Assembly: GCA_002314685.1 (NCBI GenBank)
Contig: DCHB01000065.1
Coordinates: forward strand, 19,007 to 43,006
DNA: 24,000 bases
Source of the DNA: Clostridiales bacterium UBA1763
Lineage (GTDB): Bacteria; Bacillota; Clostridia; Oscillospirales; Oscillospiraceae
Reading direction: 5' to 3'
This document shows, piece by piece, positions 1 through 24,000 of the stretch. Below the pieces are notes generated by a model. The model made no database searches. It was not told the DNA's origin and saw only the letters and a program-made list of their open reading frames with translations. Each line of letters opens with the position of its first letter. Positions within the stretch are counted from its first letter, which is position 1. A program made the translations under genes and the position numbers.

Positions 1-162
1 CAGAATCAGCTTAAGAAGCTTGACCTTATCAGCGCCGCAAACACCGTTGTCGCTGAGAAGGACAACATCCGAATACCTGTCGAGAACAACATACCTGCCG
101 CCGATACCTCTGCTTTTGATGCCGGCAACACTCAGGTTTTTTCGTTCTCTAAGGACAACTGA
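1..162 (+). CDS. 3' end of an upstream CDS (hypothetical protein; start lies outside the window)
   Basis: Frame 1 is open from base 1 to TGA at 160-162 (QNQLKKLDLISAANTVVAEKDNIRIPVENNIPAADTSAFDAGNTQVFSFSKDN*). An intrinsic terminator follows about 25 nt later. The ORF track omits it because it has no in-window start. I recognise no family. Confidence 0.4.
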   Translation, partial: QNQLKKLDLISAANTVVAEKDNIRIPVENNIPAADTSAFDAGNTQVFSFSKDN

Positions 163-185
163 GTTTTGTAGGAATCACTCGGCTC

Positions 186-232
186 AAAAGCGTGCAGTGG
201 GCGACTTTTCACGCCCCGCGGCACGCTTTTTT
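186..232 (+). terminator. Rho-independent terminator of the upstream CDS
   Basis: AAAAGCGTGC (186-195) pairs with GCACGCTTTT (221-230). There is an inner GGGCG/CGCCC stem (199-203/212-216), and the T-run continues to 232. Confidence 0.6.
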
Positions 233-256
233 GCGTTTTGTTGAAAGCCCTTAAAA

Positions 257-285
257 TTGAAATAAATAATAAACATAAATATAAT
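257..285 (+). promoter_or_regulatory. Sigma-A-type promoter for ileS
   Basis: TTGAAA (257-262), a 17-nt spacer, then TATAAT (280-285). The GGAGGA RBS at 294-299 precedes the ATG at 308. Confidence 0.5.
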
Positions 286-307
286 TCACATTCGGAGGAT
301 ATACCAA

Positions 308-3111
308 ATGGCACAGAAATATGATGTTACACTGAACCTTCCCAAGACCGATTTTCCCATGCGAGCAGGTCTGCCCAAGCGCGAGCCCGAAATGCTCAAG
401 CACTGGGAGGAGCTTGATATTTATAATGAGATGCTGAAGAAAAACGAAGGCAAGCCGCTTTTTAATCTGCACGACGGCCCTCCGTTTTCCAACGGTAACA
501 TCCACATGGGTCACGCACTGAACAAGGCGCTCAAGGACTTCATCACCCGTTCCTACGCAATGCGCGGCTACTACACCCCCTACATCCCCGGCTGGGATAA
601 CCACGGTATGCCCATTGAGTCGGCTATCATCAAGGAGCAGAAGCTCAACCACAAGGCGATGAGCGTTGCCGACTTCCGTTCAGCCTGCGAGGCTTATGCT
701 GAAAAGTACATCGGCATTCAGATGCAGGGCTTCAAGCGCATGGGCGTTATCGGCGACTGGGAGCATCCCTACAAGACCATGGACAAGGGCTTTGAGGCTG
801 ACGAGGTCCGCGTATTCGGCAAGATGTACGCAAACGGTCACATCTACAAGGGACTCAAGCCCGTTTACTGGTGCGCACACGACGAGACCGCACTCGCTGA
901 GGCTGAGATTGAATATCACGACGACCCCTGCACGACTGTATATGTCAAGTTCCCCATGAACGACGATCTCGGCAAGCTGTCACACCTTGACCTTTCAAAG
1001 CTCAAGTTCGTCATCTGGACAACCACTATCTGGACTCTGCCCGGCAACCTCGCAATCGCACTGCACCCCTACGAGAGCTATGCAATCGTAAAGCCCGATT
1101 ACAGCGATGAGCTGTTCATCATGGCTGAGGCACTGACCGAGAAGGTCATGGGTATCGGCGGCTATACAAGCTATAAAATCCTCGAGGTTCACCCCGGCAG
1201 CTTCTTTGAAAATATGCTCGCCGACCACCCCTTCCTGCCTAAGACAAGCCGTCTCCTGCTCGCCGACTATGTCACCATGGACAGCGGTACGGGCTGTGTC
1301 CACACCGCACCCGGCTTCGGCGCAGAGGACTATCTCACCTGCAAATCCTACGGCATGGATATGGTCGTTCCCGTTGACGACCAGGGCAGACATACCGACT
1401 ATGCGGGCAAGTACGCAGGAATGCAGACCGAGGAATCCAACCCCATTATCCTAAACGACATGAAGGAAGCGGGCTCACTGTTCGCATCCGAGGAAATCGT
1501 CCACTCCTACCCGCACTGCTGGCGCTGCAAGCACCCGATTATCTTCCGTGCAACTCCTCAGTGGTTCTGCTCCGTTGACGGCTTCAAGGAGGAGGCTGTC
1601 AAGGCTTGTGACGATGTACGCTGGCTGCCCGCATGGGGCAAGGAGCGTCTGGGCGCAATGATTCGCGAGCGTGCCGACTGGTGCATCTCCCGTCAGCGCC
1701 GCTGGGGTCTGCCCATTCCCGTATTCTACTGCTCGGACTGCGGCAAGCCCGTATGCACCGAGGAGAGCATCGAGTCCGTCGCCTCTATCTTTGAGGAGCG
1801 CGGCTCCAACGCATGGTTCGAGCTTGAGGCAGAGGAGCTTCTGCCCAAGGCATTTGTATGCCCCCACTGCGGCGGCGTGCATTTCACCAAGGAGACCGAC
1901 ACCCTTGACGGTTGGTTCGACTCGGGCTCCACTCACTTCTGCGCAATGAAGCGTGACCAGGGCTTCTGGCCCTCCACCATGTATATTGAGGGCGGCGACC
2001 AGTACCGCGGCTGGTTCCAGTCAAGTCTGCTCGTTGCAGTCGGCGCACTCGGCATGGGCTCACCCTATAAGGAATGTCTCACCCACGGCTGGACCGTTGA
2101 CGGCGAGGGCAAGGCAATGCACAAGTCCCTCGGCAACGGCGTTGACCCCTCCGAAATCATTGCGGAGTTCGGTGCAGACCTCATCCGTCTGTGGGCAGGC
2201 TCGGCAGACTACCATGTTGATGTCCGCTGCTCAAAGGAAATCTTCAAGCAGCTTTCGCAGAACTACCTCAAGTTCCGCAACACCGCACGCTACTGCCTCG
2301 GCAATCTTGACGGCTTCGATGCCGACAAGCTCGTAAAGCCCGAGGAAATGGCAGAGCTCGACAAGCTGGGCAATCACCCGCCTGAACGCACTCATCGAGA
2401 AGGTCGCCAGCGGCATACGACAACTACGAGTACCATGTGATCTCCCACATCATAAACGATTTCTGTGTTGTCGATCTGAGCAACTTCTACCTCGACATCA
2501 TCAAGGACAGACTCTACTGCGAGGAGCGCGACGGTCTCAAGCGCCGCAGTGCACAGACCGCGCTGTACCTCATCCTCGACACGATGACCAAGATGTTTGC
2601 ACCTATCCTCGCCTTCACCTGCGACGAGATTTGGCTTGCAATGCCTCATAAGTCCTCCGACGATACCCGCAACGTTGTTCTCAACGAGATGAACAAGCCC
2701 TTCACCGAGTACGCACTCGACGATGCCGAAATGGCAAAGTGGGACGCACTCATCTCCGTGCGTAACGATGTCAACGGCGTGCTTGAGGCGGCGCGTGCCG
2801 ACAAGCGTATCGGCAAGCCCCTTGAGGCGGCAGTCACCCTGCGTGCAAAGGGCGAGAGCAAGGCTGTTGTCGAAAAGATTTCCGACATGAATCTGAGCGA
2901 GCTTCTCATCGTTTCCGAGTGCCTCATCGCCGCGGACGACGAGCCCGACGCAGACGCTGTCACGGGTACGGGCTCGGCAAACAGCGGTCTCACCGTTTCC
3001 GTCAAGGAAGCGGCAGGCGCAAAGTGCCCGCGCTGCTGGATGCACTCTGTCAAGGCAGACCCCGAAACAGGTCTTTGCCCCCGCTGCGCCGCTGTCGTCG
3101 CAAAGCTTTAA
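308..3111 (+). pseudogene. ileS: Isoleucine--tRNA ligase (IleRS, type 1 with C-terminal zinc finger); the frame is interrupted by two +1 shifts near 2366 and 2412
   Basis: ORFs 308..2440 and 2437..3111 together give a full IleRS (HMGH-type N-terminus PPFSNGNIHMGHALNK, KMSKS-like KAMHKSLGN, C-terminal CPRCW...CPRC). The junction needs three frames: ELDK (frame A), WAITRLNALIEKVAS (frame B from 2367), and AYDNYEYHVISHIINDFCVVDLSNFYLD (frame C from 2413). Confidence 0.9.
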
Positions 3112-3126
3112 TAACTATCATTTTCA

Positions 3127-3163
3127 TCAGGGACAGTTATTTGCTGTCCCTGATACTTTTTTA
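3127..3163 (+). terminator. Rho-independent terminator of ileS
   Basis: ATCAGGGACAG (3127-3137) pairs with CTGTCCCTGAT (3145-3155) around a 7-nt loop. A T-run follows at 3158-3163. Confidence 0.8.
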
Positions 3164-3360
3164 ATCTCGGTTAAACGCTTCATTTAATCGTTTTTGCGGT
3201 GTCCCGACCAGTGACATTCTGCTAAAGTTAAGATGTACCCTAACACATCGGTACACCGCATAGTTCTTCACTCATTGCGCTTCGCTCCATTCACCCCTAC
3301 GGAGTTGGATTTAGCTTGCACCCTCACTCATCACTCATCACTCATCACTCATAGTTCTTC
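3164..3360 (+). repeat. Mosaic intergenic repeat: long S module (3164-3246) plus one R unit with a TCACTCA heptamer tail
   Basis: 3164-3246 is near-identical to 20716-20797. 3272-3360 contains the core CATTCACCCCTACGG (3289-3303) and 3x TCACTCA (3325-3345), as in the units at 19699-21046. Confidence 0.85.
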
Positions 3361-3453
3361 ACTCATCTGCTCTTGACTATTTCGCTTTTTTAGTGCAAAA
3401 TAGTATAGGGAAAGAAGCTTTGTCGGCTTTGAAAAGCCAAAGGAGACAGATAA

Positions 3454-4242
3454 ATGCTATACGCTCTTATTGCCGCAATTGCTTTGATTGCGGACCAGTG
3501 GCTTAAATACTGGGTTACTGTTAATATTACTCTCAACACGGGCGATGTCGCGCTCATTCCGAGCGTCATTAAGCTTGTGAATATCCACAACAGCGGTGCC
3601 GCCTTCGGTATGCTGAGCGATTTTGCATACGCCAAGTGGTTATTCCTTGCCATCGCCGCCGTGTTTGTCGTCGTTATTATCCTCGTGCTTGCGAAAAACA
3701 CCTTCGACTCACGCTTTGCAAACTGGTGCGCCGTGTTTGCCATGGCGGGTGCCGTCGGCAACTGCATCGACCGCATTCTGTACGGCTATGTCGTTGATAT
3801 GTTCAAGCTCGAGTTCATGGATTTCGCAATCTTCAACGTCGCGGATATTTTCCTCGTTGTTGCGTGCATCGCGTTTATTCTTTACATCATCGTCGATACC
3901 TTCAAGGGCAAGGACGGGGACAAGCCCGAAAAGCAGAAAAAGCCCCGCAGGGCTGACGATGCCGAGGATGACGACTACTTCACAGCGGGCATAAACACGG
4001 CAGACCCCGACTTCCCCGAGGACGCCGTGCCCGTCAGTCTTGAGCCTGAGTCAAACGGTGATGAATTCTGGGAAAACTTCAAATCTCAGGTGCATAAGGA
4101 GGAGGCTCCCAAGGCGAAGGCAAAGCCTGCACCTGCAAAGCCCGCACCCGCACCCAAGGCAAAGCCCGCACCGAAGGTCGCGCCGAAGGAAGCGGACGAG
4201 TTTGACCTTGAGTCGATTATGGCTGAGTTTAAGGATTTATGA
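3454..4242 (+). CDS. lspA: Lipoprotein signal peptidase II (LspA) with a ~110-aa low-complexity C-terminal extension
   Basis: The N-terminal ~150 aa carry LspA motifs (NSGAAFG, GAVGNCIDR, FNVADIF). The AGGAG RBS is 8 nt upstream. The tail is acidic, then an AKP/PAP repeat. The lspA-rluD synteny is typical of Firmicutes. Confidence 0.9.
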   Translation: MLYALIAAIALIADQWLKYWVTVNITLNTGDVALIPSVIKLVNIHNSGAAFGMLSDFAYAKWLFLAIAAVFVVVIILVLAKNTFDSRFANWCAVFAMAGAVGNCIDRILYGYVVDMFKLEFMDFAIFNVADIFLVVACIAFILYIIVDTFKGKDGDKPEKQKKPRRADDAEDDDYFTAGINTADPDFPEDAVPVSLEPESNGDEFWENFKSQVHKEEAPKAKAKPAPAKPAPAPKAKPAPKVAPKEADEFDLESIMAEFKDL

Positions 4243-5162
4243 TGGACAATACAGAGCTATTGATTATCGAGGAGAGCGGCGAGAGAATCGACGCTCTCCT
4301 TGCTCAAAATGTTGAGGGGCTCACCCGTTCCGCGGCACAGCGGCTTATTGAAAGCGGCGCGGTGCTTGTGAACGGCTTGCCCGTCAGGAAAAACTGCAAA
4401 TGTGCCGTCGGCGATGAGGTCACCTTCACCCTGCCCGAGCCCGAGGACATTGAGCTTCGCCCGCAGAACATCCCGCTTGACATCATGCTTGAGGATGAGG
4501 ATGTAATCGTTGTCAGCAAGCCGCGCGGCATGGTGGTGCATCCTGCGGCGGGACACCCCGACTCGACGCTTGTGAACGCGCTTTTGTATCACTGCGGCGA
4601 CTCGCTGTCGGGCATAGGCGGGCAGAAGCGCCCGGGGATAGTTCACCGCATTGACAAGGACACCTCGGGGCTTTTAATCGTTGCAAAAAACGATTTTGCC
4701 CACCTTAACCTCTCTGCACAGCTTTCAGACCGCAGTCTTTCGAGGGTTTACGAGGCCGTCGTAAAGGGCAGACTGCGCGAGGACAGCGGCACGGTTGATG
4801 CGCCTATCGGCAGGCATCCGACAGACCGCAAGCGCATGGCGGTGACGGATAAAAATTCCCGCAATGCCGTGACGCATTGGGAGGTAATCGCCCGATACAA
4901 CGGCTATACGCACATAAGATGCCGCCTCGAAACGGGGCGCACGCATCAGATACGAGTGCACATGGCGCACATAGGACATCCGCTGTTGGGCGATTTTACC
5001 TACGGCGCACCGAGTCCCGAAAAGGGGCTTATCGGTCAGTGTCTGCACGCGAAGGCGCTAAAGTTTATCCACCCGCGCACGGGTGAAGCAGTACAGCTTG
5101 AAACCGAGCTTCCCGAATATTTCACCGAGGTTTTATCCCGCCTCGGCAATCAAATAGGCTGA
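4239..5162 (+). CDS. rluD: 23S rRNA pseudouridine synthase, RluA/RluD family (N-terminal S4 domain)
   Basis: Motifs HRIDKDTSGLLIVAKN and GRTHQIRVHM are present. The start overlaps the lspA stop (ATGATG; ATG at 4239 or 4242). Confidence 0.9.
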   Translation: MMDNTELLIIEESGERIDALLAQNVEGLTRSAAQRLIESGAVLVNGLPVRKNCKCAVGDEVTFTLPEPEDIELRPQNIPLDIMLEDEDVIVVSKPRGMVVHPAAGHPDSTLVNALLYHCGDSLSGIGGQKRPGIVHRIDKDTSGLLIVAKNDFAHLNLSAQLSDRSLSRVYEAVVKGRLREDSGTVDAPIGRHPTDRKRMAVTDKNSRNAVTHWEVIARYNGYTHIRCRLETGRTHQIRVHMAHIGHPLLGDFTYGAPSPEKGLIGQCLHAKALKFIHPRTGEAVQLETELPEYFTEVLSRLGNQIG

Positions 5163-5201
5163 CAAAAACCGTTGAAAAATCAACGGTTTTTGTCAGCTTT
5201 T
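5158..5201 (+). terminator. Rho-independent terminator of rluD
   Basis: GCTGACAAAAACCGTTG (5158-5174) pairs with CAACGGTTTTTGTCAGC (5181-5197). TTTT follows. Confidence 0.85.
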
Positions 5202-5443
5202 ACTGCATCTGTAATCCTTACGACTTTTCTTTGTGTTCGCCAAAGAAAAGTTGCAAAAGAAACGCGACCAAGGGGCTTAGCCGCCCCTTGGAACCTTGCA
5301 CAACACCCTATTTCCGCCGCAAAGTCTTTACTTGGTATTCCCCCGATGCACCTGCGGTTGTTTCTATACACTTCAGCCACGCACATCTTTACAGGCTACC
5401 GCACTGCAAACTTGCAGGCCTTTTTGTCTTAGTCTGCACCCGT
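5200..5443 (+). repeat. X element copy 1: ~240-bp hairpin-rich repeat (candidate structured RNA or ssDNA element)
   Basis: By hand alignment it is about 88-90% identical to the reverse complement of 10054-10290. It contains four hairpins (5224-5250, 5268-5291, 5314-5360, 5404-5417) and a T-run at 5421-5425. Confidence 0.8.
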
Positions 5444-5538
5444 GCACTCATCGCTCATCACTCATCACTCTTCACTCTCTCACCGGTCGGGACACCGCAA
5501 TAACGATTAGATAAAGCGTTTAACCGAGATTAAAAAAA
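5444..5538 (-). repeat. Heptamer tail plus short S module (inverted orientation) ending in a T-run
   Basis: The minus strand of 5480-5538 reads TTTTTTTAATCTCGGTTAAACGCTTTATCTAATCGTTATTGCGGTGTCCCGACCGGTGA. This matches 9861-9917, 3158-3213 and 20711-20769. Confidence 0.8.
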
Positions 5539-5665
5539 CGGGGTCATTTCATTCCCTCCTACGGCGTTGTATTTGTCTGCACCCGTCCACTCATCACTCA
5601 TCACTCATAGTTCTTCACTCAACTATTCACTCATCACTCTTAGTTCTTCACTCGCAAAGCGGGCT
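5539..5665 (+). repeat. Hairpin-arm variant plus R-type loop segment plus TCACTCA heptamer tails; overlaps the 3' end of dpaB
   Basis: CGGGGTCATTTCATTCCCTCCTACGG (5539-5564) is the reverse complement of the CCGTAGG.GGGAATGAAATGACCCCG arm seen at 19854 and 20684. The tail TAGTTCTTCACTCGCAAAGCGGGCT (5641-5665) equals 9998-10022. Confidence 0.8.
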
Positions 5666-6218
5666 GTAATTGTTTGCCGTTTAGGGCGGCTTCGAGCGTT
5701 TTTTCAATTAGCGAAAAATCCGAGGCGAGCGAATACGGCTTCTTTTCATAATCGTCCTGCCCGTATGGCACGAGGTAAATGTTCTTGCGGTTGAAAAGCT
5801 CCGCTATATTTTTAGCCGAGCCCGTCAAGCCGTCGTTTGTCGAAAAGGCGATGACGAGCGGCTTGCCGTTTCGTAAGTGTGCCTTTGCCGCCATAGTTAC
5901 CGCGCTGTCTGTAATACCGTGCGCAAGCTTTGCCATGGTGTTGCCCGTGCACGGTGCGATAATAAGTGCATCCATGGGCGCACTCGGTCCCAAGGGCTCG
6001 GCATCGACTAAGCTTTGCACAACCTCCCGTCCCGTAAGCTCATAAAGCCTGCGCTTAAAACCCGCGGCATCGCCGAAGCGTGTGTCGGTGTAGGCTGCGG
6101 TTTCGCTCATAATTGGCACAAGCTCGTATTTTTCGCTCAAGCCCTCTATGCTTTCAAACAGCTTTTCATAGGTGCAGTACGAGCCGCACATCGCAAGCCC
6201 GATTCGTTTTTTACCCAT
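5640..6218 (-). CDS. dpaB: Dipicolinate synthase subunit B (flavoprotein, SpoVFB)
   Basis: The N-terminus MGKKRIGLAMCGSYCTYEK and a length of 192 aa are typical of DpaB. The GAGGTG RBS is 5 nt upstream. It overlaps dpaA by 8 nt. Confidence 0.85.
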   Translation of the reverse strand: MGKKRIGLAMCGSYCTYEKLFESIEGLSEKYELVPIMSETAAYTDTRFGDAAGFKRRLYELTGREVVQSLVDAEPLGPSAPMDALIIAPCTGNTMAKLAHGITDSAVTMAAKAHLRNGKPLVIAFSTNDGLTGSAKNIAELFNRKNIYLVPYGQDDYEKKPYSLASDFSLIEKTLEAALNGKQLQPALRVKN

Positions 6219-7041
6219 TTTGACACCTCAATATGTTCTTATAAATTACCTGCGCCGCACTCATCGGCGCATATTTTGCGGGCAAGCCCGCCGCCAAGGT
6301 ACAGCGCAGTCCGAGCCTCGCCGCCTCTGCTCTGTCAAGCCCGTAGGGATACGACGCAAGCTCGATGAGCACACAGCTTTTCTTCAGCGCCGCAAGCGAG
6401 GAAATCATCTCCGCGGGTGCGGTGTTTATTACCGCGTCAAACGCCGACAGCACCGCGCTTTCCGTGCCGACCGAGAGTGCATTTATGCCCGCGCTCTCGG
6501 CATAAGCCTTTGAGCCTGCATTGCGTGTGAGAATGTAGGTTTTTACACCGAGGGCGGCGAGCTTTTGAGTCAGCAGTCTGCCTATTCTGCCGTAGCCGAC
6601 AACAAGCACACGACTGCCGAACAGCGTTTTCCTCATGCTTTGCATCAAAAGTGATACAGCGCCCTCCGCCGTCACCGCGGCATTGTAAACGGCAAAAGCC
6701 TCGTCTGCGGCATAGTCGTGCACTGCGATTTTGCGGGCGCTGAGCAAATCGCACATCTCGGGACTCGGCATACCCGCACAGACCGTACTGCCCTCGGGGA
6801 TAATCCGCGCAAGCTCTGAAACGGTAATTTTTCTGTCCGACAGCGGCGCATTTAGAAAGCCGTCCTTTACTGCGGGAAGCGGCAGTATTACGCAGTCGGC
6901 GGGGCAGGCTTCTTCAATATTTTCAACACAGTCAAGCCCCGACATTTCGAGTGCATGGCAGAGCACCTCGTTTTTATCAGCAGCGAGCATTCGGGCGAGG
7001 AAAACCGTTCTTTCGTCCCCGCCGATTATCAGATATTTCAA
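6211..7041 (-). CDS. dpaA: Dipicolinate synthase subunit A (SpoVFA)
   Basis: It has an N-terminal Rossmann-like IIGGDERTVFLARML and a second VLVVGYGRIGR NAD-binding motif. I prefer the TTG start at 7041 (GGAGGTG, 6-7 nt spacer). The ORF-track GTG at 7050 lies inside the SD sequence. Confidence 0.8.
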   Translation of the reverse strand: MKYLIIGGDERTVFLARMLAADKNEVLCHALEMSGLDCVENIEEACPADCVILPLPAVKDGFLNAPLSDRKITVSELARIIPEGSTVCAGMPSPEMCDLLSARKIAVHDYAADEAFAVYNAAVTAEGAVSLLMQSMRKTLFGSRVLVVGYGRIGRLLTQKLAALGVKTYILTRNAGSKAYAESAGINALSVGTESAVLSAFDAVINTAPAEMISSLAALKKSCVLIELASYPYGLDRAEAARLGLRCTLAAGLPAKYAPMSAAQVIYKNILRCQNG

Positions 7042-7079
7042 TTTTTTCACCTCCGAAGCTACGGATTATCTTATTCCCA

Positions 7080-7108
7080 TAGACTTTGAGCTGTGCTTGT
7101 GATACAAT
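7080..7108 (+). promoter_or_regulatory. Candidate sigma-A promoter for thyA-folA
   Basis: TAGACT (7080-7085), a 17-nt spacer, then an extended -10 TGaTACAAT (7100-7108). Confidence 0.4.
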
Positions 7109-7136
7109 TAGAAAAACTTTTGTTTGAGGTGAAATT

Positions 7137-7967
7137 ATGAGCAAGGCTGATGAAATTTTTATCGCTAACTGCAGGGATATACTTGAAAACGGCTATTGGG
7201 ACACCGACCTGCCCGTAAGACCCCGTTGGGACGACGGTGCGAGTGCCCACACCGTTAAAAAATTCGGCATCGTAAACCGCTATAATCTTGCCGAGGAGTT
7301 TCCCATTATCACTATCCGCCGCACCTATTGGAAGTCCGCAATCGACGAGCTTCTGTGGATATGGCAAAAGAAGAGCAACGATGTGCACGAGCTTGGATCG
7401 CACGTCTGGGACGCTTGGGCTGACGAAAACGGCACAATCGGTAAGGCATACGGATATCAGCTCGGAGTTAAGCATCACTATCCCGAGGGCGATATGGACC
7501 AGGTTGATCGCGTGCTGTTCGACCTTAAGAACAACCCCTCCTCGCGCCGCATTATGACCAATCTCTACAATCACGCAGACCTCAGTGAGATGGCACTCTA
7601 CCCCTGCGCCTACTCCATGACCTTCAATGTCACGGGGAACAAGCTCAACGCAATATTAAATCAGCGCTCGCAGGATATGATGACCGCAAACAACTGGAAC
7701 GTTGTGCAGTATGCCGCGCTGACCTGCATGATGGCGCAGGTTTCGGGACTTGAGCCCGGCGAGTTCATGCACGTCATCGCAGATGCGCACATTTACGACC
7801 GCCACATTCCGCTTGTCGAGGAAATTCTCGCAAACAAGCCGACCGAGGCACCGAAGTTCATCATTGACCCGACTGTTGACGATTTCTACAAATTCACCGT
7901 TGACAGCTTCAAGATGGAGGGCTATGAGCCGAGCGCATTCAAGACTAAAATCCCCGTTGCCGTGTGA
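7137..7967 (+). CDS. thyA: Thymidylate synthase (ThyA)
   Basis: The 276-aa product has ThyA hallmarks (RRIMTNLYN, ALYPCAYSMTFNV, NQRSQDMMTANNWNV). The GAGGTG RBS is 5 nt upstream. Confidence 0.9.
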   Translation: MSKADEIFIANCRDILENGYWDTDLPVRPRWDDGASAHTVKKFGIVNRYNLAEEFPIITIRRTYWKSAIDELLWIWQKKSNDVHELGSHVWDAWADENGTIGKAYGYQLGVKHHYPEGDMDQVDRVLFDLKNNPSSRRIMTNLYNHADLSEMALYPCAYSMTFNVTGNKLNAILNQRSQDMMTANNWNVVQYAALTCMMAQVSGLEPGEFMHVIADAHIYDRHIPLVEEILANKPTEAPKFIIDPTVDDFYKFTVDSFKMEGYEPSAFKTKIPVAV

Positions 7968-7975
7968 GGTGCAAA

Positions 7976-8452
7976 ATGGACGCAATAGTTGCAGTTTATT
8001 CCGATTGGGGCATTGGCTCGAGGGGCACTCAGCCCGTCGTGCTCAAGGCCGACCGCGCGCAGTTTAAGCGCGTTACAGACGGCAAAACCGTCATAGTCGG
8101 CAGACGCACCCTCGGCGATTTTCCGAACGGCAAGCCGCTTAAAAACCGCCGCAACATTGTTGTAACGAGGCAGAACATTTCAATCGAGGGTGCCGAGGTT
8201 GCGCACTCGGTTGAGGAGGCTGTCGCACTCTGCGGAGAGGATGAAGGCATCGTAATCGGCGGCGCGACCGTTTACCGCGATTTCTTCCCCCTGCTTGACC
8301 GCGTTTTTGTAACAAAAATTGAGCTTTGCCCCGAGTCCGACAGATATTTCCCCGACCTCGACAGCCTTGAGGATTGGTGTCTTACCGACGCGGGCGAGGC
8401 TATGACGGAGGACGGCATTGAATACCGCTTTGCCGTTTACGAAAGGAAGTAA
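7976..8452 (+). CDS. folA: Dihydrofolate reductase
   Basis: MDAIVAV..WGIG, VIVGRRT, NRRNIVVTR and IGGATVY are DHFR motifs. I prefer the ATG at 7976 (GAGGTG at 7966-7971). It lies immediately downstream of thyA. Confidence 0.85.
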   Translation: MDAIVAVYSDWGIGSRGTQPVVLKADRAQFKRVTDGKTVIVGRRTLGDFPNGKPLKNRRNIVVTRQNISIEGAEVAHSVEEAVALCGEDEGIVIGGATVYRDFFPLLDRVFVTKIELCPESDRYFPDLDSLEDWCLTDAGEAMTEDGIEYRFAVYERK

Positions 8453-8456
8453 GGCG

Positions 8457-9044
8457 ATGAAAAAGGCAATATGCTTTGCGCTTGCTTTGTGCTCCTGCCT
8501 GCTTGTCGGCTGTAACAAGGACGATGCCGAGGATGCAAAGCAGGTTGAGACCGTTGTGCTCGCAAAAAGTGCCTGCTACGAGATTTCCATGCTCAACGAC
8601 GACGACGGCACAAAGTACAGCTACACCGTTCTGACGCAGGACGGAGAGACGCTCGAGAGTGCTCTATGCGCTAAAAAGCCCGAGGTCAAGCCGCTTAACG
8701 ATGACCTCATCGGCATCCGCTTCTACACCTCGTCGAGCACCTTCTGCCGCTACTACGACGTTAAAAACGGGCGGGTTTCCGACTCGTATTTCGGCGCCTT
8801 CTGGGATAACGGCACACTGCTTGCATACAACGACTACGAAAGCTCATCAAAGCTTGTCGTGCGCGACATTTTCGACGCTGACGGCTATTATGCGGAGTAC
8901 GAAATAGACAGCGACGCAATGGAGCTTATAGTCAAATCCGCCGAAGAAAATGAGGACAGCACCGAGCTTTGCGTAACCTACACCCTCGGTGAAAGCGGCT
9001 GGGAGCAAACAGCCCGAATCCCGCTTGTTGAAAACGAAGAATAA
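8457..9044 (+). CDS. Hypothetical lipoprotein
   Basis: The signal peptide MKKAICFALALCSCLLVGC carries an L-V-G-C lipobox. I prefer the ATG at 8457 over the ORF-track start at 8418, which overlaps folA. I recognise no family. Confidence 0.7.
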   Translation: MKKAICFALALCSCLLVGCNKDDAEDAKQVETVVLAKSACYEISMLNDDDGTKYSYTVLTQDGETLESALCAKKPEVKPLNDDLIGIRFYTSSSTFCRYYDVKNGRVSDSYFGAFWDNGTLLAYNDYESSSKLVVRDIFDADGYYAEYEIDSDAMELIVKSAEENEDSTELCVTYTLGESGWEQTARIPLVENEE

Positions 9045-9053
9045 ATTTTTCCA

Positions 9054-9083
9054 TTGACATATTCCAAATAATATGCGTATAAT
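9054..9083 (+). promoter_or_regulatory. Near-consensus sigma-A promoter of the AT-rich islet
   Basis: TTGACA (9054-9059), an 18-nt spacer, then TATAAT (9078-9083). The predicted transcription start is near 9090. Confidence 0.6.
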
Positions 9084-9089
9084 AAACAC

Positions 9090-9256
9090 GAGGGATGTTT
9101 TATCCTGCCTTTGAAGCAGAGGCTTTGTTGGAAAGTGTCTGTGGAGGCTCTTACAGGGTTGTGTGGTTTCCTGGCGCCAACTTAGGCTTATGCCGAAAAT
9201 AAAAACACTCGATTTTAACGACTAATCGCCTCGTCTTCTATGTCGGGGCGATTTTT
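9090..9256 (+). ncRNA. Unclassified ~165-nt promoter-to-terminator transcript (candidate sRNA, cis-regulatory leader or RNA antitoxin)
   Basis: It is bounded by the promoter above and the terminator at 9225-9256. It contains local hairpins (for example GGGAT/ATCCT at 9092-9106) and a thrice-repeated AGGCT(T/C) (9120, 9145, 9184). I recognise no known riboswitch consensus. Confidence 0.45.
9225..9256 (+). terminator. Intrinsic terminator 22 nt upstream of the orphan ORF
   Basis: ATCGCCTCG (9225-9233) pairs with CGGGGCGAT (9244-9252), giving 9 bp including one G.U. The loop is 10 nt and the T-run is 9252-9256. Confidence 0.7.
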
Positions 9257-9277
9257 CGGTTTATGTGAGACAGATAT

Positions 9278-9829
9278 ATGAAAGCAATAGGAAGAACTAT
9301 CGAAATATTTGAATATTTACGAAAAAAGAAGTTCGTAATATCCATTGAAGACGGTACTCAAATTTACCTTTCGTTTTTTCCTGAGCACTATCACCATTTG
9401 GTGGGCTATCAGCATTTAACCGACCTTTCCGATATTTGTAATCCTCAGAACAAGCAAAAATTCTACAATGATGTAAAAAAACATCGAATTAGTAATGAAT
9501 ATGTTGAAAGCAGTGTAAAGTATTCGGAGATTGAAGAGCGTGTCGAAAGCTTTGACTCGATTTTAGATATTCTTTCCCCCGGAGAGGGCAAAATAATAGT
9601 AGAGTTTGATAAAACTAAACTAAATTCAAGTATTATTGCAAAATTTTATCTATACAAAAGGGTCGGAAATTCACTGTTAGGCGAACCTGTCTTCTACAAC
9701 ATTCTTTTTTTGGGCTACAATGAAACAAAGCGGGCTTATTACCCCGCAACCTATATAGTAGAACATTCAACCAGATACATAGTAAATCAAAAGCTTTTAG
9801 ACTGCACTATAACCGTTCTTGATAAATAA
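9278..9829 (+). CDS. Orphan hypothetical protein, 183 aa, AT-rich (candidate toxin/nuclease-like effector)
   Basis: This is the only long ORF in the islet. Hand-counted 60-nt samples are about 20-30% G+C, against about 55-65% in neighbouring genes. The segment IYLSFFPEHYHHLVGYQHL is reminiscent (from memory only) of BECR-fold phage nuclease domains. The RBS is weak. Confidence 0.6.
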   Translation: MKAIGRTIEIFEYLRKKKFVISIEDGTQIYLSFFPEHYHHLVGYQHLTDLSDICNPQNKQKFYNDVKKHRISNEYVESSVKYSEIEERVESFDSILDILSPGEGKIIVEFDKTKLNSSIIAKFYLYKRVGNSLLGEPVFYNILFLGYNETKRAYYPATYIVEHSTRYIVNQKLLDCTITVLDK

Positions 9830-9834
9830 ACAGG

Positions 9835-9866
9835 AAAACCACTGATTTTTCAATCGGTGGTTTTTT
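9835..9866 (+). terminator. Rho-independent terminator of the orphan ORF
   Basis: AAAACCACTGATT (9835-9847) pairs with AATCGGTGGTTTT (9852-9864). The T-run extends to 9866. Confidence 0.8.
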
Positions 9867-9867
9867 C

Positions 9868-9950
9868 AATTTCGGTTAAACGCTTTATCTAATCTATTTT
9901 GCCGATTCCCGACCGGTGTGATGAGTGATGAGTGATGAGTGATGAGTGAA
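9868..9950 (+). repeat. Short S module (9868-9917) plus 4x GTGATGA heptamers (9918-9945, inverted tail)
   Basis: AATTTCGGTTAAACGCTTTATCTAATC..CCCGACCGGTG matches the other S copies. Four perfect GTGATGA copies follow. Confidence 0.85.
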
Positions 9951-9974
9951 TAGTTTTTCTTAAACATCAAACTT

Positions 9975-10053
9975 CCTCACTCTTAGTTCATCACTCATAG
10001 TTCTTCACTCGCAAAGCGGGCTCATTTCGCTTGCGCTCCATTCACCCCTACGG
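9975..10053 (+). repeat. R unit left half (tail, GCAAAGCGGGCTCATT, core CATTCACCCCTACGG)
   Basis: 9998-10053 aligns with 19785-19835 and with the units at 20429-21046. The core 15-mer is at 10039-10053. Confidence 0.85.
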
Positions 10054-10290
10054 GTGCAGACTAAGACAAAAAAACCGTGCAAGTTTGCACCGCGGTAGCC
10101 TGTAAAGATGTGCGTGGCTGAAGTGAATAGAAAACCGCCGCAGGTGCATCGGGGGAATACCAAGTAAAGACTTTGCGGCGGAAATAGTGTGCTCAGGGGA
10201 TTCCAAAGGGTTCTCCCTTTGGTCGCGTTTCTTTTGCAACTTTTCTTTGGCGAACACAAAGAAAAGTCGAAGAAATTACAGCTGCAGTAA
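10054..10290 (-). repeat. X element copy 2 (inverted relative to copy 1)
   Basis: Its reverse complement aligns end to end with 5200-5443. Hairpins lie at 10240-10266, 10203-10222 and 10077-10090, and an A-run at 10068-10074 gives a T-run on the minus strand. Confidence 0.8.
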
Positions 10291-10320
10291 ATTCAGCAAA
10301 GAAATTTCCGCTTTCTTAAA

Positions 10321-10464
10321 CGTTCTTCACTCGTTTTGCGGGCTCATTTCGCTATCGCTCCATTCACCCCTACGGGCGTTGGATTAAGTCTGTACCGTTC
10401 ACTCATCACTCATCACTCATCGTTCTTCACTCAACTATTCACTCATCACTCATCGTTCTTCACT
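10321..10464 (+). repeat. R unit with extended TCACTCA heptamer tails
   Basis: The core 15-mer is at 10361-10375, 3x TCACTCA lie at 10399-10419, and the tail CGTTCTTCACTC is repeated. Confidence 0.85.
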
Positions 10465-10501
10465 AAAAAACAGGTGTCACGAAATGTGACACCTGTTTTT
10501 T
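10465..10501. terminator. Bidirectional hairpin terminator (serves the minus-strand PPIase gene)
   Basis: CAGGTGTCAC (10471-10480) pairs with GTGACACCTG (10486-10495). It is flanked by an A-run (10465-10470) and a T-run (10496-10501). Confidence 0.85.
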
Positions 10502-10506
10502 ATTTA

Positions 10507-11637
10507 TCACTTTGCCGAGTACTCTGTCCACGGGGTGAAGTGGAAGCCGTCGTCATCGAAGAACTGCGTGAAATCGAAGCTCTGATAGCTGAGGCTGAAT
10601 TTTGCGTAGCTGTTTATATCCCACGAATCCATGCTGCTGTCAAATTCCTCGGATGCCGCCATCTGACCGAGGGTGTAGCCGTAGGAGTTTGAAATGTCAA
10701 CATCGCTGTAAACGGTGGGCACGCGCATTATGATGTGGTAGCCGTAATCCGACTCGACAACATCGGAGACCTCGTAGTTTTTGAGTGCCTGAGTGGTTGT
10801 GGTGTATTCCTCAACCATGGTGCCCTCGGTGAAGCAGTAGCCGTTGGGATAAGAGGTCTTGCCCGGGGCCTCGCTGTACTCATCCATAAGCTCGAAGAAG
10901 CGCTCACTGCGCTCGGTGTCATCCTCTATTGCCTGAAGCTCCTTGCAGAGCTTTTCAGCGTTTGCCTTCTTTGCGGCAAGCTCATCATCGGACAGCTCCT
11001 CCTGAGTTGTGTTGCCGTCCTCGTCCTCAACGGTCTCATAGTTGAGGAACAGGATGTGTGCGCTGGTCATATATCCGTTGTTCTCGATATACTTGTTCAG
11101 AACCTCATCGCTTACCTTTTCGCCCGTCTCGCCGTAGGTCGCGGTGAACATATTGTTGAGAATGTAGTTTATCTGGCTGAGGGATTTGAAGGTTGCGAGA
11201 GTCAGACCCTGCTCGTTGAGAGCCTCTGCAAACGCGGCATCGGGATCGTCGCTTTCGCTGTAATTTTCCTTAATAGACTCTATGTTCGAGTCGATTTCGG
11301 CGAGCTGTTCCTCGGTGGGGGATGCGTTCATTGCCTTGCCCTTGCTTACGATGAGGCAGCCCTGAGCCGCATTGAACAGAGCCTCCTGAATGCACCATTC
11401 GGCATTGGTTATGCTCTTATCGTAAATGCAGGCGCCGTCCCAATCAACAGCGGAGCCCGTGCTCGAGGAATAGTAGCTTTCAAGCGTTGATGATGCCGAG
11501 TAGAGATAGTACATAAATTCATCCCATGAGACGTTTACTCCTTCAACGCTCATGACGGCATCCTTATCCGTGCTGCAGCCTGCAAGACAGCCGAGGCACA
11601 GTACGAGTGCGAGTATTACCGCGACAGTTTTTTTCAT
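10507..11637 (-). CDS. PrsA-like lipoprotein peptidylprolyl isomerase (parvulin/PpiC domain)
   Basis: The signal peptide MKKTVAVILALVLCLGCLAGC has a lipobox. The C-terminal parvulin signature is VVESDYGYHIIMRV. I prefer the ATG at 11637 (GGAGA, 8 nt spacer) over the ORF-track start at 11673. It lies downstream of mfd, as in many Clostridia. Confidence 0.8.
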   Translation of the reverse strand: MKKTVAVILALVLCLGCLAGCSTDKDAVMSVEGVNVSWDEFMYYLYSASSTLESYYSSSTGSAVDWDGACIYDKSITNAEWCIQEALFNAAQGCLIVSKGKAMNASPTEEQLAEIDSNIESIKENYSESDDPDAAFAEALNEQGLTLATFKSLSQINYILNNMFTATYGETGEKVSDEVLNKYIENNGYMTSAHILFLNYETVEDEDGNTTQEELSDDELAAKKANAEKLCKELQAIEDDTERSERFFELMDEYSEAPGKTSYPNGYCFTEGTMVEEYTTTTQALKNYEVSDVVESDYGYHIIMRVPTVYSDVDISNSYGYTLGQMAASEEFDSSMDSWDINSYAKFSLSYQSFDFTQFFDDDGFHFTPWTEYSAK

Positions 11638-11724
11638 TGATTTTTTCTCCAATCTATTATCGGTTATAGACATTTTAATACTTTCCGTATGTTTCGTAAA
11701 GTGAATTTTTTATAAATTTTCGGC

Positions 11725-14700
11725 TTATTCCGCCCAGGCGGCTACAAAGCGTCTCGCCTCGTCAACACTGCGCATTTTCGACTGTATTTTTACGCTCACG
11801 CAGGGCTTTGCGCCCGCCTCAACCTTTAGCTTACCCTTATACTCGGGCTTTGCATACAGTCTCGACACCTTTTCCATATCGAAATTCTCAAGCGTGAAGC
11901 GCAGAGTGCCGTTTTTCTGCTCAATATCGCTGATGCCTGCTCTGCCTGCCTCACCTCGCAGAAGTGCGACATGGATAAGCGCGTTTACGGAGCTCGGAGG
12001 ATCGCCGAAGCGGTCTATAATCTCGTCGGTCAGATCGTCCGCCTCCTCCTCTGTGCGAATGAGGGCAATGCGGCGGTAAATGTCCATGCGCTGTTCGGCT
12101 GAGGCTATGTAATTTTCGGGAATATTCGCGCTGACTGCAAGGTCTGCCGAGCAATCCGCACGGTGCTCAACCGCGATACCGCGCTCGGTTAAAACCGCCT
12201 CGTTTAACAGCTTCATATACATATCGTAGCCGACATCTATCATGTGTCCCGACTGCTCTGCGCCGAGAAGATTTCCCGCACCGCGTATCTCGAGGTCACG
12301 CATTGCAATCTTGAAGCCCGAGCCGAATTCCGCAAACTCACGAATTGCCGTGAGCCTCTTTTCCGCAATCTCGGTCAGCACCTTGTCCTGCCTGAAGGTC
12401 AGATACGCCGAGGCACGGCGCGTTGAGCGTCCTACTCTGCCGCGAATCTGATGCAGCTGTGCAAGCCCCATTTTGTCCGCGTCCTCGATTATGAGCGTGT
12501 TGACATTCGGAATGTCGATGCCCGTTTCTATTATCGTCGTGCAGACAAGCACCTGCACCTTACCCGCGGCGACCTCCTCCATGACCGAGGCAAGCTGTTC
12601 CTTGTCCATCTGTCCGTGAGCAACGCCGACTGTTATCTCTCCGCCGAGCATATCGCGTATTTTAACCGCGGTGCGCTCTATATTGTCAATGCGGTTGTGC
12701 AGATAATACACCTGCCCGCCGCGCTGAATTTCACGGCTTATTGCGTCCGTGAGGACCGACCAGTCGTGCTCCATTACGAAGGTCTGCACGGGCAGTCTGT
12801 CCTGCGGGGGCTCGTCAATCGACGACATATCGCGTATGCCCGACAGTGCCATGTTGAGCGTTCTCGGAATGGGTGTTGCCGACAGCGTGAGCACGTCAAC
12901 TCCGCGTGACATCTCCTTTATGTGCTCCTTGTGGGAAACTCCGAAGCGCTGCTCCTCATCGACTATCAAAAGCCCTAAATTCTTGAATTTTACGTCCTTC
13001 TGCAAAAGCCTGTGCGTGCCTATAACGAGGTCGCATTTGCCCGTGCGAAGGTCCTCGAGCGTCTTATTTATCTGTGCTGTTGTCTTGAAGCGGCTTAACA
13101 CTCCGACCTCTACGGGAAAGCCGAAAAATCGCTGTACCGCCGTCTGATAGTGCTGTTGAGCAAGCACGGTTGTCGGCACTAATATCGCCGCCTGCTTATT
13201 GTCTAAAATGCACTTCATGACGGCGCGCAGTGCGACCTCTGTTTTGCCGTAGCCGACATCACCGCACAGCAGTCTGTCCATGGGCACGCTCGACTGCATA
13301 TCCGCCTTTATCTCGCTCACGCATCTTAACTGGTCGTCAGTCTCCGTGTAGCCGAAATTATCCTCAAACTCAGTCTGCCATGCGCTGTCCTCGGAGAAGG
13401 CGTAGCCCGGCACTCTCGCACGCTCTGCGTACAGCTCAATGAGCTCCTTTGCGAGCTTTTTTGTTGCCGCCTTTGCGCGACTGCGGGTTTTTGTCCACTC
13501 CGCACCGCCCATTTTCGACAGCTTTACCTTTGCATCCTCGCCCGCACCGAGATATTTCGTCACCATATCAAGCTGTGTTGCGGGTACATACAGGCTGTCG
13601 GTGCCCGCGTAGCAGATTTTTATATAGTCCTTCTCGAAGCCGTCAACCTTCATCTTGTGGATGCCCGCAAAGCGTCCTATACCGTGCACCTCATGCACAA
13701 CATAGTCGCCCGCGGAAAGGTCCGCGTAGGAGTTTATTCTCTGCTGATTTGTCGGCGCCTTTTTGCTTCTCTTGTCCCTATGCTCACGCACTCGGATGAG
13801 CTGACTGTCGCTTATTACGGCAAGCTTTACGGCGGGATATTCCATGCCCGCGGACATAGCTCCGATGCTTATAAAGCACTCGCCGCACTCGGGCATCTTT
13901 TCGAGCCTTTCAAAAAGTCTCGCCTTAATGCCGTTATCCTTAAAATATCTCTGCAATACATCTGCACGCCGCATATCACCCGCAAGCACAACAACGCGGC
14001 TTCCGTTTTTAAGATACACCGACACATCCTCTGCGGCGGTTTTGACAGAGCCCGCATAGCTCGGAAGCTGCTTTGCGGCAATCGAGCACAGGGTTTTCGG
14101 CTCAAGCGGGTAACGCCCCACAGTGAAGGCATCCGCCATATAGACGGGGAAATCCGAAAGCCTGCGCATAAGCTCGTCAAACGGCAGATAAAACGACTGC
14201 GCCGTCAGTGCAAGCATACCCTTTTTCATGAGGGCGGATATATCCTCGGAAAGCTGCTTTGTATATCCTTTCGCTCTGTCTGCACAGCGCGGCGGCTGGT
14301 CGAAAAACACGAGACTCTCCGTCGGTATGTAATCTACTCCGTATGCGCTTTCATACAGCACGGGCAGATACCTGTCGAGGTCCTCAAGCTTTATTCCGTT
14401 TTCTATTTTCTCGCAGTCCGAGCAAAGCGTTTCATGCAGGGCACTAAGCTGTGCCGAGGCAGATTTCCTGCCGCATTTCTGCGCCATTGCTTTAAGTCTT
14501 TCGCACACACCGACTGCGCCGCCGTCTGCAAGCGATACAAGCGACTCCGCCGCAGGCAGAATACAGCACTCGGCTATTGCCTCGGTGCGTCGCTGAGTGC
14601 GCACATCGAAAAAGCCCATTGAATCGACATCGTCACCCCAGAACTCAATTCTGACGGGCTGGGCGTAAATCGGCGAGAAGAAATCGAGTATTCCTCCGCG

Positions 14701-15225
14701 GCGTGCATACTGACCGACACCCTCGACCTGCTCGGTGCGCTCATAGCCGCACATAATAAGCTTTTTTTCAAGCTCCTCGAGCGGACATTCGCCGCCGTCC
14801 TTAATTCTGAAGCCCGCTTTTTTGAGTCTGTCGGGCGGTACAGTGCGCTGAAGGAGTGCGGAGACCGTTGACACGGTGACGGGTGCATTCTCGCCGCACA
14901 GCGCATTTAAGACATTTATACGCGCCTGTTCTGACTGACGCGAGGCGGCAAGCGTCGGATAGAAGGTAAAATCGCGCGAATACAGAAGCTCGGGCTTTAC
15001 GTCGGTCATTGCCTCAAAGTCACGCGCAAAGCTGTCCGCCGACGCCTCATCGGGGCAGATAACGAACAGCGGCATACCGAGCCTTTCATACAGTGCCGCG
15101 GCTAAATTTACCCTGTGCACCGATGACAAGCCGGAAATGAGCGCAGGAAGTCCTCCACTCTCCATAAGCTCGGGGAGGGTGGCTGCCTGCGGGTTTTCGA
15201 ATATTTGCCTGTTTAATAATTTCAT
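11725..15225 (-). CDS. mfd: Transcription-repair coupling factor Mfd
   Basis: The product is ~1166 aa with a CarD-like domain (GDYVVHEVHGIGRF) and superfamily-2 helicase motifs (GDVGYGKTEVA, DEEQRFG, QLHQIRGRVGRS). I prefer the ATG at 15225 (GAGGA RBS). Confidence 0.9.
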   Translation of the reverse strand: MKLLNRQIFENPQAATLPELMESGGLPALISGLSSVHRVNLAAALYERLGMPLFVICPDEASADSFARDFEAMTDVKPELLYSRDFTFYPTLAASRQSEQARINVLNALCGENAPVTVSTVSALLQRTVPPDRLKKAGFRIKDGGECPLEELEKKLIMCGYERTEQVEGVGQYARRGGILDFFSPIYAQPVRIEFWGDDVDSMGFFDVRTQRRTEAIAECCILPAAESLVSLADGGAVGVCERLKAMAQKCGRKSASAQLSALHETLCSDCEKIENGIKLEDLDRYLPVLYESAYGVDYIPTESLVFFDQPPRCADRAKGYTKQLSEDISALMKKGMLALTAQSFYLPFDELMRRLSDFPVYMADAFTVGRYPLEPKTLCSIAAKQLPSYAGSVKTAAEDVSVYLKNGSRVVVLAGDMRRADVLQRYFKDNGIKARLFERLEKMPECGECFISIGAMSAGMEYPAVKLAVISDSQLIRVREHRDKRSKKAPTNQQRINSYADLSAGDYVVHEVHGIGRFAGIHKMKVDGFEKDYIKICYAGTDSLYVPATQLDMVTKYLGAGEDAKVKLSKMGGAEWTKTRSRAKAATKKLAKELIELYAERARVPGYAFSEDSAWQTEFEDNFGYTETDDQLRCVSEIKADMQSSVPMDRLLCGDVGYGKTEVALRAVMKCILDNKQAAILVPTTVLAQQHYQTAVQRFFGFPVEVGVLSRFKTTAQINKTLEDLRTGKCDLVIGTHRLLQKDVKFKNLGLLIVDEEQRFGVSHKEHIKEMSRGVDVLTLSATPIPRTLNMALSGIRDMSSIDEPPQDRLPVQTFVMEHDWSVLTDAISREIQRGGQVYYLHNRIDNIERTAVKIRDMLGGEITVGVAHGQMDKEQLASVMEEVAAGKVQVLVCTTIIETGIDIPNVNTLIIEDADKMGLAQLHQIRGRVGRSTRRASAYLTFRQDKVLTEIAEKRLTAIREFAEFGSGFKIAMRDLEIRGAGNLLGAEQSGHMIDVGYDMYMKLLNEAVLTERGIAVEHRADCSADLAVSANIPENYIASAEQRMDIYRRIALIRTEEEADDLTDEIIDRFGDPPSSVNALIHVALLRGEAGRAGISDIEQKNGTLRFTLENFDMEKVSRLYAKPEYKGKLKVEAGAKPCVSVKIQSKMRSVDEARRFVAAWAE

Positions 15226-15340
15226 GGTTTTTCCTCGGTATTTGATTATACCTTTTTTGTTTTCATACTGCAAGAAGCGTTTTTTGATAAAAATGTCGAA
15301 AAAGCGCAAAATTATATACTATATTTAATATATATATCTA

Positions 15341-15369
15341 TTGCAAGTTGCGGATATTTTTGCTATAAT
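15341..15369 (+). promoter_or_regulatory. Sigma-A promoter for dnaA
   Basis: TTGCAA (15341-15346), a 17-nt spacer, then an extended -10 TGcTATAAT (15361-15369). Confidence 0.55.
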
Positions 15370-15424
15370 GAGTTAGTTAATCAAGATGGGGAAAATTTGC
15401 TTTTATACAGGAGTGCTTAAATAT

Positions 15425-16732
15425 ATGAATTCTATGAACGATATATGGGAGGCAGTGCTTGAGGTGCTCGGCAGAGAGCTTACGCCGACCGCTATTTCAA
15501 CATGGTTTGCCGACTGTCAGCCTATCGATTTGAACGACTCCACCTTCGTTGTTCACACTCCCTCGGAGTTTAAGAGAAACATCATTCTCACCCGCTTTGC
15601 AGACACCATTAAGCAGTCTCTTTCGGATATTTTTTCAACCGACATTAACCTTATGGTGCTCGCAGGCGAGGAGTTCGGCGACTATCAGGCGTGCAAGCCC
15701 GACGATGACCCTCTGCCCGAAATGGCGGGCTACACCTTTGACAGATTTATAGTCGGCAACTCAAATCGCTTTGCTCACAATGCCGCCTATGCCGTATCGC
15801 AGAAGCCCGGCAGTGCTTACAATCCGCTGTTTATTTACGGCAACTCGGGACTCGGCAAGACTCACCTTCTGCTCGCTATCGGTCAAGCTATTCGCGAAAG
15901 AGAGCCCGCCACAAAAATCGCCTACATCAAGGGCGACGATTTCACAAATCAGCTTCTCAAATCCATTAAAGAGGGTACGGGCGAGGAGTTCAGACTCAAA
16001 TACAGAAACGTCGATTTGTTCCTCGTTGACGATATTCAGTTCATCGCGGGCAAGCAGGCAACGCAGGAGGAATTCTTCCACACCTTCAACAATATCTACG
16101 AGGCGGGGCATCAGATAGTTATTACCTCCGACCGTCCGCCCATTGATATGAGCCTTCTCGATGACCGTCTCATGTCCCGTTTTCAGGGCGGACTCATGGC
16201 GGATATTCAGCCGCCCGACATTGAAACGAGAATGGTCATCACCCGCGCAAAGGCGGCACAGCTCGGACTCGTGCTTGAGGATGATGCAGTGGCTTATATA
16301 GCCGAGACCATTACCACCAACGTCAGGCAGATTGAGGGCGTTATAAAGCGTCTCACAGCCTACAAGGAGATACTTGACAGCAAGATAGATACAGCCGCAG
16401 TCAAGCGTGCCATAAAGGATGTTGTGCGCATCGGCACATTTATCCCCTCTCCTCAGCTTATTATCCGCGAAAGCGCACTTTACTACTCTCTCAAGGAGGA
16501 GGATCTGCGCGGACAGAACCGTTCCAAAAATACCGCGGTTGCAAGACAGATTGCAATGTATCTCATCCGCACACTGACAAATCTTTCGCTCAAGGAGATA
16601 GGCGCCGAGTTTGAGGACAGAAATCACTCGACGGTGCTTTCATCCATCAAGAAGATTGAGGACATGATCAAGACCGATCCAGCTATGGCGGCAACGGTTC
16701 GAGACATCACCTCAAACATAAATTCGAACTGA
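15425..16732 (+). CDS. dnaA: Chromosomal replication initiator DnaA
   Basis: It aligns along its length with Bacillus-type DnaA (YTFDRFIVGNSNRFAH, GNSGLGKTHLL, LVDDIQFIAGK, TSDRPP, the C-terminal DNA-binding helix RNHSTVLSS). Start is ATG 15425 or 15434. The ORF-track start at 15386 is an unlikely extension. Confidence 0.9.
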   Translation: MNSMNDIWEAVLEVLGRELTPTAISTWFADCQPIDLNDSTFVVHTPSEFKRNIILTRFADTIKQSLSDIFSTDINLMVLAGEEFGDYQACKPDDDPLPEMAGYTFDRFIVGNSNRFAHNAAYAVSQKPGSAYNPLFIYGNSGLGKTHLLLAIGQAIREREPATKIAYIKGDDFTNQLLKSIKEGTGEEFRLKYRNVDLFLVDDIQFIAGKQATQEEFFHTFNNIYEAGHQIVITSDRPPIDMSLLDDRLMSRFQGGLMADIQPPDIETRMVITRAKAAQLGLVLEDDAVAYIAETITTNVRQIEGVIKRLTAYKEILDSKIDTAAVKRAIKDVVRIGTFIPSPQLIIRESALYYSLKEEDLRGQNRSKNTAVARQIAMYLIRTLTNLSLKEIGAEFEDRNHSTVLSSIKKIEDMIKTDPAMAATVRDITSNINSN

Positions 16733-16978
16733 TTTTTACCCCCGAGTTTTCAACAATCGGATTTATTAAAACCTGTTACCGTATGTTGAAACTCAAAACC
16801 GCCTGTTTTGCCTGTTGAAAACGCGAAATTTGTGCACATTTTTGTCAACACGGAAAATTGAGCGTTATCAAGCGTTTCGGGCACTTTCCCACAAGTTTTT
16901 TTTCTACTGCTATTACTACTGAATTATTTTGATTTATAGCTTTATTTAATTGTGATTTTTTAATCGGGAGGAATTGAA
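16733..16978. other. oriC (dnaA-dnaN intergenic origin): degenerate DnaA boxes, DnaA-trio-like trinucleotide run, AT-rich unwinding region
   Basis: TTTTCAACA lies at 16747-16755 and inverted at 16813-16821. Other boxes are GTTTCAACA (inverted, 16784-16792), TTGTCAACA (16842-16850) and TTTCCCACA (16885-16893). CTA CTG CTA TTA CTA CTG runs 16904-16921, followed by an AT-rich stretch at 16922-16962. Confidence 0.65.
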
Positions 16979-18085
16979 ATGAAACTCACCTGCGAAAAGC
17001 ACGTTCTTCAGTCTGCCGTTGCCGTCAGCGCGAGGGCTGCGGCATCAAAAAGCCCCATTCCCACACTCGAGGGTATTCTCCTTGAGGCGGGCGAAAGCCT
17101 GAGAGTTACGGGCTATGACCTTAAAAAGGGTATCTATACAAATATTGAGGCTGAGGTTACTCAGCCGGGCTCAATAGTTTTGGATGCAAAGCTTTTCGGC
17201 GAGATGGTAAGACGAATGCCCGACGGTATGATTTCCATTGACTGCGATGAGCAGAACATGACAACCGTTAAATGCGGAAAAACTGAGTTCAGCTTTATGG
17301 GCATGGATTCCGAGGAATATCCCGAGCTTCCCTCCGTTGACGGTCTCAAGACCTACGAAATCGAGCAGGGCATTTTGAAGAGCATGATCAATCAGAGCAT
17401 ATTTGCCGTCAGCGACAATGATGCACGCCCCGTTTACACGGGCTCGATGTTTGAAATAGAAAACGGCGTTCTGACCTTGGTATCCGTTGACGGCTACCGT
17501 CTTGCACTGCGCCGCGAAAAGATCGAAGGTCCCGAGGAGCATAACGAGTTTATAGTTCCCGGTGCCGCGCTTGTTGACTTGGAGAGAATTTCCGCAACAG
17601 ACTCCGAGGAAAAGATTAAAATTTCCGTCGGCGGAAATCATGTTTCCTTCACAGTCGGCGACACGGTTATCGTTTCCCGCAGACTCGAGGGCGACTTCCT
17701 TAATTACAGAAAGGCACTGCCCGAGAATTTCAAATTTACGGTCAAGGTAAATCGCTCGGAAATGCTCAGAGCAGTTGACCGCGTTGTGCTTATTGTTGAC
17801 GAGAAAACTAAAAATCCCGTGCGTCTTTGCTTCAATGAGGGCTTTATCGACTGCCTGTGCAAAACTCCCATCGGTAAGGCGGAGGATGTCTGCTTCTGCG
17901 AGGGTAACGGCGAGGGCATGGAGATAGGCTTCAACGGCAAATATCTCATGGACGCACTCAAGGCGGCACCCGCCGAGGAAATTTATGTGTGCCTCAACAC
18001 AAACTCATCGCCCTGCGTGTTCCTGCCCGCAGATGAAAGCGACAAGTTTAAGTTCATGATTTTGCCGATAAGACTCAGAGCATAA
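16979..18085 (+). CDS. dnaN: DNA polymerase III beta sliding clamp
   Basis: The 368-aa product has a typical N-terminus (MKLTCEKHVLQSAVAVSARAA..PIPTLEGILLEA) and a C-terminal MILPIRL motif. The GGGAGG RBS precedes it, and it lies downstream of dnaA. Confidence 0.9.
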   Translation: MKLTCEKHVLQSAVAVSARAAASKSPIPTLEGILLEAGESLRVTGYDLKKGIYTNIEAEVTQPGSIVLDAKLFGEMVRRMPDGMISIDCDEQNMTTVKCGKTEFSFMGMDSEEYPELPSVDGLKTYEIEQGILKSMINQSIFAVSDNDARPVYTGSMFEIENGVLTLVSVDGYRLALRREKIEGPEEHNEFIVPGAALVDLERISATDSEEKIKISVGGNHVSFTVGDTVIVSRRLEGDFLNYRKALPENFKFTVKVNRSEMLRAVDRVVLIVDEKTKNPVRLCFNEGFIDCLCKTPIGKAEDVCFCEGNGEGMEIGFNGKYLMDALKAAPAEEIYVCLNTNSSPCVFLPADESDKFKFMILPIRLRA

Positions 18086-18094
18086 GGAAAAGCT

Positions 18095-18307
18095 ATGGAA
18101 AAAATTGAAATCAGCACGGAATTTATAAAGCTCGACTCGCTTTTGAAATTTGCCGCACTCGTCGGTACGGGCGGTGAGGCAAAATACGTGATTGCAGAGG
18201 GCATGGTTAAGGTCAACGGTGAGATCTGCACTCAGCGCGGCAAGAAAATTTACGCGGGCGATAAGGTCAGCTTTGAAAATAACGAGCTTGAAATTGTTAA
18301 AGCATGA
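18095..18307 (+). CDS. yaaA: S4-domain RNA-binding protein YaaA
   Basis: The product is 70 aa, with IKLDSLLKFAALVGTGGEAKYVIAEGMVKVNGE. It occupies the conserved position between dnaN and recF. Confidence 0.85.
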   Translation: MEKIEISTEFIKLDSLLKFAALVGTGGEAKYVIAEGMVKVNGEICTQRGKKIYAGDKVSFENNELEIVKA

Positions 18308-19404
18308 AAATTAACAGAATAGCCCTTAACGGCTTTCGTAATTACGATTTTGAAACTGCGGAATTTTCGCCCGAGACGAATGTAATCTACGGCGAAAATG
18401 CGCAGGGCAAAACTAATCTTTTAGAGGCGGTTTATATTTTAGCTGCGGGCAAAAGCTTCCGCACGAGATTTGACCGCGAGCTTATAGGCTTCGGCTGTGA
18501 TTCGGCTGAAATTTTAGCCGACATTGAAAGTCATGAGCGCGAGCAGACGGTGAGAATTGTTTTCCGCAACGGTGTCCGCAAGCAGATAACGGTCAATGCC
18601 GTTAAGAAGACTGCCTCGGAGCTCAGCGGAACACTTACCGCGGTGCTGTTTTCTCCCGATGACTTAAATCTTATCAAGGAGGGCGCGGCGGCACGGCGCA
18701 GGCTTATGGATAACGCCATAAGTCAGATAAGACCGCGCTATGCGGAGTATCTTTCGCAGTACAACAAGCTTTACGAGAGCAAGACGCGAATACTGAAGGA
18801 TTGGCGCGAAAAGCCCTCACTGCTCGACACGCTCGACGATTTTTCCGACGGGATGTGCAGATATTCTGCTCAGCTCATCCGATACCGCGCCGCATTTGCC
18901 GCAAGGCTTGCGGAGGAGGCGGCACCCATTCACAGCGAGTTTTCGGGTGCGGGCGAGAGGCTCGGAATTGAGTATTCAACCGTTTCGACGGTTAAAAATC
19001 CGACGGGCTCCGCGCAGGAGATTTATTATGATTTGTGTGAGCATCAGGAGGCGCACCGCAAGGCTGAGATTGAGTCTCAGCAGTGCCTCACGGGTGCGCA
19101 TAAGGACGACCTTCTGATTTCCATAAACGGTCAGACCGCGCGCAGCTTCGCAAGTCAGGGACAGACGAGGACGGCGGCACTTTCAATAAAGCTTGCCGAG
19201 CGCGAAATCTATCTTGACGAGACGGGCGAGTATCCGATTTTACTGCTCGACGATGTTTTGAGCGAGCTTGACACACGCAGGCAGGAGTTTGTGCTCAACC
19301 GCATAGGCGGCGGGCAGACGCTCATCACCTGCTGTGAGGATGAGGGTATTTCAAACCGCACGGGAGGCAAGGTTCTGCACGTTGAGAAAGGCAGGATACG
19401 CTGA
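18304..19404 (+). CDS. recF: DNA replication/repair protein RecF
   Basis: It has Walker A GENAQGKTNLLEA, an SMC-like signature GQTRTAALSIKLAE, and Walker B ILLLDDVLSELD. The start overlaps the yaaA stop (ATGA). Confidence 0.9.
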   Translation: MKINRIALNGFRNYDFETAEFSPETNVIYGENAQGKTNLLEAVYILAAGKSFRTRFDRELIGFGCDSAEILADIESHEREQTVRIVFRNGVRKQITVNAVKKTASELSGTLTAVLFSPDDLNLIKEGAAARRRLMDNAISQIRPRYAEYLSQYNKLYESKTRILKDWREKPSLLDTLDDFSDGMCRYSAQLIRYRAAFAARLAEEAAPIHSEFSGAGERLGIEYSTVSTVKNPTGSAQEIYYDLCEHQEAHRKAEIESQQCLTGAHKDDLLISINGQTARSFASQGQTRTAALSIKLAEREIYLDETGEYPILLLDDVLSELDTRRQEFVLNRIGGGQTLITCCEDEGISNRTGGKVLHVEKGRIR

Positions 19405-19670
19405 TGTATCTGCATTTAGGCTCGGGTGCCGTTGTGCGCACGGAGAGCATTATCGGTGTGTTCGACCTTGACAACACAAGCCAGTCGCATATTACGAGAA
19501 AATATCTTTCCGCCGCTGAAAAAAGCGGTCAGGTTATAAATGTTGCCGAGGATATTCCGAAGTCCTTCGTCGTGTGCAGTGACGCGGACGGATGCAGGGT
19601 TTATCTCAGTCAGATGGCAACGCAGACACTCTTAAAACGAGCAAACGATAAAATCACTGATTTTAAGTGA
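19404..19670 (+). CDS. remB: DUF370-family protein (RemB/YaaB-like)
   Basis: The product is 88 aa, with GVFDLDNTS..ITRKYL..AEKSGQVINV..IPKSFVV. It occupies the conserved position after recF. The start overlaps the recF stop. Confidence 0.8.
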   Translation: MYLHLGSGAVVRTESIIGVFDLDNTSQSHITRKYLSAAEKSGQVINVAEDIPKSFVVCSDADGCRVYLSQMATQTLLKRANDKITDFK

Positions 19671-19880
19671 TGAACTAAGAGTGAAGAGTGATGAGTTAGC
19701 GGGCTCATTGCGCTACGCTCCATTCACCCCTACGGTGTTGGATTTAGTCTTCATCCGTTTACTAATCACTCATAGTTCATAGTTCATCACTCGCAAAGCG
19801 GGCTCATTGCGCTACGCTACATTCACCCCTACGGCGAAAAACTAAGTCAGCATCCGTAGGGGGGAATGAAATGACCCCGC
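19667..19880 (+). repeat. Inverted heptamer tail, then two R units (99-bp period), then a complete 15-bp-stem hairpin
   Basis: The GCGGGCTC anchors are at 19699 and 19798, and the core 15-mers at 19721 and 19820. The hairpin pairs 19820-19834 with 19854-19868, followed by AAATGACCCCG. Confidence 0.85.
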
Positions 19881-20709
19881 AATACTTGCAACAAAAAAAC
19901 GGAGGCGCTTATGCAAGAGAACAGAGAATATCCTAAACGCAAGCAAATCCGTTTGCCGAATTATGACTATGCTTCTAATGGGGCATATCACGTGATAATT
20001 TGCACATTAAAAAAACAGAAAATTCTATCAGAAATTATCCCGCCCGCAGACGAGCTTTCACCCCCGCAAATAAATCTGACAGAAGTCGGCACAAAAGCAG
20101 AAAAAGCTATACAGGCATTCAGCCGTCGATACAGCTTCATTCACATTTCTGAATATTGCATCATGCCGAATCACATTCACCTGATGATTGAATACGGAGC
20201 AGAAGAGTCTTCGAAAATTAAAAGCGTTTCCTTAAGCAATGTGATAAGCAGATTGAAAAGCACAATAAGCGTCGCCGCAGGGCATAAGCTGTGGGAGAAA
20301 AGCTTTTACGAGCATGTTATCAGAGACGAGCAGGACTATATAGCTACAATAAAATACATTCAAGATAACCCCGCAAAATGGAATCTCGATAAATATTACC
20401 TATAGCAAACAGTTTTGACATTGGTTAGACGGGCTCATTGCGCTATCGCTCCATTCACCCCTACGGTGTTGGATTTAGCTTGCACCCGCTTACTAATCAC
20501 TAATAGTTCATAGTTCATCACTCTTAAAGCGGGCTCATTGCGCTACGCTTCATTCACCCCTACGGTGTTGGATTTAGTCTGCACCCGTTTACTGATCACT
20601 CATGGTTCATAGTTCATCACTCACAAAGCGGGCTCATTGCGCTACGCTCCATTCACCCCTACGGTGTTGAATTTAGCTTGCACCCGTAGGGGGGAATGAA
20701 ATGACCCCG
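19820..20709 (+). mobile_element. Hairpin-bounded RAYT/IS200-like unit (possible mobile or domesticated element)
   Basis: Identical-geometry hairpins (15-bp stem, 19-nt loop, same strand) at 19820-19868 and 20650-20698 bracket the transposase gene plus two R units. Confidence 0.45.
19911..20405 (+). CDS. IS200-like HUH/Y1 tyrosine transposase of the REP-associated (RAYT, COG1943-like) type
   Basis: It has RLPNYDYASNGAYHVIICT at the N-terminus, the HUH motif PNHIHLMI, and a C-terminal WEKSFYEHVIRDEQDY...YIQDNPAKW. The GGAGG RBS is 5 nt upstream. G+C is about 38% in a sampled stretch. Confidence 0.85.
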   Translation: MQENREYPKRKQIRLPNYDYASNGAYHVIICTLKKQKILSEIIPPADELSPPQINLTEVGTKAEKAIQAFSRRYSFIHISEYCIMPNHIHLMIEYGAEESSKIKSVSLSNVISRLKSTISVAAGHKLWEKSFYEHVIRDEQDYIATIKYIQDNPAKWNLDKYYL

Positions 20710-21046
20710 TCTTTTCAATCTCGGTTAAACGCTTCATCTAATCGTTTTTGCAGGTGTCCCGACCGGTGACATTCTGCTAAAGTCAAGATGTACCCTAACT
20801 AATCAGTGCACAGCAAAGTTCAGCACAAAGCGGGCTCATTACGCTATCGCTCCATTCACCCCTACGGCGTTGGATTAAGCTTGCACCCGTTCACTAATCA
20901 CTAATCACTCATAGTTCATCACTCACAAAGCGGGCTCATTGCGCTATCGCTTCATTCACCCCTACGGCGTTAGATTTAGCTTGCACCCGTTTACTAATCA
21001 CTCATCACTCTTCACTCTTCACTTTTAGTTCTTAGTTCATCACTAA
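20429..21046 (+). repeat. Array of five R units (99-100-bp period) interrupted by a complete hairpin and a long S module (20716-20797)
   Basis: The GCGGGCTC anchors are at 20429, 20529, 20628, 20830 and 20930. The core 15-mers are at 20452, 20551, 20650, 20853 and 20953. The array ends in heptamer-type tails and an A/T run at 21045-21056. Confidence 0.9.
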
Positions 21047-21155
21047 AAAATTTTTTGTTAAAATAATTTTTTTGTTGTACGCAAACGTACAAGTTTTGCC
21101 CCGATGCGCCGTATGGGTAGAGGAGCAAATTTACAGTTGAAAGGCGATTTGAAAA

Positions 21156-23087
21156 ATGTCCGACATTAACGAAAAAATTACACAGGAATATGACGCCTCG
21201 CAAATTCAGGTGCTCGAGGGACTCGAGGCAGTCCGTAAGCGCCCGGGTATGTATATAGGCTCGACCTCGTCATCGGGTCTGCATCACCTCGTTTACGAAA
21301 TTGTCGATAACTCAATCGACGAGGCGCTCGCAGGCTACTGCAACCGTATTGAGGTAGTAATCGAGCCCGGCGACGTTATTTCCGTCACCGATAACGGACG
21401 CGGCATCCCCGTCGATATTCAGGAGCAGACGGGCAAGAGCGCTCTTGAGGTCGTATTCACCGTTCTGCACGCGGGCGGCAAGTTCGGCGGCGGAGGCTAT
21501 AAGGTCTCGGGCGGTCTGCACGGTGTCGGCGCATCTGTCGTCAACGCGATGAGCGAATGGCTCATCGTTCAGGTACACAAGAACGGCAAAATTTATGAAA
21601 TGCGCTTTTCAAGAGGCAACATCACGCAGGAGATGCGCATAGTCGGCGACACTGACCGCACAGGCACAACAGTGCGCTTCAAGCCCGATCCCGAAATGTT
21701 CGACGAGACCGTTTACGACTATGAAATTCTGCACACCCGTATGCGTGAGCAGGCGTTCTTGAACGGCGGACTTTACATTTCCACCGAGGATAAGCGCGAG
21801 GGCAAGGAGCAGAAGGACGAGATGTGCTACGAGGGCGGCATCCGTGAATTCGTCAGCTTCATAAATCAGAACAAGACCCCCATGCACAGCGACGTTATCT
21901 ATATGCGCGGCGAGCGCGCCGACTCTGAGGCGGAGATTGCCCTGCAATATAATGACAGCTACAACGAAATTACGGTTTCGTTTGCAAATAACATTCACAC
22001 CCCCGAGGGCGGTATGCACGAGACGGGCTTCCGCACCGCATTAACCCGCGTGCTGAATGCTTACGGCATAAAGGCGGGTATTCTCAAAAACGACGACAAG
22101 CTTTCGGGCGAGGACTGCCGCGAGGGTATGACGGCGATTATTTCCGTCAAGCTCACCGAGCCGCAGTTTGAGGGACAGACCAAGGCGAAGCTCGGCAACA
22201 GCGAGATGAGAACGCTTGTTGACAGCGTTGTCTCCGACAAGCTCGAGCAGTTTTTAGAGGAAAATCCCGCAGTCGGCAAGACAATTCTTGAGAAGGCGAT
22301 GACCGCATCGAGAGCACGCGAGGCGGCAAGAAAGGCAAGAGAATCCGTGCGCCGCAAGACGGGGCTTGAATCGGGACAGATGCCCGACAAGCTTCAGGAC
22401 TGCAACGAGCGTGACCCGAGCCTCTGCGAAATTTACATCGTCGAGGGTGACTCCGCCGCAGGCTCCGCAATTCAGGGCAGAGACTCCCGCTTCCAGGCGA
22501 TTCTTGCCATGTGGGGCAAGATGCTCAACGTCGAAAAGGCAAGAGCAGATAAAATTTACGGCAACGACAAGCTGTACCCGCTAATAGTCGCTCTCGGCGC
22601 GGGCATAGGCGATGAGTTCAACATCGAAAAGCTCCGCTACCACAAGATAATAATTATGGCCGATGCCGATGTCGACGGTGCTCATATCAGAACGTTACTT
22701 TTAACATTCTTCTTCAGATTTATGCGTCCGCTTATAGATAACGGCTACGTTTATTCGGCTGTTCCGCCGCTTTATAAGCTTACAAGAGGCAAAAACACGA
22801 AGGTTGCATACTCCGACGAGGAGCGTGACCGCATAAGTGCGGAGCTTAAGGAAGGCAATCCGAACGCAAAAGTCGATATTTCAAGATATAAAGGTCTCGG
22901 TGAAATGAATCCGCAGGAGCTTTGGGAAACGACAATGGACCCCGAAAGACGTACGCTGAGAAAAATCACTCTCGAGGATGCCGAAGAAGCCGACAGAATT
23001 TTCTCGATTCTTATGGGCGAACAGGTTGACCCACGACGTGAGTATATCGAAGAAAACGCAAGATATGCGGTAAACTTGGACTACTAA
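21156..23087 (+). CDS. gyrB: DNA gyrase subunit B
   Basis: The 643-aa product has the GHKL ATPase N-terminus ([29 protein letters not shown]), a Toprim domain ([13 protein letters not shown]-like [21 protein letters not shown]) and the tail [16 protein letters not shown]. Confidence 0.95.
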
Positions 23088-23126
23088 TCAGAACACGAAG
23101 AGTACGTAGAACCCTGCGGGTTCTAC

Positions 23127-23151
23127 AGAGTTGAGAGTTGAGAGTTGAGAG
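23127..23151 (+). repeat. Tandem heptamer AGAGTTG x3 (plus a partial fourth)
   Basis: AGAGTTG occurs at 23127, 23134 and 23141. The repeat lies directly after a GTAGAACCC/GGGTTCTAC hairpin (23106-23126). Confidence 0.7.
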
Positions 23152-23168
23152 AAAACAAAGGAGATAAA

Positions 23169-23789
23169 ATGAAAAACGGGATTGATAAATTCCTGACAAG
23201 CGACAAAGTGCTTTACTCTTTGCCGTGGATTTATACGGTAAGCACAATAGCTTATGAAATAATATGTTTTATTTATTATAAGTCAATGTCGGGCATTTTT
23301 ACGCTCGGAATTGAAATAATGAATATTCTGCTTGTTTTCGGCATTGCAATATCATATAAGGTACACGAAAAGAACATAATGAAATCGCTTTTCGGTGCAA
23401 TAATGATGGAACGTGTAATTGCTTCGTTCAATCTTTTAACATCTCACTTCTCTTATGAAGGATATACATTTATAAAAGTCGAGACAGTTATAACGCTTTT
23501 GCTTTATATTCTTCTTCTTGTCAACCATCTTATTCTCGGCTACGGTCACAAGGCGAATCCGTCAAGAGTAAGTCTGAACCGCACAGTCGGTTTTCTTCTG
23601 ATTGTTATGTCGATAATAAACGGTGTCTATGAAATGAGCTGGTACATAGCAAATCCGGAATATCTTGACAGCATAATGCCGATAATTATTTCTTTGCTTG
23701 TAATTATTTCCGATGCCGCAATAGTTCTTGAAATCCTTTGCATTGAAACAAAAGTTGATGCTTACAAAATTATAAGAGAAAATAAATAA
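23169..23789 (+). CDS. Hypothetical multi-pass membrane protein (paralog 1)
   Basis: It is 206 aa from the ATG at 23169 (AAGGAG RBS, 5 nt spacer), with about six hydrophobic segments. A sampled stretch is about 37% G+C. I recognise no family. Confidence 0.7.
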   Translation: MKNGIDKFLTSDKVLYSLPWIYTVSTIAYEIICFIYYKSMSGIFTLGIEIMNILLVFGIAISYKVHEKNIMKSLFGAIMMERVIASFNLLTSHFSYEGYTFIKVETVITLLLYILLLVNHLILGYGHKANPSRVSLNRTVGFLLIVMSIINGVYEMSWYIANPEYLDSIMPIIISLLVIISDAAIVLEILCIETKVDAYKIIRENK

Positions 23790-23805
23790 AAAGAGGGAAG
23801 ATACA

Positions 23806-24000
23806 ATGAAAAAAGGAATTGACAAATTCTTAACGAGCGATAAGGTGCTTTATTCTTTGCCGTGGATTTATGCAATATGCACACTTGCATTTGAGATTTT
23901 CAATATTATCAGCGGAATTTATATCAGTATATTTGAACTCGGACTTGAAATAATCAATATTCTCATTGTTTTCGGCATTGCGATTTCATATAAAGCACAC
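23806..24000 (+). CDS. Hypothetical membrane protein (paralog 2; 5' part, continues beyond the window)
   Basis: MKKGIDKFLTSDKVLYSLPWIYAICTLAFEIF...ILIVFGIAISYKAH is clearly paralogous to the start of the preceding gene (MKNGIDKFLTSDKVLYSLPWIY...LLVFGIAISYKVH). The GAGGGAAG RBS precedes it. The frame stays open to base 24000. Confidence 0.7.
   Translation, partial: MKKGIDKFLTSDKVLYSLPWIYAICTLAFEIFNIISGIYISIFELGLEIINILIVFGIAISYKAH

Follow-up and report, generated by a model that had tools for sequence, protein, structure and literature searches.

The window, by which we mean the whole 24,000-nt stretch of DNA that was analysed, contains at about 9045-9866 a self-contained, horizontally mobile two-component cassette in which a copy of the published RNA family drum precedes, on the same strand, a gene of the protein family PBECR4. 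What the two parts are, the structure of the RNA, its linkage to the gene, the architecture of the cassette and its mobility are all established by the results presented below. From the architecture, we suggest that the cassette may be a type III-like pair in which a PBECR4 RNase toxin would be inhibited by drum as its cognate RNA, a reading that we regard as having close to an even chance. The features of the cassette are the following:

9054-9083 (+), sigma-70-type promoter: TTGACA at 9054-9059, 18-nt spacer, TATAAT at 9078-9083; matches the consensus at 12/12 positions
9092-9106 (+), 5'-terminal hairpin GGGAU/AUCCU that opens the predicted transcript; not part of the Rfam drum model
9106-9213 (+), drum RNA (Rfam RF02958): 56.3 bits for a gathering score of 43, E 2.7e-8
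9106-9109/9146-9149 (+), drum helix P1 (Rfam model, covariation)
9116-9126/9132-9142 (+), drum helix P2 (Rfam model, covariation)
9127-9181 (+), drum pseudoknot: P2 loop GUUGG at 9127-9131 with CCAAC at 9177-9181
9156-9158/9169-9171 (+), small drum helix (Rfam model, covariation)
9163-9165/9206-9208 (+), drum helix P3 (Rfam model, covariation)
9185-9187/9192-9194 (+), drum helix P4 (Rfam model, covariation)
9224-9256 (+), intrinsic terminator in the interval between drum and ORF: 10-bp stem 9224-9233/9244-9253, 10-nt loop, U5 at 9252-9256
9267-9274 (+), purine-rich ribosome-binding region, GAGACAGA, 3 nt 5' of the ATG
9278-9829 (+), 183-aa ORF of the PBECR4 family: Pfam PF18813, 43.6 bits for a cut-off of 27, E 5.6e-11
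9835-9866 (+), terminator of the ORF itself and right end of the islet: stem of 14-15 bp and U6; -16.9 kcal/mol, z = -5.6

Architecture of the islet

The original prediction placed a strong promoter at the left end of the islet, and this promoter is indeed the only 12/12 match in 8300-10800. By our own arithmetic, about 1e-3 perfect promoters with a spacer of 16-18 nt are expected by chance per 2.5 kb on the two strands. Transcription is predicted to start at about 9089-9091. The terminator proposed to precede the ORF was also recovered, with a hairpin and T-run folding at -21.5 kcal/mol (z = -5.4 relative to shuffles). The ATG of the 183-aa ORF lies 21 nt past the T-run (not 22, as first counted), and there is no in-frame start upstream. 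Since this interval has no space for a promoter of its own, the gene is probably made only by terminator read-through, in agreement with the initial description of a promoter-less ORF. The islet is low in G+C (33-36% over 9250-9999, where the flanking genes have 51-55%; or 34% against 53-55%), and the contrast proposed at the outset stands in direction, although its values of 20-30% against 55-65% were too extreme. The distance from the module to dnaA is about 5.5 kb, judging from the correspondence with locus L013, and the host of the window is an uncultured Clostridia-type genome.

The same elements recur in the homologous loci. A TTGACA...TATAAT/TATACT pair is found about 45-50 nt 5' of drum in nearly all of them, with a degenerate -35 box in a few. 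All the representative loci (23/23) have a GC-rich hairpin of 9-14 bp between drum and the ORF (-12 to -24 kcal/mol). As a rule, a stretch of 4-8 U comes next; the loci of one clade (L005, L006 and L047) have a weak U-tract or none. The ORF begins 5-41 nt past this hairpin, leaving no room for a second promoter, and a GAGAnAGAG-like motif, noted by eye, recurs 5' of the ATG and is weak evidence for the ribosome-binding region. The conserved order is thus promoter, 5' hairpin, drum, terminator hairpin, ribosome-binding site and PBECR4 ORF. It is identical in every homologous locus examined, and the layout is therefore not the product of chance: the succession of promoter, short structured RNA, terminator and promoter-less ORF first noticed in this single stretch is real and conserved in about 60 loci.

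The drum RNA and the PBECR4 protein

The original prediction offered a choice between a new RNA-protein pair and an unrecognised riboswitch. This choice gave way to an Rfam scan that identified the RNA as a published family, drum (Weinberg et al. 2017, NAR 45:10811; PMC5737381). In that paper, drum is an orphan motif with a 3' terminator and a 'compelling association' with a nearby protein, which is named in the supplement. The match in the window covers the full length of the Rfam model (positions 1-112 of 112), and our own covariance model scores the same RNA at 108.6 bits. We analysed the helices in 30 distinct sequences from the collected loci: 85-89% of the cells in drum helices are paired, a percentage somewhat inflated because the alignment was fitted to the drum model, against 33-49% when the partners are slid by 1-3 columns. 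Compensatory changes occur at 13-18 drum pairs in these sequences. In the pseudoknot, both sides have changed at 5/6 pairs (e.g., GUCAAG/CUUGAC, CUCUGAG/CUCAGA and GCUGGA/UCCAGC). The fold is doubly pseudoknotted, spans about 110 nt and has many invariant unpaired nucleotides; the variation in the alignment is either compensatory or confined to the P4 hairpin.

The 5' hairpin that precedes drum is weak in the window (-4 kcal/mol, z = -1.6). By eye, every locus inspected has a hairpin of 4-6 bp in this position, and its arms vary yet stay complementary (GGAC/GUCC, GGAAG/CUUCC, GAGGA/UCCUC, GGAGC/GCUCC). It may have a stabilising role. We found no conserved ORF in the leader: the longest ones range from 0 to 52 aa, differ in frame and sequence, and are absent in several loci. 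Since the pairs covary and no leader ORF is conserved, the conserved element is an RNA and not a small protein. A small-protein antitoxin of the type II kind encoded in the leader was rejected, there being no conserved small ORF beside the PBECR4 gene. The expected absence of tandem repeats was borne out, with neither tandem nor other direct repeats within 9085-9262. Homologous loci carry a conserved and covarying upstream RNA, which decisively contradicts the eventuality, foreseen in the original prediction, that they never do.

The 183-aa protein has PBECR4 as its sole Pfam match above cut-off, as befits the early impression that it resembles neither ToxN nor AbiQ. The motif that had been likened to BECR-fold nucleases was correctly interpreted, since the ORF matches this family. 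PBECR4 was defined by Iyer, Burroughs, Anand, de Souza and Aravind (2017, J Bacteriol; PMC5512222) and occurs in polyvalent proteins of phages and conjugative elements and as solo genes; the endoribonuclease activity of PBECR domains is presented there as a prediction. We accordingly describe the protein as a predicted metal-independent BECR-fold RNase. The PBECR4 profile is matched by 27 of 29 diverse relatives (best E 3.1e-28), and the family comprises 832 representatives (50% clustering) at E<=1e-3, most of which are about 180 aa long and stand alone. A confident AlphaFold2 model of the 183-aa protein (pLDDT 92) has a helix at residues 35-42 that bears an invariant His and is followed by five strands, a predicted secondary structure that is compatible with the definition of the family.

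Six residues are invariant across the 29 relatives (F33, H40, G43, D49, R88 and Q171), and three more are nearly so (L47, S79 and Y167). S164, a candidate for the conserved Ser/Thr of strand 4 in PBECR4, is nearly invariant only in the close subfamily, the conserved polar residues of the wider family being S79, Y167 and Q171. H40, R88, D49 and Q171 plausibly fit the metal-independent RNase site of PBECR domains, of a His/Arg kind. The protein has no match in the defence catalogues PADLOC and NCBIfam, matches only a family of unknown function in PHROGs, and has no match in phage and plasmid databases. Kinship with DUF3800 found no support at the sequence level, as PF12686 was unmatched at E<=1 in 29 family members.

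Linkage of the RNA and the gene, and the readings it discriminates

We collected relatives of the cassette via the protein, which gave 12 genome, 1 viral and 38 metagenome loci (51), in addition to the window. The Rfam drum model scores above its gathering threshold in 10 of the 12 genome loci. With a covariance model built from the Rfam hits, drum was found in 52/52 sources, on the strand of the ORF and ending 54-77 nt before the start codon. Six distant members of the family (profile E 1e-14 to 1e-26) all have a drum-like RNA at the same place, in most cases below the Rfam threshold; one of them, a polyvalent protein of 900 aa, has PBECR4 at its N-terminus and also contains DUF3991, Toprim and ArdC-N. 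With a distant member as query, we also found conjugative plasmids of Enterococcus (e.g., pV662optrA) in which drum (Rfam 51.4 bits) lies 54 nt 5' of a gene annotated as "PBECR4 domain-containing protein", with TIR, DUF6414 and AAA genes as neighbours. The sole ORF lacking drum (L073, on pNB2354_1) has an IS1251 inserted exactly at the position of the promoter and drum. Hence, of about 60 loci, only one lacks the RNA directly 5' of the gene. These loci span Clostridia, Enterococcus, Treponema, Bacteroidota and Chloroflexota assemblies in varied genomic contexts.

Weinberg et al. reported that drum occurs on either side of the gene and in either orientation (PMC5737381), whereas in our loci it is strictly upstream and co-oriented. 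Because the protein served as the query, any drum RNA that is an orphan or has the opposite orientation, like those reported in 2017, falls outside this sample and is invisible in it.

These data bear directly on the idea that the two parts are unrelated neighbours, drum being a trans-acting sRNA with other targets that happens to lie beside an unrelated foreign gene. The classification of drum in Rfam as 'Gene; sRNA' (RF02958) and its own promoter and terminator would be in line with this, but an ORF without its own promoter and a co-occurrence at fixed spacing, with a single exception among about 60 loci from several phyla, would not. The linkage data effectively refute this reading, and we consider it extremely improbable.

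The modules occupy a prophage end after holin/amidase lysis genes, conjugative plasmids and solitary islets at varied chromosomal sites, contexts that are typical of toxin-antitoxin or defence cargo. Two loci (L005 and L023) have two complete modules in tandem. Each module has a promoter, a drum variant and a terminator to itself, and the PBECR4 paralogues are only 24% identical, as would be expected for cognate pairs that do not cross-react. In a widespread lineage (L044-L052), the ORF has decayed repeatedly, by nonsense mutation, frameshift or truncation, and the promoter, drum and terminator are intact.

One may ask whether drum acts only in cis, as an aptamer (a riboswitch, or an autoregulatory site bound by PBECR4 or another factor) that sets read-through or translation without inhibiting anything in trans. 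It is on the same strand as the gene throughout, as a 5' leader at 54-77 nt from the ATG, the terminator stands between it and the ORF, and its fold, which is complex, pseudoknotted and rich in invariant unpaired nucleotides, is like that of riboswitch aptamers. We searched for an antiterminator in the 23 loci by pairing the 5' arm of the terminator with drum, using a heuristic that ignores pseudoknots: the duplexes did not surpass those of shuffled arms (z between -3.9 and +1.9, in most cases about 0), and the best sites were at inconsistent positions. Since no antiterminator is conserved in these 23 loci, a classical terminator/antiterminator riboswitch is not favoured. The terminator stems are moreover very strong, and one clade retains the hairpin without the U-tract. 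The tandem modules with divergent drum variants suit recognition by a cognate protein better than that of a shared metabolite, and Weinberg et al. judged drum and related motifs improbable as riboswitches or ribozymes (PMC5737381). We thus consider a purely cis-acting leader unlikely. Autoregulation of PBECR4 by binding to drum would be compatible with the toxin-antitoxin reading.

The strict linkage and the apparent co-divergence of RNA and protein subtypes could also be explained by a ribonucleoprotein, in which the PBECR4 RNase would need drum as a cofactor, as a scaffold or as the subunit that gives it specificity, and would be activated or targeted by it. The RNA is probably in excess over the protein, and the 'biochemically challenging task' that Weinberg et al. 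suggest for such RNAs (PMC5737381) would fit this role. On the other hand, the drum alignment contains no variable unpaired segment that resembles a guide, and the repeated decay of the ORF next to an intact drum fits better with counter-selection of a toxin. We know of no precedent for RNA-activated BECR RNases. All in all, this explanation seems to us quite improbable.

Proposed mechanism and comparison with known systems

The toxin-antitoxin reading, to which we now return, would work as follows. A single strong constitutive promoter would produce an RNA of about 165 nt made of the 5' hairpin, drum and the terminator hairpin, and the PBECR4 ORF would be expressed from the fraction of transcripts that read through the terminator, which would thereby set an excess of RNA over protein. 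Abundant drum would bind its cognate PBECR4, the predicted RNase toxin, and hold it inactive. If drum synthesis dropped or the RNA were degraded, for example upon transcription shut-off induced by a phage or upon loss of the element, the freed RNase would cleave RNA of the cell or of the invader. The role of the cassette would then be in defence or in the maintenance of the element. The RNase activity, the toxicity, the RNA-protein binding, the inhibition and the biological role are inferred. The idea of an inhibited toxin is testable because the RNA lies directly before the gene in nearly all loci, and measuring toxicity with or without the RNA supplied in trans is a simple experiment, for which cultured hosts exist (those of the Enterococcus conjugative plasmids).

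Our search of the literature on the function of drum or PBECR4 returned the 2017 papers and, past them, nothing except one RNA-seq mention. We found no paper that mentions both, and the explicit link between drum and a predicted PBECR4 RNase may thus be new, as may the finding of how strict and how widespread the order of RNA, terminator and gene is. The Pfam family of PBECR4 is later than the 2017 description of drum. With an explicit partner and a strict architecture, experiments can address directly what this orphan RNA family does, and the succession of the three elements holds across phyla, in prophages, on plasmids and even for a polyvalent protein. In 2017, drum was singled out among a few bacterial RNAs that are conserved in a way suggestive of a sophisticated biochemical role (PMC5737381). 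If the proposed mechanism is true, a nine-year-old orphan Rfam family would gain a function, a widespread defence or maintenance module in the mobile elements of gut Firmicutes would gain an annotation, and RNA-antitoxin systems would reach beyond repeat arrays and ToxN-like toxins. Polyvalent proteins of conjugative elements with an N-terminal PBECR4 would then be held inactive by an RNA encoded in cis until they leave the donor cell.

The RNA in the window is a member of the drum family, with the same helices, the Rho-independent terminator and the tie to one protein family. Our loci add to the Rfam model a covarying 5' hairpin and many divergent variants that score below its threshold. The likeness of the protein to PBECR4 includes a score above the cut-off, the invariant His in the helix before the modelled five-stranded sheet, and the existence of stand-alone and polyvalent versions on phages and conjugative elements. 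However, PBECR domains are described as injected offensive effectors in PMC5512222, the available text of which makes no mention of an associated RNA, whereas here a structured RNA precedes the domain in a solitary chromosomal cassette. The RNA motifs DUF3800-I and skipping-rope, grouped with drum by Weinberg et al. (2017), share with it highly conserved folds, 3' terminators and an association with one protein family each; their RNAs and proteins are different.

The resemblance to type III systems (ToxIN, AbiQ/antiQ, CptIN, TenpIN) lies in the succession, from one promoter, of an RNA, a Rho-independent terminator and an RNase gene expressed by read-through, as well as in the pseudoknotted RNA and the mobility of the modules. 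The type III antitoxin is an array of repeats of 34-50 nt processed by the toxin, whereas drum is a single complex fold of about 110 nt; the type III toxin is ToxN-like, whereas the protein studied here is of a different family and has a predicted BECR fold. The type III signature initially read in this locus therefore stands for the layout but neither for a repeat-array antitoxin nor for a toxin of the ToxN family. As it lacks both a repeat array and a ToxN-like toxin, the cassette falls outside every known type III family, and we would say that it may work like a type III system rather than that it is one.

The closest architectural precedent is AbiF(Cd)/RCd22 of the Clostridioides difficile phage phi027, where a SigA promoter drives an RNA of about 100-130 nt with a motif from Weinberg 2017, followed by a terminator and a promoter-less toxin gene (bioRxiv 10.1101/2025.04.15.648962). 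[quoted passage not shown] The components differ: the AbiF protein belongs to Abi_2/AbiD/F, is HEPN/Cas13-like and is paired with an RNA of two abiF stem-loops, whereas PBECR4 and drum are known here from sequence. We favour the type III-like view because the order of the parts is that of type III systems and of AbiF(Cd)/RCd22. The tandem modules, the repeated decay of the ORF beside an intact drum and the mobile settings of the module lend it support. By analogy, drum might be a single, non-repetitive RNA antitoxin that directly neutralises the BECR-fold PBECR4 and defines a new class of toxin-antitoxin or abortive-infection systems, a proposal that we advance tentatively, as one that falls somewhat short of an even chance.

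Hairpins on either side of the drum RNA

The structured drum RNA (RF02958) is preceded by a short hairpin that lies outside the Rfam model.

Window 9092-9106: 5'-terminal hairpin, ahead of drum

This hairpin is found at the equivalent site in all the loci inspected, with arm sequences that vary and complementarity that is kept, and may stabilise the 5' end of the drum-containing RNA. On the other side of drum, one clade of loci gathered through PBECR4 relatives (L005, L006, L024, L047, and L017) retains a strong hairpin that shows compensatory changes but is followed by no U-tract, as in GGGCGAUAAUACUAUG. In this clade, either the RNA is poorly terminated or the post-drum hairpin serves some other purpose.

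Surroundings of the islet

The islet formed by promoter, 5' hairpin, drum, terminator, and PBECR4 ORF is immediately followed by repeats, and the origin-proximal genes were placed by their offset from the related locus L013.

Window 9918-9949: heptamer array (GTGATGA)x4.6
Window 9973-10010 and 10398-10464: inverted heptamer copies (TCACTCA)n
Window 10000-10054 and 10322-10376: 55-nt direct repeat, copies 89% identical
Window 10464-10502: perfect 17-nt inverted repeat
Window about 15386-18085: dnaA/dnaN/recF/gyrBA cluster

The ‘repeat family’ that the original prediction set beside the islet corresponds to the heptamer arrays and the 55-nt repeat pair that they bracket (window 9918-10480). These appear to form a repeat or MITE-like element of their own, separate from the islet. 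Both the islet and the P0007 homolog (L069-L072) lie a few kb from a dnaA/dnaN/recF/gyrBA cluster, at different insertion sites, and this shared placement may be a coincidence.

Tandem, decayed, and IS-flanked copies

Two related loci each carry two complete drum-PBECR4 modules in tandem, and others carry a decayed or a longer gene.

L023 2824-3540 and 3660-4464: tandem modules
L005 340-1056 and 1238-1350: tandem modules
L050 3001-3360; L045 around 3245-3300: decayed PBECR4 ORFs
L073, NC_020208.1 9587-11936: 312-aa PBECR4 gene, Enterococcus faecium plasmid pNB2354_1

Every tandem module is equipped with a promoter, a 5' hairpin, a drum variant, and a terminator of its own; the two PBECR4 proteins share only 24% identity. 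The second drum type of these loci scores higher with the Rfam model than the type found in the window (82 against 56 bits).

Within one common gut lineage (L044-L052), the PBECR4 ORF was knocked out by several different lesions: an early TAG stop, the insertion of 1 nt, a frameshift in the C-terminal part, and the replacement of the sequence past codon ~79 by unrelated DNA with an opposite-strand ORF. From copy to copy within this group, 100% identity is kept across promoter, drum, and terminator. The L073 gene is flanked by IS1251 and ISEf1, the upstream IS occupying the position of promoter and drum; it is the only copy lacking drum among the loci seen.

PBECR4 polyvalent protein in a conjugative element

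Locus L056 (1049-1122 and 1949-4814) belongs to a conjugative element. The locus encodes a 900-aa polyvalent protein that combines PBECR4 with DUF3991, Toprim, and ArdC-N domains, and a drum-like RNA lies 5' of its gene. A RAGATH-18 RNA (RF03064, 54.9 bits) is also present in the locus, ~0.9 kb farther upstream and adjacent to RadC.

What the first reader, a model, noticed from the sequence alone, without database searches (positions are those of the whole stretch)
19820..20709. RAYT/IS200-like HUH transposase inserted in the conserved recF-remB-gyrB block and bracketed by two same-strand hairpins of identical geometry
ORF 19911-20405 has the HUH motif (PNHIHLMI) and the WEKSFYEHVIRDE...YIQDNP block of IS200-like Y1 transposases of the REP-associated type. 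It expands the normally short remB-gyrB spacer to about 1.5 kb. Two hairpins on the same strand bracket it. In the first, CATTCACCCCTACGG (19820-19834) pairs with CCGTAGGGGGGAATG (19854-19868). In the second, the same arms lie at 20650-20664 and 20684-20698. Each stem is 15 bp with one A.G mismatch, each loop is 19 nt but of different sequence, and each hairpin is followed by AAATGACCCCG. The right arm contains GTAG, the tetranucleotide conserved beside REP palindromes processed by proteobacterial RAYTs. Same-strand hairpins on both sides look more like the LE/RE ends of IS200/IS605 than the inverted REP pairs around classical RAYTs. This could therefore be an intermediate form: either a still-mobile ~890-bp unit, or a domesticated enzyme servicing the ~100-bp repeat family in a Firmicute.
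Basis: partly seen in the sequence, partly recalled or inferred. Interest (0 to 1): 0.65.

Follow-up and report, generated by a model that had tools for sequence, protein, structure and literature searches.

The report
Single-copy RAYT nuclease amid its repeats
This is a single-copy, domesticated hairpin-cutting transposase (a RAYT) lying inside a cluster of its own species-specific intergenic repeats in a gut-type Clostridia genome; it is a known kind of system with unusual repeats, not a jumping insertion sequence or an intermediate form.

Summary
ORF 19911-20405 is an intact HUH/Y1 enzyme (H88, H90, Y149, N153). The two 15-bp/19-nt-loop hairpins, each followed by AAATGACCCCG, lie where stated.

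The hairpins are not element ends. They are 2 of about 10-13 genomic copies of one module of a mosaic, intergenic, species-specific repeat family. That family has about 39 'L' half-sites and 13 'R1' half-sites on at least 11 of 86 contigs. Each hairpin is a head-to-head pair of GTAGGGG-headed half-sites (CCCCTACGG-N19-CCGTAGGGG). The BIMEs around E. coli rayT have the same geometry.

The gene is single copy. It has the class-2 RAYT signature (NHIH, Y-x3-NP) and matches TnpA-REP (4ER8) best. It belongs to a large Clostridia clade (102 of 401 genomes of the order) that resembles Quentin subclass 2.4. In 64 of 80 homologues a GTAG-REP pair lies in frame inside the gene; the window's lineage has lost it. 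Its closest homologue (54%) is flanked by homologous CCCCTACGG arrays. GTAGGG/CCCTAC is enriched 3-4x next to family members.

Verdict: a REPtron-like RAYT locus, a new member of a known kind with atypical repeats whose half-sites are not palindromes.

Side finding: RAYTs of this clade recur in the recF-remB-gyrB block (five other lineages).

The parts
19404..19670 (+). remB (RemA-like), upstream neighbour; recF lies at 18304-19404
   Evidence: Pfam PF04025 30.3 bits and recF SMC_N 68 bits; the recF-remB-gyrB order is conserved in the genus
19661..19797 (+). Inverted heptamer arm (19661-19703) plus A-type unit 1 (L half-site with core 19720-19735, spacer, heptamer tail). Together they fold as a ~130-nt hairpin
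   Evidence: I7, D1; fold -26.8 kcal/mol, z -5.6
19798..19879 (+). B-type hairpin 1: L half-site (…CATTCACCCCTACGG, 19798-19834), 19-nt loop, R1 half-site (CCGTAGGGGGGAATGAAATGACCCCG, 19854-19879)
   Evidence: I17; z -5.7 and -6.5
19901..19905 (+). GGAGG ribosome-binding site, 5 nt upstream of the ATG
   Evidence: read directly from the sequence
19911..20405 (+). RAYT / TnpA-REP-type HUH-Y1 gene, 164 aa. Key residues: H88-I-H90, W128-E129, E134-H135, R138, Y149, N153-P154
   Evidence: Pfam Y1_Tnp 31.6 bits. NCBIfam REP_Tyr_transpos 59 bits against IS200 27 bits. Best PDB match 4ER8 by sequence and by fold. Invariant residues. Single copy
20430..20627 (+). A-type units 2 and 3 (L cores at 20451-20466 and 20550-20565), period 99 nt
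   Evidence: D1; TRF period 99, 5.8 copies
20628..20709 (+). B-type hairpin 2 (L 20628-20664, loop 20665-20683, R1 20684-20709)
   Evidence: I19; z -5.3 and -6.9
20710..20830 (+). T module (TTTTCAATCTCGG…ACGCTTCATCTAATCG…GTCCCGACCGGTGAC…), which follows R1 in at least 7 composite copies
   Evidence: related ACCGGTCGGGAC repeats occur in genus relatives
20831..21046 (+). A-type units 4 and 5 (L cores at 20852-20867 and 20952-20967) with a long heptamer tail
21074..21091 (+). TTGTACGCAAACGTACAA palindrome in the ancestral gyrB leader. It marks the right edge of the inserted ~1.37 kb
   Evidence: the same sequence lies in the short spacers of relatives L111, L114, L117 and L120
21156..23087 (+). 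gyrB, downstream neighbour
   Evidence: Pfam DNA_gyraseB 212.7 bits
3287..3302 (+). Further L core of the same family elsewhere in the window. Others lie at 10038-10053 and 10360-10375, and an R1 at 5539-5564 (minus strand)
   Evidence: converted from contig C8 coordinates by subtracting 19006

Best explanation
The ORF is a single-copy, domesticated HUH/Y1 single-strand DNA nuclease-ligase of the RAYT (TnpA-REP) class. It belongs to a large Clostridia clade that resembles Quentin subclass 2.4 (Bertels group 4). It lies in a REPtron-like locus, surrounded by the densest cluster of its cognate repeats.

The repeats form a species-specific, intergenic, BIME-like mosaic. Its conserved core is a GTAGGGG-headed half-site in two variants. 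R1 is GTAGGGGGGAATG-AA-ATGACCCCG. L, read on the other strand, is GTAGGGGTGAATG-GAGCGTAGCGC-AATGAGCCCG.

Neither half-site folds alone. When L and R1 lie head to head with a fixed 19-nt loop, single-stranded DNA folds into an ~80-nt bulged hairpin. The two 'bracketing' hairpins are two such dimers, duplicated along with an A unit as a 182-nt block.

Inferred mechanism, by analogy with E. coli TnpA-REP (4ER8; Ton-Hoang 2012; Messing 2012; Corneloup 2021): on transiently single-stranded DNA the enzyme binds the folded dimer. It reads the GTAG(GGG) motif through the W128/E134-H135/R138 region. It then cleaves and rejoins through Tyr149 with the H88/H90 metal site. This copies or moves repeat modules in trans while the gene itself stays put.

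Shown here: enzyme class and intact catalytic residues, single copy, dispersal and intergenic location of the repeats, their restriction to this species, homologous repeats beside the closest homologue, and motif conservation across the family. Inferred only: binding, cleavage and current mobility.
For: Enzyme class:
- The HuH motif is NHIH and the Tyr motif is YIQDNP (Y-x3-NP, the class-2 signature in PMC6006769 Table 1). IS200 has DH[VI]H and Y-x3-Q.
- H88, H90, Y149 and N153 are invariant in a 26-sequence alignment.
- NCBIfam REP_Tyr_transpos scores 59 bits against IS200 27 bits.
- The only PDB sequence hit of this enzyme family is 4ER8 TnpA-REP, E 7e-4.
- The AF2 model (pLDDT 86.5) matches 4ER8 best (TM 0.60, rmsd 3.1), ahead of ISDra2 and IS608.

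Copy number:
- One copy by tblastn and by Pfam HMM over the whole assembly.

Repeat family in this genome:
- About 39 L and 13 R1 copies lie in 24 clusters. Shuffled-pattern controls give 0-5 and 0.
- 0 of 13 R1 and 8 of 50 L-core hits fall in long ORFs that cover 93% of the genome.
- R1 is identical in 11 of 13 copies, and 10 are paired with an L across exactly 19 nt.
- Seven L and two R1 copies lie in this one spacer.

Link between gene and repeats:
- The repeat DNA is absent from 60 relatives, 36 of them in the same genus.
- The closest homologue (54% identical, L027) has five tandem GCGGGATCGCGCTCCGCGCTCTCCCCTACGG units upstream and CCGTAGGGGC downstream.
- Across 80 Clostridia loci, GTAGGG/CCCTAC density is 0.5-0.8 per kb within 300 bp of the gene and 0.15-0.2 per kb further out. 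In 64 of 80 loci the gene carries an internal GTAGGG…CCCTAC pair, the hallmark of subclass 2.4.
- E. coli rayT is flanked by CCTAC-N18-GGTAGG pairs of the same geometry.
Against: - The half-sites are not palindromes (z about 0), so the defining REP feature of GTAG at the foot of its own stem-loop is not met. In the dimer hairpin GTAG lies next to the loop.
- The window protein has E129 where at least 90% of homologues have Q. This is the equivalent of E. coli Q95, a GTAG-contact residue.
- The NCBIfam score is below the equivalog cut-off (59 against 80 bits).
- There is no covariation evidence, because the stems are invariant.
- The genome is a 78%-complete, 86-contig MAG with repeat clusters at contig ends. 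Copy numbers of repeats and of the gene are therefore lower bounds.
- The remB-gyrB spacer collects unrelated repeats in RAYT-less relatives too, so adjacency alone is weak evidence.
- No biochemical data exist for any member of this clade.
Confidence: 0.72

Rival explanations
1. An autonomous IS200/IS605-type insertion sequence of about 890 bp (19820-20709). The two same-strand hairpins would be its LE and RE, and it would have inserted into the remB-gyrB spacer.
For: Two near-identical hairpins lie on the same strand on either side of a Y1 transposase gene. The closest relatives have an ~85-bp spacer without it. The fold also matches the IS608 and ISDra2 TnpA structures.
Against: - The gene is single copy.
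- The Tyr motif is Y-x3-NP, not Y-x3-Q, and HuH is NHIH, not DH[VI]H.
- The IS200 NCBIfam model scores 27 bits against a cut-off of 55.
- The same hairpin occurs at least 10 times without the gene, usually joined to a T module.
- The right 'end' lies 245 nt beyond the stop codon, behind two further repeat units.
- The flanking identity is a 182-nt block duplication (D2).
Confidence: 0.04
2. The RAYT is an inactive or unrelated passenger in a repeat-collecting spacer. The mosaic repeats would spread by slippage, recombination or another enzyme, and would act as terminators or RNA elements.
For: - The remB-gyrB spacers of RAYT-less relatives hold 300-1000 bp of other repeats.
- The B hairpin is usually followed by a T-run (TTTT(TT)CAAT), like a terminator.
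- The clusters favour convergent intergenic regions: 7 of 22 against 15% background.
- The 99-nt tandem arrays and heptamer microsatellites look like slippage products.
- Q129 is replaced by E.
Against: - The ORF is intact, has an RBS and keeps every catalytic residue.
- The closest homologue carries homologous L-like arrays.
- GTAGGG is enriched around homologues across the family.
- The repeats are found only in the genome that holds this RAYT lineage.
- Near-identity of dispersed R1 copies argues for recent, enzyme-driven copying.
Confidence: 0.12
3. A mobile REPtron: the gene together with its flanking repeats moves between genomes as a cassette and prefers the origin-proximal recF-remB-gyrB block. 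This would be a transposase that still relocates itself, at least occasionally.
For: - RAYTs of this clade lie in the recF..gyrB/gyrA block in G012 (36% identical), L069, L032, G301 and G268. These sit on different branches of the RAYT tree or in different host genera and families.
- About 0.3 such cases are expected among ~240 loci.
- The distribution is patchy: 13 of 36 genomes of the genus and 102 of 401 of the order.
- RAYT identity within the genus is at most 41%, while the first 150 residues of GyrB are 91-97% identical.
Against: - There are no identical copies in different genomes and no target-site signature.
- Exact positions differ (recF|RAYT|remB, remB|RAYT|gyrB, recF|RAYT|x|gyrA).
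- Retention bias in a conserved, deletion-protected block could give the same pattern.
- Some of the cases may share ancestry.
Confidence: 0.1

Closest known systems
E. coli K-12 REPtron: rayT (yafM, TnpA-REP, PDB 4ER8) flanked by BIMEs
   Same: - A single-copy HUH/Y1 gene of about 165 aa with the Y-x3-NP motif.
- It is flanked on both sides by members of a dispersed intergenic repeat family carrying GTAG/CTAC.
- Head-to-head CTAC-N18-GTAG pairs lie next to the gene.
- The repeats are mosaic, BIME-like.
- It is the best sequence and fold match.
   Different: - Only 28% identity over 79 aa.
- E. coli REPs are each a bulged palindrome with GTAG at the foot (z -3.9). The window's half-sites do not fold alone (z about 0).
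- HuH is EHMH in E. coli (read from the rayT alignment) and NHIH here.
- The window's repeats form 99-nt tandem units with heptamer microsatellites.
TnpA-Y1 subclass 2.4 of Quentin et al. 2018 (PMC6006769), equal to RAYT group 4 of Bertels et al. 2017 (PMC5581495)
   Same: - The motifs NH[IFV]H, WQ and YIxxNP.
- Low copy number and a patchy distribution across many phyla.
- In the clade, GTAG REPs are inserted in frame inside the gene (64 of 80 loci).
- 'Double-foot' REPs occur, such as GTAGGGGCGTCC-aaa-GGACGTCCCTAC in L028.
   Different: - Neither paper's text names Clostridia among the hosts of this subclass or group. Quentin et al. list Cyanobacteria, Bacteroidetes 'and various phyla'. Bertels et al. 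call group 4 common in Cyanobacteria, Chlorobia and Caldilineae, and mention Clostridia only for group 1.
- The window's lineage, with L027 and L032, has lost the internal REP pair.
- The window has WE rather than WQ.
- Its flanking repeats are not canonical long or double-foot REPs.
- Assignment rests on motifs and features; the authors' own models were not run.
REPIN-RAYT systems of Pseudomonas and Enterobacteria (Bertels & Rainey 2011)
   Same: - Two inverted repeat halves separated by a short spacer form a long hairpin.
- The populations are species-specific and paired with one RAYT.
- Copies are highly homogeneous.
   Different: - Here there are far fewer copies (about 13 dimers, about 39 half-sites, in a partial assembly).
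- Most half-sites are unpaired and arranged in same-orientation tandem arrays.
- The host is a Gram-positive anaerobe.
IS200/IS605 family (IS608, ISDra2)
   Same: The HUH/Y1 fold, hairpin-forming DNA on one strand, and action on single-stranded DNA.
   Different: - Those elements have Y-x3-Q chemistry and multiple identical copies.
- Their hairpins are confined to the element ends, and tnpB is often present.
- None of these is seen here.

Membership tests
RAYT / TnpA-REP (class 2 TnpA-Y1) | HuH motif plus catalytic Tyr in a Y-x3-NP context | tested here: met
   N87-H88-I89-H90 and Y149-IQD-N153-P154. H88, H90, Y149 and N153 are invariant in A1. The signature comes from PMC6006769.
RAYT / TnpA-REP (class 2 TnpA-Y1) | HUH/Y1 fold closest to TnpA-REP | tested here: met
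   AF2 pLDDT 86.5. Foldseek top hit is 4ER8 (E 5e-7, TM 0.60, rmsd 3.1). 4ER8 is the only hit of this enzyme family in the phmmer search of PDB sequences.
RAYT / TnpA-REP (class 2 TnpA-Y1) | One or few diverged copies per genome | tested here: met
   One copy by tblastn and by Pfam HMM. Caveat: the MAG is 78.6% complete.
RAYT / TnpA-REP (class 2 TnpA-Y1) | Gene flanked by members of a repeat family dispersed in intergenic space (REPtron) | tested here: met
   Seven L and two R1 copies flank the gene. About 39 L and 13 R1 copies lie in 24 clusters and are almost all outside long ORFs.
RAYT / TnpA-REP (class 2 TnpA-Y1) | Cognate repeat is a palindrome with 5' GT[AG]G at its foot (canonical REP) | tested here: not met
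   GTAGGGG is present, but L and R1 alone do not fold (z 0.0 to 0.5). Only the L-loop-R1 dimer folds, with GTAG next to the loop. Canonical REPs do flank homologues in G012, L028 and L032.
RAYT / TnpA-REP (class 2 TnpA-Y1) | NCBIfam NF047646 equivalog cut-off (80 bits) | tested here: not met
   59.1 bits. The model appears to be built around proteobacterial RAYTs.
RAYT / TnpA-REP (class 2 TnpA-Y1) | Cleavage and strand transfer on cognate single-stranded repeat DNA | not testable with these tools
   Needs purified protein and oligonucleotides.
Subclass 2.4 (Quentin 2018) / group 4 (Bertels 2017) | Motifs NH[IFV]H, WQ, YIxNNP | tested here: inconclusive
   NHIH is met. The window has WE, while the clade has WQ. 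The window has YIQDNP; the clade has YI(E/D)(S/N/T)NP. The authors' HMMs and MCL clustering were not run.
Subclass 2.4 (Quentin 2018) / group 4 (Bertels 2017) | REPs inserted in frame within the tnpA-REP gene | tested here: not met
   The window gene has no GTAGGG or CCCTAC. In the clade, 64 of 80 genes have GTAGGG at about +114 and CCCTAC at about +300. The window, L027 and L032 form a clade that lacks them.
IS200/IS605 (subclass 1.1) | DH[VI]H and Y-x3-Q motifs; NF033573 cut-off of 55 bits | tested here: not met
   The motifs are NHIH and Y-x3-NP. The model scores 27 bits.
IS200/IS605 (subclass 1.1) | Multiple near-identical full-length copies with hairpins confined to the element ends | tested here: not met
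   The gene is single copy. The hairpin occurs at least 10 times without a gene.
REPIN | Two inverted repeat halves at a fixed short spacing that form a long hairpin, in many homogeneous copies | tested here: met
   10 of 13 R1 copies are paired with an L across exactly 19 nt. R1 is identical in 11 of 13 copies. Fold z is -5.3 to -6.9. The copy number is modest.

The most novel reading that the evidence does not exclude
Two linked possibilities.

(1) This Clostridia RAYT lineage may have changed substrate. Instead of self-folding GTAG REPs it would use non-palindromic GTAGGGG half-sites that become hairpins only as head-to-head dimers. These would otherwise accumulate as same-orientation 99-nt tandem units with heptamer microsatellites. 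That would be a different way for a Y1 enzyme to propagate repeats, and the Q129E change would be co-adapted to it.

(2) RAYT genes of the clade may home to, or be selectively kept in, the origin-proximal recF-remB-gyrB block. That would link a single-strand DNA nuclease to replication initiation, or to supercoiling-controlled gyrB expression.
Probability: 0.15. Interest if true: 0.6.

Novelty: new member of a known kind. Interest (0 to 1): 0.38.

Why it matters
REP/RAYT biology rests almost entirely on Proteobacteria. This locus, and the clade around it (a quarter of sampled genomes of the order), show that the same arrangement is common in gut and rumen Clostridia. That arrangement is one domesticated Y1 enzyme plus a private, fast-evolving intergenic repeat population.

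The clade contains both canonical GTAG REPs, including pairs embedded in frame in the enzyme's own gene, and derived forms such as this one. It is therefore a natural series for asking how a RAYT and its DNA substrate co-evolve.

In practice these repeats break MAG assemblies: clusters lie at contig ends. They also inflate conserved spacers such as remB-gyrB. The recurrent placement next to gyrB and recF is a cheap hypothesis to test at scale.

Tried and rejected
- Fuzzy-regex census of the modules timed out. I replaced it with Hamming scans and shuffled-pattern controls.
- Rfam has no family covering the repeats. The only hit in the window is drum RNA at 9106-9213.
- Promoter and terminator scans of 19600-21200 found nothing above the shuffles.
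- The exact protein is not on record elsewhere.
- The R1 26-mer is absent from JGI metagenome contigs. The L 20-mer gave three identical chance hits inside an unrelated coding region.
- I did not attempt a covariation test of the hairpin. The stems are invariant across copies, so it could say nothing.
- I considered whether L or R1 alone is a weak REP (GGGG…CCCC stem) and rejected it: z is about 0.
- I considered a strand bias of L modules across dnaA. All L cores on contig C8 are on the + strand on both sides of dnaA, but there are too few independent sites and oriC is not located.
- The control genomes of the genome search returned no loci, so reference sequences for all RAYT groups were unavailable. 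Only E. coli RayT served as outgroup.
Full report
**Observation**

The sequence is as described. ORF 19911-20405 encodes 164 aa, with GGAGG 5 nt upstream of the ATG. It lies between remB (19404-19670, Pfam RemA-like) and gyrB (21156-23087) in the block dnaA-dnaN-yaaA-recF-remB-gyrB.

The two hairpins have the stated geometry (I17 and I19). They pair 19820-19834 with 19854-19868, and 20650-20664 with 20684-20698. Each has 15 bp with one A.G mismatch, a 19-nt loop, and a following AAATGACCCCG.

The pairing continues outward. CGGGCTCAT pairs with ATGACCCCG across an asymmetric internal loop, which gives an ~80-nt structure. As single-stranded DNA it folds at -22 to -25 kcal/mol, with z -5.3 to -6.9 on either strand.

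**What surrounds the gene**

The hairpins are not isolated.

- The spacer is a mosaic of ~99-nt units (Tandem Repeats Finder period 99).
- The order is: an inverted heptamer arm, then [A][B], the gene, [A][A][B], a T module, [A][A], then the gyrB leader.
- An A unit is an 'L' half-site (GCGGGCTCATTGCGCT..CGCTCCATTCACCCCTACGG), a ~19-nt spacer and a heptamer-rich tail.
- A B unit is L, a 19-nt loop and 'R1' (CCGTAGGGGGGAATGAAATGACCCCG).
- The two hairpins are the ends of a 182-nt direct duplication of [A+B], 91% identical (D2).

Read on the opposite strand, L is an R1 variant with an 11-nt insert. R1 is GTAGGGGGGAATG-AA-ATGACCCCG. L is GTAGGGGTGAATG-GAGCGTAGCGC-AATGAGCCCG.

Each 'hairpin' is therefore a head-to-head inverted pair of GTAGGGG-headed half-sites. 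Neither half-site folds alone (z about 0). The canonical REPs of a congener and of E. coli do fold (z -2.3 and -3.9).

**Genome-wide census**

The window is C8:19007-43006 of a 1.6-Mb, 86-contig, 78.6%-complete MAG.

- The L core occurs about 39 times and R1 13 times, on at least 11 contigs. The shuffled-pattern controls give 0-5 and 0 hits respectively.
- The copies form 24 clusters, several at contig ends.
- 0 of 13 R1 hits and 8 of 50 L-core hits fall in stop-to-stop ORFs of at least 120 aa, which cover 93% of the genome.
- Convergent intergenic regions are over-represented: 7 of 22 against 15% background.
- R1 is identical in 11 of 13 copies. Ten are paired with an L across exactly 19 nt, although the loop sequences differ.
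- A ~230-nt composite (L, spacer, R1, T, heptamers) recurs at least 7 times at 88-91% identity. Its left edge is sharp, at CGGGCTCATT.

The family behaves like the BIME and REPIN populations of Proteobacteria.

**The protein**

- Pfam Y1_Tnp scores 31.6 bits.
- NCBIfam REP_Tyr_transpos scores 59 bits, below its cut-off of 80. IS200 scores 27 bits against a cut-off of 55.
- The only PDB sequence hit of this enzyme family is E. coli TnpA-REP, 4ER8.
- The AlphaFold model (pLDDT 86.5) matches 4ER8 first (TM 0.60, rmsd 3.1). The IS608, ISDra2 and IS200 transposases follow.
- Its motifs are NHIH, W128-E129 and Y149-IQD-N153-P154. By the classification of Quentin et al. 2018 (PMC6006769), Y-x3-NP marks class 2 (TnpA-REP) and Y-x3-Q marks IS200. 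NH[IFV]H / WQ / YIxNNP marks subclass 2.4, which is Bertels group 4.
- H88, H90, Y149 and N153 are invariant among 26 homologues. Q129 is conserved in at least 90% of them but is E in the window protein. It aligns with E. coli Q95, a GTAG contact.
- The gene is single copy by tblastn and by HMM.

**The family**

Homologues are abundant in Clostridia.

- At least 507 loci were confirmed in the species-level genome collection. By their record titles nearly all of the best 80 come from Clostridia, among them Oscillospiraceae, Acutalibacteraceae and Ruminococcaceae.
- The family is present in 102 of 401 genomes and 64 of 179 genera of the order, at 1-9 copies per genome.
- Within the genus it is patchy (13 of 36 genomes) and at most 41% identical to the window protein. 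The first 150 residues of GyrB are 91-97% identical across the genus.
- In 64 of 80 loci the gene contains GTAGGG at about +114 and CCCTAC at about +300. This is a GTAG-REP pair such as GTAGGGGCGAGCATTGCTCGCCC, read in frame as GASIARP and GRAMLAP. Quentin et al. describe this peculiarity for subclass 2.4.
- GTAGGG/CCCTAC density is 0.5-0.8 per kb within 300 bp of the genes and 0.15-0.2 per kb further away.
- In a FastTree rooted on E. coli RayT, the window protein groups with L027 and L032 in a clade that has lost the internal pair.

**Evidence linking this gene to these repeats**

1. The densest cluster of the family flanks the gene.
2. The repeat DNA is absent from 60 relatives, 36 of them congeners, and from JGI metagenome contigs.
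3. The closest homologue (P0001, 54% identical, L027) is preceded by five tandem copies of GCGGGATCGCGCTCCGCGCTCTCCCCTACGG…. This unit is visibly homologous to L. The gene is followed by CCGTAGGGGC.
4. The GTAGGGG core is shared with the canonical REPs of other clade members. Examples are L028 (GTAGGGGCGTCC-aaa-GGACGTCCCTAC, a 'double foot'), G012 and L032.
5. The CTAC-N-GTAG head-to-head geometry is the same as in the BIMEs next to E. coli rayT, CCTAC-N18-GGTAGG. There, too, the nearest REPs on both sides of the gene have the same orientation.

**Insertion at remB-gyrB**

- The closest relatives have an ~85-bp spacer that carries the conserved TTGTACGCAAACGTACAA palindrome. In the window this palindrome lies at 21074-21091.
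- About 1.37 kb (19671 to about 21040) is therefore added material.
- Across the genus the spacer is 27-1150 bp and often holds other repeat families, so it is a repeat sink in general.

**Side finding: a recurrent location**

Other RAYTs of the clade lie in the same conserved block:

- G012: remB-RAYT-gyrB, 36% identical, with canonical REPs.
- A Ruminococcus flavefaciens MAG (L069): remB-RAYT-gyrB.
- Oscillospiraceae SIG462 (L032): recF-RAYT-x-gyrA.
- G301: remB-RAYT-gyrB.
- G268: recF-RAYT-remB-gyrB.
- Four more genomes have a RAYT 6-8.5 kb from gyrB.

By a rough estimate, two spacers out of about 1,500-2,000 per genome and about 240 loci examined give an expectation of about 0.3. Five were observed besides the window. 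This estimate is not corrected for phylogeny. I found no paper reporting this link.

**Mechanism**

The best-supported reading is a REPtron-like locus. A domesticated single-strand DNA nuclease-ligase acts in trans on its private repeat population and does not move itself.

By analogy with E. coli TnpA-REP (4ER8; PMC3479197; PMC8266576), the enzyme would bind the folded L-loop-R1 hairpin on transiently single-stranded DNA. It would read GTAG(GGG) and cleave and rejoin through Tyr149. These steps are inferred; nothing here tests catalysis.

The unusual points are:

- the half-sites are not palindromes;
- most L sites are unpaired and lie in same-orientation tandem arrays;
- heptamer microsatellites ((CACTCAT)n and similar) join the modules in either orientation;
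- Q129 is replaced by E.

**Rivals**

- An autonomous IS200/IS605 element is essentially excluded by copy number, motifs, and hairpins that occur without the gene.
- A passenger or inactive RAYT in a repeat sink remains possible (about 0.12).
- A cassette that occasionally relocates to the recF-gyrB block is a partial rival raised by the side finding (about 0.1).

**Limits**

- The genome is an incomplete MAG, so all counts are lower bounds.
- Subclass assignment rests on published motif signatures and features, not on the authors' models.

**Verdict**

It is wrong that the arrangement is IS-like or intermediate. This is a new member of a known kind with atypical cognate repeats, of moderate interest.

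Noticed in passing
L005/L134 (G012), L007, L002, L006, L008, L011 and 64 of the 80 loci L030-L109: Homologous RAYT genes carry a GTAG-REP pair inside the coding sequence: GTAGGGGCGAGCnnnGCTCGCCC at about +114 and its inverse ending in CCCCTAC at about +300. It is read in frame as GASIARP and GRAMLAP, in surface loops. This matches the published subclass 2.4 peculiarity. The window gene and its two closest relatives lack it.
   Followed up: partly
window 18304-23087; L134, L069, L032, L144, L145: RAYT genes of this clade recur in the origin-proximal recF-remB-gyrB(-gyrA) block. Five other lineages show it, in different genera and families, against an expectation of about 0.3 among ~240 loci. 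Four more genomes have one 6-8.5 kb from gyrB. No report of this was found in the literature searched.
   Followed up: partly
window 20710-20830; also 3164-3246, 5480-5531, 9868-9917 (coordinates from earlier notes); L134, L126, L130: The T (or 'S') module, containing GTCCCGACCGGTGAC (ACCGGTCGGGAC on the other strand), follows R1 in the composites. It also occurs alone about 10 times. Related copies lie in the remB-gyrB spacers of congeners, so it is a separate, genus-wide repeat.
   Followed up: partly
window 10057-10140 (after the L core at 10038) and four other genomic sites (C80 8714, C18 28068, C47 23510, C80 11737): An 'X' module (AACCGTGCAAGTTTGCACCGCGGTAGCCTGTAAAGATGTGCGTGGCTGAAG…) is joined to either an L or an inverted R1 through the same CCCCTACGG-GTGCAGACTAAG junction. 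This suggests that modules are shuffled at the half-site.
   Followed up: no
window 3324-3367, 5445-5477, 5588-5641, 9918-10010, 10399-10454, 20993-21023: Heptamer microsatellites ((CACTCAT)n, (CACTCTT)n, (ATAGTTC)n) of variable length border the modules in both orientations. With an inverted copy they form ~130-nt hairpins around an L site (z -5.6).
   Followed up: no
window 9106-9213 (+): Rfam drum RNA (RF02958), 56.3 bits against a gathering score of 43.
   Followed up: no
window 21074-21091; L111, L114, L117, L120, L121, L122, L132: The palindrome TTGTACGCAAACGTACAA about 65 nt upstream of gyrB is conserved across the genus. It may be a gyrB regulatory site.
   Followed up: no
L117, L120, L125, L126, L132, L135 (remB-gyrB spacers of congeners); L128, L130: These spacers hold other repeat families, for example GCCTTCCCCTTGAGGGGAAGGTGTCGGCG.AGCCGACGGATGAGGTG and GGAACGGGCAAGCCCGTTCCCTAC. 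In two genomes the spacer holds a small ORF whose translation (…MTKEERKLWYDFLR…DFYC…) looks to me like a DUF559 or Vsr-like endonuclease; this was not searched.
   Followed up: no
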